Below are positions 1 through 64,000 of a DNA stretch of 64,000 nucleotides, piece by piece. The position numbers and the translations under genes were made by a program. How positions within the stretch are numbered: position 1 is the stretch's first letter; the number at the start of each line of letters is the position of its first letter. Source of the stretch: an uncultured Gammaproteobacteria bacterium (GTDB taxonomy: Bacteria > Patescibacteriota > Patescibacteriia > Patescibacteriales > GWC2-42-12); NCBI GenBank assembly GCA_964467155.1, contig CAYXNZ010000002.1:14339-78338 (forward strand), given 5' to 3'. The notes under the pieces are model-generated. The model made no database searches. It saw nothing but the letters and a program-made list of their open reading frames with translations, and was not told where the DNA came from.

Positions 1-332
1 TAACAGTGACCAATTTAGAAATTATTGAAGTTGATCAAGCTAATAACATTTTGTTGATTAAAGGCGCAATTCCTGGAGCTAAGAGTGGTTTGATTCTTAT
101 TGCCGGTGAAGGTCAATTAAAGACTAGAGTGAAAAAAGAAGAAACTAAAAAAGTTAAAGAAGAAAAAATTGAAAAAATAGATACAGCTAAGGTTGATGTA
201 CCAGCAGAGGAGAATAAGGAAACAAAAAACGATAAAGAGATAAAAGATAATTCAGAAACTAAAGAAGAAAAAAAGATTAAAGAAAAAGTAGAAGATAAAA
301 AATCAATTGAAAAAGAAAAATCAGAAAAATAA
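1..332 (+). CDS. rplC: 50S ribosomal protein L3, C-terminal part (5' end lies outside the window), with a Lys/Glu-rich C-terminal extension
   Basis: Translation ...IIEVDQANNILLIKGAIPGAKSGLILI matches the conserved L3 C-terminus. Sits immediately upstream of rplD in canonical S10 operon order. Confidence 0.8.
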   Translation, partial: TVTNLEIIEVDQANNILLIKGAIPGAKSGLILIAGEGQLKTRVKKEETKKVKEEKIEKIDTAKVDVPAEENKETKNDKEIKDNSETKEEKKIKEKVEDKKSIEKEKSEK

Positions 333-334
333 AT

Positions 335-985
335 ATGATTAAATATCAAATTTACAACCAAAAAGGCGAATCAGTTGGAGAACAGAAGTTATCCGATAGA
401 ATTTTTAAAATTAAAGCAAATATAGCTTTAATCCACCAAGCAGTAGTAACGCAAAGGGCGAATCAACGACCAGTAATAGCACATACCAAAGGCAGAAGTG
501 AAGTCCGAGGTGGAGGTAAAAAACCATGGAAACAAAAAGGAACTGGACGAGCACGAGCTGGATCAACCAGATCACCTATTTGGATTGGCGGTGGAGTAAC
601 TTTTGGTCCAACCAATGAAAGAAATTTTAAGAAAAAGATTAACTTAAAAATGAAACAAAAAGCACTGTTTATGGCATTAAGCGATAAAACAGAACAAAAA
701 AATTTGGTTATTTTAGATAAACTTGATATAACTGAATTTAAGACTAGTGTTTTCAATAAGATTGTTAAAAACATAGAAGAAAAAATAAATAAAAAAGAAA
801 ATAAAAAAAGAAGTCTTTTAATAATTTCTGACAAATTAGATGAGAAAATTAAGTATGCGTCTAGAAATTTAGTTGGATTAAAATTAATGAATTTAAATAA
901 TATAAATATTGTTGATTTATTAAAATATCGAGATTTAACGTTAACTACGGAAGTAATTAAAAAATTAGAAGAAAGATTAAAATAA
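335..985 (+). CDS. rplD: 50S ribosomal protein L4
   Basis: 216-aa ORF with the L4-like core (RANQRPVIAHTKGRSEVRGGGKKPWKQKGTGRAR). Position between L3 and L23. Confidence 0.9.
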   Translation: MIKYQIYNQKGESVGEQKLSDRIFKIKANIALIHQAVVTQRANQRPVIAHTKGRSEVRGGGKKPWKQKGTGRARAGSTRSPIWIGGGVTFGPTNERNFKKKINLKMKQKALFMALSDKTEQKNLVILDKLDITEFKTSVFNKIVKNIEEKINKKENKKRSLLIISDKLDEKIKYASRNLVGLKLMNLNNINIVDLLKYRDLTLTTEVIKKLEERLK

Positions 986-986
986 T

Positions 987-1463
987 ATGGGTTTATTTGG
1001 TAATAAAAAAACTAAAGATGATGAGAAAGCTGAAGTAAAAATTTCAACTAAGGTTGCGACTACTGATGTAAAGAAAAAGGTTGAACCGAAAAAAACAGAA
1101 TCAGAAAAAAAAACCATGAAAGATTTATATAGTGATAATACAAAAGGCAAAACGGATAAGAAAAAAGAAAAAAAATACGGTAATGCTTATAGTATATTGC
1201 TACGACCATTAGTAACTGAAAAGGTAAGTAATCTATCAGCCGAAAATAAATATGTATTTGAAGTTTCAGTATCAGCTAATAAAATAGAAGTTGCTAAAGC
1301 AATTGAAGAAGTCTATGGAATCAAACCAGTAAAAATTAATATAATAAGAGTTATTGGTAAAAAAACCCGCTATGGACGAATAGCTGGTAGAAAAAAAGAT
1401 TGGAAAAAGGCAGTCGTTAGTTTGCCTGAAGGTAAAACTATTAAAGTTTATGAAGGAGTATAA
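987..1463 (+). CDS. rplW: 50S ribosomal protein L23 with a Lys-rich N-terminal extension
   Basis: C-terminal ~95 aa ([14 protein letters not shown]...[28 protein letters not shown]) is typical L23. Operon position fits. Confidence 0.9.
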
Positions 1464-1468
1464 TTAAT

Positions 1469-2317
1469 ATGGGAATAAAAAAAGCAAAACCAACAACACC
1501 AGGAAGACGAGGCGCTAGCTTTGATACATTTTCAGATATTACTGCTAAAAAACCTGAAAGGAAATTAATTGTAATTAAAAAGCAACATGCTGGTAGAAAT
1601 AATCAGGGCAAAATTACAATTAGACATAGAGGTGGTGGTGAAAAAAGATTTATCAGATTAATTGATTTTAAACGTGATAAATTTGGTGTACCTGGTAAGG
1701 TGGCAACAATTGAATATGATCCAAATAGGGGAGCAAGAATTGCTTTGATTAATTATAAAGATGGTGAAAAAAGATATATTATTGCACCGACAGAATTAAC
1801 GGTTGGGCAAGAGATTATGAGTTCTCGTGAAAAAATAGAAATTGTTACTGGTAATGCTATGCCAATTAAGAATATCCCAGCCGGTGTAGCCGTTTATAAT
1901 ATAGAATTGGAACCAGGTAAAGGTGGTAAAATTGCCAGAGCAGCTGGTAATTTAGTAAAAGTCATGGGTGTTGAAGGTAAATATGCTCAGATAAAAATGC
2001 CATCTGGTGAAATTAGATTGATAAAAAAAGATTGTATGTGTACTGTCGGTCAAGTTAGTAATCCCGATAAAAGACATATAAAAATTGGTAAAGCTGGCAG
2101 AAAGAGACATATGGGTATAAGGCCAACTGTTCGTGGTAAAGCAATGAATCCAGTCGATCATCCCCATGGTGGTGGAGAAGGTAATCAGCCAATTGGTTTG
2201 AAACATCCGAAGACTCCTTGGGGTAAACCAGCGTTAGGTGTTAGAACTAGAAACAAAAAGAAAGGTTCAGGTAAATTAATTATACAAAGAAGAAAAGCTA
2301 AAGGAAAAAGAAAATAA
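1469..2317 (+). CDS. rplB: 50S ribosomal protein L2
   Basis: 282 aa with conserved L2 motifs ([24 protein letters not shown]). Confidence 0.95.
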
Positions 2318-2332
2318 TTTAAAATAATTATT

Positions 2333-2620
2333 ATGTCAAGAAGTTTAAAAAAAGGTCCATACGTAAATCCAAGGATTTTGAATAAAATTAAAGATCTAAA
2401 ATCAGGTGATAGTACCGTGATTAAAGTTTGGGATAGATCCTGCACAGTTACCCCAGAAATGGTTGGTTTTACTTTTGGAGTTCATAATGGCAAACAACAT
2501 GTACCGATTACTATAGTTGAAAATATGGTTGGACATAAATTTGGTGAATTTGCACTAACTAGAAAATTTGTGAGTCATGGTGGTAAAATAGCCAAAGCTC
2601 AAGCCAAGGGTGGTAAGTAA
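2333..2620 (+). CDS. rpsS: 30S ribosomal protein S19
   Basis: 95 aa, MSRSLKKGPYV... and GHKFGEFALTR S19 signature. Confidence 0.95.
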   Translation: MSRSLKKGPYVNPRILNKIKDLKSGDSTVIKVWDRSCTVTPEMVGFTFGVHNGKQHVPITIVENMVGHKFGEFALTRKFVSHGGKIAKAQAKGGK

Positions 2621-2632
2621 TAATTTGATTAA

Positions 2633-3229
2633 TTGTATAAAATTAATATGGAAGTAAGCGCAAATATAAAATTTCTTCGTATATCACCCCGAAAAATTCG
2701 GGTAGTGGCAGATGCAGTCAGAGGTATGACTGTTGAGCAAGCATTGGCTCAATTGAAATTTATAAACAAAAAAGCAGTTAAACCAGTTGAGAAGTTGATA
2801 AAATCAGCTGTGGCTAATGCTGAGCATAATTTAGAAATTGCGCAAGACAACTTGCTTTTAAAAACAATTACTGTAGATGATGGACCAACATTAGATCGTT
2901 GGATGCCAAGAGCTCATGGTAGAGCCACACCAATTAGAAAAAGAACTAGTCATGTTAAAGTAATTTTGGCTGAAATTAAAGAAAGTGCTAAAAAAGAAAT
3001 AAAGAAACAAAAAATAGATGCTCCAGTAAAATTGGGTAGTCAACCAGAGAAGGAAAATAAAGTAGAAGTTGAAAAATCAGAAACTTCAAAAGAAGTTGAT
3101 AAAAAAACAGAGACAGAAAAAGGTAAAGTCACTGAAGATCCAAGACAGGAAGGAAAAGGCGGACATACTAGAATAGAAGGCGGAGCAAAAGGTTTTGCTA
3201 AAAAAGTATTTAGAAGAAAGAGTGGATAA
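2633..3229 (+). CDS. rplV: 50S ribosomal protein L22 with a long Lys/Glu-rich C-terminal extension
   Basis: N-terminal 115 aa are L22-like (ISPRKIRVVADAVRGMTVEQA). The start may instead be the internal ATG at 2648. The C-terminal ~80 aa are low-complexity KE-rich. Confidence 0.9.
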   Translation: MYKINMEVSANIKFLRISPRKIRVVADAVRGMTVEQALAQLKFINKKAVKPVEKLIKSAVANAEHNLEIAQDNLLLKTITVDDGPTLDRWMPRAHGRATPIRKRTSHVKVILAEIKESAKKEIKKQKIDAPVKLGSQPEKENKVEVEKSETSKEVDKKTETEKGKVTEDPRQEGKGGHTRIEGGAKGFAKKVFRRKSG

Positions 3230-3254
3230 TTTATAATTGGTAAAATAATATACT

Positions 3255-3950
3255 ATGGGTAAAAAAGTAAATCCAAAAGTCATTCGATTAGGTACTACAA
3301 GGACATGGCCGTCCAAGTGGTTTGGCTTAGGTAAGGAATTTATAAATAACACTAAACAAGACATACAAGTTAGAAAACACATGATTGGAAAAATGCGTGA
3401 AGCAGGTATAGATAGAGTGGAGATTGAGAGAAGTCGAGGAAAAATAAGCGTTAACATTTTTACAGCTAAGCCAGGTTTAATTATCGGACGTGGCGGAACT
3501 GGAGCTGAGGATATTAAAAAAGAATTACACAAAAAATACTTAAAGAATTTTAAAATAGCAGACATTAATTTAAATATTACTGAAGTTGATAGACCAAACT
3601 TAAGTGCTCAGATTATTGTTCAGTCAATGTCTTTGGAACTTGAAAAAAGAGTACCATTTAGACGTGTTATGAAACAAGTTATAGGTAGAGTTGAAAGAGC
3701 TGGCGCACTTGGTATCAAGGTTATTGTTGCCGGTAGACTTAACGGTGCTGAAATTGCTCGATCTGAAATGTTGACATCTGGCAAAGTACCACTACATACT
3801 TTGCGAGCAGACATTGATTATGCTAGAGGTGTTGCTAGAACTACCTATGGTGCAGTTGGAATCAAGGTTTGGATTTATAAAAAAGATATTTTTAAAAAAG
3901 AAGAAGAAGCCGTGAAAGGTGAAATAATCGGCGAGAAAAAAAGTAAATAG
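3255..3950 (+). CDS. rpsC: 30S ribosomal protein S3
   Basis: 231 aa with KH domain and S3 C-terminal motifs ([31 protein letters not shown]). Confidence 0.95.
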
Positions 3951-3958
3951 AAAAAAAT

Positions 3959-4363
3959 ATGTTAATGCCAAAAAAAACAAAGCATAGAAAATCACATAAA
4001 GGCAAAAGAGGTGGTAAAGCTACTCGTTTGACTGAAGTTAATTTTGGTAGTTTTGGATTAAAAGCAGTTGAAGCTCATTGGATAACAGCGAGACAAATAG
4101 AAGCTGCACGACGAGTAATAACCAAATATACTAAAAAAGGTGGTAATATGTGGATTAGGATATTCCCAGACAAGCCAGTTACTCAAAAAGGTGGAGAAAT
4201 ACCTATGGGTAAAGGTAAGGGCGCGGTTGATCATTATGTTGTTGTCGTTAAACCAGGAGCAATAATGTTTGAAGTAGAAGGTATTGATGAAAAAATGGCT
4301 AAGGAAGCTTTGATTTTAGCGGCTCATAAATTACCGATAAAATGTAAATTTGTAAAGAAATAA
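3959..4363 (+). CDS. rplP: 50S ribosomal protein L16
   Basis: 134 aa, [15 protein letters not shown]... and a [11 protein letters not shown]-like L16 core. Confidence 0.95.
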
Positions 4364-4367
4364 TTAT

Positions 4368-4613
4368 ATGGAATTCAAAGAGCTAAAAAAGAAAAAAACA
4401 ATAGATTTGCATAAAATATTAGCTGAATCAAGAGATAAGCTGAGAGAGCTTAAATTTAAAGATGCCAATAAACAGTTGAAGAACGTTCGAGAAATAAGAA
4501 TAATTAGAAAAACAATTTCTCAGATATTAACAATTTTAAATATTTCAGATAAAGAAGAAGCAAATATCAAAGAAGAAAAGAAGGTATCAACAGTAAAAGA
4601 AAATAAAGAATAA
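4368..4613 (+). CDS. rpmC: 50S ribosomal protein L29
   Basis: 81 aa, helical L29-like core (ELRELKFK...NVREIRIIRKTISQILT). Position after L16. Confidence 0.85.
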   Translation: MEFKELKKKKTIDLHKILAESRDKLRELKFKDANKQLKNVREIRIIRKTISQILTILNISDKEEANIKEEKKVSTVKENKE

Positions 4614-4618
4614 ATTAT

Positions 4619-4924
4619 ATGGAAAATAATAAAGCACAAGAAAAAGAAATAAATCAAACGAAACAACAGGTGGATAAAATTAGAAAAAAATTCAATGGTG
4701 TTGTTTTTAGTAATTCTATGGATAAAACAGTTACAGTAATTGTTAGTCGAGTGAAAATGCATCCAAAATATAAAAAAAGATATACAGTTACAAAAAAATA
4801 TAAAGTACATGATGAACAAAATAAATGTAAAAAAGAAGATAAAGTTGTATTTGTTGAATGTCGGCCAATGAGTAAAAGCAAGAGATGGAGAATAGTTTAT
4901 CAAGCTGATAATAATAAAAAATAA
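4619..4924 (+). CDS. rpsQ: 30S ribosomal protein S17
   Basis: 101 aa, GVVFSNSMDKTVTVIVSRVKMHPKYKKRY typical S17 OB-fold sequence. Confidence 0.9.
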   Translation: MENNKAQEKEINQTKQQVDKIRKKFNGVVFSNSMDKTVTVIVSRVKMHPKYKKRYTVTKKYKVHDEQNKCKKEDKVVFVECRPMSKSKRWRIVYQADNNKK

Positions 4925-4931
4925 TTAATAT

Positions 4932-5303
4932 ATGATACAGGTACAGACAAGATTAAAAGTAGCAGACAACGCTGGCGCAAAAAGAGTTATGTGTATTAGA
5001 GTTTTAGGTGGTTACCGCAGAAGATATGCGCGAGTTGGAAATATTATCACAGCTTCAGTGAAAGAAGCCGTGCCTCATTCAGCTATCAAAAAAGGTGATG
5101 TGGTTAGAGCTGTAGTTGTTAGAACAAAAAAAGAAATCGGTAGAGCTGATGGTACTTATTTACGTTTTGATGAAAACGCCTGTGTTATAATTGATAAAGA
5201 AAAGAAAGAAATTAAAGGCACTAGAATCTTTGGTCCAATTGCCAGAGAGGTGAAACAAGCTGGGTATAATAAAATTGCTTCTTTAGCTCCAGAAGTTTTA
5301 TAA
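4932..5303 (+). CDS. rplN: 50S ribosomal protein L14
   Basis: 123 aa, [22 protein letters not shown]... highly conserved L14. Confidence 0.95.
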
Positions 5304-5343
5304 AGATTGAAGCAAAAAGTAAAAACAGTAATATATTATAAAT

Positions 5344-5676
5344 ATGAAAATCAAAAAAGGCGATAAAGTAAAAATACTATCAGGAAAAGATAAAGGCAAA
5401 ACAGGAAAAGTTTTGCAAGTTTTTCCTTCTAGGAATAAAGCTAGTATTGAAGGTTTAAATCTTTTGATTAAGCACATGCGACCAAAAAAGCAGGGAGAAA
5501 AAGGTCAGAGAATTGAATTTCCAGCACCAATGGATTTATCAAATGTCATTCTAGATTGTCCGAAATGTGGTCGACCAACAAGAATTGCTTACAAATATTT
5601 AGATATTACTAAGGGTGATAAAAAAACCAAGAAAAAGACAAGAGTTTGTAAAAAATGTAAACAAATAATTGATTAG
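5344..5676 (+). CDS. rplX: 50S ribosomal protein L24 (KOW) with a C4 zinc-ribbon C-terminus
   Basis: MKIKKGDKVKILSGKDKGKTGKVL KOW motif. The C-terminus carries CPKC...CKKC in place of the usual non-Zn L24 tail. Confidence 0.9.
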   Translation: MKIKKGDKVKILSGKDKGKTGKVLQVFPSRNKASIEGLNLLIKHMRPKKQGEKGQRIEFPAPMDLSNVILDCPKCGRPTRIAYKYLDITKGDKKTKKKTRVCKKCKQIID

Positions 5677-5681
5677 TTATT

Positions 5682-6221
5682 ATGAGATTAGAAGAAAAAT
5701 ATAAAAAAGAAATTATACCAGCTATGAAAAATAAATTTGGTTATAAAAATGCCATTGCAGTACCAAAGTTATCTAAGGTTGTGATTAATGTTGGTATCGG
5801 TAAACATTCCAAAGAAAAGGACTATGTGAATAGTGTCGTCAACAATGTTCTAAGAATATCTGGTCAAAAACCAGTCCTAACTAAAGCTAAGAAATCAATT
5901 TCAGCTTTTAAGATCAGAGACGGTATGGTTATTGGTGTGGCAGTGACTTTGAGAGGTAAACGAATGTATGATTTTGTACAAAAGTTAATTAACATTACCT
6001 TTCCTCGAGTTAGAGATTTTAGAGGTATAAAAACAAGTCAGACTGACAAACAAGGTAATTTATCAATTGGTTTTAAAGAACACATATCTTTTCCTGAAAT
6101 TAAAGTAGATGAAGTTGATAATATACACGGTTTAGAGGTTTGTCTACATACGACAGCTGAAACAAAAGAAGCTGGTTTAGAATTATTCAAACTATTAGGT
6201 TTTCCATTCATTAAAGAATAA
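5682..6221 (+). CDS. rplE: 50S ribosomal protein L5
   Basis: 179 aa, typical L5 motifs (KNAIAVPKLSKVVINVGIG, FPEIKVDEVD). Confidence 0.95.
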   Translation: MRLEEKYKKEIIPAMKNKFGYKNAIAVPKLSKVVINVGIGKHSKEKDYVNSVVNNVLRISGQKPVLTKAKKSISAFKIRDGMVIGVAVTLRGKRMYDFVQKLINITFPRVRDFRGIKTSQTDKQGNLSIGFKEHISFPEIKVDEVDNIHGLEVCLHTTAETKEAGLELFKLLGFPFIKE

Positions 6222-6238
6222 TAAAATAATATTTAGAT

Positions 6239-6424
6239 ATGGCTAGAAAAGCTTTAATAGCAAAATCAAAAAGAACACCTAAATTTTCTACTCGTACGAT
6301 TAGACGTTGTTGGCGTTGTGGTAGAAATAAGGGTTATATGAGAGATTTTGGATTATGCCGAATATGCTTTAGAGAATTAGCTGAAAATACAGATATTCCA
6401 GGAGTAACTAAATCATCGTGGTAA
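6239..6424 (+). CDS. rpsZ: 30S ribosomal protein S14, type Z (zinc-binding, 61 aa)
   Basis: Short S14 with [20 protein letters not shown] zinc-binding cysteines. Position between L5 and S8. Confidence 0.9.
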
Positions 6425-6463
6425 TTGTTAAGCAATTAATATAAAAATAATTTTAGAAAAATT

Positions 6464-6877
6464 ATGAGTGATCCAATCGCGGACATGTTAACAAGAATCA
6501 GAAACGCTTCAGCCGTAGGGAAAGAAGTCATTGTTTTACCAATGAGTAAAATAAAATATAATCTGGCTAAGATCTTAGAAAGAGATGGCTGGGTAGGCAA
6601 AGTTGAAAAGATAAAGACAAAAGGGAAGAAAAACAATAGCTTTATGTTTGATGAACTAAAGATTGTTTTAAGGTATAATTCTAACGGTAGATCAAAGATA
6701 TCTTCTTTAAAAAAGATAAGTAAACCAGGCAGAAGAGTATACGTTGGAAAAGATAAATTACCAAAAGTATTAAATAATTTAGGTATTTCGATAATTTCAA
6801 CACCACAAGGCCTAATGACGAATAAAGAAGCAGGGAAATTAGGTATTGGAGGAGAAGTTATTTGTGAAATTTATTAA
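6464..6877 (+). CDS. rpsH: 30S ribosomal protein S8
   Basis: MSDPIADMLTRIRNA... canonical S8 N-terminus, 137 aa. Confidence 0.95.
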   Translation: MSDPIADMLTRIRNASAVGKEVIVLPMSKIKYNLAKILERDGWVGKVEKIKTKGKKNNSFMFDELKIVLRYNSNGRSKISSLKKISKPGRRVYVGKDKLPKVLNNLGISIISTPQGLMTNKEAGKLGIGGEVICEIY

Positions 6878-6882
6878 TTTAT

Positions 6883-7428
6883 ATGTCAAGATTAGGAAAA
6901 TTACCAATTGAATTATTAGACGGAGTTCAAGCAAAAATTGAAGGAGATTTTATTATTGTCAAAGGACCAAAAGGTGAGTTGAGTCAACAATTAAATCCTT
7001 TAGTTAAAGTTGATATTGGTGAAAAAGAAATTACAGTTTCTTCTTTAGGAAAGAATAGAAAAGAAATTGCTTTTTGGGGTCTATACCGTAGTTTGATAAA
7101 TAATATGGTTCAGGGAGTAACAAGCGGTTATGAAAAAAAACTAGAGGTTAATGGTGTTGGTTATCGAGCAGCTGTTAGTGGTAGGGAAGTTATCTTAAAT
7201 GTTGGTTTTTCACATCCAGTAGAATATCAATTACCTGAAGGAATACAGGCTAGCGTTGAAGGCAATATTATTACGATTACTGGGATTGATAAACAAGCTG
7301 TTGGTGAAGTAGCAGCACAATTAAGAAAAGTCAGAAAACCAGAACCTTATAAAGGTAAAGGTATTAAATATATAGATGAAATAATTAGACGAAAAGCTGG
7401 AAAAACAGCTTCTAAGACAGAAGCTTAA
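6883..7428 (+). CDS. rplF: 50S ribosomal protein L6
   Basis: MSRLGKLPIELLDGVQAKIEGDFIIVKGPKGELS typical L6, 181 aa. Confidence 0.95.
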   Translation: MSRLGKLPIELLDGVQAKIEGDFIIVKGPKGELSQQLNPLVKVDIGEKEITVSSLGKNRKEIAFWGLYRSLINNMVQGVTSGYEKKLEVNGVGYRAAVSGREVILNVGFSHPVEYQLPEGIQASVEGNIITITGIDKQAVGEVAAQLRKVRKPEPYKGKGIKYIDEIIRRKAGKTASKTEA

Positions 7429-7440
7429 TTTGAATAAAAT

Positions 7441-7794
7441 ATGGATAGAGCAAAGAAAAAACAAACAACAAAGATTAGACGAAAAGCTAAAATTAGAGTT
7501 AAAGTTAAAGGTACAGCTAAGCGTCCAAGATTAAGCGTGTTTAGATCTAACGCTAATATTTATGTACAGATAATTGATGATGATAAAGGTGTAACTTTAG
7601 CTAGCGCTCATAGCAAAGAAATAAAATCAGATGGTAAGAAAACTGAAATTTGTTTTGAATTAGGTAAAGAACTTGCCAAAAAAGCACTTGATAAGAAAAT
7701 CAAGGAAACTGTTTTCGATAGAGGTGGTTATCAATTTCATGGTCGAATAAAGGCGGTTGCTGATGGAGCCAGAGAAGGTGGTTTAAAAATATAA
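7441..7794 (+). CDS. rplR: 50S ribosomal protein L18
   Basis: 117 aa, [20 protein letters not shown]... and [24 protein letters not shown]18 motifs. Confidence 0.9.
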
Positions 7795-7814
7795 TAAAAT
7801 ACAAAATATTAAAT

Positions 7815-8423
7815 ATGTCAGAAGAAAAGCAACAAAAAAATGATAAATCTGCGAATCAGGTAGAAAAAAGACAGCCGAAGAATTTTAAAAATACTGGTAA
7901 CCGAAGAAGAAATTTTAGAGACAGAAAAGATGAACCAAAAGATGATTTTGAGCAGAAAATATTGGATCTAGCTAGAGTTACTAGAGTTATGGCTGGAGGT
8001 AAAAGAATGAGATTTAGAGCCTGTGTCGCTGTTGGCGATAAAAAAGGGCATGTTAGCGTTGGTGTCGCTAAAGGTACAGACGTGACTATGGCAGTATCCA
8101 AAGCTGTAAATAGGGCAAAAAAAGACATTGTAGATGTACCAATAGTTAAGGATACTATTCCTCATGAAATTTATCATAAATTGGGTGCTTCAAAAATTTT
8201 ATTTAAGCCTGCCCGAAAAGGCCGAGGTATTATTGCTGGTGGTGTAGTCAGAATTGTTCTAGAATTAGCTGGCATCCACAATATTACAAGTAAAATATTA
8301 GGTACATCAAATAAATTAAATAATTCTAAATGTACGATAGCGGCTTTAAAAAAACTTAAAAAAGGTAAACCAGTGGTCGTAGAAAATAAAATAAATCAGT
8401 CAGACAATAAAGATTCTAAATAA
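7815..8423 (+). CDS. rpsE: 30S ribosomal protein S5 with a basic N-terminal extension
   Basis: Core RVTRVMAGGKRMRFRACVAVGDKKGHVSVGVAKG and GRGIIAGG are S5 signatures. ~55-aa K/R-rich N-terminal extension. Confidence 0.9.
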   Translation: MSEEKQQKNDKSANQVEKRQPKNFKNTGNRRRNFRDRKDEPKDDFEQKILDLARVTRVMAGGKRMRFRACVAVGDKKGHVSVGVAKGTDVTMAVSKAVNRAKKDIVDVPIVKDTIPHEIYHKLGASKILFKPARKGRGIIAGGVVRIVLELAGIHNITSKILGTSNKLNNSKCTIAALKKLKKGKPVVVENKINQSDNKDSK

Positions 8424-8427
8424 AAAT

Positions 8428-8880
8428 ATGACAATATCATTACACAATTTAAAACCGGCTAAGGGATCGCAAAAAAAGAGAAAAAGAGTTGGGCGTGGTA
8501 ATGCTTCAGGTCATGGTACTTACAGCACCAGAGGTCAAAAAGGTCAACGTTCAAGAAGTGGTGGTAAAAGTGGTTTGAAAAAATTAGGTTTCAGACAGAC
8601 TCTTCAAGGGATACCTAAGCATCGTGGTTTTAAATCCTTGAGATCAGATAATCAACCAGTCAATTTATCTGAAATTAATAAATTTTTTAAAGATGGTGAT
8701 AAGATAGACGCAAAAGGATTGTTGAAGGCAGGTTTAATAAAAAGGGTTAATTTACCAGTTAAAATTTTGTCTTTAGGAGAATTGAAATTAAAAAAATTAA
8801 TATTTTCTAACATTAAATTTAGTCAATCAGCAAAAGAGCAGATTGAAAAATGTGGTGGGAAAATAGTTGATAAAGCTTAG
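8428..8880 (+). CDS. rplO: 50S ribosomal protein L15
   Basis: MTISLHNLKPAKGSQKKRKRVGRGNASGHGTYSTRGQKGQ typical L15. Directly follows S5 with no L30 gene between. Confidence 0.9.
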   Translation: MTISLHNLKPAKGSQKKRKRVGRGNASGHGTYSTRGQKGQRSRSGGKSGLKKLGFRQTLQGIPKHRGFKSLRSDNQPVNLSEINKFFKDGDKIDAKGLLKAGLIKRVNLPVKILSLGELKLKKLIFSNIKFSQSAKEQIEKCGGKIVDKA

Positions 8881-8898
8881 TCTTTTAAGCATAATCAT

Positions 8899-10170
8899 AT
8901 GTTTCACAAATTAGTTCAAATTTGGAAGGCGCGTGATTTACGAAACAACATATTATTTGTTTTGGGTATGTTAGTAATTTTTCGTTTAGCAGCCCATATT
9001 CCAATACCTGGAGTTAATGTAATGGCTTTAAAAGAGTTTTTTTCATCTAATCAAATATTAGGATTAATGAATATTTTTTCTGGTGGTGGCATGGAAAATT
9101 TTTCCATTGTTATGATGGGTGTAGCTCCTTATATTACAGCTTCTATTATATTTCAGTTATTAGCTATGATTATCCCAGCTTTAGAAGAATTAAATAAAGA
9201 AGAATCTGGTAGACAAAAAGTAAACATGTGGACACGTTGGTTGACTGTGCCATTAGCAGCATTACAGTCATATAGTATGATTGTTTTACTTAAACGTTCA
9301 TCTTATTCTATCTTGGGAGAATTGAGTGCTTTTGATATGATTTCTATGGTTGTTATTATTACGGCAGGTACTATTTTCTTAATGTGGTTAGGAGAATTAA
9401 TTAGTGAAAAGAAAATTGGTAATGGTATTTCTCTGTTGATTTTTGCTGGAATAGTTGCTGGATTGCCACAAACGATTCAACAGGTAGCTTTCACTTTTGA
9501 TCAATCGCAACTTTTCATGATACTCGGTTTTATTGTTATAGCTTTAATAACAGTTGTTAGCGTAGTCATCATTACAGAGGGCCAGCGCAATGTACCAGTC
9601 CAATATGCTAGACAGGTTAGAGGAAATCGAATGTATGGTGGCACTAGTACGCATTTACCACTAAGAGTTAATATGGCTGGTGTTATTCCAATCATTTTTG
9701 CCATATCAGTTGTTCTATTCCCTTCAATGATTGCTCAGTTTTTTATTCACGCCAGAAGTGCGTGGATAGCTAATTCAGCCGAATGGATTATTGGTATTAT
9801 GCAAAATCAATTGATTTATGGAATTTTATACTTTTTGTTAGTTTTTGCTTTTACATATTTTTACACGGAAGTTATTTTTCACCCAACTCAAATTGCTGAA
9901 AACTTACAGAAACAAGGTGGTTTTATACCAGGCATTAGACCAGGCAGACATACGAGTGAATATCTAGCTAATACCACTCATAAAATAATTTTTGTTGGTG
10001 CTTTATTTTTAGGTATTATTGCTATCTTACCTTTGATTTTACGTTATTTTACTGGCATGCAAGCATTAGCTTTGGGCGGTACTAGTTTATTGATCGTGGT
10101 GGCAGTTGTTATAGAAACAGTTAAGCAAATAGAATCTCAGCTAACTATGCGTGAATACGAAGGAGCTTAG
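8899..10170 (+). CDS. secY: Preprotein translocase subunit SecY
   Basis: 423 aa, multi-TM, conserved SecY N-terminus (NNILFVLGMLVIFRLAAHIPIPGV). Position after L15. Confidence 0.95.
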   Translation: MFHKLVQIWKARDLRNNILFVLGMLVIFRLAAHIPIPGVNVMALKEFFSSNQILGLMNIFSGGGMENFSIVMMGVAPYITASIIFQLLAMIIPALEELNKEESGRQKVNMWTRWLTVPLAALQSYSMIVLLKRSSYSILGELSAFDMISMVVIITAGTIFLMWLGELISEKKIGNGISLLIFAGIVAGLPQTIQQVAFTFDQSQLFMILGFIVIALITVVSVVIITEGQRNVPVQYARQVRGNRMYGGTSTHLPLRVNMAGVIPIIFAISVVLFPSMIAQFFIHARSAWIANSAEWIIGIMQNQLIYGILYFLLVFAFTYFYTEVIFHPTQIAENLQKQGGFIPGIRPGRHTSEYLANTTHKIIFVGALFLGIIAILPLILRYFTGMQALALGGTSLLIVVAVVIETVKQIESQLTMREYEGA

Positions 10171-10214
10171 TTTTAAGCAAAATAATAAAAATAGAAACCG
10201 AACTAACTCCAAAA

Positions 10215-10243
10215 ATGGGGTTTTTTCGTTTTTATGGGCATGT
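10215..10243 (+). promoter_or_regulatory. Candidate extended -10 promoter (TGgTATAAT) upstream of the 10278 ORF
   Basis: Sequence catgTGgTATAATgg at 10232-10243, about 35 nt upstream of the ATG. The -35 is weak. Confidence 0.35.
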
Positions 10244-10277
10244 GGTATAATGGTATTGAGGAAATTAATTCAAATTT

Positions 10278-10805
10278 ATGTCTTATAAAAGTGAGGGCTT
10301 TAAGGGAATTCAGTATAAAAAAATTGGAAAAGTTGAGGTAGAAGAAATATTAAAAAAAATGGATGTGCATAGCCAACCTAAAGTCAAAGCATTGTTAGGA
10401 ATGTTGTCCGGTCGTTCGAAATCTCTGGCTAAATTTCACAAAGCAGTAAAAGATAAGTGTGGTCAACAAATTGCTAGTCGTTTTGAGACGGTAGCAGAAA
10501 AGCATTTTGGCGGAGGCGTAACCGAAGAACAAAAGAGAAGAAATTTGAAGACGCTTATGCACAAAGACACTTCTTTCTTAGATGAGCAAAGGAGTGGACG
10601 TAAAAAGGTAAATTATAGCGCCTTAGGAAATGTTTCGGCGAGAACAAAGGGGCAAGCATTAGACATTGGAATCAATAGATCAAAAACTGGTTTTGCGTCT
10701 GGCAATTTGAAAAAGTCTGGTTTTGGCGGACAAACAAGCACTAGTAAACCGACGTCACCAGCTAAACCATCGGGAGCACCGCCGATAATTCCATTAGCAA
10801 GATAA
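10278..10805 (+). CDS. Hypothetical protein (175 aa), inserted between secY and adk
   Basis: Clean ORF with no recognisable motifs. The Gly/Ser/Lys-rich C-terminal half looks disordered. Confidence 0.5.
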   Translation: MSYKSEGFKGIQYKKIGKVEVEEILKKMDVHSQPKVKALLGMLSGRSKSLAKFHKAVKDKCGQQIASRFETVAEKHFGGGVTEEQKRRNLKTLMHKDTSFLDEQRSGRKKVNYSALGNVSARTKGQALDIGINRSKTGFASGNLKKSGFGGQTSTSKPTSPAKPSGAPPIIPLAR

Positions 10806-10808
10806 TTT

Positions 10809-11792
10809 ATGACAATAACAATAATATTATTTGTATTAGGCTTTATCCTTTTAATAAAAGGAGCTGATATTTTAATAGATGGCTCTTCTTCTATTGCTAA
10901 AAAGTTTGGTTTATCAGCTTTTTTTATTGGTTTAACTGTTGTGGCTTTTGGTACTTCAGCACCAGAATTAGTTGTCAGTGTAACAGCAAATTTTAGTGGT
11001 AGCTCTGGCATAGCTTTAGGAAATATTATTGGTTCAAATATTGCGAATACTTTATTAATTTTGGGTATTGCGGCGATTATAGCACCTTTAGTAATCAAGC
11101 GTAGAACGGTTCATAAAGAAATTCCCTATTCACTTTTAGCTATCTTGGCTGTTGGTATTTTATCGAATGATTTTTTAATTGATCATATTTCTCCTGACGG
11201 TTTAAATAGAATCGATGGCTTAATGTTACTTTTATTTTTTAGTATTTTTATTTTTTATACATTTGGTATATCAAAGGAAGAAGAAAACATTTTTCAAAAA
11301 ACAGTTGGTGAAATTAAAAATCAGGATCAGGAAGAATATAGTATGCTGTTATCTGTCGGAATGATTTTACTTGGTTTATTAGGTCTCGTACTGGGAGGCA
11401 AATGGATAGTCAACGGAGCGATCCAAATTGCAGAGTATTTTGAATTAAGCCAAGCTTTAATTGGTTTAACTATAGTAGCAATTGGTACGTCTTTGCCGGA
11501 ATTAGCAGCCTCTGGTATGGCCGCTTATCGTGGACGAACAGATATGGCAGTTGGTAACGTAGTTGGATCAAATATTTTTAATTTTCTTTTAGTTTTGGGA
11601 GTAAGTTCCACAATAAGTCCTATTAGATATAATACTACTTTAAATATTGATATTTTAATTTTATTAGTAATTACTATAATGCTTTTACCGTTAGTTTATA
11701 TTGGTAGAAAAAATATCATTGGTAGATGGGAGGGGATAGTATTGGTAAGTTTATTTGTGTGTTATTTTATATTTATATTTTTTAGAGGTTAA
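10809..11792 (+). CDS. Ca2+/cation antiporter (CaCA / YrbG-type sodium-calcium exchanger family)
   Basis: Two internal alpha-repeats (GTSAPELVVSV...GNIIGSNIANTLLILG and GTSLPELAASG...GNVVGSNIFNFLLVLG) typical of CaCA antiporters. Multi-TM. Confidence 0.85.
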   Translation: MTITIILFVLGFILLIKGADILIDGSSSIAKKFGLSAFFIGLTVVAFGTSAPELVVSVTANFSGSSGIALGNIIGSNIANTLLILGIAAIIAPLVIKRRTVHKEIPYSLLAILAVGILSNDFLIDHISPDGLNRIDGLMLLLFFSIFIFYTFGISKEEENIFQKTVGEIKNQDQEEYSMLLSVGMILLGLLGLVLGGKWIVNGAIQIAEYFELSQALIGLTIVAIGTSLPELAASGMAAYRGRTDMAVGNVVGSNIFNFLLVLGVSSTISPIRYNTTLNIDILILLVITIMLLPLVYIGRKNIIGRWEGIVLVSLFVCYFIFIFFRG

Positions 11793-11806
11793 TTAATTAA
11801 AATTAT

Positions 11807-12478
11807 ATGACTAAAAACATTTTGATTTTTTTTGGACCGCCTGGGTCTGGGAAAGGGACACAAGCTGAATTGCTATGTCAAGAATTGGATTGGCATAAAA
11901 TTTCCGTAGGAGAACTTCTGCGTCGGGAATTAAAATTAGGGAGTCAGATCGGAGAAAAAGCAAGAAAGTATATTGTGAATGGTGAATTAGTACCAGTTAC
12001 GTTAATAGACTCTTTAGTTAAAAGAAATTTGGAAAAACATAAGAATCGAAGTGGTTTTGTTTTTGATGGATATCCAAGAAATTTGGAGCAAAATCGAGAT
12101 TTTTTTAAGATTATAAAAAATATATTTAACGATACGTATGATATCCATGCTTTAGAAATTTATCTAGACGATAGTGAAGTAAAAGAACGACTTGAAAACA
12201 GATTGGCTTGCGTTTGTGGGGCTGTTTATCATAAAAAGTACAATCCCCCGAAACATAGAGATAAATGTGATATCTGTGGTAAAAAACTTTTTATTCGAAG
12301 TGACGACAAGCCTGATGTAATTAGTCGAAGGTTAAAATTGTATCAGCAAAAATCAGAACCTCTTTTAAAGTTTTGGGAAGAGTCCGATAAGTTAATTAAA
12401 ATAAATGGTGAAAAAAGTATTTCATCCATACGTCAAAGTATAAAGCACAAGTTAAAAGCATTGAAAATAATAAATTAA
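11807..12478 (+). CDS. adk: Adenylate kinase (with zinc-binding lid)
   Basis: P-loop ILIFFGPPGSGKGTQA. Lid CVCG...CDICG. Canonical position after secY in the spc-alpha region. Confidence 0.95.
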   Translation: MTKNILIFFGPPGSGKGTQAELLCQELDWHKISVGELLRRELKLGSQIGEKARKYIVNGELVPVTLIDSLVKRNLEKHKNRSGFVFDGYPRNLEQNRDFFKIIKNIFNDTYDIHALEIYLDDSEVKERLENRLACVCGAVYHKKYNPPKHRDKCDICGKKLFIRSDDKPDVISRRLKLYQQKSEPLLKFWEESDKLIKINGEKSISSIRQSIKHKLKALKIIN

Positions 12479-12485
12479 AAAAAAG

Positions 12486-13274
12486 ATGATAATAATAAAA
12501 ACAAAGGAAGAGGTGAAAAAAATTAAACAAAGTTGTAAATTATTAGCGAATGTTCTGAAACAATTGTCAGAAGAAGTAAAGCCTGGTATCACAACTGGTT
12601 TTTTAGAAGAAAAAGCTTGTTTTTTAATTGAAAAATGTGGTGCTAAACCAGCGTTTAAAGGATATAAATCAGATAACGATGCAGTCGCTTTTCCGACCGC
12701 TCTTTGTACTTCAATTAATGATGAAATAGTGCATGCACCAGCTCTGCCATCCCGTGAATTAAAAGCAGGAGATATAATTGGTATTGATATAGGTTTAGAA
12801 TATCCAATAAATTCTGGTGCGAGTGGTTATTATTCTGACATGGCCGTTACTTTACCTGTTGGTAAGATAAGCCAACAAACTCAAAAATTAATTAGGACTA
12901 CCAGGGAATCATTGGTCTTAGCAATACAACAAGTGAAACCGGGCAATAGTCTTTATGGTATTGGTAAAGCAGTTCAAGAATTTGTTGAAAACAGAGGTTT
13001 TTTTGTGGTACGCGATTTAGTTGGACATGGTGTTGGTAAAGCAGTTCATGAGGATCCACAAATACCAAATTATAAAACAGAAGCAGCTAAAAAAATTATT
13101 CTTAAACCAGGCATGGTAATAGCAATTGAGCCAATGGTTAATGTCGGTAATTGGCAAATTAAAATGGGTAATGATAATTTATCTATTTTAACTTTAGATG
13201 GTTCTCTGAGTGCACATTTTGAACATACCATTGCTGTCACTGAAGACGGATGTGACGTTTTAACGAAAATTTAA
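12486..13274 (+). CDS. map: Methionine aminopeptidase type I
   Basis: 262 aa, metal-ligand context (DIGLEY..., VGHGVGKAVHEDPQIPN, IEPMV) typical MetAP-1. Confidence 0.95.
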   Translation: MIIIKTKEEVKKIKQSCKLLANVLKQLSEEVKPGITTGFLEEKACFLIEKCGAKPAFKGYKSDNDAVAFPTALCTSINDEIVHAPALPSRELKAGDIIGIDIGLEYPINSGASGYYSDMAVTLPVGKISQQTQKLIRTTRESLVLAIQQVKPGNSLYGIGKAVQEFVENRGFFVVRDLVGHGVGKAVHEDPQIPNYKTEAAKKIILKPGMVIAIEPMVNVGNWQIKMGNDNLSILTLDGSLSAHFEHTIAVTEDGCDVLTKI

Positions 13275-13276
13275 TT

Positions 13277-13672
13277 ATGATTACATCACATAAAAAATAT
13301 TTAGGTATTGACTGGGGAAGCAAAAGAATCGGCTTAGCGATTGGTGACGATGAAACCAAAATAGCTGTACCATTTTTTGTAGTTGAAAATATAAATAAAG
13401 TATTAAACATAATAAAAGATGAAGATATACAGGTTATAGTTTTGGGTAAGCCATTGTCGATTGTGAATCATGAATTACAAATTACGAATGAAAGTTTTAA
13501 TCTTTTTGTTGATGAGTTAAAAGATAAAATAAAAATACCAGTTAAGATGATAGACGAACGTTTATCTAGCAAGGCAGCTGATGCTCTTGTTGGAGATAAA
13601 AAAACTAAAGCTCCTCGTGACACAATAGCAGCAATGTTAATTTTGCAGAATTATTTAGATAAATTGTCATAA
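13277..13672 (+). CDS. ruvX: Holliday junction resolvase-like protein YqgF/RuvX
   Basis: 131 aa, N-terminal YLGIDWGSKRIGLAIGDDETKIAVPF is the RuvX/YqgF RNase H-fold signature. Confidence 0.85.
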   Translation: MITSHKKYLGIDWGSKRIGLAIGDDETKIAVPFFVVENINKVLNIIKDEDIQVIVLGKPLSIVNHELQITNESFNLFVDELKDKIKIPVKMIDERLSSKAADALVGDKKTKAPRDTIAAMLILQNYLDKLS

Positions 13673-13675
13673 AAT

Positions 13676-14389
13676 ATGGATAGCACTTTTGGCACTTTTG
13701 GTATTGTGTTAAATCGTTTTCCAGTTAACGAAAACGATGTTAAGGCAATAGTTTACACAAAAGATGATGGTAAACTAGAATTAATAGCTAGGGGAGCCAA
13801 AAAAATGAGTTCAAAAATAGCTGGTCATATTGAGACATTGAATTTTATTAATTTAATGGTAGTCAAAGGTAGACATTATGACTATATTGGTAGTGCAATT
13901 TGTCTAGACTGTTTTTATAATATTAAAAATGATTTTGAAAAAATAAAAGATATTGGTGAGACAATCAATTTTTTTAACTCAGCTATTAAAGTTGGAGAAC
14001 CTGACAAGAAAATATTTGAATTATTAAAAAGTTTTTTAGAGACAGTAAATAAAAAAGAAACTGACAGTGAATTGCTGAGCAGTTTTTTTATTTTTAAATT
14101 ATTAATTGAGCTTGGACATGGTCCAGAATTATATAATTGTTTAAGCTGTGGTAGTAAAATAAAAGAAGAAAATAATGTTTTCGATTTGAAACAAGGCGGA
14201 TTAACTTGTCAAAAATGTTTGAGAAGACCAGGTAAAAATTATCAATTGACAGTCTCGCCAGAATGCATTAAAGTATTACGACTGATAAAAAATTCAGATA
14301 TCAATAAATTTAATTTAAAAATTAAGCAGAAAGAAAAAAACGACATTTTAAAAATTATCAGTTCTTTAGAAAAGTATATTAGCTGTTAA
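13676..14389 (+). CDS. recO: DNA repair protein RecO
   Basis: 237 aa. N-terminal OB-like segment, C-terminal CLSCGS...CQKC zinc finger, as in RecO. Confidence 0.7.
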   Translation: MDSTFGTFGIVLNRFPVNENDVKAIVYTKDDGKLELIARGAKKMSSKIAGHIETLNFINLMVVKGRHYDYIGSAICLDCFYNIKNDFEKIKDIGETINFFNSAIKVGEPDKKIFELLKSFLETVNKKETDSELLSSFFIFKLLIELGHGPELYNCLSCGSKIKEENNVFDLKQGGLTCQKCLRRPGKNYQLTVSPECIKVLRLIKNSDINKFNLKIKQKEKNDILKIISSLEKYISC

Positions 14390-14413
14390 CAAAAAAGAAG
14401 GAGGGGGTGCGTT

Positions 14414-14722
14414 ATGATCTATTTAATTGCAGAAAAAGATGAGCTCAGAGATGAGGAGCTAGGAGAAAAGACATTAGGAAAGATTGTTGATGATATGGGA
14501 ATACTGTTTGGTTTTTTTGTTAGCATTAACGAACCGTCAATAGTAGAAGAGGGAGGGAAATGGGAGCTAATAAAAATTTTTAATTACGAAACAGAGCTTC
14601 ATTCGGAGTTTGGTCGAGAGATAACTTTTTTGTCAGGTGTTTTAAGGCAAAATGATTTAGAACTCAAGGCGAGAATAAACACCATCATGTTTCCTGCCGA
14701 ACTTCTAGAGAAAAAGAAATAG
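14414..14722 (+). CDS. Hypothetical acidic protein (102 aa)
   Basis: Strong SD (AAGGAGGGGG) 6 nt upstream. Followed by a hairpin plus T-run terminator (agactg...cagtct tttttt) at ~14724-14765. Confidence 0.5.
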   Translation: MIYLIAEKDELRDEELGEKTLGKIVDDMGILFGFFVSINEPSIVEEGGKWELIKIFNYETELHSEFGREITFLSGVLRQNDLELKARINTIMFPAELLEKKK

Positions 14723-14765
14723 ACTGATTTTAACTTATTAATAGATAATTTCAGTCTTTTTTCTT

Positions 14766-14794
14766 GCTTAAATTAGGTAAATGCGTTAAAATTA
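14766..14794 (+). promoter_or_regulatory. Candidate sigma70-type promoter upstream of aspS (TTGCTT-17-TAAAAT)
   Basis: Read directly: ttgctt aaattaggtaaatgcgt taaaat, about 80 nt upstream of aspS. Confidence 0.4.
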
Positions 14795-14875
14795 TAATAG
14801 TAAAAAGCGTTATTAAGTTAACGGATAATTAGCTAATTTTAGCTATTTTTATTAATTTTTTAAATTATATTTTAT

Positions 14876-16648
14876 ATGTTGAGAACACATACTTGTGGAG
14901 AATTAAGAAAACAGAATGTTGGTCAGGAAGTTGTCCTATCTGGATGGGTGCATCGTCGTCGTGATCATGGTGGTGTTATTTTTATTGACCTACGTGATCG
15001 TTATGGTTTAACACAAATAAAATTTAATCCAGATATTGACAAAAAAGTTCATGCCGAAGCTGACAAACTGCGAGGTGAGTGGGTGATAAAAATTAAAGGC
15101 AAAGTCGTGTTTCGTCCTGGTGATATGGCGAATAAAAAATTAGACACTGGAGAAATCGAAGTGGAATGTTCGGAATTAACAATTTTTTCTAAAGCTAAAA
15201 CTCCACCTTTTGAAATTGATGAAGAAAAAGCCAATGACGTCAATGAAGAATTAAGAATGAAATATCGCTACATTGATTTACGCAAACAAGATTCAATGAA
15301 CGTATTAGTCAAAAGGTATGAATTTATAAAATTTATCAGAGATTATTTATCAAAATTAAATTTCATTGAAGTGGAAACTCCAATGCTTGGAAAAAGTACT
15401 CCTGAAGGAGCTAGGGATTTTTTAGTTCCTTCAAGGCTTCAACATGGCGATTTTTATGCTTTGCCGCAATCACCTCAGCAATACAAGCAACTTTTAATGA
15501 TTGGCGGAATTGATAGATATTTTCAGGTGGCAAAATGTTTTCGCGATGAAGACACTAGGGGAGAAAGACAAGCTGAATTTACGCAATTAGATATTGAAAT
15601 GTCCTTTGTTGAACAAGATGAAGTTTTGGATATGACTGAAGATTTAATGACCAAAGCAATAGAAAAAATATTTCCAGAAAAAAAGATTTTATCAAAGCCA
15701 TGGCCTCGGTTAGATTATGAGGAAATAATGCTTAAGTATGGTATCGATAAGCCAGATTTGCGTTTTGATTTAGAAATTCAGGATATTTCAGACTTAGTCA
15801 AAGACAGTGGATTTAAAGTTTTTAAAGAAGTAATAAAAGATGGCGGAGTTGTTAGGGCTATTTGTGCGACTGGCGCAGCTAAATTTGCAAGAAGAGAGAT
15901 AGACGAATTGACAGAGATGGTAAAACAATCTGGCGCTAAAGGATTAGCTTATATTATAGTAAAAGAAAATGGCGAATTACAATCTCCAATAGTTAAATTT
16001 ATCGGCGAGAATTCAGCCAAAGATATAATTAAAAAAGTTGACGCTAAAGCAGGTGATATAATATTTTTTGGAGCAGATAAAAAAAGTATAGTTTGCGAAA
16101 GCTTGGCTCAATTGCGAAATGAATTAGGTAAAAAGTTGGGCTTAATTGAAGATAACATAATTGCCTTAGCTTTTGTGGTTAATTTTTCATTGTTTGAAGA
16201 AGAAATGGAGAATGGTCATTATGCGCCTTCTCATCATATGTTTACGTCTCCTTGCCAAGAAGATGTAAAATTATTAGATTCTGATCCTGGTAAAACTAGG
16301 TCATATCAATACGACATGATTGGTAATGGGTACGAGCTGGGAGGAGGAAGTATCAGAATTCACGATAAAAAAATTCAAGAAAAAATATTTGATTTAATCG
16401 GTTTTGACGAAAAAAGAAAAGAACAGTTTAGCCATTTTTTACGCGCGTTTGAATATGGCGTTCCGCCTCACGGAGGCATTGCGTCTGGTCTTGATAGATT
16501 ATTAATGGTGTTGATGAACAAACAAAGCATTCGTGATGTCATGGCTTTTCCTAAGACTGGTGATGGCCGAGATTTAATGATGGATGCGCCAAGCGAAGTG
16601 GAAGATAAACAGCTTAAAGAACTTAAAATTAAAATAAAAAAGGATTAA
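14876..16648 (+). CDS. aspS: Aspartyl-tRNA synthetase
   Basis: 590 aa. Class II motifs ([36 protein letters not shown]). N-terminal OB anticodon-binding domain. Confidence 0.95.
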
Positions 16649-16655
16649 AATTATT

Positions 16656-18041
16656 ATGTTAATTGATATAAAAGATATTTTTCAACAAGCGGATAAATAT
16701 TTAGATAAAACAATTGAAATCGAAGGTTGGATTAGAACAGTCAGGAGTTCTAGTAATTGTGCTTTTATTGAATTAAATGATGGCACTTGTTTTAGAAGTT
16801 TGCAGTTAATAGCGGAAGATAGTTTGAGTGATTTTGGAAAAATTACAAAGATATTTATTGGTTCGGCCGTAAAAGCAGAAGGAAAATTAGTAAAATCGCC
16901 AGCTGCCGGTCAAGCCGTTGAATTAAAGCTAGACAAAATAGAAGTTATCGGAGATTCAACTAACGATTATCCTCTACAAAAAAAGAAACATTCATTTGAA
17001 TTTTTAAGAACTATTGCTCATCTGCGTTCAAGGGCAAATACTTTCAGAGCTGTTTTTCGTTTACGTTCCGTTTTGGATTTTGCTATTCATAAATTTTTTC
17101 AAGATAGAAATTTTATTTATGTTCATTCTCCAATTATTACCACCAGTGATTGTGAAGGAGCAGGTGAAATGTTTAAAGTGACAAATCTTGATTTTAAAAA
17201 AATTATTGCCAATAAAGATGAGATTGATTATAGTAAAGATTTTTTTGGTAGAGAAGCTAGTTTGACCGTTAGCGGACAATTAAACGCTGAAGCAATGGCA
17301 ACGGCCTTTAAAAAAGTTTATACTTTTGGACCGACTTTTAGAGCTGAAAATTCTAATACTGCTCGTCATGCAGCAGAATTTTGGATGTTGGAACCAGAAA
17401 TTGCTTTTGCCGATTTGAAAGATGATATGCAATTAGCAGAAGAGATGATTAAATATTTGATAAATTATGTATTAGAAAATTGTCCAGAAGAGATGGAATT
17501 TTTTAACAAGTTTATTGACAATACTTTATTTGAAAGATTAAAAAATGTTGCTAAAGCAGAATTTGAACAAATTACCTACACTGAAGCGATAGAATTTTTG
17601 GAAAAATCAGATCAAAAATTTGAGTTTCCAGTTAAATGGGGAGTTGATTTACAAACTGAACATGAACGATATTTGACTGAAAAAATATTTAATAAACCAG
17701 TTTTTGTAACTGATTATCCGAAAGAAATAAAAGCTTTTTACATGAGATTAAATGACGACGAAAAAACAGTGGCAGCGATGGACTTATTGGTGCCAGGCGT
17801 GGGAGAAATTATTGGTGGTAGCCAGAGAGAAGAAAGAATTGATATTTTAGAGAAGCGGATGAAAGATTCAGGACTAAAAACAGAGGATTATCAATGGTAT
17901 CTAGATTTAAGGAAATATGGTGGAACAAAACATGCTGGTTTTGGATTAGGTTTTGAGCGCGTCATTATGTATTTAACTGGTATGGCTAATATTCGTGATG
18001 TAATTCCGTTTCCTAGAACGCCAAAAAACGCAGAATTTTAA
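16656..18041 (+). CDS. asnS: Asparaginyl-tRNA synthetase
   Basis: 461 aa. [21 protein letters not shown] and [19 protein letters not shown] class IIb AsnRS motifs. Confidence 0.95.
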
Positions 18042-18067
18042 AATAATTTTTTAAAAATAAAAAAACC

Positions 18068-18643
18068 ATGCTTATAGCTGTAGATTGTGATGATGTATTG
18101 GCTGATTCAATGGGAGTTTTCATAGATTATTACAACAAGTATTACAATAAATCATTAACCAAAAATCACTTTTTTACTAATTTGTGGTGGGAGGTAATGG
18201 AAGATAAACAAGATATAGTTATTGGTAGATATTTAGATTTTATTAAAAGTAACTATTTTGATAATATTAAACCAGTCTTAGGAGCAAAGGAAGCATTAAA
18301 AAAGTTAAAGCAAAAACATGAATTAATTGTTGTTACTGGTAGACCAAATAGTATTTTGAAAAAGACTGAGAGATGGATAGAAAATTATTTTGCAGGAATG
18401 TTTAATGGTATATATAGCACTAATTTACATTTTACTAGTGGTAAAGGATTAACAAAAGGCGATATTTGCAAAGAGAAAAAAGTTGATTTGTTAATTGATG
18501 ATTATGTTGAGTTTGGATATGAATGCGTAGCTAATAATATAAATGTTCTTTTGATGGATCAGCCATGGAATAGCCAAGCGGAATTACCTCAAGGAATAAC
18601 CAGGGTAAAATCTTGGCAAGACATATTAGATAAAATTGATTAA
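18068..18643 (+). CDS. HAD-superfamily 5'(3')-deoxyribonucleotidase (NT5C-like)
   Basis: N-terminal DCDDVLAD (DxDxV/T HAD motif I), ~190 aa, resembles the NT5C family. Confidence 0.7.
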   Translation: MLIAVDCDDVLADSMGVFIDYYNKYYNKSLTKNHFFTNLWWEVMEDKQDIVIGRYLDFIKSNYFDNIKPVLGAKEALKKLKQKHELIVVTGRPNSILKKTERWIENYFAGMFNGIYSTNLHFTSGKGLTKGDICKEKKVDLLIDDYVEFGYECVANNINVLLMDQPWNSQAELPQGITRVKSWQDILDKID

Positions 18644-18666
18644 ATTTATTTATATTTTAAAATATT

Positions 18667-18948
18667 ATGGAAAATAAATTTGAACAAAATGGCGGTAGTA
18701 AGGAAATTATAAATCTTGAAAAATTAAAAAATGATTTGAAAATATGGTTAAAATCTGACATGATTGCTAATCATGAAGAATGGCAAAAATTCCATAAAAA
18801 ATTAGAAGAAAAATATCCAGATTGGAGCGATTATGAGATGTATCATTTTGGAATCAGTACTCCTTCGGAAAAACTTTCTAATTTTGATTTTCCAGATGAA
18901 GATTCAATCGTAAAATTTATAGAAGACAAAAACAAGGAGTTGTTATAA
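18667..18948 (+). CDS. Hypothetical acidic protein (93 aa)
   Basis: ORF only. No motif recognised. Confidence 0.4.
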   Translation: MENKFEQNGGSKEIINLEKLKNDLKIWLKSDMIANHEEWQKFHKKLEEKYPDWSDYEMYHFGISTPSEKLSNFDFPDEDSIVKFIEDKNKELL

Positions 18949-18970
18949 AAACAAAAGTAAAAATAATTTT

Positions 18971-19273
18971 ATGCGGTTATCAAAGCTGCAAAAATATATT
19001 TTAGTAAAGTGCTATGATAAAAAACATAGCACGGAATCAAAGGGGGAGTTTTATGTTTTCTATCCAAAATCAGAATTAGCCAAGAATAAAAAATTTATTC
19101 AAGACACAATTCATAAAAGTATAGAAAATTTAGTTGAGAAAGACTTATTAGTTACTTATGGCAGAAAGACAGCTCAGAAATGGTTTATTAATAAAGTAAA
19201 ACTAACAAAAAAGGGCAGACAAAAAACGATTGAAATAATAAAAAGTAAGCAACGTAAGTTGCCAATAAAATAA
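18971..19273 (+). CDS. Hypothetical basic protein (100 aa)
   Basis: ORF only. Lys-rich C-terminus, possibly nucleic-acid binding. Confidence 0.4.
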   Translation: MRLSKLQKYILVKCYDKKHSTESKGEFYVFYPKSELAKNKKFIQDTIHKSIENLVEKDLLVTYGRKTAQKWFINKVKLTKKGRQKTIEIIKSKQRKLPIK

Positions 19274-19321
19274 TAATAAAATAAAACTCATTTTAGAATG
19301 AGTTATTGGAGGACTAAATAC

Positions 19322-20248
19322 ATGAATCAATCAAATAATAATGCTAAGTTTGCCTTTTTCTACATGCTTTCTTTGGTGGCGTTAATTTTTATGGCGTTAT
19401 CCGCTGGCATGATAGTGTTTCAGATTATTAATAAATTGATTAAAGATATCATTGAACAATATAGCGGTAGTTTTAATTCAGGTTCTTTGAAGTTTGCGAT
19501 TTCGGCACTGATTATATCAACACCAATTTATTATTTCACAGCTAGACAGATTTATAAAAATTTATACACAGGTGCCTTAAGTAAAGATTCGGGTATACGT
19601 AAATGGTTAACATATTTTATTTTATTTGTATCTTCGGTCGTTATGATTGGTTGGTTAATCGGTACAATCAATACCTTTTTGGACGGAGACTTGACTTTGA
19701 AGTTTGCCTTGAAATCTTTAACTGCTGTAGCAATTGCTGGTGCAGTTTTCGGTTTTTATTTTTATGATATTAAGAGAGAAGAAATTGCAGGAAAAAAGGA
19801 TATGATAATCAAAACATTTTTTTGGTCTTCTCTTATAATTATTTTAGCGATATTTATCGGCAGTTTGTTTATCGTTGAATCGCCAAAGGAAACTAGATTG
19901 AGAAAAATTGATGAAGTTGTTTTGAATAGATTTAATAGCATAGACAATGCTATAAATATGTATTTTGCAGACATGGAAAAATTACCAAAAAATTTAGATA
20001 CAATCAGTGATTATAGTAATCATTTAAGTAAAGACGAATTGGCTGATCCCGAGACAGACAAGAAGTTTGATTATAATGTTTTATCAGAAAAAAAATATGA
20101 ATTATGTGGAGATTTCAGAACATCTAATCTTGATCAAGAAGATATTCGAGCGGAATATTTTAAGGAACGTTGGCCACACGACACTGGTTATCAATGTTTA
20201 ATGCAATTAGTGAATGTTAGGGAAGGCTTAGAAAGGCTTGACCGATAG
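19322..20248 (+). CDS. Hypothetical membrane protein (4 predicted TM helices plus a soluble C-terminal domain)
   Basis: ATG at 19322 follows a GGAGG SD. The track start at 19298 is a TTG inside the SD region. Hydrophobic N-terminal half. Confidence 0.5.
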   Translation: MNQSNNNAKFAFFYMLSLVALIFMALSAGMIVFQIINKLIKDIIEQYSGSFNSGSLKFAISALIISTPIYYFTARQIYKNLYTGALSKDSGIRKWLTYFILFVSSVVMIGWLIGTINTFLDGDLTLKFALKSLTAVAIAGAVFGFYFYDIKREEIAGKKDMIIKTFFWSSLIIILAIFIGSLFIVESPKETRLRKIDEVVLNRFNSIDNAINMYFADMEKLPKNLDTISDYSNHLSKDELADPETDKKFDYNVLSEKKYELCGDFRTSNLDQEDIRAEYFKERWPHDTGYQCLMQLVNVREGLERLDR

Positions 20249-20280
20249 AAAAAAAACGTTTAGAATTATTTATTGTCAAT

Positions 20281-20316
20281 AAAGCTCAATGAGGATTTTC
20301 ATCTTGAGCTTTTTAT
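20281..20316 (+). terminator. Rho-independent terminator after the 19322-20248 gene
   Basis: aaagctcaa ... ttgagcttt 9-bp stem followed by TTTTAT. Confidence 0.6.
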
Positions 20317-20378
20317 ATAAACGATCTTTTAAAATAATGAGATTAAAATGAAATTTTATGGGAAGGAGGGGTGAATTC

Positions 20379-20660
20379 ATGAAAAATGTTCTAGGAAGTA
20401 TTACAGGGAATCTGAAAGTTTGGGAAGAAAATATTAGCAAGGAAGAAACACACATTTTAGTAGCAATTAGAATCGGCTGCGAAAACGACAAAAGGATAAA
20501 AAGGATGGCCGAGGAGACCAGAGATGAAAAAATGTTGGCTTTAAGACATCAGAACTACGAGATGACCGGAGAAGAAAGCAAAAAGGAAGAGGGTTTTTCC
20601 GTTACGGAGTACGTTTTTACATGGAGCGAATGGAAAAGAAAAGTTATGAGAAAGGGGTGA
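20379..20660 (+). CDS. Hypothetical protein (94 aa) at the 5' edge of a higher-GC island
   Basis: GGAAGGAGGGG SD 7 nt upstream of ATG 20379. GC content is clearly above the flanks. No motif recognised. Confidence 0.45.
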   Translation: MKNVLGSITGNLKVWEENISKEETHILVAIRIGCENDKRIKRMAEETRDEKMLALRHQNYEMTGEESKKEEGFSVTEYVFTWSEWKRKVMRKG

Positions 20661-20870
20661 AAATTTGGCGAAAAAGCACAAGAGGAACGGGAGGTGTGTA
20701 GGTAGACCGAAGATGTGCGAGAAGACGCCTGGTTAGAAGGCTTGTTTGAAACAATTGAAAAGTAAGCGTCCAGGAATTTGTCGTCAGTGCAACGCTCCAG
20801 AGATTCAAAAAATAAAAGAACGGATTTTTGGGTTATAAAACACAAAAAAACAGAAAGGAAGGAAAAGAAA

Positions 20871-22385
20871 ATGGTACAAAAACCAGTTATATTTCCGTTG
20901 GATGGGTATATGAAAGCGCATCAGGCCTTGTTTGACTTTAGGTCAATACTCAGGGAACCAGGAATGAAGGAATTAATCAGTTTTGCTAAAGGTAACGACC
21001 TTTTTCACTGCGACGATATGCCTGGGCCGGCTGTCATGAAAGCACTTGGTAAAATCGCAATAGAAGAGAATACGGATGTCGGAATTTTTCTTGACCTGAA
21101 ATTGGCTGATGTTAAGAATACGGACATGAACACCGCTAGGCACTACGCTGATTCATTTCCAGGCAAAGGGATTATTACCATCAGTGATAAGGTTAACGGC
21201 GAGGGATTTCTCTATGTTAGGAGGGCATTGCCCAATGTTAAGTTGGCGTTGGTTAGCGTATTGACTGATATGAAATCTGAAGTCTGTGCTCCTCGCTACG
21301 GGAATTATCCTGATACCGAGATTTTACACATGGTGCGATGCATTCAGTCGGAGTATGAAAAAGTGAGGACGGAAAAAGATCCCAAATATGCCTTTGACCT
21401 CATAGTTTGCTCGGCTAACGAAGTTGCTTTTCTTAGACAGGTTTTGGGATTTATTTATGGTTATATTTGTCCGGGCATTAGAGACTCTTGGATGACTGAA
21501 GGACAACAGGCGAGAACGGCTGGAGTAAAATGGGCACTAAACCAGGGTGCTACTTATCTGGTTATGGGTGCACAGATGGCCAAAGGTAATCCTGAAAAAG
21601 GGGTGACAGCTGAACAGAGCCGGCAAATGACCATAGAAGAAGTCAAGAAATCAAATTACATCGAAATCATTCCCAGTGATCCATTGGCTACGCTTACCAA
21701 CTGTGAAGGCTATTATGAAAGTCCAGTTGATAGTGACGGAAAGAGTAAGGGGCCCTTAGTTGCCTATGCTGGAAGTTATGAAGTGGAAGAGGGAAAAGAC
21801 AAAAAAAAGAATCTCGTTGGCTTCGTCTATTTCAATTTTGCCAAAGCCGAACAATACCCTCTACCAAGAGATTACTTTGCACGCCAACTTGCGCAGGTTA
21901 TCGTTGAACAGGTGGGTATACCAGATGTCGTGATCGGAGCACCTATGGGTGGCATTATGATGGCGGTGGAAGTTGGTCGCATTCTTGGCTGTCGGACTAT
22001 CTTCGCCGAAAAAAAGGTTATTGCTTTGGCCGATATCAAGACAGGCGAAAAAGAGCAATCCGAGCTGATTATTAATCGACATGATATTAATCCTGGAGAC
22101 TTTGTGGTTATTATCGAAGATGTCATTAATAATCTGTCGACTCCAAAAAAGATGATCGGCATCATCAATGAGAGAGATGGCAATCTTCTCGGTATTGCAG
22201 CCCCGTTCAGCAGGTCACAAAAGACTGAATGGAATGAATTGCCAGTTGCAGCAGGCACGCACAAGCCTCTGAAGCAGTTCAAACAGGAAGATCCAGTTGT
22301 TGCCGACTTAATCACGGCCGGCTACATCGTCTGGTCGCCAAAACAGCAATGGGCACAACTCAAGGAGGCGATGGAAGAAGGGTAG
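20871..22385 (+). CDS. Bifunctional OMP decarboxylase (PyrF-like N-terminal domain) / type I phosphoribosyltransferase (PyrE/OPRTase-like C-terminal domain). A UMP-synthase-like fusion in reversed domain order.
   Basis: N-domain: VIFPLDGY (Asp), IFLDLKLADVKNT (compare OMPDC FLDLKLHDIPTT), ICPGIR (compare TPGIR). C-domain: PRPP loop FVVIIEDVINNLST and a PyrE-like core. Start taken at ATG 20871 after an AAGGAAGG SD. The track start at 20778 adds a K-rich, non-protein-like extension. Confidence 0.75.
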   Translation: MVQKPVIFPLDGYMKAHQALFDFRSILREPGMKELISFAKGNDLFHCDDMPGPAVMKALGKIAIEENTDVGIFLDLKLADVKNTDMNTARHYADSFPGKGIITISDKVNGEGFLYVRRALPNVKLALVSVLTDMKSEVCAPRYGNYPDTEILHMVRCIQSEYEKVRTEKDPKYAFDLIVCSANEVAFLRQVLGFIYGYICPGIRDSWMTEGQQARTAGVKWALNQGATYLVMGAQMAKGNPEKGVTAEQSRQMTIEEVKKSNYIEIIPSDPLATLTNCEGYYESPVDSDGKSKGPLVAYAGSYEVEEGKDKKKNLVGFVYFNFAKAEQYPLPRDYFARQLAQVIVEQVGIPDVVIGAPMGGIMMAVEVGRILGCRTIFAEKKVIALADIKTGEKEQSELIINRHDINPGDFVVIIEDVINNLSTPKKMIGIINERDGNLLGIAAPFSRSQKTEWNELPVAAGTHKPLKQFKQEDPVVADLITAGYIVWSPKQQWAQLKEAMEEG

Positions 22386-22421
22386 AGTTCGCTTCTACCA
22401 AAATAAAATAAATAAGGTTCA

Positions 22422-22461
22422 ACCCGGTCCGTTCACTCTATGTGGACGGGCCGTTTTTTTG
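22422..22461 (+). terminator. Rho-independent terminator closing the PyrF-PyrE island
   Basis: cccggtcc ... ggacgggcc stem with a one-nt bulge, then a T7 run. Confidence 0.65.
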
Positions 22462-22546
22462 CTCGAAAAGGGAAATTAAGGTATAATATTAACAGTCAAT
22501 AACTTGTTGATTAGTTTTGATTTTTAATTTTTTAACATAAAATTAT

Positions 22547-23131
22547 ATGGCTAAGAAAACAAAATTATCGCCAAAATTAGTTAAATATTTGGAAAAAGCT
22601 GGGATTGATCATGACATTTTAGAGCATAAAACTGTTTATACTGCTATTGATGCTGCCAATACCATGGAAAAGAAGCTGGGTGAGATTGCTAAATCTTTAT
22701 TGGTTAAAGCTGATAAGGATTATTTCTTGGTTTTATTACCAGCTGACCACAACTTAGATTTTAAAAAATTAGGTATTTGCATCGGTGCGCAAGCAGGTAA
22801 AAAAATTAAGGTTGTAAAAATTCCAGGAGAAAAAATAATGGAAAATGCTTTGAAGATTAAAGCAGGCGCGTTGAGTGCTTTTGGTGGTATTCATAAATTA
22901 CCAGTGATTATGGAAAAAAAATTGGTTGGAGTAAAGAAGGCTGTTTTTTCTTCAGGTAGTTTCAATCATTCAGTTGAAATGGCGGCAAAAGATTTTGTGA
23001 AATTAGAAAATACTTTTTTGGGAAATTTTGGGATTAAGAAAAAAATAAAATTACAAAAACCAGTCAAGAAAGTTGCTAAGAAGAAAGTAAAAGCTAAAAA
23101 AACGGTTGCCAAAAAGAAAAGTAAAAAATAG
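22547..23131 (+). CDS. ybaK: YbaK/ProX-type aminoacyl-tRNA deacylase domain protein with a Lys-rich C-terminal tail
   Basis: ~155-aa YbaK-like core (HDILEHKTVYTAIDAANTMEK...LLVKADKDYFLVLLPADHNLDFKKL). C-terminal 35 aa are KKxx repeats. Confidence 0.75.
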   Translation: MAKKTKLSPKLVKYLEKAGIDHDILEHKTVYTAIDAANTMEKKLGEIAKSLLVKADKDYFLVLLPADHNLDFKKLGICIGAQAGKKIKVVKIPGEKIMENALKIKAGALSAFGGIHKLPVIMEKKLVGVKKAVFSSGSFNHSVEMAAKDFVKLENTFLGNFGIKKKIKLQKPVKKVAKKKVKAKKTVAKKKSKK

Positions 23132-23146
23132 TAAAAAAATATCCCC

Positions 23147-23857
23147 ATGATGCAAATAAAAACAGACAAATTTGAAGGTCCGCTTGGGCTATTGCTTAAG
23201 CTGATCGAAAAAGAAGAAATGGATATCACTGAAATTTGTTTGGCAAAAATAACTGATCAATATATTAATTACATAAGAGATTCTGAATATATTAAGCCTG
23301 ACGACATGGCTGATTTTTTGGTTGTCGCAGCAAAATTATTGTTGATTAAATCAAAAGCTTTATTGCCATATTTATATACCGAAGAAGAAGCTGAGATTGA
23401 GGAATTTGAACAACAATTAAAAATGTACAAAGAGTTTATTGAGGCATCGAAGTTGATAGAGAAAATGATAGGCAAAAAGAAGTTTATGTTCGCTCGTGAG
23501 TTTAATCGTCAAGCTATGCTAGCTAATGCTAATGTATTTTCTCCACCAAAAAAAATAACAGTTGGAGATATTAAAATGGTTTTTGAAGAGTTAATTGGCA
23601 GATTAATGCCGACCGAAAAACTTGAAGAAAAATCAATGGAAGCGACAGTCAGTATTGACGAAAAAATTGCAAATATTAAAAGTTTACTTTTAGAAAGAAT
23701 TAAATTTAGTTTTAAGAAAATTTTGGATGGAGCACAGAATAAAACTGATACGATAGTAAGTTTCCTGGCTATGTTGGAGTTAATAAAACAAAAAACTATT
23801 ACAGCTGAGCAAAATAATTTATTTGGAGAAATCGAAATTAATAAAATACAAAACTAA
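23147..23857 (+). CDS. scpA: Segregation and condensation protein A
   Basis: FEGPLGLLLKLIEKEEMDITEICLAKITDQYINYI is the ScpA N-terminal signature. Immediately followed by scpB. Confidence 0.85.
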   Translation: MMQIKTDKFEGPLGLLLKLIEKEEMDITEICLAKITDQYINYIRDSEYIKPDDMADFLVVAAKLLLIKSKALLPYLYTEEEAEIEEFEQQLKMYKEFIEASKLIEKMIGKKKFMFAREFNRQAMLANANVFSPPKKITVGDIKMVFEELIGRLMPTEKLEEKSMEATVSIDEKIANIKSLLLERIKFSFKKILDGAQNKTDTIVSFLAMLELIKQKTITAEQNNLFGEIEINKIQN

Positions 23858-23877
23858 TCAGCTATTATTTTAAAAAC

Positions 23878-24423
23878 ATGGGTTTAAAAACAAAAATTGA
23901 ATCATTACTTTTCATTTCAGCTAAACCAATGCCGACGAAACAGTTAGCTGATTTATTAAAAGTAGAAAAAAGTAAAATACAAGAAGCTGGCGATGAACTA
24001 GTCGAAGAATATAAAAACAACAGACGTGGCGTGCAGATTATTAAAGATGGTTTAAAATATCAAATGGTAAGTGCACCAGAAAATGCTAAAGTTGTTCAGG
24101 AATTTATTAAAGATGAAACAACTGGTGAATTAACTAGACCAAGTCTGGAAGCATTAACAATCATTGCTTATCGAGGACCAATTTCCAAAATTGATTTAGA
24201 TAGAATTCGAGGTGTAAATTGTGCTTTAATTATAAGAAATTTATTATTACGTGGATTAATTGAAGCAAAAACCGACAGTAAGAAAAAAGAAACTTATTAT
24301 TCAGTGAGTTTTGATTTTATTCGTTTTCTCGGTATAAATAATATTGTTGATTTGCCTGATTATAAAAAATTAAACGAAGACGATACTCTTGATAAATTTT
24401 TAGAAGGAATTAACGATAATTAG
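23878..24423 (+). CDS. scpB: Segregation and condensation protein B
   Basis: IESLLFISAKPMPTKQLADLL... and a winged-helix-like second half (EALTIIAYRGPISKIDLDRIRGV) typical of ScpB. Confidence 0.85.
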   Translation: MGLKTKIESLLFISAKPMPTKQLADLLKVEKSKIQEAGDELVEEYKNNRRGVQIIKDGLKYQMVSAPENAKVVQEFIKDETTGELTRPSLEALTIIAYRGPISKIDLDRIRGVNCALIIRNLLLRGLIEAKTDSKKKETYYSVSFDFIRFLGINNIVDLPDYKKLNEDDTLDKFLEGINDN

Positions 24424-24426
24424 AAT

Positions 24427-25617
24427 ATGAAAAGAAATATAATTGAAAATCCAAAAAAAATAGAACAAGTTGATTTAATAGTTGGCATCCCTTCATATAA
24501 TGAAGCTGATACAATTGCTCGTGTTATTAAACAAGTAGACAAGGGTTTGACTAAATATTTTCCAAAAGATAAAGCAGTTATTATCAATCTTGATAATCAT
24601 TCACCAGATGATACAAAAAAAGTTTTTTTGAGTACGAAAACTGACAATCCCAAAATGTATGTTTCAACTGCTAGGGGAGTCAGAGGTAAGGGTAGGAATC
24701 TATATAATCTTTTTCATTACACTAACCAATTAAAAGCAAAAGCAGTCGCTGTCGTAGATGCTGATTTAGAAAGTATTACACCTGACTGGATGAAAACATT
24801 AATAAAACCTATATTAGCAGGTCATGACCTGGTGACACCATATTATGCTAGATGTGAGTATGATGGTTCAATTACTAATCACATATGCTATCCATTAATT
24901 TACGGTTTATTTGGTTTGAATATACGCCAACCAATCGGTGGTGATTTTGCTTTTTCGCCCAAAGTGGCTGACTATTGGCTTCAACAAAAATGGCATAAAA
25001 CTACCTACAAGTATGGTATAGATATTTTTATGACGACCAATACAATTACTGGTGGGTTTAAAATAGCTCAAGGTGGATTGGGAGCAAAAATTCATAAGCC
25101 GAGTGCGCCTAAATTAGGACCGATGTTTTCTCAGGTTGTAGCGACATTGTTTAAAAACGTGTTGGCTAATAAAAAATTATGGCTTGGGGATATGGAAGAA
25201 AAACCAATAAAATATTTTGGTAAAAAGAATTTTGCTAAACCACAGACATTGGGTGTTGATTACAAAAGCATGAGAATAACGTCAATTTTTAATTTTCACG
25301 CCAATGAAGATATACTTAAAAGGGCTTTAAGTGGAGTTGTTTTTAAAAAAATAGAAAGAATGTATAAGACTGGTAAAATTGAAATAGATGATCAACTTTG
25401 GTGTAAAATTCTTTTTGATGTATTATATGCTTATGACAGAACTGATTTAAATGCTGGTTTAATTGAAGCAATTAAACCTTTGTATTTCGGACGTTTTATT
25501 AGTTTTTTTAGATCAACCTTAGATAAACCTTTCAAAGATTGTGAAGAAGAGATTAATGAACAGGCGAAATTGTTTTGGGAAGATCGTCGATATTTAATAA
25601 GTAAATACCACAAATAA
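24427..25617 (+). CDS. GT-A fold glycosyltransferase (GT2/GT81-like)
   Basis: VGIPSYNEADTI N-terminal nucleotide-sugar binding region and a DAD (DxD) motif (VVDADLESI). 396 aa. Confidence 0.55.
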   Translation: MKRNIIENPKKIEQVDLIVGIPSYNEADTIARVIKQVDKGLTKYFPKDKAVIINLDNHSPDDTKKVFLSTKTDNPKMYVSTARGVRGKGRNLYNLFHYTNQLKAKAVAVVDADLESITPDWMKTLIKPILAGHDLVTPYYARCEYDGSITNHICYPLIYGLFGLNIRQPIGGDFAFSPKVADYWLQQKWHKTTYKYGIDIFMTTNTITGGFKIAQGGLGAKIHKPSAPKLGPMFSQVVATLFKNVLANKKLWLGDMEEKPIKYFGKKNFAKPQTLGVDYKSMRITSIFNFHANEDILKRALSGVVFKKIERMYKTGKIEIDDQLWCKILFDVLYAYDRTDLNAGLIEAIKPLYFGRFISFFRSTLDKPFKDCEEEINEQAKLFWEDRRYLISKYHK

Positions 25618-25620
25618 TCT

Positions 25621-26694
25621 ATGCTAATTCCAGCAACAATTAGTTTTATTATATCCGCCTTATTATTTAGCGGATTTGGCGGAATAGCTCCTGATATGTT
25701 TTTGTCGTCATACGATAATCAACAAGATGGCATAGTGTTAGGTGTGTCAGAAGAAAATATAATAGATAGCAAAGAAATAGATTCAATTGATAAAAAAACT
25801 GGTTTGGAAAATGTTGTAGCTAAAATGGTTGATGAAACTCAAAAATTATCTTTGATTAATTTACCGCAATTACCACAGCTCGAGCAGCCGATTAAACGAT
25901 TACCAATCAGTGAAACAAAAAGTGGAAAAATTATTGTTAACGATATAGAAATGGACGCTGATAATGTTTCGGCTATGGATTGCCAAAGCGGTGATATGTT
26001 TTTTACCAAGCGGATAGATCAACCACGGTCAATCGCTAGTATAACTAAATTGGCGACAGCTTTAGTTTTTTTGGATTATAATCCTGGTTGGGATGAAATT
26101 TATGAGATGAGAGAATATGATAGACGAGAGGGAGGTGTCATCCATCTTTTTACCGGTGAGAAAGTAAAAGTAAAAGATTTGTTTTACACCAGTTTAGTTG
26201 GTTCAGGTAATACCGCAACAGTGGCCTTAGTTCATTCAACTGGTATGTCTGAGCAGGAGTTCGTTAACAAGATGAATGAAAAAGTAAAAGAGATTGGTTT
26301 AAAAAATACTCGTTTTGTTGAAGTGTCGGGTTTACATAGCGGAAATGTTTCAACAGCCAGAGAAGTCGCTAAATTGGCTGATATAGCTTTTTCAAACGAT
26401 GAGTTGGCGACAGCTTGTTCAACCGGAAAATATGATTATCAGACTAAAGGTGGTAGAAATAAAACAGTTTATAGTACAAACTATTTATTATCCAGCAAGG
26501 ATTTAAAAACTCAACATATTACAGTTTTGGGTGGTAAAACTGGACATATTGATGCGGCTGGATATTGCTTGGTTAGTAAATTCAAAAATACAAAAGGGGG
26601 AGAAATAATTACAGTAGTTTTGGGTACTGGGAATAATGGTGCTCGTTTCGCTGAAACAGAGAAATTGATTACAACTATTTATGAGAGACTATAG
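25621..26694 (+). CDS. D-alanyl-D-alanine carboxypeptidase (PBP5/DacA-like serine peptidase S11)
   Basis: SxxK (SIASITK), SGN (VGSGNTA) and KTG (GGKTGHI) motifs in the correct order and spacing. N-terminal hydrophobic anchor. Confidence 0.8.
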   Translation: MLIPATISFIISALLFSGFGGIAPDMFLSSYDNQQDGIVLGVSEENIIDSKEIDSIDKKTGLENVVAKMVDETQKLSLINLPQLPQLEQPIKRLPISETKSGKIIVNDIEMDADNVSAMDCQSGDMFFTKRIDQPRSIASITKLATALVFLDYNPGWDEIYEMREYDRREGGVIHLFTGEKVKVKDLFYTSLVGSGNTATVALVHSTGMSEQEFVNKMNEKVKEIGLKNTRFVEVSGLHSGNVSTAREVAKLADIAFSNDELATACSTGKYDYQTKGGRNKTVYSTNYLLSSKDLKTQHITVLGGKTGHIDAAGYCLVSKFKNTKGGEIITVVLGTGNNGARFAETEKLITTIYERL

Positions 26695-26754
26695 ATTTGA
26701 GAATCTAGCATTAAAATGATATACTGTAATAAATATTAAAATTTATTTAAAAAT

Positions 26755-27537
26755 ATGACAATGAAAAAAGTTATTATTGCTAATTGGAAAATGAAGCTAA
26801 CATTAGCAAAAAGTTTAGATTTATCTAAAAAAATTAAAGAAAAATTCAAAAACTTTAAAGATGGGAATATTGCAGTTTGTCCTTCACCGATAGCTTTGAG
26901 TGAAGTTAGTAAAATATTAGAAAAAAGTAATGTCGCTTTTGGTTCTCAAAATGTTTTTTGGGAAGAAGAAGGAGCATATACTGGAGAAATTTCTCCAGCA
27001 CATTTGGTTGAACTTGGTTGTCGATATGTAATTATTGGACACAGTGAAAGAAGAAAATATTTAATAGAAAACTATGAAATGATTCATAAAAAAGTTAAAG
27101 CAGTCATTAATAGTGGAAATCTAATACCAGTTGTTTGTATTGGTGAAAATTGGGAGGAAAGAAAAACTGAAAAAAGAGATTTTGTTTTAGTCGATCAATT
27201 GCAACAAGCTTTGAGTGGATTAGATGTTATGGGAGACCAAGAAGTAATAGTAGCCTATGAGCCAATCTGGGCGATTGGTACTGGTACTGCGATTGAACCT
27301 TCAGAAGCAGAATATGCACATAAAATTATTAAACTAGCATTAAACGATATATTCGGCATGCAAACAGTTAGTAAGAATTTTAAAATTATATACGGCGGTA
27401 GTATAAATAGTAAAAATGTTGATGGTTTCGCAGATTTGGACGGCATCGATGGTTTACTAGTTGGTAGTGCCAGTCTTGACGCAGATGAGTTTTATAAAGT
27501 ATCACAATCAATCGTTAAGTCAAAAAAAATAAAATAA
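26755..27537 (+). CDS. tpiA: Triosephosphate isomerase
   Basis: IIANWKM, GHSERR, AYEPIWAIGTG, GGSIN conserved TIM motifs. Confidence 0.95.
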   Translation: MTMKKVIIANWKMKLTLAKSLDLSKKIKEKFKNFKDGNIAVCPSPIALSEVSKILEKSNVAFGSQNVFWEEEGAYTGEISPAHLVELGCRYVIIGHSERRKYLIENYEMIHKKVKAVINSGNLIPVVCIGENWEERKTEKRDFVLVDQLQQALSGLDVMGDQEVIVAYEPIWAIGTGTAIEPSEAEYAHKIIKLALNDIFGMQTVSKNFKIIYGGSINSKNVDGFADLDGIDGLLVGSASLDADEFYKVSQSIVKSKKIK

Positions 27538-27556
27538 TTTAGATTAGTTTAAAAAT

Positions 27557-28432
27557 ATGTTAGTTCATATCAAAGAAGTAGTTGGACGAGCTAAAAAAGG
27601 TGGATATGCCTTAGGAGCTTTCAATATCCATAGTGTGGAATCTGTCTTAGGTGTGGCTCAAGCAGCAGTTAAAGCAAAGTCTCCAGCGATTATTCAAGTA
27701 TCTGAAAGTACTATTGACTACATGGGTTTAAAGCTAATAACTCATTTAGTTTCAACAATAGCAAAAAACATTGCTGCTAAAGTACCGATTGCTTTACACT
27801 TAGATCATGGTAAAAGTTTTGAATCTATCTTGGAATGCATTAACGCTGGTTTTACTTCTGTACATATTGACGCCTCAGCTTTACCGATAGATGAAAATAT
27901 TGCTATCACAAAACAAGTGGTCAAATTCGCACATCGTAAAGGTGTCTGGGTACAAGGAGAAGTTGGCTCTATGATCGGTGGACATGGTGATATTGCCGGA
28001 AGACTAGAAGATATACCAATTGCCGAATTAGCTGAAGTAATAAAATTTGCCAAAGAAACAGGAGTTGACACCTTGGCCGCAGCTGTTGGTACAGCGCATG
28101 GTGTTTATAAAAATGAAGATATAAATTTTCCACTTTTGAAAAAAATAATCAAACAAACAAAAAAAACATTTGTTCTTCATGGTGGCTCGGGTTTGCCTGA
28201 TAAAAAAATAAAAAGAGCGATAAAAGAGGGAGTAGACATAATTAATATTGGTAGTGACATAAAAATAGCTTTTTGTCAGGAGTTGATAAAAAATTGTAAA
28301 AATAATAACAAAGAAACAGATCCTAGAAATTTACTTCGACCGACTATTGGCGCGGTAGAGAAAGTAGCACTAAATAAAATGAAACTTTTTGGTAGTGCTA
28401 ACAAAATAATTATAAAAAATATAGAAACATAA
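27557..28432 (+). CDS. fba: Fructose-bisphosphate aldolase, class II
   Basis: GAFNIHS..., LHLDHG, GSMIGGHGD, HGGSG motifs of class II FBA / tagatose-bisphosphate aldolase family. Confidence 0.9.
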   Translation: MLVHIKEVVGRAKKGGYALGAFNIHSVESVLGVAQAAVKAKSPAIIQVSESTIDYMGLKLITHLVSTIAKNIAAKVPIALHLDHGKSFESILECINAGFTSVHIDASALPIDENIAITKQVVKFAHRKGVWVQGEVGSMIGGHGDIAGRLEDIPIAELAEVIKFAKETGVDTLAAAVGTAHGVYKNEDINFPLLKKIIKQTKKTFVLHGGSGLPDKKIKRAIKEGVDIINIGSDIKIAFCQELIKNCKNNNKETDPRNLLRPTIGAVEKVALNKMKLFGSANKIIIKNIET

Positions 28433-28445
28433 AAATAAATTTACT

Positions 28446-29255
28446 ATGTATAATATTGTGCCATTAATTTTAATCTTGATTAGTTTAAGTATAATTATAA
28501 TTATTTCAGTGAAGAAATTTTCTGTTTTGTCTAATCTAGACGTTGACAGTATACCAGCCGAAAAAGAAGCCAAATTCAAAGAGAGAATTATTAGTAATCG
28601 AATCAAGAGAAATATAATAAAATGGTGGTCAAAGATTAGCCGTTTAATAATTCCGATATTTAGTTGGATAGGTGATTTTTTTAAGGATTATTATCAAAAA
28701 CTTAATGAATTAAAGAAAGATTATCGTCCAGAATTAAAATTATCAGAAAATGAAAAAGAGTCATTAATTGAAAAAACATTAGTAGATGTAGATGAATCAT
28801 GTCGACAGGAAGATTATGAAGAAGCGGAGAAAAATTTAATTAACATTATTGGTCAAGATCCAACTAATTTGAAAGCTTTTAAAAAATTAGCAGATATTTA
28901 TCTGGAAAAAAAGAATTTAGAAGAAGCAAAACAGACATATGAACACATTCTAAAATTATTAGAAACTAAGGATTTAATTAACGATGAAACGGATAAAAAT
29001 AGACAAATAGCACAAATTTATTTTAATTTATCTGAAGTAAGCCTAGAACAAGATTGTTTTGACGAAGCAGGGGGATATATTAAGCAGGCGTTAGAAATAG
29101 AGCCAAATAACCCGAGATATCTTGACATAATGCTTGAAATCAGTATAATTAAAAAAGACAAAATCCAAGCTTTTGAAGCCTATGATAAGTTTAAAAAATC
29201 TAATCCCGAGAATGAAAAATTGGATGATTTGAAGCAACAAATAGATGAGCTGTAA
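28446..29255 (+). CDS. TPR-repeat protein with N-terminal membrane anchor
   Basis: N-terminal TM (IVPLILILISLSIIIIISV). C-terminal helical repeats with TPR-like A/Y/L spacing. Confidence 0.55.
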   Translation: MYNIVPLILILISLSIIIIISVKKFSVLSNLDVDSIPAEKEAKFKERIISNRIKRNIIKWWSKISRLIIPIFSWIGDFFKDYYQKLNELKKDYRPELKLSENEKESLIEKTLVDVDESCRQEDYEEAEKNLINIIGQDPTNLKAFKKLADIYLEKKNLEEAKQTYEHILKLLETKDLINDETDKNRQIAQIYFNLSEVSLEQDCFDEAGGYIKQALEIEPNNPRYLDIMLEISIIKKDKIQAFEAYDKFKKSNPENEKLDDLKQQIDEL

Positions 29256-29337
29256 TTTTAAGCAACTAATAATAAATAGCTAAAATTTGATTTTAAGGTT
29301 GCTAGCTATGAGTTATTAGTTATTTTAGTTTTTGTAT

Positions 29338-29423
29338 GCCGAGATAGCTTCCCGCTAGCTAGCGGGACAGGCAGTTTCCGCCAGAGGCGGACCAGCCTTT
29401 GGCTGGGGTAGATCACAACATAT
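29338..29423. repeat. GC-rich triple-hairpin element beginning with a 12-nt duplicate of the tRNA-Thr 5' end
   Basis: gccgagatagct at 29339-29350 is identical to 29424-29435. Three consecutive palindromes follow: cccgcta-gc-tagcggg, ccgcc-aga-ggcgg, ccagcc-ttt-ggctgg. Confidence 0.6.
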
Positions 29424-29496
<73 letters not shown>

Positions 29497-29525
29497 CAGG
29501 GAACGTAAATTAACAAGATTTAAAA

Positions 29526-29610
29526 GGGTCGGTACCAAAGCGGTCAAATGGGGCAGACTGTAAATCTGCTGGCTACGCCTTCGTTGGTTCGAATCCAGCC
29601 CGGCCCACCA
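29526..29610 (+). tRNA. tRNA-Tyr (anticodon GTA), class II with long variable arm and encoded CCA
   Basis: Acceptor GGGTCGG/CCGGCCC, anticodon stem GCAGA/TCTGC with loop CT-GTA-AA, 13-nt variable arm, T-arm GTTGG-TTCGAAT-CCAGC, 3' ACCA. 85 nt. Confidence 0.8.
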
Positions 29611-29645
29611 AATCAATTAAGAATTAAAAATTAAGAAAAAAGAAT

Positions 29646-29801
29646 ATGTCGCAAGAAAACATGATAAAGTTGGAGTGTACTGAATGTAAGAGAATAAATT
29701 ATTTTTCAAGAAAAAATAAAAAGACTCTTAAAGATAGATTAGAATTAAAAAAATATTGTAAGCATTGTAAGAAGCACACTCTTCATAAAGAAACAAAATA
29801 A
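29646..29801 (+). CDS. rpmG: 50S ribosomal protein L33 (zinc-ribbon type, 51 aa); not in the ORF track because it is under 60 aa
   Basis: [51 protein letters not shown]. Canonical L33 with CxxC...CxxC. Typical position between tRNA-Thr/Tyr and tRNA-Trp. Confidence 0.85.
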
Positions 29802-29814
29802 TACCTCACCCCAG

Positions 29815-29838
29815 CCCCTCTCCTAATTAGGAGAGGGG
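29815..29838 (+). terminator. Perfect 9-bp GC-rich hairpin (cccctctcc-taatta-ggagagggg) after rpmG; likely terminator or processing site
   Basis: Perfect palindrome read directly. No clean T-run follows, so terminator function is uncertain. Confidence 0.4.
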
Positions 29839-29865
29839 AATAAAAAGGGAGAGGTTTAATTTCAG

Positions 29866-29936
29866 GCGGGATTCGTATAATGGTAGTACAGGGGTCTCCA
29901 AAACCTCTAGCGGGGGTTCGATTCCCTCATCCCGTG
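29866..29936 (+). tRNA. tRNA-Trp (anticodon CCA)
   Basis: Acceptor GCGGGAT/ATCCCGT (G-U first pair), D-arm GTAT-AATGGTA-GTAC, anticodon stem GGGGT/ACCTC with loop CT-CCA-AA, T-arm GGGGG-TTCGATT-CCCTC. CCA not encoded. Confidence 0.8.
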
Positions 29937-29943
29937 CAAATAA

Positions 29944-29975
29944 AATAACGCTAATTTTAGCGTTATTTTAGTTTT
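29944..29975 (+). terminator. Terminator hairpin immediately 3' of tRNA-Trp
   Basis: aataacgcta-atttt-agcgttatt followed by TTAGTTTT. Confidence 0.6.
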
Positions 29976-29990
29976 GTCGCATTCTTGCTA

Positions 29991-30019
29991 TTGACATAAG
30001 TATAACTTTTTGCTATAAT
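29991..30019 (+). promoter_or_regulatory. Consensus sigma70 promoter (TTGACA-17 nt-TATAAT) driving the DGR target transcript
   Basis: ttgaca taagtataactttttgc tataat read directly. ~200-nt structured leader before the ATG at 30223. Confidence 0.7.
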
Positions 30020-30222
30020 AAAATATTAAAATCGCTCATTTAAAAAAGGCTTATCCTTACTTTCTTTTGGTTTGTTTTGCTTTTAAAGCAGATCAAAAGA
30101 AAGTCTTGGGATAAACCCTCGGCTATTACAAAAGTGTCAGCTTGTTTTAGCGGTGATATGCTTAAGGCATTAGGGCTTTAAGTGTAGAACTGTTTGACAG
30201 CGGATGCGAAAGGAGCGGAAAG

Positions 30223-30771
30223 ATGAGTAAAATTACCGTAGAACAGATCGGCGAGCTGGTTGAGCAAAGCAAGGGTGAGAATCCTCGGGTAACCAGGGAG
30301 ATCCTGCAGGCTTTCCTGCGAAACCCCAACGCCTTTCTGCGGGCAAGCGTTTATTCAGCTACCGTTGATTACGGGAAAAGCGTTGAGGAAATGGTTGTCG
30401 CCGGCAACTACGACTGGAAAAACAAAGACATCAATTCCAAAAACTTTCCCGTATCAGGTGAGGGAACGGTCAACGTCAATTTCGAGTTGATCCACCTCAA
30501 CAAGGGAGTTAGCTCCGAGGATGCTTTGACCCACCTCGAAGAAAACGGGATGAGGCCACCGACAATTGAGGAATTACTGGTGTTCGGCTCCAGTTACCCC
30601 GAAATCCAGCGGGAATTTCCGGTTATTTGCCTCGGCTCGTCTTGGGTTAATCCCGGCGGCGACCGTTACGTGCCTTACCTCAACGGGAATGGTTCGGAGC
30701 GTGGCCTCGACCTCGGCTGGTTCGACGATGACTGGAATGGGTACTGTCGTTTTCTGGCCGTTCGCAAGTAG
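30223..30771 (+). CDS. DGR target (variable) protein; the C-terminal ~46 aa are encoded by the variable repeat
   Basis: AAAGGAGCGG SD. GC-rich coding sequence. The 3' 139 bp is near-identical to the TR, with mismatches only at TR adenines. C-terminus ...SSWVNPGGDRYVPYLNGNGSERGLDLGWFDDDWNGYCRFLAVRK resembles CLec-fold DGR variable regions. Confidence 0.85.
   Translation: MSKITVEQIGELVEQSKGENPRVTREILQAFLRNPNAFLRASVYSATVDYGKSVEEMVVAGNYDWKNKDINSKNFPVSGEGTVNVNFELIHLNKGVSSEDALTHLEENGMRPPTIEELLVFGSSYPEIQREFPVICLGSSWVNPGGDRYVPYLNGNGSERGLDLGWFDDDWNGYCRFLAVRK
30631..30769 (+). repeat. DGR variable repeat (VR)
   Basis: 139-bp alignment with the TR (31142-31280). 14 mismatches, all at TR adenines (A to G 11, A to T 2, A to C 1). 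Identity ends exactly at ...gttcgcaagt. Confidence 0.9.
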
Positions 30772-30786
30772 GATCTTGTCGCCTTG

Positions 30787-30818
30787 TGTCCTTGGAACTG
30801 GAACTTTGTCCCTTGGAC
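30787..30818 (+). promoter_or_regulatory. Hairpin 18 nt downstream of the VR (gtgtcc...ggacac); candidate DGR homing-enhancing stem-loop
   Basis: Inverted repeat gtgtcc / ggacac. Its position just 3' of the VR matches the cruciform element described for the Bordetella phage DGR. Confidence 0.4.
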
Positions 30819-31141
30819 ACTTGGCAACTTGTAACCTCACAACAAAAACCCCGCACGTTTTATGCTTAGAAAAGCAGACGACGAGCGGGGTTATTTATTT
30901 TGTGATATAATAAATTTGGAAAGTAAACGAATCAGCTCACGGCTACGGTTGCGGGCGGTTGAAATCTGGATACTGCAACAAGTGAGATTATCCAAGGTTA
31001 CGGCTTTGGGTAGAGTGCCGTTGCAATATTCCATAAAATAAAAATACTTGGTATAAGATATCAGTGGGATAATAGCCCCGAATAAAATACAGCCCCGAGA
31101 GTATTCAAAGGGCGGTGGCAAAGACGATATCTTATTATTTT

Positions 31142-31280
31142 AACGGCTCGTCTTGGGTTAATCCCGACGGCAACCGTAACGTGCCTTACCTCAACAGGAA
31201 TGGTTCGAAGCGTAACCTCAACCTCAACTGGTTCGACAATGACTGGAATGAGTACTGTCGTTTTCTGGCCGTTCGCAAGT
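31142..31280 (+). repeat. DGR template repeat (TR)
   Basis: Invariant, A-rich copy of the VR located between the target gene and the RT. Followed by the ctccc-atac-ggggag hairpin plus a T-run. Confidence 0.9.
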
Positions 31281-31284
31281 CTTT

Positions 31285-31605
31285 TCATTCTCTCCCATAC
31301 GGGGGAGTTTCTTTTTTATAAAGCTTCATCCAACCGCCTATCATTCTGCCGATCTCGGCAAGTGGGGCGGATATGGCTGTCAATTTGTTTGTATCAATCG
31401 CTTTTATTTCCCAAAGAAGCTTCAAGAAGAATTTGAGCATATCAAATCTTGCGTTAAGTTCTTTTATCGTGTCGGCCTTTTTGTCTTTCGGCTGATAGCT
31501 TGCCCGCAGAGCAATTGCCAGACAATCGGTAAATAGATTATCTATCTTTTTACCCAAAGTGAAGCGGGTAATTTTCGGCAGATGAATTAAAAAAGAATGC
31601 CACAT
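31285..31605 (-). CDS. avd: DGR accessory variability determinant (Avd-like four-helix-bundle protein), inverted relative to target/TR/RT
   Basis: LNARFDMLKFFLKLLWEIKAI and LAEIGRMIGGWMK align with bAvd (LAMLRFWLRFLAGI, IAEVGRILGSWI). The frame stays open upstream through a C10 tract with no canonical start, so the N-terminus is uncertain. Confidence 0.65.
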   Translation of the reverse strand: MWHSFLIHLPKITRFTLGKKIDNLFTDCLAIALRASYQPKDKKADTIKELNARFDMLKFFLKLLWEIKAIDTNKLTAISAPLAEIGRMIGGWMKLYKKETPPYGRE

Positions 31606-31655
31606 CTGATATGCCTCACTTAATTTGGCGATAATCGGAATATCGCAATTGCTGA

Positions 31656-31665
31656 GGGGGGGGGG
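31656..31665. repeat. G10/C10 homopolymeric tract between avd (minus) and the RT start
   Basis: gggggggggg read directly at the divergent avd/RT junction. It lies inside open frames on both strands. Confidence 0.9.
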
Positions 31666-31687
31666 TAGACTTATAAGCTTTTTGTGT

Positions 31688-32692
31688 ATGAAGATTAAAT
31701 TGATTCATAGTTATAATGATATTATTTGCGTTAATAATTTGTTTTCGGCTTGGAATGAATTTATTGTCGGTAAAAAATCTAAAAAAGATGTGCAGGAATA
31801 TTCCCGCAATCTTCTTGATAACATTATATCACTTCACGAAGATTTGGCTAATAAATCTTATCGGCACGGTGGGTATCACAGTTTTTACATCAATGACCCA
31901 AAACGCAGGCACATTCATAAAGCGAGCGTGCAAGACAGATTGCTTCATCACGCCGTTTACCGCCTGCTGTATCCGTTTTTTGAGAAAACGTTTATCCACG
32001 ATTCATATTCTTGCCGTTTGGAAAAAGGCGTGTATAAAGCGATTGAACGATTTGATGCCTATGCTGGCAAGACAAGCAAAAACGATACCAAGACGGCATG
32101 GATATTAAAGTGCGACATTAAAAAATTTTTCAATAGTATTGTCCATAAAACCTTACTGGAAATTTTAAACAAACACATTCCTGACAAAGATATAATATGG
32201 CTTTTGAATAACGTCATAGACAGTTATCATAATACAAACAAGAGAGGCGTCGGCTTGCCACTCGGTAATTTGACTTCCCAGCTGTTTGCTAATGTATATA
32301 TGAATGTTTTTGATCAGTGGGTTAAGCACAGATTAAAGATTAAGCGGTATATAAGATACGCAGATGATTTTGTATTTTTCAGCAGAGATAAGCGACAGCT
32401 CCATTCTTTGATTGAGCCAGTTGGAGAATTTTTGTTTCAAACATTAGGTTTAACACTTCATCCCAAAAAGATTATCAAAAAGTCATTGTCGTCCGGCATG
32501 GATTTTTTGGGTTGGGTGCATTTGACTCACTATAAAAAATTACGGAACAAGACAAAAGAGCGGATGTTTAGAAAAATAGCCGACGATCCTAGAGATGAAG
32601 TTTTCCAGTCATATCTGGGGCTTTTAAGCCACGGCAATACTTACAAAATTGAAAAAGAATTGCGTAACCTTTATTGGCTTTTAGGAGATTAA
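31688..32692 (+). CDS. DGR reverse transcriptase
   Basis: RT motifs in order. The DGR-specific motif-4 variant LPLGNLTSQLFAN (LGxxxSQ) and YADDFVFF are present. Start at ATG 31688 (MKIKLIHSYNDIICVNNLF...). The track start at 31625 would read through the G10 tract. Confidence 0.85.
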   Translation: MKIKLIHSYNDIICVNNLFSAWNEFIVGKKSKKDVQEYSRNLLDNIISLHEDLANKSYRHGGYHSFYINDPKRRHIHKASVQDRLLHHAVYRLLYPFFEKTFIHDSYSCRLEKGVYKAIERFDAYAGKTSKNDTKTAWILKCDIKKFFNSIVHKTLLEILNKHIPDKDIIWLLNNVIDSYHNTNKRGVGLPLGNLTSQLFANVYMNVFDQWVKHRLKIKRYIRYADDFVFFSRDKRQLHSLIEPVGEFLFQTLGLTLHPKKIIKKSLSSGMDFLGWVHLTHYKKLRNKTKERMFRKIADDPRDEVFQSYLGLLSHGNTYKIEKELRNLYWLLGD

Positions 32693-32840
32693 AGATAATT
32701 TTTGTTTTATTTACTCTGCCTTTACTTTTAGTGTTGAGTTTTATAAAAATAGTTAAATCATGTTAAAATAAGATATTTTTAGTATTATGAAATTAAAATT
32801 CAGAATTAATTTCAGTTCTAACATCGTCCACGGTCCCGTG

Positions 32841-32883
32841 CAATAAAATAAATACTGGTCATTAGACCAGTATTTATTTTATT
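32841..32883. repeat. 19-bp perfect AT-rich hairpin attached to a partial copy of the tRNA-Trp flank repeat
   Basis: aataaaataaatactggtc-atta-gaccagtatttattttatt, preceded by cccgtgcaa at 32834. Confidence 0.6.
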
Positions 32884-32885
32884 TA

Positions 32886-33035
32886 TACGGAAAGGAGTCG
32901 AACCGGTAGAAACGAGACAAATTCCGAGCCGAAATTCGGTCGGCGAGGAATGTAGTCGAGCGTCGACAAGCTTTTGGGGAAAGCTTGTCGCTACCGTGGG
33001 CAACGAAGTTTGAGCGGAAGCGAAAACGAGGCGGA
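32886..33035. other. GC-rich structured noncoding segment of unknown function between the partial repeat and the distal 20-bp repeat
   Basis: Several perfect hairpins (gacaagctt-ttggggaa-aagcttgtc; ccgaa-a-ttcgg; gtcgag-c-gtcgac). No ORF apart from the spurious minus-strand 32818..33054. Confidence 0.4.
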
Positions 33036-33060
33036 ATTCCCTCATCCCGTGCAAAATAAA

Positions 33061-33090
33061 AACTACAGAGTTAACTCTGTAGTTTTTATT
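33061..33090. terminator. Hairpin terminator downstream of gyrB (minus); usable from both directions
   Basis: aactacagagtt-aa-ctctgtagtt followed by TTTTATTTAT on the plus strand. Confidence 0.55.
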
Positions 33091-33107
33091 TATATCAAAA
33101 TGTATTT

Positions 33108-35144
<2,037 letters not shown>

Positions 35145-35333
35145 TTAAAAGTATAAAAATTTCTTTTAATATTAGCTATTTAAACATAAAAATATCCCTC
35201 TGAATTAGGGCTTATTTCTATACTATAATTTTAGCAAAAAAGATGTTTTTTGACAAGGGATAATTTTTACCTTTTGGCTATATGTGCTAAAATTACTAGT
35301 AATAACAATAAGATAATTTATTATTAAAAAAAT

Positions 35334-36290
35334 ATGGATAACCCTGCTAATTTAAAGCCAGAAGATGACAAAATTGAGATAGAAAAGCAAGTTGAAGATT
35401 ATAAAGATACTGAAGGCTTGTCAACAAAAAAATTAAATTTTGGCTTATGGTTTGTCGAAAATAAAAAATCGTTTAGGATTATTTTTTTAGTATTTTTGGC
35501 AATAATCTCGGCGATTAGTTGGTCTTATACTATTTTTGGTTTTGCTTATTATTTATCGCGAGGCATGGACGAAGACAAGCTATTGTTAAAATACATGACT
35601 GAATCTAGTAAAGTAAATCATGATATAACAGTGAAACAAGGGGCACAAAATTTGAATTATTATCCAGTTAAAATTTTTAAATTAAGTGATAATCGATATG
35701 ATTTTTTAGCTACAGTTGATAATCCGAATCAAGACTGGTGGGCAACTTTTGATTATTCTTTTAGAGTAGGTAATGAAAATACACCTAAATATAATGGTTT
35801 TATTTTTCCTGAAGAAAGTAAAAGTTTAATGGCTCTAGCTAGAGAGTCTTCTTATTCACCGTCAAAGGCAGAATTGATTATTGAGAATTTGGCGTGGTAT
35901 CGAATTGATAAACACACAATACCAGATTGGAAAATTTTTTATGAAAATCATTTAGATATTGTTACGAGTGAGGCGAGTTTTAAATTGGCTCAACAAAGTG
36001 GATTATCAGAAAAGATTCATTTGAATCAGTTAGACTTTACAGTTGAAAATAAAACCGCTTATAATTTTTGGCAGGCTGATCTTGATATATTATTGTATAG
36101 TGGTAATAAAGTCGTAGGCGTTAATCGCTATAGCTTAACTGATTTAATGTCTGGAGAAGAAAGACTAATACAAGCAAGTTGGTCAGGTCAGTTTGGCAGA
36201 ATCGATAAAATACAGATTGCTCCTAATATCAATATAATGGATGAAAATATTTACATTAAATATCAAGGCGGAATAGGTGAAGTAAAATAA
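35334..36290 (+). CDS. Hypothetical single-pass membrane protein (318 aa)
   Basis: ORF with one TM segment (IIFLVFLAIISAISWSYTIFGFAYYL). No motif recognised. Confidence 0.5.
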   Translation: MDNPANLKPEDDKIEIEKQVEDYKDTEGLSTKKLNFGLWFVENKKSFRIIFLVFLAIISAISWSYTIFGFAYYLSRGMDEDKLLLKYMTESSKVNHDITVKQGAQNLNYYPVKIFKLSDNRYDFLATVDNPNQDWWATFDYSFRVGNENTPKYNGFIFPEESKSLMALARESSYSPSKAELIIENLAWYRIDKHTIPDWKIFYENHLDIVTSEASFKLAQQSGLSEKIHLNQLDFTVENKTAYNFWQADLDILLYSGNKVVGVNRYSLTDLMSGEERLIQASWSGQFGRIDKIQIAPNINIMDENIYIKYQGGIGEVK

Positions 36291-36299
36291 TTTTTTTTA

Positions 36300-37406
36300 A
36301 TGTTCGGAAAGCTATCAATTTATTCTAAGCATTTTGACTGGGTATTATTTGCCTCTGTTTTATTATTGATTTGTGTTGGTTTGGCCGAAATTTATAGTAT
36401 TGCTTTAGGTCAGTCGGCGATTGATTTACTTAATTTTCAAAAACAATTAGGTTTTGTTTTTTTGGGAATTGTGCTGTTGTTTGCTTTTGCTTTTTTTGAT
36501 TATTATAATCTGCGTAGTTATAGTAATTATTTAGTATTAGCGGGTGTTTTAATGTTGGTGACAGTTTTAATCTTCGGTAATACAATTAGAGGCACTAAGG
36601 GTTGGTTTTCTTTTGCTGGCTTTGGTTTACAACCAGTAGAATTTATCAAGTTTATTTTAATTGTATTTTTGGCGCGTTATTTTTCTTCTGCTTCTTTAAA
36701 AATAAAGCCATTGAAGCATTTAATGATTAGCTTCGGTGGAGTATTAATATTTATAACCTTAGTATTAGCTCAACCTGACTTTGGTTCTGCTCTTATTCTA
36801 TTTGCGATTTGGTTTGCTATGATTATTTTGGCCGGTTTTAATAAAAAATATTTTATCATAATATTTTTAGTATTAGCTTTAATTATGTCTGGTTCGTGGT
36901 TTTGTCTTTTTAAAGATTATCAGAAGGAGAGAGTCATGACTTTTCTTAATCCTTCTTTTGAGCCGTTGAATCAAGGATATAATATTTCACAAGCAATAAT
37001 TGCAATTGGTGCAGGAGGTTTAACGGGTAGAGGATTAGGCTTTGGCTCACAGTCACAACTTAAATTTTTACCTGAAGCTCAAACGGATTTTATTTTTGCT
37101 GTTGTGGCGGAAGAATTAGGTTTTTTTGGCGCTGTTTTAGTATTATTATTTTTTTGTATATTTTTTTGGCGCTGTTTAAGTCATTTGCGAAAAATTAAGA
37201 ATGATTTTGCTGTTTTTTTCATTTTGGGAGCAGCCAGCTTGATTTTTATTGAAATGTTTATTAATATAGCTATGAACATGGGATTACTCCCTGTTATTGG
37301 CATATCATTGCCTTTTTTAAGTTATGGCGGTAGTGCAATGATATCTAATTTAATATTAGTTGGAGTAATTGAGAGTATTATTATTAGAAATAACATTAAT
37401 TATTAA
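36300..37406 (+). CDS. ftsW: SEDS-family peptidoglycan glycosyltransferase FtsW/RodA
   Basis: 368 aa, ~10 TM. Conserved SEDS segments (QPSEFIK-like FGLQPVEFIKFIL, PDFGSALIL, LPEAQTDFIFA, LPFLSYGGSAM). Confidence 0.85.
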   Translation: MFGKLSIYSKHFDWVLFASVLLLICVGLAEIYSIALGQSAIDLLNFQKQLGFVFLGIVLLFAFAFFDYYNLRSYSNYLVLAGVLMLVTVLIFGNTIRGTKGWFSFAGFGLQPVEFIKFILIVFLARYFSSASLKIKPLKHLMISFGGVLIFITLVLAQPDFGSALILFAIWFAMIILAGFNKKYFIIIFLVLALIMSGSWFCLFKDYQKERVMTFLNPSFEPLNQGYNISQAIIAIGAGGLTGRGLGFGSQSQLKFLPEAQTDFIFAVVAEELGFFGAVLVLLFFCIFFWRCLSHLRKIKNDFAVFFILGAASLIFIEMFINIAMNMGLLPVIGISLPFLSYGGSAMISNLILVGVIESIIIRNNINY

Positions 37407-37419
37407 ATTATTTATATTT

Positions 37420-38097
37420 ATGACGAAAGAAATTAAGCTAAATGCACAATTAAGAGTAGAAACAAATGGAAAAGCCAAAATTATAAGAGAAAAAGGTCTG
37501 GTGCCAGCAGTGGTATATGGATCAGGCACAGAAAATAGAAATGTAAAAATTAAAAAACTTGATTTTGAAAGAGTTTTTGCTGAAGCCGGAGAATCTAATT
37601 TGATTGATTTAGTTATTGATGATAAATCGTCAGTTAAGGTTATTGTTAAAGATTTTCAAAAAAGTCCAATCACAGATCAGATTATTCATGTTGATTTTTA
37701 TCAAGTTGATATGAGTAAAAAAATAGAAACTGCTATACCATTGAATTTTATTGGTGAGTCAAAGGCAGTTAAAGAATTAGGCGCTATATTAATGAAAAAT
37801 ATAGACGAGATAAATGCAAAATGTTTGCCAGGAGACTTGGTTAATAATATTGACGTAGATTTATCCGTTCTTAATACCTTAGAGGATGTTATTAGAATAA
37901 AGGATTTAAAAATATCAAAGGATGTTGAAATATTAAACGACACTGAGGATATGGTGGCAAGTGTAACAGAACAGAGAGCTGAAGAAGTTGAACCAGAAGT
38001 TAGTGAGGAAGAAGCTGGAAAAGAGACAACGGAAGGAACTGAGGAAAAAGAAAAATCTGAAGAAAGCGAAGCTCCAGCTAAAGAGAAAAAAGAATAA
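37420..38097 (+). CDS. rplY: 50S ribosomal protein L25 / general stress protein Ctc, with acidic C-terminal tail
   Basis: LNAQLRVETNGKAKIIREKGLVPAVVYG L25 signature. Start at ATG 37420, because the track start at 37369 overlaps the ftsW end. Confidence 0.8.
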   Translation: MTKEIKLNAQLRVETNGKAKIIREKGLVPAVVYGSGTENRNVKIKKLDFERVFAEAGESNLIDLVIDDKSSVKVIVKDFQKSPITDQIIHVDFYQVDMSKKIETAIPLNFIGESKAVKELGAILMKNIDEINAKCLPGDLVNNIDVDLSVLNTLEDVIRIKDLKISKDVEILNDTEDMVASVTEQRAEEVEPEVSEEEAGKETTEGTEEKEKSEESEAPAKEKKE

Positions 38098-38129
38098 TTA
38101 AAGCGATTAAATAATTCAAGGAGGAGGTA

Positions 38130-39230
38130 ATGGATAATACTCAAAATAATAAAGCAGGCAAAACCATTGAGAAACGGCTATGGATAGTTGCCTGTTTTAT
38201 TTTTGCTATTTTCTTTTTGTTTTTTTTAGGTTTAGCTTATTTGTCGGTACAGGATTATTATTCAGGTAAATTGTTTGGTTGGAGAAGTTTAAGTTTACTT
38301 AACGATAAAGACGATAGTCAATGCGATGATTGTATTCATCGAAAAATTGACGGCGTTTTAGTCTCACCAGATAAAGCTGAGATATATCCGGTAGCAGTTA
38401 TGATTGAAAATCATCCCGAAGCTCGTCCGTCAGTTGCTTTAGCTGAAGCGAATTTGGTTTACGAAGCAGAAGTGGAAGGCGGAATTACTAGATATATGGC
38501 TATTTATGCTGATGGACGTGATATAGAGGCTATGGGTCCAATCAGAAGCGTTAGACCCTACTTTATCGATTGGGCACGTGAATTATCAGCTATGACAGTC
38601 CATTGTGGTGGTAGTCCAGAAGCTTTAGCGACATTAGCACGTGGTGAAGTTTTGGATTTAAATGAATTCTATAATGGTGATTTTTTTTGGCGAGATAAAC
38701 GGATATTAGCACCACATAATATTTTTACTTCATCAAAAAATTTATATCAATACTTAGAAAATAAAGGAATTACTAGTAGCGTACTTTTGTCTTGGCAGTA
38801 TAAAGAAGATTTAGCGTTAGAAGAAAGACCACAGTCAGAAGAAATAAAGATTGGTTACAAAAAACCTGATTATGTAGTAAAATGGTTATATAACCCCGAG
38901 AATAATAAATATAGTCGTTATTTAGCTAATGAACAGCACAAAGATTTATCAGGTAAACCAATTACGGCTAAAAATATTATAATTGAATATGTTAAAGCAG
39001 AAGTAATTGATGATGAATTGAGATTAAAAATGAGTCATATTGGGTCGGGTGAGGCAATAATTTGTTTAGATGGGAATTGTAATAAAGGCAAATGGGAAAA
39101 GTTAACAAGTGCCACTCGAACTAGATTTTATAGCGAGCAGTCAGAGGAAATTAAATTTAATGCTGGTACAACTTGGATAGAAATAGTTCGACCAGAGAAA
39201 GAAATTTTAATAAATAGTGAAAGCTATTAA
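38130..39230 (+). CDS. DUF3048 (YerB-like) lipoprotein/membrane-anchored protein
   Basis: GGAGG SD. N-terminal TM. The conserved YerB-like block PVAVMIENHPEARPSVALAEANLVYEAEVEGGITRYMAIY...PIRSVRPYFIDWARE. Confidence 0.65.
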   Translation: MDNTQNNKAGKTIEKRLWIVACFIFAIFFLFFLGLAYLSVQDYYSGKLFGWRSLSLLNDKDDSQCDDCIHRKIDGVLVSPDKAEIYPVAVMIENHPEARPSVALAEANLVYEAEVEGGITRYMAIYADGRDIEAMGPIRSVRPYFIDWARELSAMTVHCGGSPEALATLARGEVLDLNEFYNGDFFWRDKRILAPHNIFTSSKNLYQYLENKGITSSVLLSWQYKEDLALEERPQSEEIKIGYKKPDYVVKWLYNPENNKYSRYLANEQHKDLSGKPITAKNIIIEYVKAEVIDDELRLKMSHIGSGEAIICLDGNCNKGKWEKLTSATRTRFYSEQSEEIKFNAGTTWIEIVRPEKEILINSESY

Positions 39231-39708
39231 TTTTAACAATATGAGAACTATAAAAAAAATAAAATCAGGTAGTAAACGAGGATTTACTCTGATTGAACTT
39301 TTAGTTGTAATATCGATAATCGGATTTTTAACAGTAGCATCTGTTGTTGCTTTTAATGTAGCTCGCATGTCTTCACGTGATGCTACTAGAGCGGCTAACA
39401 TTGCAACGATGAATAGGGCCTTGGCCATGTATTTAAATGAGTCTTTGGTAGGGTATCCGACTTCAACCGGAGAATGTTTGTCGGGAGATAGTAACGTGGG
39501 AGCAGAATTGAAAGCAGCTGAAATGATTATTCGTGTGCCGACTGATCCGTTGTGGGCTGCTGAAGAGCCAAGTCCGAGTATAGCTGATGATACGGATGGA
39601 TTTTGCTATTATTATATCTCTAGCGATAAAGACGTTTATCAGCTCAGTTATTATTTAGAAGCCAATTCCAAGTCGGGTGATGCTGGTGCTCATGCTTTTA
39701 TACCATAG
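39217..39708 (+). CDS. Type IV pilin / pseudopilin with class III signal peptide
   Basis: KRGFTLIELLVVISIIGFLTVASV is the prepilin peptidase cleavage and N-methylation motif (G|FTLIEL). Confidence 0.8.
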   Translation: MKAINFNNMRTIKKIKSGSKRGFTLIELLVVISIIGFLTVASVVAFNVARMSSRDATRAANIATMNRALAMYLNESLVGYPTSTGECLSGDSNVGAELKAAEMIIRVPTDPLWAAEEPSPSIADDTDGFCYYYISSDKDVYQLSYYLEANSKSGDAGAHAFIP

Positions 39709-39712
39709 TTTT

Positions 39713-40225
39713 ATGATGGATAATCAAGAAATAAATTTTAATTATTTTAAAGCGAGAAGAATTATTGTTATTATGGTCATCTTGTGTTTAACAATAATTT
39801 TTTTTGTTGGTTTTAGTACAATTAGATCAAAAGCCAGAGATATAAAAAGAAGAGCTGATATAAGAATAATGGTAAAAGCGCTAGATTTATATCATGATAA
39901 TCACGGATATTATCCATCTTCGATGGATGATTGGCAAGGTTGGGATTTAACTTATGAATATAAAGGTGGAGAATTTAGTTTTTTACCTGAGTTGAAAAAA
40001 GATAGCTTGATTGATAGGATGGTTAGCGATTCATTAAATAATGATATTTTCCATTATCGTTATCAAAAGTTTAATGTTGGAGATTATGGTTGCGATAAAG
40101 CATTTTACATTTTACAAATTACAAATTTTGAATTGCCAACAAAAAACACTGGTTATGGCCAGTGTCCAGAGTTAGATTGGGTAGAAACAGTGCCTAATGG
40201 TTATACTGTTCAAACGTTTGATTAA
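39713..40225 (+). CDS. Pseudopilin-like protein (GspG-like globular domain; atypical N-terminus)
   Basis: DIKRRADIRIMVKALDLYHDNHGYYP resembles the pseudopilin head (LKSALELYKLDNGRYP). N-terminal hydrophobic helix, but no canonical GFTLIE. The start could be ATG 39677 or 39713. Confidence 0.5.
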   Translation: MMDNQEINFNYFKARRIIVIMVILCLTIIFFVGFSTIRSKARDIKRRADIRIMVKALDLYHDNHGYYPSSMDDWQGWDLTYEYKGGEFSFLPELKKDSLIDRMVSDSLNNDIFHYRYQKFNVGDYGCDKAFYILQITNFELPTKNTGYGQCPELDWVETVPNGYTVQTFD

Positions 40226-41094
40226 TTTTTTATAGAGATTATTGCTAATCTATTATGACCGCTTAGGTCTTTTTTTATTTTAATTATAGATTTTAATAAA
40301 AATTGTTTTGTAAGTTTTTTAAAGATGGAAGTTTGACTGGGGTCTATTTCGCAAAGAATGGTAATTGGTAATTTATAATTATCAAATTGTTTTATTTGTT
40401 TAAAAAGTTTTTTATAATATCTTAATCCGTTATTTCCTGCCAGGAGAGCCAATTTTGGTTCGGTCTGAATTGTGGGCGATTTTTTTATTTGCTTGGTGGT
40501 AAGATAAGGTAGATTCGCCGTAATTATTAAATTTTGTTTTTTTTTAAATTTTTTTTGAATGGGTTCAAGTAAATCACCTTGCTGAAAAATTATTTTCTTA
40601 TCTAATTTATAATTTTTGGCATTTTGTCCGGCAATTTTTAAAGCCGACTTTGAAATATCAGAAGCAAAAAATTTACAATCTTTATTCCTGAATAATTTAG
40701 CTAGGGTGATTATAATACAACCAGAGCCTGTGCCAATATCTATAAATGTTGTTGGTTGCTGATATTCTTTAGTTAAATGTAAAACTTCTTCAATTATTAA
40801 TTCTGTTTCTGGACGGGGAACAAGGACGTTTTTATCAACCTTAAATTTTAAACCGTAAAATTCTTTATAGCCGATTAAATAAGCTATTGGTTCTCCTTTT
40901 ATTCTACGAGAAATTAAGGAATTAAAATTATTATTCTGTTTTCTAGATATTTTTTTATCAGGATAAGTTAAAATATACTCGCGTGTCTTTTTTAAAACAT
41001 GAGCTAATAAAATTTCTGCTTCAAAATGCGGATTTTTTATTTTTGCTTTTTTAAGTTTTTTAATCGAGTCAATTAGTGATAAAGAGGTAATCAT
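40222..41094 (-). CDS. prmC: Release factor glutamine N5-methyltransferase PrmC (HemK)
   Basis: SAM-binding IDIGTGSGCI and NLPYL (NPPY-type) catalytic motif. Immediately downstream of prfA. Confidence 0.85.
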   Translation of the reverse strand: MITSLSLIDSIKKLKKAKIKNPHFEAEILLAHVLKKTREYILTYPDKKISRKQNNNFNSLISRRIKGEPIAYLIGYKEFYGLKFKVDKNVLVPRPETELIIEEVLHLTKEYQQPTTFIDIGTGSGCIIITLAKLFRNKDCKFFASDISKSALKIAGQNAKNYKLDKKIIFQQGDLLEPIQKKFKKKQNLIITANLPYLTTKQIKKSPTIQTEPKLALLAGNNGLRYYKKLFKQIKQFDNYKLPITILCEIDPSQTSIFKKLTKQFLLKSIIKIKKDLSGHNRLAIISIKN

Positions 41095-41109
41095 AAATAT
41101 GGACCAGTT

Positions 41110-42165
41110 TTATTTGTTGGCTTTTTTTAATTCAGCAATAATTTCATCTATTTCACCGTTCAGGATGCGGTCGATTGAATGCCATGATTTTTTTATTCGA
41201 TGGTCAGTTATTCTATCTTGAGGAAAATTATAAGTTCTGATTTTTCCACTGCGATCACCAGTACCTATCATTTGTTTTCGTTTAGCATCTTCTTTTGACT
41301 TTTGTTCGTTCTCAATTTTTTGCACTAAACGAGAACGCAATATTTGCATAGCTTTGTCTTTGTTTTGATGTTGATCTTTTTGATCTTGGCATTGAACAAC
41401 TAAACCAGAGGGAATATGTGTGATTCGGACAGCTGAATTAGTAGTGTTAACGCATTGTCCGCCTGGGCCAGAAGCAGCATAAGTATCAATTTTTAAATCT
41501 TCGTTTTTTATTTCAATATCAACATCTTCAGCTTCTGGCAGAACAGCGACAGTAGCAGCTGAAGTGTGAATTCGGCCTTGTTTTTCAGTTTCAGGCACAC
41601 GTTGGACACGATGAATACCGGCTTCATATTTTAAGTCACTATAAACATTTTTACCATTTACTTCGAAGATAACTTCTTTAAAACCACCAATGCCAATACG
41701 ATTTGAATTTAAAATATTTATTTTCCATTTTTTAGTTTCAGCATACTTAGAATAAATGCGAAATAAATCAGCTGCGAATAAAGCTGATTCATCCCCACCG
41801 GTGCCAGCTCGAATTTCTATAATAGCGTTTTTTTTGTCATTTGGATCAGCTGGATGTAATTCTTGTTTAATCTTGGCTTTCAATTCATCAATTCTGGGCT
41901 TTAATTGTTCTATTTCTTCTTCGGCCATGCTTTTTAATTCTTCGTCTGTTTCATTTTTTATAATATCTTCATTTTGTTTAATTTGTTTGGTAATTTTTTC
42001 CAACTCAAAAATCAGACTGATTACTTCTTTTAAGTCAGCATGTTCACGAGAAACAATTTTTAACTTTTGAATATCTTGAATAACTTTAGGGTCAGATAAT
42101 TGTTTTTCTAATTCATTAAATTTTTTCTTTATATCTTCGTACATAATTTTTACTGTCATTTCCAT
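41110..42165 (-). CDS. prfA: Peptide chain release factor 1
   Basis: GGQ motif ([11 protein letters not shown]) and RF1 features (RAGTGGDES). 351 aa. Confidence 0.95.
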
Positions 42166-42288
42166 ATAGGCGGGAATGACAAAGAAATGATAAAAATGAT
42201 TTAAATCAAAATAATAAAAAACGGTTATTCCTTTGATTATGTCATAGTAATATTATAACACAACAAAAAGAATAACCGTTTTAAGTAG

Positions 42289-42603
42289 TTATTTTTTGTC
42301 AGTAGTTTTTTTAGTAGTTTTACTGGTCTTAACTTTTGCTCTGGCAGCACGTTTAACTTTTTTACCTTTTCTACCTTCGGCAATTTTGGCTTTAGCGTCA
42401 ACTTTTGCTTTAAATTTCTCGACTCGTCTAGCAGAGTCAACTAATTTCTGTTTACCAGTATAAAAAGGATGGCAAGCAGAACAAATTTCTACTTTTATTT
42501 CTGGTAAAGTAGAGCCAGTAGTGAATTTATTGCCACAAACGCAAGTTACTTTAGCGTCAGTATAATACTCTGGATGAATCTCTTTTTTCATATTATTTAA
42601 CAA
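42289..42603 (-). CDS. rpmE: 50S ribosomal protein L31 (zinc-binding type) with Lys-rich C-terminal extension
   Basis: [20 protein letters not shown]...[11 protein letters not shown]31 signature. The real start is possibly the internal Met (MKKEIHP, 42591). Confidence 0.85.
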
Positions 42604-42688
42604 GTTTTAAACAAATTAAAAAGCCAAGTTTTGGCTTTATTAGCAAGTATAGTTGATATTAACACAAGAGAATGATTTTGGCAAGTTG

Positions 42689-42720
42689 TAGATAAAAAGA
42701 ATGGCTCTGTCCGCTGGTTG
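42689..42720 (-). terminator. Hairpin (ggctctgt...acagagcc) immediately downstream of the retron-type RT on the minus strand
   Basis: 8-bp stem. On the minus strand it is followed by attcttttta. Confidence 0.5.
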
Positions 42721-42731
42721 CGAACAGAGCC

Positions 42732-43529
42732 TTAAGTTATCACTCGTTTGTAGAGTGTGACTATTTTCCGTTCAGTTTTGTTTAAGCTATCCATATTAGT
42801 AACTGAGCAAAAATAGCCATATAGTCCGTGAATTTTCTTCTTTAGTTCTGGGTCTTTTGTTTTTTTGTATTTCCACAGAAGACCGCGAAGTTTGTCGGTT
42901 TTACGGCGAGGACAAAATGTCCGACCGAGGGCTATACCTACTCCATTGATTACTACTGGACCTTTTTTAAAATCAACCACTTTAGAATCATGGTGATTCG
43001 GCTTAAGATTAACTGATTGGATTATTTTTCGTACCTTTCCTCTTATTCCTCTAGTGATAGGCGTATTAGAGGAAAAAAATAAATCGTCAGCGTATCGAGA
43101 GTATATGAGTCCGTATCGTTGACAAAGTTTTTTTGCTTCCAAGTCAATCGTATATCCGAGATAGATATTTAGTAGATCAGGGATAGACGGAAAACCCACC
43201 TTAAATTCGCCAGTTTTTCTGAAGCAGTTTTTTGCTAAAAAAATTTTTATTTCTGACTTTGTTCTGCCAACAAAAAAGGCTTTGAGGGTATAAAGGACTT
43301 CCGTCATTTGCTTTAAACTGATATTTGTGGAAGCACCTTTTATGTCCACCCAATAAATATACTGATTTTAATTGTGAATTCTGATGTTTGCGGTTGGCGA
43401 ACATCCCTTTTTGTATCCCGTTGCGTAAGGCAATCCATTTAAGTATACATTTGCTAATTGCCTCAAGAAGGCAATTAGAACTTTATGGATTAGACGGTCG
43501 TTTTCACTAAGGATTATAGATTTTTGCAT
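42732..43529 (-). pseudogene. Retron-type reverse transcriptase interrupted by an in-frame TAA (plus 43368-43370)
   Basis: AAAGGAGG SD plus ATG 43529. The N-part ...LPYATGYKKGCSPTANIRIHN* carries the retron A.Gf.kgRS...NA..H motif. After the stop, in the same frame: VDIKGASTNIS (DLxDFFxSI-like), GFPSIPDLLNIYL, and GLIYSRYADDLFFS (compare Ec86 GLIYTRYADDL). Confidence 0.65.
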
Positions 43530-43568
43530 TTTTCAAAGTTCGTTACCTCCTTTATTCTATTTTTGTAG

Positions 43569-43672
43569 TGGCAGATCGGACAAAACACAAGAGGGGATTA
43601 ATAGCCCGTGGCGTTAACCCTACGCTTCGCTTGAGCGGAGCGTAATTCAATTATCTTTGTCCGAATCTGCCA
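43569..43672 (-). ncRNA. Candidate retron msr/msd non-coding RNA (a1/a2 inverted repeats flanking ~71 nt), upstream of the RT
   Basis: tggcagatcggacaaa (43569-43584) versus tttgtccgaatctgcca (43656-43672): 16/17-nt inverted repeat. Internal hairpin cgcttcgc-ttga-gcggagcg. Located ~35 nt upstream of the RT SD on the same strand. Confidence 0.4.
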
Positions 43673-43862
43673 TCATATTAAGTTAATACAATATTTTACA
43701 TTTGGCAAGTATTGACAAAAAAAGAATATTATTATAATTTATATGAGTAGCCAAAGGGCTATTTTAATTTAAACAATTTAATAAATCTCTCATACTCTCT
43801 TTATTTTCCTTGTCCTAAATGTTTAGGATGAACTAGAGAGTAGAGGTAAAAAGGAAAAAAAT

Positions 43863-44552
43863 ATGGAAATACCAAGTATTGAGCAGATGCTTAAAGCAGG
43901 TATGCATTTTGGGCATCGTACAAGTAAGTGGCATCCAGGTATGGAGCCTTTTATTTTTACTTCAAGAAAAGGCGTTCACATTATTGACTTAACTAAGACG
44001 CAGAAAAAACTTGAAGAAGCATTAAACTATTTAAAAAAAATAGCTTCTGAGAACAAGCAGATTTTATTGGTCGGTACTAAGGTGCAGGTTAAAAAACCAT
44101 TAAAAAACGTAGCTGAAGAAGTTGGCATGCCTTACGTAGCTGAACGTTGGTTAGGTGGATTTTTAACTAATTTTGATGTAATCCGTGGATTAATCAGAAA
44201 ATATAAAGATTTGACTGAAAAGAAACAGGCTGGAAAATTAGAAAAATATACGAAGAAAGAGCAATTAAATTTTGATCGAGAAATCGCTAAACTAGAAACA
44301 AGCGTCGGCGGGTTAAAAAATTTAACCAAAGTGCCTGACGTTATTTTTATTTGGGATATTAAAAAAGAAAAGACTGCTTTAACCGAAGCAAAAAAGAAAA
44401 ATATTCCAGTTGTTGCTATTTGCGACACGAATGTTAATCCTAAAAATGTAAATTATATTATACCAGCTAATGATGACGCAACCAAAACTATTAAAATGGT
44501 TTTGAATTTAGTCAAAGAGGCAATTACTGAGGGTAAAAAAGAAGTAAAATAA
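43863..44552 (+). CDS. rpsB: 30S ribosomal protein S2
   Basis: MLKAGMHFGHRTSKWHPGMEPFIF... canonical S2. 229 aa. Confidence 0.95.
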   Translation: MEIPSIEQMLKAGMHFGHRTSKWHPGMEPFIFTSRKGVHIIDLTKTQKKLEEALNYLKKIASENKQILLVGTKVQVKKPLKNVAEEVGMPYVAERWLGGFLTNFDVIRGLIRKYKDLTEKKQAGKLEKYTKKEQLNFDREIAKLETSVGGLKNLTKVPDVIFIWDIKKEKTALTEAKKKNIPVVAICDTNVNPKNVNYIIPANDDATKTIKMVLNLVKEAITEGKKEVK

Positions 44553-44609
44553 TAAGGAGTTGGTGGGAATTTTAATAATTTCACGGTTTTCTCCCTAATC
44601 AATAAAAAT

Positions 44610-45407
44610 ATGGAACTTATCAAGAAATTACGCGATGCCACTGGTGCTGGCATTGTTGATTGTAAAAAAGCATTAGAAGAAGCAGGCGATGACATTGACA
44701 AAGCAATTGAAATTCTTAGAAAAAAAGGTATTGCCAAAGCTGCCAAGAGAGGTGGACGAGAAACTAGCCAAGGTATTATCAAATTAGCTGTTAGTGGTGA
44801 CGCCAAAGAAGGTTATTTGTTAGAAGTTAATGCTGAGACTGATTTTGTGGTACGTAATGAAAAATTTCAAGATTTTGCAGATGAAGTATTAAATTTAGTG
44901 AAGACCTTAAAATCCAAAGACAGGGAAGAATTAATGAAATTAGATTTAAATGGCGTGAGCGTGGAAGAAAGTTTGAAAAGTTTAAGTGGAGTTATTGGTG
45001 AAAAATTAGATATTAAAAGATGTGACGTTTTGTCTTCCGATGGTACAGTGGCGGTTTATTCTCATATGGGTGGAAAAATCGGTGTTTCAGTTTCTTTGGA
45101 CAAAGAAGGACAATCAGATTTGGCCTATGATATAGCTATGCAAATAGCGGCTACTGATCCAAAATACATTACACCTGACGAAGTACCAGCTGAAGAAATA
45201 GAAAAAGAAAAAGATATTTACCGTGAACAATTAAAAAAAGAAGGTAAACCAGAAGAAATGATTGAAAAAATATTAAACGGTAAAATCAATAAATATTTTG
45301 AAGACGTTTGTTTAGTTAAACAAGAATACATCAAAGATGATAAGAAGAAAGTTGAAGCAGTACTCGGTGATGTAAAAGTCGAAAAATTTATTAGATATAG
45401 TCTATAA
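44610..45407 (+). CDS. tsf: Elongation factor Ts
   Basis: LIKKLRDATGAGIVDCKKALEEAGDDIDKAIEILRKKG UBA-like N-terminus of EF-Ts. Follows rpsB. Confidence 0.95.
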   Translation: MELIKKLRDATGAGIVDCKKALEEAGDDIDKAIEILRKKGIAKAAKRGGRETSQGIIKLAVSGDAKEGYLLEVNAETDFVVRNEKFQDFADEVLNLVKTLKSKDREELMKLDLNGVSVEESLKSLSGVIGEKLDIKRCDVLSSDGTVAVYSHMGGKIGVSVSLDKEGQSDLAYDIAMQIAATDPKYITPDEVPAEEIEKEKDIYREQLKKEGKPEEMIEKILNGKINKYFEDVCLVKQEYIKDDKKKVEAVLGDVKVEKFIRYSL

Positions 45408-45433
45408 TTTAAACCCAATAAGTTTTTATATTT

Positions 45434-46234
45434 ATGAAAGTGGTGCACATACAATTTAATCCGTGGGATAGAATTTATGATTTCGACTTAGGTGACTTTA
45501 GTCTATTAGTAGGAGATTCAGTGATAGTTAAAACTGAAATGGGGACAGAAATTGGCAAGGTAATTAGTTTCAAAAATTTATCTGAGGAAGAAATAGAAAC
45601 AAGACCAGAAATAAAGCCAGTTCTTCGTAAAGCCACTTCAATTGACATTGAAAAAATACCTGATGAAAAGCAGAAAAAAAGAGATTTGGAGTTTTGTAAA
45701 AAATCAGCTGTTAAACATGAATTACCGATGAAGCTAGTTGACATACATTATTCTTTTGACGGGGCACGAATAACTTTTGCTTTTATTGCTGACGGCCGAA
45801 TTGATTTTCGTGAATTAGTTAAAGACTTAACTAGGCATTTCAATAAGACAATTCGTTTACAACAAATAGGTATTCGCGATGAAGCAAAGCTCATGGGAGA
45901 TTTTGGTCATTGCGGACGACCATTATGTTGCGGCCAGTTTTTGGGAGATTTGGAATCAATTACATCAGAAATGGCTGAAGCACAACAATGTGTTCATCGA
46001 GGTAGCGAAAGAATTTCTGGTATTTGTGGTCGTTTAATGTGTTGTTTGGCCTTTGAAAATAAAGGCTATGAAGAAATGAGTAAGAAATTACCAGCTGTTG
46101 GAGAAAAGATTAATTACCAAGGTAAAAAATGTGCTGTACTTGCACAACATATTTTGAAACAAACAGTCAGTGTAGAATCAACAGGAGACAATGGTGATAG
46201 GGTAGTAATTGAAGTTGATATGAAGGATAAGTAA
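45434..46234 (+). CDS. PSP1 C-terminal domain protein (RicT/YaaT-like)
   Basis: N-terminal YDFDLGDFSLLVGDSVIVKTEMGTEIGKV and Cys-rich C-terminal HCGRPLCCGQF...GICGRLMCCLAFE as in the PSP1/RicT family. Confidence 0.6.
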   Translation: MKVVHIQFNPWDRIYDFDLGDFSLLVGDSVIVKTEMGTEIGKVISFKNLSEEEIETRPEIKPVLRKATSIDIEKIPDEKQKKRDLEFCKKSAVKHELPMKLVDIHYSFDGARITFAFIADGRIDFRELVKDLTRHFNKTIRLQQIGIRDEAKLMGDFGHCGRPLCCGQFLGDLESITSEMAEAQQCVHRGSERISGICGRLMCCLAFENKGYEEMSKKLPAVGEKINYQGKKCAVLAQHILKQTVSVESTGDNGDRVVIEVDMKDK

Positions 46235-46257
46235 TTTTTTTATATTTTAGATATTTA

Positions 46258-46292
46258 AGACCGCTTTTTCGAAAGAAACAGCGGTCTTTTTG
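46258..46292 (+). terminator. Rho-independent terminator after the PSP1-domain gene
   Basis: agaccgc-tttttcgaaagaaaca-gcggtct followed by TTTTT. Confidence 0.7.
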
Positions 46293-46369
46293 TATAAAAA
46301 TTTATTGATCTAAATGTGTTTTATGTTTAATAGTATAATTTTGGTTTATATTATAACATTTTTTGTTAA

Positions 46370-46560
46370 TGCGTTGCCACGCAGGCCTACTTTTTGTAAC
46401 TCCGCCAGTATGGGCGGACAGGCGCCAAGTAACCAAACCTGCCTGCCGGTAGGCAGGAAGTTTTGGGGTGCTTTATTCCCCGCCAGTCGGCGGGGTAAAC
46501 GCTACTAAGCTCAGGCCTGTCCCGCAGTATTGCGGGAACGCACCCCAAACCCCAACTTAC
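46370..46560. other. GC-rich multi-hairpin element in an AT-rich intergenic region; unclassified ncRNA or repeat cluster
   Basis: Nested palindromes: ccgccagtatgggcgg; cctgcc-tgccggta-ggcagg; ccccgccagtcggcgggg; cccgcagtattgcggg. The last two are enclosed by a long-range pair ttggggtgc...gcaccccaa. Shares the CGCCAG core with repeats at 29377, 59891 and 61005. Confidence 0.4.
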
Positions 46561-46709
46561 CATAAAAATTATAGGTAGTTCTAAAATTATTTTACCTAAT
46601 TTAGGTGTCCTTTTGTATTAAATTAAGCTTGGGAGTAGAATGTAGCATGTTACTATTGACAAAATATTGAAAGAATTAGCGGTTTTTTGGTGCGAAAGAC
46701 CGCTTTTGC

Positions 46710-46738
46710 TTGACAAAATATTAAAAGTATGCTATAGT
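46710..46738 (+). promoter_or_regulatory. Consensus promoter TTGACA-17-TATAGT upstream of the secreted-protein gene at 46798
   Basis: ttgaca aaatattaaaagtatgc tatagt. A second TTGACAAAATATTGAAAG copy lies at 46656 without a good -10. Confidence 0.6.
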
Positions 46739-46797
46739 TTTATATTGATCTTTTAATAATAAAAATAGATAGATAAAAACTTTAAGGAGGTTTTACC

Positions 46798-47082
46798 ATG
46801 AAGAAAGTTTTATTTTTAGCAGTTATTGTTTTGACATTAGTGGTCGTCAACCCGGTTTTTGCAAACGAGGGCGTTGACTTTGAGGACTTGCCGGAGAATA
46901 TCACTGTTTCAGCAGTATATTTTCTGGATGGAGACATTGTTTTTGTGCAGAAAGACGTTGGTACCGTCCAGTCGTGTTCTGCACCAACAAAATACAGAAT
47001 GACGGAATGCGGTAATACTATGATATTATCGCAATTACCCCAAAATGGTGGCAAAGTAGTCAGAATACATTTCAAAAGATAA
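46798..47082 (+). CDS. Small secreted protein (94 aa) with signal peptide
   Basis: TAAGGAGG SD. N-terminal MKKVLFLAVIVLTLVVVNPVFA signal peptide (AxA-like cleavage site). Confidence 0.6.
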   Translation: MKKVLFLAVIVLTLVVVNPVFANEGVDFEDLPENITVSAVYFLDGDIVFVQKDVGTVQSCSAPTKYRMTECGNTMILSQLPQNGGKVVRIHFKR

Positions 47083-47103
47083 ATAGAAATGATCTTGGCT
47101 AAG

Positions 47104-47141
47104 GCGGGATTCGACTCTACATCGAATACCCGCTTTTTTAT
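47104..47141 (+). terminator. Rho-independent terminator after the 46798 gene
   Basis: gcgggat tcga ctctaca tcga atacccgc followed by TTTTTTATTTT. Confidence 0.65.
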
Positions 47142-47198
47142 TTTCTAAAAAAATTGTGCTATAATTATGTTATAAATTTAATAATTAATAATATAAAT

Positions 47199-48212
47199 AT
47201 GAATATTGTTATCAATGGGTTCGGAAGAATCGGCCGAGCGGCTTTTAAAGTATTACTTGAGAAAAAAGGTGATTTTAAAATTGTCGCCATTAACGATTTA
47301 ACCGACACAAAAACTTTAGCGCATCTTTTTCGTTTTGATACTTGCTATGGAGAATATGAAAAAGCAGTTGACTATACTACTGATAGTTTAATTATTGGTA
47401 ATAAGAAATTCAAAATTTTAGCTGAGAAAGACCCAAGTCAATTACCGTGGCGTGAAATGGATGTTGATATAGTTTTGGAATGCACTGGCCGATTCAGAAC
47501 AAAAGAAGAAGCTAATTTGCATATCAAAGCAGGAGCGAAAAAAGTTATTATTAGTGCGCCAGACAAAGGAGAAAAAGAAATAAAAAATATAGTCTTGAGT
47601 GTTAATGAAGATAAAATTAAAAAGACTGACAAAATTTTATCAATGGCATCGTGTACGACAAATTGTCTTGCGCCAGTAACAGATATTATCAGGCAGAATT
47701 TTGGTATCAAGAAAGCAATCATGACGACTATTCATTCATATACATCTGATCAGAATATTGTCGATGGTCCACATAAAGATTTACGCCGGGCACGAGCAGC
47801 AGGAGTTAACATTGTGCCAACAACCACTGGGGCAGCAATTGCTACAACAAAAACAATTCCACAACTAAAGGGGAAATTTGATGGTATGGCAGTGAGAGTA
47901 CCAACTGTTGTCGGGTCATTATGTGATATAGTTTTTATCACCAATAAAAAAGTTGATGAAAAAATGGTGAATCAAGCGTTCAAAAAAGCTGTTCGTGGAG
48001 CTCGTTATAAGGGGGTAGTAGATGCAACAGACGAACCTCTAGTTTCTTCAGACTATATTGGTCATCCAGCTAGCGCTATTGTTGATTTGTCTCTAACAAA
48101 AGTAGTTGACGGTGATTTGGTTAAGGTAATTGCTTGGTATGACAACGAATGGGGCTATTCAAATCGTTTAGCAGATTTGTGTGAACATTTGGGCAACAAA
48201 AAATTAATCTAA
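47199..48212 (+). CDS. gap: Glyceraldehyde-3-phosphate dehydrogenase
   Basis: INGFGRIGR NAD-binding motif and active-site ASCTTNCLAP. Start at ATG 47199, because the track start at 47154 overlaps the TGcTATAAT -10 box. Confidence 0.9.
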   Translation: MNIVINGFGRIGRAAFKVLLEKKGDFKIVAINDLTDTKTLAHLFRFDTCYGEYEKAVDYTTDSLIIGNKKFKILAEKDPSQLPWREMDVDIVLECTGRFRTKEEANLHIKAGAKKVIISAPDKGEKEIKNIVLSVNEDKIKKTDKILSMASCTTNCLAPVTDIIRQNFGIKKAIMTTIHSYTSDQNIVDGPHKDLRRARAAGVNIVPTTTGAAIATTKTIPQLKGKFDGMAVRVPTVVGSLCDIVFITNKKVDEKMVNQAFKKAVRGARYKGVVDATDEPLVSSDYIGHPASAIVDLSLTKVVDGDLVKVIAWYDNEWGYSNRLADLCEHLGNKKLI

Positions 48213-48246
48213 TTTTTCTATATACAAAATGCTCAAGGAGGAGTGA

Positions 48247-48278
48247 AAACAATCCTAAAATATTCGGGATTGTTTTTG
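48247..48278 (+). terminator. Rho-independent terminator after gap
   Basis: aaacaatcc-taaaatattcg-ggattgttt followed by TTTGTC. Confidence 0.65.
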
Positions 48279-48345
48279 TCTAGCCCCCTCTCTAGCCCTC
48301 CAATCCGGCGGGCAGGCCTCCTCTGTTCTCCCGAGCACTCGGGAT

Positions 48346-48460
48346 CACGGGAGAGGGAATTTACCCCCTCCCTAGCCCTCCCCCGTTCGTTCCTCACGGG
48401 AGAGGGAATTAACCCCCTCCCTAGCCCTCCCCCGTTCGTTCCTCACGGGAGAGGGAATTA
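48346..48460. repeat. 49-bp direct tandem repeat, 2.3 copies
   Basis: cacgggagagggaatt[t/a]accccctccctagccctcccccgttcgttcct repeated at 48346-48394 and 48395-48443, plus a 17-nt partial copy. Units abut with no unique spacers. Confidence 0.9.
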
Positions 48461-48479
48461 ATATAAAGAAGATAATTAA

Positions 48480-48824
48480 ATGAGTAAAAAGGTAAAAATA
48501 CAGTTGGCTCGTGAATTTAGGAAAAGTCCCACAAAATCAGAAAAAATTATGTGGGATGAATTAAGAAGAAATAATTTTTTAAAGTTAAATTTTAGAAGAC
48601 AGCATTTGATTGAAGGTTTTGTAGTTGATTTTTATTGCCACAAATTAAAATTAATTATAGAGATAGACGGTAATATACATGAATATCAACAAGACGAAGA
48701 CGAAGAAAGACAAAAAATAATAGAGCAAAAAGGAAATGTATTTTATAGGATAAAGAGTCAAGACGTAGAAAACAATATAGAAAATATTTTAAGCAAATTG
48801 ATTGATTTTATTAATTTTATATAA
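48480..48824 (+). CDS. DUF559 domain protein (very-short-patch-repair endonuclease-like fold)
   Basis: REFRKSPTKSEKIMWDELRRNNF...FRRQHLIEGFVVDFYCHKLKLIIEIDGNIH matches the DUF559 pattern (REFRKNPT..E..LW..LR....FRRQ..I..YIVDFYC....L.IE.DG..H). Confidence 0.7.
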   Translation: MSKKVKIQLAREFRKSPTKSEKIMWDELRRNNFLKLNFRRQHLIEGFVVDFYCHKLKLIIEIDGNIHEYQQDEDEERQKIIEQKGNVFYRIKSQDVENNIENILSKLIDFINFI

Positions 48825-48931
48825 CTCCCTCTCCTGCCCGCCGAATCGGCGAGGCGGGGGAGGGTTGGGGAGGGGGTAAATTATGAAAAATTTGCTATAA
48901 TAAAAGTAAATAATTTTTTAAAATAAAAACC

Positions 48932-49402
48932 ATGAAAAAAATCTTAATTATTGTTGGTAGTATTTTGGGTGCTATTTTGGTTGTTGGGATAATTTTTTTA
49001 ATTCAGACGAGAGTAATGATTAACAGGGGTCAACTAATAAAATGGGAGGGGGAGATATATACACAAGCAGAGTTTAGAGAAAAATTTCCGCCAGAAGGTA
49101 CGGAAGTGCCAGCAAAAAACACACCAGAAGATGTTTATGAGACTTTCAGACAGGCGTTATTAAATAGCGATATTGAAACTGCTTTATTGCAAATCAGAGA
49201 AGAAAAGAGAAACGAATATCAAATTGCTTTTGAGAATGTGCAGAAATTAGGTGAATGGGTTAAAATTTTGCCCATAGAAATAATAGAAGAAAGAGTAGAT
49301 GGCAATTTTGCTTATTACGATATTGATTACAGCACGGAATATAAAAATTCGATTACTTTTATTAAAAACCAAGAAGGTTATTGGCAAATAGATATAATTT
49401 AA
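48932..49402 (+). CDS. Hypothetical membrane-anchored protein (156 aa)
   Basis: N-terminal TM/signal anchor (ILIIVGSILGAILVVGIIFLI). No motifs recognised. Confidence 0.5.
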   Translation: MKKILIIVGSILGAILVVGIIFLIQTRVMINRGQLIKWEGEIYTQAEFREKFPPEGTEVPAKNTPEDVYETFRQALLNSDIETALLQIREEKRNEYQIAFENVQKLGEWVKILPIEIIEERVDGNFAYYDIDYSTEYKNSITFIKNQEGYWQIDII

Positions 49403-49412
49403 TTTTAAAAAT

Positions 49413-52400
49413 ATGTTTACAAGAAGGAGGCTTGTTTTTTTATTGTGTTTTTCTTTTTTATTTTTTGCGGTTTGTGTTTTGTCTTATGACAATTTGATTA
49501 CTCATCCGAAGCTAACAGAATCAGCAATTAATATTTACGAGCAGGAAGCTGGTAAATATTTAAATTATCAACAAACAAATTGGATTATTAAAGGTTCAAT
49601 TGATGAAGACAATGATCCGCGGTATTTAAACCATTTTTATAACCCACAAACTGGGCGAGGGCTAAACGATGGTTGGTTTCATGGTCAATCAGCTAAAAAT
49701 TGGGCATTTTCTCAAGATAGTGCTACTGGCGATTATTCAGTTGGCGCTATTTTTAATAATTATAGAAACGGTGATTTAATGCGTGCTTATCAGGGTATTG
49801 GCCATATTTTACATTTAATTCAGGATATGAGCGTGCCGGCACATGTTAGAAATGATGCTCATCCAAGCGGCGACCCGTTTGAAGAATGGGCAGAACATTA
49901 TGGGACAATAAACGCTGACAAAATACAAAAAATAAATATCAATAGTATAGAAAATGTTTTTGATGATTTAGCTTTTTTTACTAGTAATAATTTTTTTAGT
50001 AAAGATACAATTGTAATTGAAGAATTGGATAAATATAAAATAGATGAGGAACTAATTGACAACAGAAAAAGGTTTTATTTGATTAATAAAATAGATAAAC
50101 AAGAATATAAATTAGTATATTCAAAAAATCCAGATTCCATAATGCCAGTTTTTCAAATTGATGATGATTTTAAATTAAATCTTGACTATTGGAATATGCT
50201 TTATCCAAAAGCAGTTGGGTATAGCGCGGGCGTGATTGAATATTTTATTAAAGAATTTAAAAAGATAGATCAAGAGAAAAATGAAACAACAATAAGTTTA
50301 TGGCAAAAGATAAAAAATAGCACAAACAATCTTTCTTCAGATTTAGCTTATACGTGGGGCGATACTTTTATTGATAGTAGGATTAGATTAGATAATATTT
50401 TAGCAAGTGCGTTTAGTGGATATACTAAAAGTCAACAAGGATTTGAATTTTTTGCTGAAGCTAATAGAGAAATTTTAACTGATTTAAGTCAAAGGAGTGT
50501 AAATATTGCTCAAAATTTGTCTGGCAAGGTATTATCGGCAGAGGATACCATTTCAAAACAACAGATTCAGACAAAAATAGAAACAGAAGTGATTCAAGAT
50601 TTGAAAAAAAATAATCCAGATGTGGCCAGAGTGATTGATGGCGATACAATTGAATTAACTACTGGTGAAAAAGTTCGTTATATTGGCATTGATACACCAG
50701 AATTAAACAGCGAAGGATCAGATGACGATGAATGTTTAGCTTGGCTAGCCAGATTAAGAAATATGGAGCTTTTAAGCATGGGCGAGTTAAAATTAGTAGA
50801 AGATTCAACTGCCAAGACAGATAAATACGGCAGATTATTGCGTTATGTTTATATAAACAATTTGTTCGTTAATGACGTATTAGTTAAAGAAGGATTAGCT
50901 GAAATATTTTTTTGCCAACCAGGCTGGGAAAATTGTCCAGTAACAACAGATAAAAATAAAGAGAATATAATCAAAGCTTCAAACCAAGAAGCTAAAAATA
51001 ATGCTAGAGGAATTTATTCTGGCGTTTGCGATAAGGAAGATGAGCCTGAAAAAGAAATTATTAAAAAATTTGAAGATAAAATTGAAGAAAAAATAATCTT
51101 GGAAGAAAAATTTATAGAAAATAATACAGCTAGCACGTCAACGTCAACAATGATGCAATTACCTCTTGTTTGCGCGCCAGCTCATAATAATGATTCAGAT
51201 AACACAAATGTTGTTGTTTCAGAGATAGCGAATTTTTCTGTTTTTGATATAACTTCAAGTAGTACTAATATTATTGCCAGTACTACCGTTGGATTAAGTT
51301 ATACAATTAGCAATCAGGAAGCAGTCGAAGGATATTTTTTGTCAGAAGCTTCTACAACACCCGCAATTGACGATGCTAGTTGGGAAACTACTGCGCCAAG
51401 TCAATTTGTTTTATCAAGTAGCGATGGTAAAAAAATAATTTATTTTTGGTTAAAATATAATAGTGATAATATAACAAATTTTGTCAGTTCAACAATTATT
51501 CTAGATACAACAGCGCCGACAATGCCAATGATTACTAGCATAGAACCGTTAAGTGATATTTATTGGGTAAATACTAGTGAAGTTTTGTTAAGCGGAGAAA
51601 AAGAAATTGGAGTTGATGCGATTTTGATAAATGGTGTAGCATATAGTGCGACCAGCAGTGAAGAAACATGGAATGTTAATTATACTTTTGATTTTATTTG
51701 TTCTGACTCAAGCTCCTGGGGTAATTTAGTTGCTTATGATTGTATGACTGAATATTGCAATGGACATAAAGAAGAATGCGATGGTTTGAGTGATGAAGAG
51801 ATGAGAGTATTTTTTTATGAAAGAGAATTGATTTTAAAAGCGAAAAATGAAGCAGGTAATTATTCAGAAGAAGCTGAAAAAGTTTTTAGATTGGATAATT
51901 TTTTGCCAAAAATTTGGGGAGCATTATCAACTAAATCAATTCCCAGTAGTTTTGTGTATTTTTATATGTCAAATTTAGAAGATTTTATGTCGGATTTATT
52001 GTTTTTTAATTCCGGTGTGAGCGGGTATGAGTTTGAATATAAATTTAATGATTCAGAAGATTGGGTTGTTGGAGAAATTGTCGAGGTTAATTATCCTAAC
52101 GCGACTCTTCGGGCAGTATTGTCAGATGAAGGTAATTTTGATTTACGTTTTAGAATGCTTGATTTTGCTGGTAATGTTGGCGAGTGGTACGAAGGTTTGA
52201 CGGCGGAAGTTAATTTTTATCCGGTAATTAGCGAAATTTATATGGATGAAATTAATAGTGGCAGTGAATGGATAGAGCTTTATAATCCATCGGTCAGTGA
52301 TATTGATATCGGTGGCTGGGTAATTGATACCAAAGCAGACGAAGAGGCCGACGTTACTTTGCCAGATGACGCGATAATTCCGGCTTATGGATTTTATTTT

Positions 52401-52787
52401 ATCGGCGATCAAGTATCAGGAGAATGGAATCCCGATAATGTTGACTGGATAGTTCCAGACTACACCGAGACTATGACATTGACAAATGACGATGGCTGGG
52501 TTAGGTTGAGAAAAAGTACTGGTGGTGAAATTGTTGATACAGTTGGTTGGCAGAAAACAAAAGTTAAAGCAGAAGTTTATGAAGGCAGAGAAGTTAATAC
52601 TTTTGGTTGTAAAGAAGGTTATAGTATTGAAAGGTTAAATATGTTACAAGTACTTTCTGATAACACAGATCTTTATCAAAATAAAGGGAATAATTTTGAT
52701 AGGAATTATAATAGCGGGGATTTTGTTGTTAGAGAAACACCCAATCCACAAAATAGTTCGTCAGCAGTTGAAGGGGCGGGGGATTAA
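49413..52787 (+). CDS. Large secreted multidomain nuclease: N-terminal zinc-dependent phospholipase C / S1-P1 nuclease-like domain, central staphylococcal-nuclease (SNase) domain, C-terminal lamin-tail domain
   Basis: Signal/TM at the N-terminus. HFYNPQTGRGL and GIGHILHLIQDMSVPAHVRND (compare B. cereus PLC HFYDPDNGKTY, LGLSLHYLGDVNQPMH). SNase motifs VIDGDTIELTTGEKVRYIGIDTPE...KYGRLLRYVYI...LVKEGLAE. LTD motif VISEIYMDEINSGSEWIELYNPS...IGGWVI. Confidence 0.7.
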   Translation: MFTRRRLVFLLCFSFLFFAVCVLSYDNLITHPKLTESAINIYEQEAGKYLNYQQTNWIIKGSIDEDNDPRYLNHFYNPQTGRGLNDGWFHGQSAKNWAFSQDSATGDYSVGAIFNNYRNGDLMRAYQGIGHILHLIQDMSVPAHVRNDAHPSGDPFEEWAEHYGTINADKIQKININSIENVFDDLAFFTSNNFFSKDTIVIEELDKYKIDEELIDNRKRFYLINKIDKQEYKLVYSKNPDSIMPVFQIDDDFKLNLDYWNMLYPKAVGYSAGVIEYFIKEFKKIDQEKNETTISLWQKIKNSTNNLSSDLAYTWGDTFIDSRIRLDNILASAFSGYTKSQQGFEFFAEANREILTDLSQRSVNIAQNLSGKVLSAEDTISKQQIQTKIETEVIQDLKKNNPDVARVIDGDTIELTTGEKVRYIGIDTPELNSEGSDDDECLAWLARLRNMELLSMGELKLVEDSTAKTDKYGRLLRYVYINNLFVNDVLVKEGLAEIFFCQPGWENCPVTTDKNKENIIKASNQEAKNNARGIYSGVCDKEDEPEKEIIKKFEDKIEEKIILEEKFIENNTASTSTSTMMQLPLVCAPAHNNDSDNTNVVVSEIANFSVFDITSSSTNIIASTTVGLSYTISNQEAVEGYFLSEASTTPAIDDASWETTAPSQFVLSSSDGKKIIYFWLKYNSDNITNFVSSTIILDTTAPTMPMITSIEPLSDIYWVNTSEVLLSGEKEIGVDAILINGVAYSATSSEETWNVNYTFDFICSDSSSWGNLVAYDCMTEYCNGHKEECDGLSDEEMRVFFYERELILKAKNEAGNYSEEAEKVFRLDNFLPKIWGALSTKSIPSSFVYFYMSNLEDFMSDLLFFNSGVSGYEFEYKFNDSEDWVVGEIVEVNYPNATLRAVLSDEGNFDLRFRMLDFAGNVGEWYEGLTAEVNFYPVISEIYMDEINSGSEWIELYNPSVSDIDIGGWVIDTKADEEADVTLPDDAIIPAYGFYFIGDQVSGEWNPDNVDWIVPDYTETMTLTNDDGWVRLRKSTGGEIVDTVGWQKTKVKAEVYEGREVNTFGCKEGYSIERLNMLQVLSDNTDLYQNKGNNFDRNYNSGDFVVRETPNPQNSSSAVEGAGD

Positions 52788-52860
52788 ATTTATATTTGAA
52801 AATAGGTTTATATAATTTTAACGTTCTTTACATTTTTTTCAAAAAAGGAGGAAATGATAC

Positions 52861-53181
52861 GTGGAAGATAAAGATTCAGAGGAAATCACTCCGTTCCTCA
52901 AGCTTTATAATATTGTAGGTGGATTTGCTGTTACGGATGAACAGCGGCAACAAGCTTGGCAACAACTTTTGCTTATAGGGGATATCCATCTATTTTCTAT
53001 TCTTATTGCGGCAAAGTTTTCCTGGATAAAAATATCTGACGAGGACAAGGAGAAGGCATGGCAAGAATTGTTAAAAAGAGGTATTCAAGATGATGACTTA
53101 TATTTGAATTACCTCTCAGTAAATGCGCCAGAGCCATGGTGCAAAAGAGCTAGGGAATTAAAAGATAAATTGCAGGAATAA
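52861..53181 (+). CDS. Hypothetical small protein (106 aa), first of five SD-driven small genes
   Basis: AAAGGAGG SD 7 nt upstream of GTG 52861. No motif recognised. Confidence 0.45.
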   Translation: MEDKDSEEITPFLKLYNIVGGFAVTDEQRQQAWQQLLLIGDIHLFSILIAAKFSWIKISDEDKEKAWQELLKRGIQDDDLYLNYLSVNAPEPWCKRARELKDKLQE

Positions 53182-53207
53182 TGATTTTTTCAAAAAGGAG
53201 GATCGTT

Positions 53208-53471
53208 ATGGCGACAAAGGGATTGATATCAGAATATGTTAGAAGGAAGAAGGCTTTGATAAAAACTTTAGGTAAAATTGCCATAATCGTTACTTCGGAT
53301 AGAAAAGACGCTGAGGCGATAAAAATTTTACATTCATCGCTTCGTGGCGATAGAGACGTTTCTCTTATTGTTCTTGATGCGATAAGTTTGAACAATAAAA
53401 TGTCCGAAGATGACAAAAAATCTTTTCGTGAAATAGCATCTTACCTGGGGTTGCCGATAAAGGATTGGTAG
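53208..53471 (+). CDS. Hypothetical small protein (87 aa)
   Basis: AAAAGGAGG SD, then ATG 53208 (MATKGLISEY...). The track start at 53181 lies upstream of the SD. Confidence 0.45.
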   Translation: MATKGLISEYVRRKKALIKTLGKIAIIVTSDRKDAEAIKILHSSLRGDRDVSLIVLDAISLNNKMSEDDKKSFREIASYLGLPIKDW

Positions 53472-53491
53472 TTTCAAAGAAGCTCTATACT

Positions 53492-53523
53492 CGCCCGACC
53501 GAACATGGCCGGGCGTTTTTTAT
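53492..53523 (+). terminator. Rho-independent terminator
   Basis: cgcccg-accgaacatgg-ccgggcg followed by TTTTTTT. Confidence 0.65.
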
Positions 53524-53631
53524 ATAAAATACGGTTATATTTAACATTTTAAGCATTAGCGATAGATCCCGCGATTAGAGCCAAAAGGCGGGATTAGAGG
53601 AGGGTGTTATTCATATAAAATAAGCTAACCA

Positions 53632-53660
53632 TTGACAAAATATCATAAATAGGTTATGGT
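53632..53660 (+). promoter_or_regulatory. Promoter TTGACA-17-TATGGT sharing the TTGACAAAATAT box seen at 46656 and 46710
   Basis: ttgaca aaatatcataaataggt tatggt, about 75 nt upstream of the 53737 gene. Confidence 0.45.
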
Positions 53661-53736
53661 TATATGAAGTAAAAAATTTTTGTTGTTTTAAAAATAAGCC
53701 ATTCGGCTTAATACAAAATAAGGGGAGGAAAAGACA

Positions 53737-53988
53737 ATGGCAAAAAATCCAAATAGAAAACTTTCACTTTGTGATTTGAAGTATACTGAAGTAGTTAATT
53801 TATTAAAGAAACCACCGTTGTCTTTGAGTCCCAATAAACTTGGTGACGTAGTTATCGAGGCTTGTGTAAGGATCAGACAAGGAAATGATCCTGGCGAAGA
53901 CTTATTTAACGAAGTTGTCATTCTTGCAACTACAGATGACAGTAGCCAGGCCTCGGAATTGTCTAAACAGTTTTTGGAAGATTTGTAG
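53737..53988 (+). CDS. Hypothetical small protein (83 aa)
   Basis: AAGGGGAGG SD. ORF only. Confidence 0.45.
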   Translation: MAKNPNRKLSLCDLKYTEVVNLLKKPPLSLSPNKLGDVVIEACVRIRQGNDPGEDLFNEVVILATTDDSSQASELSKQFLEDL

Positions 53989-54016
53989 TAAAAAAGACAC
54001 AAAGGAGGTGTTTATC

Positions 54017-54298
54017 ATGGTAAAAGCAATACTTATTGATGTGAAAACGGAAGATCTGATTATGTTAATTTTTGATGGAGATAACGCAGACAAAGAGCAT
54101 GATGAAGGAGCGGCGACAGTTGAGCTTGTTGCCCGTTTTCTCCAGGAAAAAACATCCGAGAAAGACAAGGAGGGGATAAAAAAATGTCTTTCGGTGTTAA
54201 CAAAGGCGGACGGGGAAGTAGGGGTTCTTGCCAGAGATGCTTGCAGAACTTTTGGTATTTCTTTCGGTGGTCCTCTACCGCCAATTATGCATCTATAG
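54017..54298 (+). CDS. Small protein (93 aa), paralog A with conserved C-terminus ...GEVGVLARDACRTFGISFGGPLPPIMHL
   Basis: AAAGGAGG SD 7 nt upstream of ATG 54017. The C-terminal 30 aa are nearly identical in pattern to the next gene. Confidence 0.55.
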   Translation: MVKAILIDVKTEDLIMLIFDGDNADKEHDEGAATVELVARFLQEKTSEKDKEGIKKCLSVLTKADGEVGVLARDACRTFGISFGGPLPPIMHL

Positions 54299-54391
54299 AA
54301 GCGTTCCTCAGAAGCGTTCCTCCTCTCGGTTCATTTCAACGAGCTGAGGGGAGGCGCTCTTTTAAAAAATGTCATGAAGGAGGTAATCTCT

Positions 54392-54691
54392 ATGCTAAAA
54401 AAAGCTAAAAATTATTACAAATTGTCAGTTAAAGAGTTAGCTGGCTTACTCCTTAGTCCTTACAGGAGTAATGGTGAGGAATATGATAAAGGAGCGTTAG
54501 TTATTGAACTTGGTCGTCGTATGTTACTTGGTGGTAGATCCAAGATAACAGACGATAACCGAAAGTTGATAAAAAACTGTCTTAAGAAGTTAACACAAAC
54601 AAAAGGCGAGGTAGGAGTCCTTGCCAAAGATTGGTGTAGGGAGCTGAACATACCATTCGGTGGCCCCTTACCGCCGATTATGCATTTATGA
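54392..54691 (+). CDS. Small protein (99 aa), paralog B with conserved C-terminus ...GEVGVLAKDWCRELNIPFGGPLPPIMHL
   Basis: GAAGGAGG SD then ATG 54392. Shares IKKCL/IKNCL...GEVGVLA+D.CR...I.FGGPLPPIMHL with the 54017 gene. Confidence 0.55.
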   Translation: MLKKAKNYYKLSVKELAGLLLSPYRSNGEEYDKGALVIELGRRMLLGGRSKITDDNRKLIKNCLKKLTQTKGEVGVLAKDWCRELNIPFGGPLPPIMHL

Positions 54692-54704
54692 GAGATAGTA
54701 CTGT

Positions 54705-54739
54705 CCCCGATTCATTTTTAATGGATCGGGGGTTTTTTA
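54705..54739. terminator. Bidirectional rho-independent terminator between the small-gene array (+) and the GT4 gene (-)
   Basis: ccccgat-tcatttttaatgg-atcgggg followed by TTTTTTATTTT. A-rich on the other side. Confidence 0.7.
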
Positions 54740-54752
54740 TTTTAAAGTAGAT

Positions 54753-55991
54753 TTAATTTAAATAGAGTTTTTTTGTTTCAGCTATCATTTTTTCCAAACT
54801 GAATTCTTCAGCAACTTTCGTTTTAGCATTAGCGCTGTATTTTTCTTGATCAGTTTTATTATTAATCAATATTTTTATTTTTTCTGCCAAGTCATCGGCG
54901 TTTTGCGATTCTACTAAGAGGCCGTTTTTTTTGTTTTCAATCATTTCTGGGATACCGCCGACGCGAGTAGAGACAATCGGCAGTTCGGCACTCATTGCTT
55001 CCAGAATTGAGTAAGGAAAACCTTCCTTAACCGACGAGCAAACGTAAATATCAAAAGCTGATAAAAGTTCTGAGGCATTTTCTTTTTCTCCAACTAATAA
55101 AACATTTTTTTCTAGATTATTTTTTTGAATTAATGTTTCTAGATTTTTCCTTTCATTACCTTCGCCAATAATAACAGCGACGATAGGTAGTTGATGATCA
55201 GTAACAAGAATTTTTATCGCCCCTATCAAATATTTATAACCTTTCGTTTTATAGAGATGTCCAACTGAACCGATAAGCAAACTATTTGTCATTCTGGAGC
55301 CGAAGGCGATAGAATCTTGAGATTCTATCAGTCGCTCATTCTTCGCTCCTTCCAGAATGACAGGGTGTGTTTCAGATAATAAAATATGTCGAGCTTCATC
55401 TCTGGGTAAAAAGTTTATTACTTCAAGGCCGTTATGGATTGTGATTAATTTTTCGGGAGAGCAAACTTTTTCTTTAAGCGCTGTTTGATAATCAAACTCC
55501 GAGACGCAAATTATTTTATTTTTAAATCTGGCGGTAAATTTTTCTGCGTATTTATAAAAAAGTTTTTTCCAAATTGACATCGGTTCGTTGAAGACCCAGC
55601 CATGAGCAGTGTAGATTAATTTTGAATTTTGAATTTTGAATTTTGAATTATAAGGATTTATTTTTGTTATTAAAAAAGCCAAAGAACCGAGAATTGAAAT
55701 TTTAGAACTATTAAGATGGATAATATCTGGTTTAATTTTTTTGATTAATTTTATTATTTCAGCAAGTGCTAAAATATCTTTTATCGGCGAAATGGCGCGT
55801 TTTAGATGTTTAATTTTATAATATTTTATGCTTTTTTCGTTCAGTTTTTCAATTAATTCAGTCTGATTATTTTCATTGCCAGAAGCAATATATATTTCAA
55901 ATTCACTTTTTAAATTATCAGCCAAATCAAAAATATAGCGCTGAGCGCCACCAAATTCAGATTGAGTTATTAGATATAGTATTTTTTGCAT
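54753..55991 (-). CDS. GT4-family glycosyltransferase (contains an internal 7-bp x4 tandem repeat)
   Basis: C-terminal GT-B motif EGFPYSILEAMSAELPIVSTRVGGIPEMIENKKNGLLV (E-x7-E-like). 412 aa. Confidence 0.8.
   Translation of the reverse strand: MQKILYLITQSEFGGAQRYIFDLADNLKSEFEIYIASGNENNQTELIEKLNEKSIKYYKIKHLKRAISPIKDILALAEIIKLIKKIKPDIIHLNSSKISILGSLAFLITKINPYNSKFKIQNSKLIYTAHGWVFNEPMSIWKKLFYKYAEKFTARFKNKIICVSEFDYQTALKEKVCSPEKLITIHNGLEVINFLPRDEARHILLSETHPVILEGAKNERLIESQDSIAFGSRMTNSLLIGSVGHLYKTKGYKYLIGAIKILVTDHQLPIVAVIIGEGNERKNLETLIQKNNLEKNVLLVGEKENASELLSAFDIYVCSSVKEGFPYSILEAMSAELPIVSTRVGGIPEMIENKKNGLLVESQNADDLAEKIKILINNKTDQEKYSANAKTKVAEEFSLEKMIAETKKLYLN
55616..55650. repeat. Heptanucleotide tandem repeat (tttgaat/ttttgaa) x ~4.4 inside the GT4 coding sequence
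   Basis: aat tttgaat tttgaat tttgaat tttgaat tat read directly. It encodes ...NSKFKIQNSK... on the minus strand. The unit length is not a multiple of 3. Confidence 0.9.
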
Positions 55992-56104
55992 AAAATTATT
56001 GACTTTTAGGCTATTTTATTTAATAATAACTTATAGTTAAACATAAATCAATGTTTGATAAAATGCTAAAAAATTAGCATTTTTATATTTAAAATTATAA
56101 CATT

Positions 56105-57505
56105 ATGAAAATTTTGTATTTTGGTGGCGGTTTTGTTGGCGCTTGTAGCGCAGCCGTTAGCGCTGATAGCGGACATGAGGTTTTGGTTTACGATATAAAC
56201 AGCGAATTAGTCAAAAACTTAGCTTCATTTGACAGTAAAAAAATAGGATCAAGCTTATTTGAAAAAGGTTTGAGCGATCTTTTGATTAGAAATAAAGAAA
56301 GAATAAAATTTACAGACAAGATTGATGACGTAAAGAAAATTATAGATGAAGTTGAAGCAGTTTTTATGTGCTTGCCGACACCAGAAATGGATTCAACTGG
56401 TGAAACAAATTTGGTTTTTTACGAGCAAGCTGCTAGCGAGTTAGGACAAATTTTAAAAAACAGGAATGATGGACAACAAAGCCAATACGTTTTAGTTATA
56501 AATAAAAGTACGGTGCCAATTGAGATGGAAAGTCGGACTAAAGAAATTTTAGACAGCTTAGGCGTCAAAAATTATGGCGTTGGTTCTAATCCAGAATTTT
56601 TAGTTGAAGGGAAAGCGGTTGAAGGTTCTATTAAACCAGAAAGAATTGTTGTCGGTGCGTGGAGTGAAAAAGATTTCGAAGTTTTTAGAAAAATTTATAT
56701 TCGTTTTACTGGTGCATCATCCGATGTAAGTTATATTGAAGTTAATCCCAAGGAAGCAGCCGCTGGTAAGCTATTAGCAAATTATATGCTTTTTAGTCGA
56801 TTAGCTAATTCTTATGATGTTGTTGGTCGAGTTTGTGAAAAGTTTGATGATTTGCAATATGAGAATATAAAAAAGATTTTAATCGGCGATTCAAGGATTG
56901 GCAGTTGGGGGTTTTACAATAGTTTATTTGCTGGGGGCAGTTGTTTTATAAAGGATGCTCGTTCATTAGCCCATCAACTTGAAGAGAAACAAACTGAAGC
57001 TGATTTAGTAAAAGACACTTTACTTGGCAACCAACGACAGCTTGATAATTTTTTAGCTAGGCCAAAAAAAGAATTAAATTTTGATTTCAAGGGAAAAACG
57101 GTTGGTATTTTAGGCTTGGCGTTTAAGCGCGATAGTAATGATATTCGCAATGCCGCTTCTCTCGGCACGACTGAATTTTTATTAAAAGAAGATGTTAGCG
57201 AAATCAAAGCTCATGATCCGGTAGCTGGAGAGAATTATTTAAAATATTTTTCAAAGAATAATGCCGTTGAAAAAATAAAAATAGTAGATACAAACGAAAA
57301 AGTGATTGACGGAGTTGATGTTTTAATAATTGCGACTGACTGGCCGCAGTTTAGAGAGATAGATGAAATTATAAAAGAAGAACTGCCTAAAGGCGCGTTA
57401 ATTATGGACGGACGAAGGATGCTTCAACATAAATACAAAGAATTAGCGGAATTTGGCTATAATATTATTGCTGTTGGTTCACCGATAATAAAAGCTAAAA
57501 ATTAA
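56105..57505 (+). CDS. ugd: UDP-glucose 6-dehydrogenase
   Basis: N-terminal Rossmann motif GGGFVGACSA. Catalytic Cys region GGSCFIKD. 466 aa. Confidence 0.85.
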   Translation: MKILYFGGGFVGACSAAVSADSGHEVLVYDINSELVKNLASFDSKKIGSSLFEKGLSDLLIRNKERIKFTDKIDDVKKIIDEVEAVFMCLPTPEMDSTGETNLVFYEQAASELGQILKNRNDGQQSQYVLVINKSTVPIEMESRTKEILDSLGVKNYGVGSNPEFLVEGKAVEGSIKPERIVVGAWSEKDFEVFRKIYIRFTGASSDVSYIEVNPKEAAAGKLLANYMLFSRLANSYDVVGRVCEKFDDLQYENIKKILIGDSRIGSWGFYNSLFAGGSCFIKDARSLAHQLEEKQTEADLVKDTLLGNQRQLDNFLARPKKELNFDFKGKTVGILGLAFKRDSNDIRNAASLGTTEFLLKEDVSEIKAHDPVAGENYLKYFSKNNAVEKIKIVDTNEKVIDGVDVLIIATDWPQFREIDEIIKEELPKGALIMDGRRMLQHKYKELAEFGYNIIAVGSPIIKAKN

Positions 57506-57525
57506 TATAATATTAAAATTAAATT

Positions 57526-58836
57526 ATGTATGATTTTAAAAATTATTTTAAAGAACCGACAAAAATTGTTGTAATAGGTATGGGTTATGTTGGGCTACCA
57601 TTAGCAGTAGCTATGTCTAAAAAATATCAAATATTTGGTTTTGATATTAATAAAAATAAGATAGCTGAATTAAAAGATGGAACAGATGTTACTGGGGAGA
57701 TTGAAACTTCAGCTATTCAAAATTCTAAGATAAAATTTTCTGATGATGTGAATATTATTAAAGAAGCTAATTTTATTATACTAGCTATTCCTACGCCAAT
57801 CGATTCTAATAAAAAGCCAGATTTAACGCTATTGTTTAAGGCGACCCAAACTGTAGGTGAAAATTTAAAGAAGGGTTTAGTGGTAGTTTATGAGTCAACA
57901 GTTTATCCTGGTGTAACTGAAGATGAATGTCTGCCTATTTTGGAAAAATATTCAGGATTAAAGGCAGGAGAAGATTTTAAAATCGGTTATTCTCCCGAGA
58001 GAGTAAATCCAGGAGATAAAGAACATACTATTGAAAAAATTATCAAGGTTGTGTCTGGTATGGATGAAGAAACTTTGGACATTGTTGATAAAATTTATAG
58101 TAGTGTTATTACCGCCGGTACTTGGCGAGCTTCTTCAATTAAAGTGGCTGAAGCAGCTAAAGTAATAGAAAATACACAACGTGATTTAAACATTGCTTTG
58201 ATTAATGAATTGGCGATTATTTTTCAAAAGATTGGTATTAATACACATGAGGTCTTGGAAGCAGCTGGTACTAAATGGAATTTTTTAAAATTTAAACCGG
58301 GTTTAGTCGGCGGGCATTGTATTGGTGTAGATCCTTATTACCTTACTTATAAAGCGATTAGTTTGGGATATAATCCAGAAGTTATTCTGTCTGGACGAAG
58401 GATAAATGATAATATGGGTAAATTTATTGCCCAGCAAATTATTAAAGAAATGGTGCGAATGGGGAAAAAAGTTAATTCTTCCAAAGTAGCCATTATGGGA
58501 TTCACTTTCAAGGAGGATGTACCAGATATCCGAAATTCAAAAGTAGCTGATGTTTACAAAGAACTTTTAGGTTTTGGCTTAAAACCACTTGTTTATGACC
58601 CAATTGCAGATAAAAAAGAAGTAAAGGCGGAATATGATATTGATCTTTGTAGCTGGGATGAGATTCGAGAAGTTGATACTTTGATTATCGCTGTTCCTCA
58701 TAAGGAGTTTAAAGAAAAGTCAGTATTGGAATATAAACAGCTTATGAATGGTCAGCAGACTATGATTGTTGATATAAAAAATATATTAAATAAAAAAGAA
58801 ATAGAGAATTTAAATATTAAATATTGGAGTTTATAA
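57526..58836 (+). CDS. Nucleotide-sugar dehydrogenase (UDP-N-acetyl-D-glucosamine / mannosamine dehydrogenase, WecC/WbpA/TviB family)
   Basis: IGMGYVGLPLA Rossmann motif, GGHCIGVDPYYL catalytic Cys region, YDPIADKKE C-terminal domain. Confidence 0.8.
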   Translation: MYDFKNYFKEPTKIVVIGMGYVGLPLAVAMSKKYQIFGFDINKNKIAELKDGTDVTGEIETSAIQNSKIKFSDDVNIIKEANFIILAIPTPIDSNKKPDLTLLFKATQTVGENLKKGLVVVYESTVYPGVTEDECLPILEKYSGLKAGEDFKIGYSPERVNPGDKEHTIEKIIKVVSGMDEETLDIVDKIYSSVITAGTWRASSIKVAEAAKVIENTQRDLNIALINELAIIFQKIGINTHEVLEAAGTKWNFLKFKPGLVGGHCIGVDPYYLTYKAISLGYNPEVILSGRRINDNMGKFIAQQIIKEMVRMGKKVNSSKVAIMGFTFKEDVPDIRNSKVADVYKELLGFGLKPLVYDPIADKKEVKAEYDIDLCSWDEIREVDTLIIAVPHKEFKEKSVLEYKQLMNGQQTMIVDIKNILNKKEIENLNIKYWSL

Positions 58837-58840
58837 ATAT

Positions 58841-58973
58841 ATGTCAAAATGTTTAGTCACTGGCGGAGCCGGTTTCACCCGCCCGCATCGCCAGCGAGAC
58901 ATAAATTTTTAGTTTACATATGTATTACAAAGTTTGAAGGATAATAATTTATATAATTTTTTAATTTAAATAT
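58841..58973. repeat. Duplicated 5' fragment (38 nt) of the epimerase gene plus a GC-rich filler, directly upstream of the intact gene
   Basis: atatgtcaaaatgtttagtcactggcggagccggtttc (58841-58878) versus atatgtcaaaatgtttagttaccggtggagccggtttc (58969-59006). There are 3 differences, all synonymous third positions. The fragment then runs into acccgcccgcatcgccagcgagacataa. Confidence 0.85.
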
Positions 58974-59882
58974 ATGTCAAAATGTTTAGTTACCGGTGGA
59001 GCCGGTTTCGTTGGCTCTAACTTAGTTGATGCGTTAATAGAACGTGGAGATGAAGTTATTGTTATAGATAATTTATCAACTGGAAAAAAAGAAAATTTAA
59101 ATTCAATGGCTGGATTTAATAATTTAGATTTAAGAAATTTAGAAGATATAAAACCATTTTTTGAAGGTGTTGATTATGTTTTTCATGTAGCCGCTTTAGC
59201 ACGCGTTCAGCCATCAATTGAAGACCCTGCTACCTATAATGATCATAATGTTAACGGCACATTGAATGTCTTGATAGCCTCAAGAGACGCAAAAGTTAAA
59301 AAAGTGATTTATAGCGCCTCATCTTCGGCCTATGGTAATCAAGAAAAAATGCCTTTAACCGAAGACATGGAAGCTGTTCCGATTAGCCCCTATGGTTTAC
59401 AAAAATATATTGGCGAAGAATATTGTCGTTTGTTCAGCTATGTATATAAATTGCCAACAGTTTGTTTACGTTATTTTAATGTTTATGGACCAAGGATGGT
59501 TTTGGAAGGAGCGTATGCTTCAGTTATCGGTATTTTTGGCAGGCAGAGAAAAAATAATAAATCAATGACTGTAGTCGGTGATGGCGAACAACTAAGAACT
59601 TATACTTATGTAAAAGATATCGTCAAAGCAAGCATCTTAGCCGCGGAAAGTGATATAAATAACGGACAGGCAATAAATACCGGTCAGAATAGTGAATATT
59701 CCGTGAATCAAATTGCCAAAATGATAGGTGGACCGACTACTAGCATTCCCTCGAGAATTGAACCTCGCCGTAATCTTTGTGACAATTCTTTAGCAAAAAA
59801 ATTGTTAAACTGGCAACCGACAGTTGATTTGCCAGAATGGATACAAGAATATAAAAAAGAATTAAAAATAGAGAGTTTATAA
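58974..59882 (+). CDS. NAD-dependent nucleotide-sugar epimerase (GalE/WbpP-like short-chain dehydrogenase)
   Basis: VTGGAGFVGSNL Rossmann motif and YxxxK (YGLQKYIGE). Confidence 0.85.
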   Translation: MSKCLVTGGAGFVGSNLVDALIERGDEVIVIDNLSTGKKENLNSMAGFNNLDLRNLEDIKPFFEGVDYVFHVAALARVQPSIEDPATYNDHNVNGTLNVLIASRDAKVKKVIYSASSSAYGNQEKMPLTEDMEAVPISPYGLQKYIGEEYCRLFSYVYKLPTVCLRYFNVYGPRMVLEGAYASVIGIFGRQRKNNKSMTVVGDGEQLRTYTYVKDIVKASILAAESDINNGQAINTGQNSEYSVNQIAKMIGGPTTSIPSRIEPRRNLCDNSLAKKLLNWQPTVDLPEWIQEYKKELKIESL

Positions 59883-59885
59883 AGT

Positions 59886-59926
59886 TTTCGCCAGAGGCGA
59901 ATCCGCCTTTGGCGGAAAAAGTTTAT
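59886..59926. repeat. Paired palindromes ttcgcc-aga-ggcgaa and tccgcc-tttg-gcgga (member of the CGCCAGAGGCG repeat family); likely an intergenic terminator
   Basis: Read directly between the epimerase and uxs genes. Same architecture as 29375-29408. Confidence 0.6.
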
Positions 59927-59948
59927 AAAGTTTGTAAAGTAAAAAGTT

Positions 59949-60902
59949 GTGAAAGATATAAAGCAAAAAATTATTTTAGTTACGGGTGGTGCCGGGTTCA
60001 TCGGCTCGCATTTGTGTAAAAAATTATTAGAACAAAATAATAAAGTTATTTGCTTGGACAATTTTTTTACTGGTAGCAAAAAGAATATCGAAAAATTATT
60101 GGAAAATAATAATTTTAAATTAGTTGAGCAAGATATTATAGAGCCGTATTTTACAGAAGAAAAAATTGATCAAGTATATAATTTAGCTTGTCCAGCTTCC
60201 CCAATATATTATCAGCATAACGCCATTAGAACCGTAAAAGCTAATACTATTGGTGTCATAAACATTCTTGGTTTGGCAAAAAAACATAAAGCTAGAATTT
60301 TACAAGCTTCAACTTCAGAAATCTACGGCAATCCATTAGAGCATCCACAAACAGAAAGTTATTGGGGCAATATTAATTGTACTGGTATCAGGTCTTGTTA
60401 TGACGAGGGTAAACGTTGCGCTGAAACTTTGTTTTTTGATTATCAACGTCAAAACAAGGTTGACATTAGAGTAGCGAGAATTTTTAATACTTATGGACCG
60501 AATATGCGCCCAGATGACGGCAGAGTTGTTTCAAATTTTATAGTTCAGGCAATTAAAGAAGAGGATATAACTATTTATGGTGATGGTAGTCAAACTAGAA
60601 GTTTTTGCTATGTCAGCGATTTGATTGATGGGTTGATAAAGTTAATGGAAAAAAATAATTTTTTTGGTCCAGTTAATCTAGGTAATCCGATTGAATTTTC
60701 GATGAAAGAAATATCAGAAAAAATATTATTATTGTTGAATAGCAAAAGTAAAATTATTTACAAAGATTTGCCGTCCGATGATCCGCAAAGAAGAAAGCCT
60801 GATATAAGTTTAGCTAAACGTCAATTGAATTGGCAACCTAGTATAAATTTAGATGAAGGTTTGATAACAACCATTGATTATTTTAAAAAAATATTAGCAT
60901 GA
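59949..60902 (+). CDS. uxs: UDP-glucuronate decarboxylase (UDP-xylose synthase)
   Basis: [12 protein letters not shown], YxxxK (YDEGKRCAE), and the characteristic [19 protein letters not shown] block. Confidence 0.85.
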
Positions 60903-62065
60903 AAAAAGTATTAATTTTTTCAACTGCATATTTTCCTTTTGTTGGTGGCGCAGAAGTGGCCGTGAAAGAAATTACCGACAGAATGGATGAGATTTCCGCC
61001 AGAGGCGGATCAATTTCTGACTGGAAATTTGACATGATAACAACTCGTATGAATAGGCGAGTTACTGCCTTTGAAAAGATTGGTAATGTAAATGTGCACA
61101 GAATTGGTATTGGTTGGCCATTGTTTGATAAGTATTTTTTAGCTTTTTTTGGACATTTTTATGCTATTGAATTACATAGAAAAAATAAATATGATTTGAT
61201 TTGGTCAATTATGGCTAGTTATGCAGGATTTGCTGCAATGTTTTTTAAAAAAAAATCAAAAATTCCCTTTTTGTTAACATTACAAGAAGGAGATTCTTTG
61301 GAATATATAAATAAACGAACTAGATTATTAAAACAATCATTCAGACAAATATTTATAAGAGCAGATTATATTCAATGCATTAGTAATTTTTTAGCTGATT
61401 GGGCGAGAAAAATGGGTGCTAATTGTTCAATAAAAGTTGTACCTAACGCAGTTGATATTGATAATTTCAACCAACATATAATTGTAGGTGAATTGAATAA
61501 ATTAAAAACTGACTTAGGTAAAAAAGAAAACGATATCTTTTTGATTCATGATGGACGATTAGTTCTTAAAAACGCTCTTGATGATATTATAAAAGCTTTG
61601 TCTTATTTACCTGATAATGTTAAGTTTTTGTCAGTTGGTTCTGGCTCTGATTTAAATAAACTCAAAAAAATAGCTAAAGATTTGAAGGTAGAAAAAAGAG
61701 TTATTTTTATTAATTATGTTAATCACAAGGAGTTGCCAAAATATTTAAGAATATCAGATATTTTTGTCCGACCTTCGCTTTCCGAAGGGCTGGGCAACTC
61801 TTTTTTAGAAGCTATGGCAGCTGAGATACCTGTGATCGCCACACCGGTTGGTGGTATTCCTGATTTTCTGAAAGATGGTGAAACTGGTTTATTTTGCGAA
61901 GTGCGAAATCCAAAGAGCATTGCTAAAAAAATTAAGTTAATTTTAAGCGATAAGGAGTTGAGTCATAGGTTAATAGTTAATGCCAAAAAAATGGTTTTAA
62001 CTAAATATGATTGGAATATTATTTCATGTGACATGAATAAAATATTTTGTAATTTAATTAAATAA
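60899..62065 (+). CDS. GT4-family glycosyltransferase
   Basis: C-terminal [40 protein letters not shown] motif. The coding sequence contains the ttccgccagaggcgga palindrome at 61003. Confidence 0.8.
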
Positions 62066-62070
62066 AAATT

Positions 62071-62601
62071 ATGAGTAACAAAACAAAAATTATTATTGCT
62101 GTAGCAATAATTCTCTTGGCAGCAGCCTCAAGATTAATTGAGCATCCTTTTAACTTTACACCGATCGTGGCGATGTCAATTTTCGCTGGTTGTTATCTGA
62201 AAAAATACTGGGCAATAGCTTTGCCATTAGGCGCTATGTTAATTAGTGATTATTTTATTGGATTTTACGATTGGCAGGTAATGGCTTCAGTTTATGCAAG
62301 CATTACCGTTGCTTTTGGCATCGGTTGGTTGTTATCAAAGCGTTTAAAATGGTACAACGTTGGCTTATCGGCTTTAGTCGCTTCAGTCGCATTTTTTGTT
62401 TTAACTAACCTGGCTGTTTGGGCATTTTTTAGTTGGTATCCGCATACTTGGGCCGGATTATTAAATTGTTTCACTTTGGCTTTACCATTTTTTAGAAACA
62501 CTTTAGCTGGCAATATTGTTTATGCTGGTGTTTTCTTCGGCGCTTACGAATTAGTAAATGTTTTAGCGTTCAGACTAAAAGAAACTAAACAAGGAATATA
62601 A
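62071..62601 (+). CDS. Hypothetical polytopic membrane protein (176 aa)
   Basis: ~5 hydrophobic helices. No motif recognised. Confidence 0.5.
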   Translation: MSNKTKIIIAVAIILLAAASRLIEHPFNFTPIVAMSIFAGCYLKKYWAIALPLGAMLISDYFIGFYDWQVMASVYASITVAFGIGWLLSKRLKWYNVGLSALVASVAFFVLTNLAVWAFFSWYPHTWAGLLNCFTLALPFFRNTLAGNIVYAGVFFGAYELVNVLAFRLKETKQGI

Positions 62602-62604
62602 AGA

Positions 62605-63036
62605 ATGCTAGAATTTTTATTTAAAATTGCCATAAAACATAAACGAATTATTAAATATATTATATCTGGCACTACGGCTTTTTCTGTTGACATCCTCTTT
62701 ATTTATGTTTTAACTGAATGGTTTTATGTCTGGTATTTATTATCGGCAGTTTTAGCATTCACGGTAGCTTTTTTTGTGAGTTTTTATTTGCAGAAATTCT
62801 GGACATTTCGTGATAACGATAGAAAGAAAATTTACAAGCAGATGGGTTTATATTTAATTATTGGTTTACTAAACCTTGTTATTAATACTGGATTTATGTA
62901 TTTACTGGTTGATGTTTTTGGCATCTGGTATTTATTCGCACAGGTAATCATGTGCGGTAGTATTGGGCTTTACAGTTTTTTAATTTATAACTTTTTAATT
63001 TTTAATAATAAAAAATGCCAAGAGATGGAAAAATAA
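62605..63036 (+). CDS. gtrA: GtrA-family membrane protein (polysaccharide synthesis / flippase accessory)
   Basis: IISGTTAFSVDILFIYVLTEWF...AFTVAFFVSFYLQKFWTFRD typical GtrA 4-TM pattern. 143 aa. Confidence 0.7.
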   Translation: MLEFLFKIAIKHKRIIKYIISGTTAFSVDILFIYVLTEWFYVWYLLSAVLAFTVAFFVSFYLQKFWTFRDNDRKKIYKQMGLYLIIGLLNLVINTGFMYLLVDVFGIWYLFAQVIMCGSIGLYSFLIYNFLIFNNKKCQEMEK

Positions 63037-63056
63037 ACCCCCACAACCCAGCTGTT

Positions 63057-64000
63057 TTGGGTGGGGGGGTAAAAATTTTAATAGCCACCGGAATTTATCC
63101 GCCCGATATCGGTGGACCAGCGACAATGTTGGGAAATTTGGTCATTTCACTTATTGAGAAAGATTTTTTTGTTAGAGTGATAACTTATTCAAAAAAGTTA
63201 TCTGTGGATTATGTCAGCGCTAACGAACCAAATGTTTATCGGGTAATAAAAAGCAAGAGTAATATAATAAATTATATTAAATATTTTTTTAAGCTTCTGC
63301 AATTATCTTTTTGGTCAGATATTATTTATGTAACAGAGACTTATAGTGTTGGTTATTTTGTTTATTTAATAAAAAAAATATTTAGAAAAAAATACATTGT
63401 TCGTTTTGCCGGCGATAGCGCCTGGGAAGCGTCAATGTCTGGTGGTTTGGTTAGTGATAATATTATTGAATTTCAAAATAAAACATATTCTAGTGAAGTT
63501 GAAAAATTGAAGAAAAAAAGAAAAAAGATTTTGCAAAATGCGGATGGTGTTATCGCGGTAAGTGAATTTATGGTTGAGTTGTTAAAAAAGATTGGCATAA
63601 ACGAAAATAAGATTAAGATGATATATAATTCAATTGATTTTTTTAATGAAAAAAATGTTAGCGATAGTGATGTTGATAAAATAAGAGCTAAATACGGGCA
63701 AGGCGCGAAAATAATTGTCACATCTTGCCGCTTAACCCGATGGAAAGGTGTAAGCGATATAATAGAGACATTGCCACGAGTCAAGAAAAAAATCGGCGCG
63801 GTTAAATTTATCGTATTAGGAGACGGGCCGGAAATGGAAAATTTAAAAAAAACAGCTAAAAAATCAGGCGTTGAATCTGACGTTGACTTTATCGGCAAAG
63901 TCCAAGAAGAAGACACTTTTGCTTTTATTAAAGTAGCCGATTTATATGTTTTAAATTCTTCTTATGAAGGATTATCACACGCATTATTAAATGCTATGCG
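63057..64000 (+). CDS. GT4-family glycosyltransferase, 5' part (continues beyond the window); start uncertain
   Basis: Open frame to the window end. KILIATGIYPPDIGGPATMLGNL resembles a GT4 N-domain. Only a TTG (63057), after a G7-containing hairpin, is available as an in-frame start. Confidence 0.5.
   Translation, partial: MGGGVKILIATGIYPPDIGGPATMLGNLVISLIEKDFFVRVITYSKKLSVDYVSANEPNVYRVIKSKSNIINYIKYFFKLLQLSFWSDIIYVTETYSVGYFVYLIKKIFRKKYIVRFAGDSAWEASMSGGLVSDNIIEFQNKTYSSEVEKLKKKRKKILQNADGVIAVSEFMVELLKKIGINENKIKMIYNSIDFFNEKNVSDSDVDKIRAKYGQGAKIIVTSCRLTRWKGVSDIIETLPRVKKKIGAVKFIVLGDGPEMENLKKTAKKSGVESDVDFIGKVQEEDTFAFIKVADLYVLNSSYEGLSHALLNAM

Follow-up and report, generated by a model that had tools for sequence, protein, structure and literature searches.

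Five small open reading frames (106, 87, 83, 93 and 99 aa) were found at positions 52861-54691 of the window, that is, of the whole 64,000-nt stretch of DNA analysed here, directly 3′ of the gene for a 1124-aa protein with SNase and LTD domains. The locus is a well-documented orphan gene set in an uncultured Patescibacteria bacterium with a reduced genome; orphan genes of this sort are common in Patescibacteria genomes. We tentatively suggest that it represents a lineage-restricted, reshuffled accessory island of small cytoplasmic binding proteins, in which a conserved C-terminal tail would act as a docking peptide. We prefer this reading while holding it with clearly less than even confidence. 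The genes and the right-hand border of the slot that they occupy are as follows.

52861-53181, + strand: g1, 106 aa, GTG start, acidic (pI 4.8)
53208-53471, + strand: g2, 87 aa, family B
53737-53988, + strand: g3, 83 aa, acidic, family E
54017-54298, + strand: g4, 93 aa, divergent acidic member of family A (pI 4.9)
54392-54691, + strand: g5, 99 aa, family A, basic (pI 9.8, net charge +8.6)
54753..55991, - strand: GT4 glycosyltransferase (Pfam families), right-hand border of the slot, convergent with g5

The open reading frames and public gene calls bear out the five small genes of the preliminary description at these positions, the identical five calls having been made by public gene callers on 10 independent metagenome contigs. 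With dN/dS values of 0.09-0.54 against orthologs in relatives, the five genes are real and under purifying selection. The contigs from the 10 samples are at least 99.99% identical, except one 99% fragment, so that within-population variation is uninformative. Gaps of 26-28 nt separate g1 from g2 and g3 from g4; g2 would be 96 aa long if it started at the ATG at 53181, which overlaps the g1 stop (TAATG). An internal repeat was found within g1 (TDEQRQQAWQQLL / SDEDKEKAWQELL). The slight elevation of GC reported earlier is also real (38.2% in the region vs 33.2% in the window); every small gene lies above the gene mean (z = 0.9-2.2), and GC3 is 0.32-0.35 vs a mean of 0.245. Genes within about 10 kb of the island are ribosomal, glycolytic and for polysaccharide synthesis, and no paralogs of the small genes were found elsewhere in the window. 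A phage origin was rejected on finding no matches in viral contigs or phage records, as was a link to the diversity-generating retroelement of the window, the template repeat of which shares no 12-mer with the slot.

The last two genes are paralogs with a common C-terminus, as had been noticed: g4 and g5 are 52% identical across 71 aa (E = 2e-23) and have the same final 11 residues (FGGPLPPIMHL). The tails are located as follows.

54266-54295, + strand: tail GGPLPPIMHL of g4
54659-54688, + strand: tail GGPLPPIMHL of g5, predicted disordered

The eight residues PLPPIMHL are identical in four genes despite synonymous differences at several codons; the tail is thus conserved at the protein level, not the DNA level. 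It is preceded by FGG in three of the four tailed genes, and the ortholog P0002 has DR for GG. The 86-aa members of family A are tail-less and end exactly at the Phe that precedes the tail. Neither the rest of the window nor the fetched loci contained further tail-bearing proteins, and a search of a metagenome collection with a degenerate PLPPIMHL-stop DNA pattern gave only three chance matches, outside real genes. In the slot of the related locus L014, an unrelated family C protein ends in ...ERIMHA, a likeness to the tail of 3-4 residues.

Two functions had been proposed for this tail. As a sorting tag it is unlikely, because no signal peptide (by inspection), no TM segment after GG and no match to a CTERM-sorting model were found; GlyGly-CTERM, PEP-CTERM and LPXTG signals combine an N-terminal signal peptide with a C-terminal motif, a TM helix and a basic tail, and here GG has just eight residues after it. 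As a partner-binding tag it is viable and has some support from its conservation at the protein level, its predicted disorder and the ...ERIMHA end. A ubiquitin-like reading of GG was rejected because GG varies and only helices make up the fold.

The tail could also be regarded as the product of a RiPP precursor, in which a leader of 85 aa is cleaved at Gly-Gly, releasing the core PLPPIMHL, as in the NHLP/Nif11 type. The FGG of three tailed genes out of four, the tandem arrangement of the paralogous "precursors" and the end of the tail-less members exactly before GG would suit such processing, but GG is DR in P0002, the core has no Cys, Ser or Thr, and it is the core that is invariant and the "leader" that varies, the reverse of the usual pattern. 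Moreover, no maturase, radical-SAM enzyme or C39-peptidase transporter gene lies within about 10 kb on either side, and no NHLP/Nif11 model of NCBIfam matches the putative leader. We consider this origin hardly credible.

When 1.84 billion representative proteins were searched exhaustively with HMMER, four family A proteins were obtained: three with E<=5e-35 and a remote one, lacking the tail, with E 3.7e-4; the other three matches at E<=1e-3 were repeat proteins, judged spurious by inspection. Family A proteins are 86-99 aa long and, except g4, basic (pI 9.8-10.7, charge +7 to +12.6). Their dN of 0.17 vs 0.15 for the flanking genes corresponds to the same rate, with dN/dS of about 0.1. Family B includes six proteins, the relatives of g2 being P0129-P0133 and those of L095, L100, L102 and L103; with a dN of 0.54-0.67 vs 0.15 for flanking genes it evolves 3-4 times faster, and its charge varies from -6.4 to +4.6. 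Family E (g3) has one ortholog, in L102 (59% identity), and g1 is a singleton family with only a 2-member 90% cluster. Comparison by hhalign gave no support for homology among the small families (all probabilities <2%). The slot holds at least six unrelated ones, A-E plus g1, and by these searches they are confined to a handful of close relatives. The small families gave an impression, and only that, of a common S/T-D/E-D/E-x-K/R...L helix-cap pattern.

When g1-g5 and the small proteins of L014 were compared with Pfam, NCBIfam, PHROGs and PADLOC, only noise was obtained. Family scans of each protein, Imm families included, thus agree with the earlier remark that no known family is recognisable. 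Sequence searches of the PDB gave nothing meaningful; a match to the designed repeat protein 8erw had no passing stretch. The AF2 model of g5 (pLDDT 77.7, pTM 0.70) shows four helices and a tail of low confidence, and that of g2 also contains four helices (pLDDT 86). The best Foldseek matches of both models are ARM/HEAT repeats (E 0.33-0.43, TM 0.4-0.5); these values are non-significant, so that "ARM/HEAT-like" merely describes helix packing, and neither model has a significant PDB match. HEAT/ARM matches in Pfam were not found either. As modelled, families A and B are predicted to be four-helix proteins with a weak ARM/HEAT likeness. A weak Foldseek match (E 1.4) led us to consider a UpxZ-like regulator of the polysaccharide locus, and it was rejected for its poor score and because the genes are not at the head of the operon for polysaccharide synthesis.

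The contents of the slot vary among related genomes. The orders established within the same bordering genes, by locus, are as follows.

Window: g1, B, E, A, A
L100: B, A with tail, A without tail
L102/L011: E, B, A with tail
L014: C, D, C', A without tail
L095: B, D, other
L103: C, B

The GT4 glycosyltransferase is the right border in L011, L013, L014 and L100 too, and each of the four slots that could be followed as far as this border contains family A. The first gene after the nuclease is g1 in the window, a family C gene in L014 and a family B gene in L095 and L100. Family B and the tail were seen paired in four complete or near-complete slots; these come from related genomes and are non-independent observations.

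The signals that may govern expression of the island are listed below.

52789..52816, + strand: promoter-like site P1 (TTTATA-16-TATAAT), ahead of g1-g2
53492..53523, + strand: terminator-like hairpin after g2 (CGCCCGACC-GAACAT-GGCCGGGCG, then a T-run), read from sequence
53630..53690, + strand: conserved internal promoter-like site P2 and transcript start (TTGACA-17-TATGGT at 53632-53660)
53695..53710, + strand: small hairpin (AAGCC-ATTC-GGCTT), presumably within the 5′ leader of g3; L103 and L100 conserve it
54297-54322, + strand: 13-nt tandem duplication between g4 and g5 (AGAAGCGTTCCTC x2)
54319-54354, + strand: terminator-like hairpin between g4 and g5
54703..54733, + strand: terminator-like hairpin where g5 and the glycosyltransferase gene converge

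P1 is overlapped by a conserved segment of 22-31 nt (~52789-52819) that matches L014, L095 and L103, and relatives also have a hairpin with a T-run at the position equivalent to 53492..53523. P2 is about 89-92% identical in L013, L100, L014, L102 and L103 and partly present in L095, and the gene families downstream of it differ by genome (E, A with tail, C' or another). This identity of about 90% persists though synonymous sites are near saturation in most of the genome comparisons. Family B and family A genes have a terminator and a promoter between them both in L100 and in the window. An Rfam scan of the slot for RNA elements gave no match.

AGGAGG was found 5-10 nt upstream of g1, g2, g4 and g5, and GGGGAGG upstream of g3; the AGGAGG site that the preliminary description gave to each gene therefore holds for four of the five. 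Its statement that such strong sites are rare elsewhere stands: 53 of the 76 window genes have no SD-like motif and only about five outside the cluster have (A)GGAGG, which gives an enrichment in the cluster with Fisher p of ~1e-5 to 3e-4 over what is a crude set of 76 genes within the window. The consensus SD motifs, promoter-like sites and hairpin terminators suggest high expression, as far as consensus signals alone can tell.

These data could also be explained by clade-specific housekeeping, with family A as a small, basic and abundant binder of nucleic acids associated with the nucleoid or with ribosome/RNA, the other genes as unrelated fillers and the nuclease as an incidental neighbour. 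A pI of about 10 and a net charge of up to +12.6 in 86-99 aa, the consensus promoter and SD sites and the presence of family A in all complete slots at dN/dS ~0.1 agree with this idea. However, the paralog g4 is acidic, no likeness to any known nucleic-acid-binding fold or family was detected, a core factor of chromatin or the ribosome would not usually be limited to a few genomes, and the conserved tail is left unexplained. We therefore regard it as rather improbable.

Another explanation leaves the nuclease aside: the genes would be cassettes of a toxin-antitoxin-like or orphan-immunity kind, in which basic family A proteins would be harmful or effector components, B, E, g4 and g1 would be neutralisers and the tail would be a possible degron. 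That the genes are small and paired, and that the content of their accessory slot turns over, is in line with this, as is the order of an acidic and then a basic protein (g4 then g5 in the window, B then A in L100, and E followed by B then A in L102); the putative neutraliser B evolves fast, and a TAATG stop/start overlap is an option at g1/g2. On the other hand, no toxin, antitoxin or defence model of Pfam, NCBIfam or PADLOC matches, and no DNA-binding antitoxin domain was recognised. The type II toxin folds (RelE/ParE, MazF, PIN, HicA, Doc) are likewise missing, g5 and g2 being plain four-helix proteins in their models. Family A, present in every complete slot and as slow as its housekeeping neighbours, does not behave like a patchy selfish module; the basic family A protein of L014 has no acidic partner, and the genes are often split by terminators and promoters instead of being co-transcribed. 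Such cassettes are, in our view, unlikely but deserve to be kept in mind.

The preliminary description compared the array with immunity genes of polymorphic toxin systems, which requires a closer look at the nuclease and its upstream neighbour.

48932..49402, + strand: gene for a 156-aa protein with an N-terminal TM segment, adjoining the nuclease gene upstream
49413..52787, + strand: nuclease gene, 1124 aa, secreted or anchored; SNase at residues 420-535, LTD at 938-1047

The Pfam scores of the nuclease are 1.6e-10 for SNase, 1.5e-13 for LTD and 0.0035 (below threshold) for Zn_dep_PLPC, a weak PLC-like match at the N-terminal domain; its match to the NCBIfam thermonuclease model (3e-13) lies below the curated cut-off. 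The protein has a hydrophobic N-terminal signal/anchor (by inspection). There are 275 relatives at E<1e-20 across Patescibacteria, and scans of a genome collection with the nuclease and of a metagenome collection with its C-terminus returned no relative.

According to the immunity reading, one or more of the small proteins would be cognate inhibitors that bind and neutralise SNase-LTD nuclease misfolded or retained in the cytoplasm. The small genes do lie directly downstream of the nuclease on the same strand in the window, L014, L095 and L100, g1, g3 and g4 are acidic, and small helical proteins resemble some nuclease immunity proteins. Nevertheless, the SNase domain is internal, with ~590 residues, including LTD, C-terminal to it, and no pre-toxin or trafficking domains were found, while polymorphic toxins carry the toxin domain at the extreme C-terminus after pre-toxin domains. 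An immunity gene immediately downstream would co-vary with the toxin domain, but here the nuclease is conserved while the first gene downstream differs among relatives. Pfam and NCBIfam gave nothing at E<=1 beyond noise for Imm, SUKH or other immunity families, and the four-helix models match no structure significantly. The nuclease bears a signal/anchor, the island has promoter-like sites of its own (P1 and P2), and a strongly basic core protein is ill-suited as a DNA-mimicking inhibitor. Nor did the expected co-occurrence appear: four family A proteins stand against 275 nuclease relatives, and none of the small families is adjacent to nuclease orthologs at 32-48% identity. The proposed immunity array is thus not supported and we consider it very unlikely; the island may well work independently of the nuclease. 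It should be noted that within the clade the island always adjoins the nuclease, so that a clade-specific functional link is possible.

Judged by size and position, the neighbour that appears to accompany the nuclease across relatives is the 156-aa membrane protein encoded upstream: genes of 155-168 aa without a Pfam match, equated on the same grounds, lie directly 5′ of the nuclease ortholog in L095, L096, L097, L098 and L099. This protein is a better candidate than the small genes in a search for a nuclease chaperone or inhibitor.

Based on the above results, we propose the following scheme for the island as a set of binding proteins. It occupies a fixed slot, from the nuclease to the convergent glycosyltransferase, in a narrow clade of Falkowbacteria-like Patescibacteria, and appears to run on its own signals: P1 would drive g1-g2, P2 would drive g3-g4 and possibly g5, and consensus SD motifs and terminator hairpins go with them. 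The contents are modular, with family A as conserved core and family B as its usual companion; families C, D, E (g3) and g1 are present in some slots and absent from others, and the order of genes varies from genome to genome. We infer binding as the mode of action because families A and B are, as predicted, enzyme-free four-helix proteins with a weak ARM/HEAT likeness. The basic helical domain of family A would suit a polyanionic or acidic partner; it is combined with a flexible Gly/Pro linker and the invariant C-terminal PLPPIMHL, and this peptide may be a short motif that docks onto another partner. For the tail, a co-encoded helical-repeat protein, for example, family B, would be the most economical candidate.

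If this binding-protein reading is true, the locus offers a compact and tractable case of ultra-small symbiotic bacteria inventing and reshuffling lineage-specific small proteins, and PLPPIMHL is a defined short linear motif for partner fishing. In either case, it cautions that small paralogous genes beside a secreted nuclease are not automatically immunity genes. A bolder version, which we find distinctly doubtful, is an undescribed Patescibacteria-specific modular system: a portable C-terminal tag (PLPPIMHL, with a ...ERIMHA variant on an unrelated family) would attach mini helical-repeat proteins to a co-encoded receptor, for instance family B. Together they would make up an exchangeable set, effector/neutraliser or regulatory in function, and a conserved promoter would serve as an "expression site" that accepts different cassettes.

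The island was also compared with known systems. Like CDI, Rhs and LXG-type arrays, it has tandem small genes and paralogs after a large secreted nuclease-domain protein, small helical products and a gene content that varies among related genomes. In contrast to these arrays, its nuclease domain is internal and conserved and not a swapped C-terminal tip, trafficking/pre-toxin domains and Imm matches are lacking, promoter-like sites of its own are present, the nuclease is not followed by a constant first gene, and the families belong to one clade while the nuclease family is widespread. The colicin DNase immunity proteins Im7/Im9 are similar in size (~85-100 aa), four-helix fold and location beside a nuclease gene, but no sequence match or significant PDB match for either model connects them with the proteins described here; the nuclease here is SNase-type and Sec-targeted, unlike the HNH colicin, and Im proteins are acidic whereas the core member here is strongly basic. 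With type II toxin-antitoxin modules the island shares small adjacent genes, an accessory slot, acidic/basic pairs and one fast-evolving partner, and differs in having no recognisable toxin/antitoxin fold or DNA-binding domain, in the terminators/promoters between the partners and in the stable retention of the basic component in the clade. A long N-terminal domain, Gly-Gly, a short C-terminal peptide and tandem copies recall NHLP/Nif11 precursors, although the core here is conserved, GG is not invariant and no maturation/export genes are nearby. Finally, the island proteins differ from ARM/HEAT peptide-binding proteins in having only about two repeat units, non-significant matches and no Pfam match, but armadillo/HEAT repeats are the best fold matches of families A and B, and the typical ligands of these repeats are extended peptides, in keeping with the idea of a docking tail.

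The five small genes g1–g5 occupy the plus strand at 52861–54691, in a slot between a nuclease gene (49413–52787, plus strand) and a convergent GT4 glycosyltransferase gene (54753–55991, minus strand).

52861–53181, plus strand: g1, 106 aa, GTG start
53208–53471, plus strand: g2, 87 aa, family B
53737–53988, plus strand: g3, 83 aa, family E
54017–54298, plus strand: g4, 93 aa, family A
54392–54691, plus strand: g5, 99 aa, family A

Identical gene calls were made by public gene callers on ten independent metagenome contigs, which share 99.99–100% identity with the window except for one 99% fragment. AGGAGG precedes g1, g2, g4 and g5, and GGGGAGG precedes g3. An SD-like motif is absent from 53 of the 76 window genes, and (A)GGAGG is found outside the cluster in only about five of this crude gene set (Fisher p ~1e-5 to 3e-4 for enrichment in g1–g5). 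The GC content of the region is 38.2% vs. 33.2% for the window, and all five genes exceed the gene mean in both GC and GC3 (0.32–0.35 vs. a mean of 0.245). Over 71 aa, the g4 and g5 proteins share 52% identity (E 2e-23), and their final 11 residues are the same. The array of 83–106-aa genes with strong SD sites rare elsewhere, raised GC and two paralogs with near-identical C-termini, as given in the preliminary description, is confirmed in every particular.

The absence of a known family was also borne out: searches of Pfam, NCBIfam, PHROGs, PADLOC and PDB sequences returned only noise for all five proteins. Their 90% clusters hold one or two members each, without names, and no relatives were found in the viral contigs and phage genomes searched. 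When 1.84 billion representative proteins were searched exhaustively by HMMER with a family A profile (g4, g5 and the related protein P0002), seven matched at E ≤ 1e-3. Four of them were true members (g4, P0002, P0004 and, at E 3.7e-4, the 86-aa P0008, which has no tail), and three were repeat proteins judged spurious by inspection. That the small proteins are RiPP precursors is very improbable.

The window GyrB is ~80% identical to that of genomes whose labels read Candidatus Falkowbacteria, Parcubacteria or Patescibacteria group, and the rest of the sequence holds ordinary chromosomal genes (ribosomal genes, tRNA synthetases, RodA, RF, GAPDH and polysaccharide synthesis). The window also carries a complete diversity-generating retroelement (30223–32692).

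30223–30771: target ORF, GC 52% in a 33% genome
30633–30769: variable region inside the target ORF
31144–31280: template repeat
31285–31605, minus strand: bAvd-like gene
31625–32692: reverse transcriptase

All 12 mismatches between the variable region and the template repeat fall at template adenines, and no 12-mer is common to the template and the small-gene slot. Non-coding, GC-rich DNA at 46370–46560, 3′ of a TATAAT-like box, contains several strong hairpins; it had no match in Rfam and may be an undescribed structured RNA. A weak sub-threshold tmRNA-like match (E 0.0018) lies nearby at 46772–46831 on the minus strand.

The 1124-aa upstream protein contains SNase and LTD domains, a weak PLC-like N-terminal match and, by inspection, an N-terminal hydrophobic signal or anchor. 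The small proteins had been likened to an immunity array for this nuclease, and a clade-specific link is conceivable, as the island always adjoins the nuclease within this clade. However, the SNase domain is internal, toxin-delivery domains are absent, and the gene directly 3′ of the nuclease is not constant among close relatives. Nor did co-occurrence extend further: none of families A–E was found near nuclease orthologs of 32–48% identity, though the nuclease has 275 relatives (E < 1e-20) across Patescibacteria. We consider immunity improbable. The constant neighbour is instead a 155–168-aa gene without a Pfam match, likened by size and position, directly 5′ of the nuclease in each of the ortholog contexts studied (L095–L099). 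The window gene at this position (48932–49402, 156 aa, N-terminal TM segment) is a better candidate for the functional partner than the small genes.

Just 5′ of this pair is a second small variable slot, with a DUF559 endonuclease-like gene between GAPDH and the 156-aa gene here (48480–48824) and in L099, and a GIY-YIG gene in its place in L095 (3032–3358). A 49-nt GC-rich tandem repeat (48345–48461; 2.4 copies, 98% match, hairpin-forming units) separates GAPDH from the DUF559 gene.

The contexts of the few homologs show one and the same chromosomal slot, bordered on the left by the C-terminus of the nuclease and on the right by the convergent glycosyltransferase, with differing small-gene sets.

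Small-gene content of the slot (A-tail and A-no-tail, family A with and without C-terminal PLPPIMHL)
Window: g1, B (g2), E (g3), A (g4), A (g5)
L100 (complete): B, A-tail, A-no-tail
L102, L011, L012: E, B, A-tail
L014 (complete): C, D, C′, A-no-tail
L095: B, D, larger unrelated gene (contig ends)
L103: C, B

Based on phmmer, family A includes g4, g5, P0002, P0004 and the 86-aa proteins, family B includes g2 and P0129–P0133, and family E includes g3 and one ortholog; g1 is a singleton, and families C and D were seen only in relatives. Profile–profile comparison did not support homology between the small families. All families are under purifying selection (dN/dS 0.09–0.54). Divergence of family A orthologs (dN ~0.17) is close to that of the flanking nuclease and glycosyltransferase genes (0.15), and family B diverges three to four times faster. 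TA-like or orphan-immunity cassettes would be another reading of the island, which we regard as rather unlikely.

The island has signals of its own.

Ahead of g1, plus strand: promoter-like site, partly conserved in relatives
3′ of g2: hairpin and T-run
53632–53660, between the g2 hairpin and g3: consensus promoter TTGACA-17-TATGGT (conserved promoter and leader start, 53630–53690)
3′ of g4 and 3′ of g5: terminator-like hairpins
54297–54322: perfect 13-nt tandem duplication (AGAAGCGTTCCTC twice), beginning at the g4 stop codon

Given these promoters and hairpins, the island appears to be expressed independently rather than as the tail of the nuclease operon. The 48–98 nt around the internal promoter are ~89–92% identical in L013, L100, L014, L102 and L103, and synonymous sites between genomes sharing it are near saturation in most comparisons. 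The gene that it precedes belongs to family E in the window and L102; in L100 it is A-tail, in L014 C′ and in L095 another gene. The TTGACAAAATAT box looks like this organism's strong-promoter form, since two exact copies stand 5′ of one more small gene with an SD, at 46798. In this stretch (46656–47082), the SD is AAGGAGG and the product is a 94-aa signal-peptide protein without a family match, another strongly signalled small orphan. The AGAAGCGTTCCTC duplication may have been left behind when g4 was placed beside g5.

PLPPIMHL is the same in g4, g5, P0002 and P0004, while its codons vary at several synonymous positions, so that selection acts on the peptide, not the DNA. The preceding GG is DR in P0002. 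In the 86-aa members the last residue is the very Phe that precedes the tail elsewhere, so the tail is an add-on module. The earlier suggestion of a partner-binding tag is viable, the tail being kept as a peptide despite synonymous changes. The family C protein of L014 ends in ...FPWERIMHA; no further ORF with such an end was found in 430 kb from the window and relatives' loci, and a degenerate DNA pattern scan of the metagenome collection gave chance matches only.

AF2 models from shallow alignments gave four helices for both g2 (pLDDT 86) and g5 (pLDDT 77.7, pTM 0.70), with g5 ending in a C-terminal tail of low confidence. Foldseek found nothing significant for either in PDB or viral structures, the best matches being armadillo/HEAT repeat proteins (E 0.33–0.43). 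Family A is strongly basic (pI 9.8–10.7, net charge +7 to +12.6) except for g4 (pI 4.9), g1 and g3 are acidic, and the charge of family B varies among members. It is unlikely that the family A type is a clade-specific abundant nucleic-acid-binding protein.

We tentatively suggest that the small proteins are cytoplasmic, act by binding and together make up an autonomous module restricted to this lineage. Family A would be its conserved core, composed of a basic domain and a docking peptide, with family B as its usual companion and the remaining families exchangeable. It is speculative, based on only four slots, that family B receives the tail. Only the orphan families are new here; the variable small-gene slot itself is of a familiar kind.
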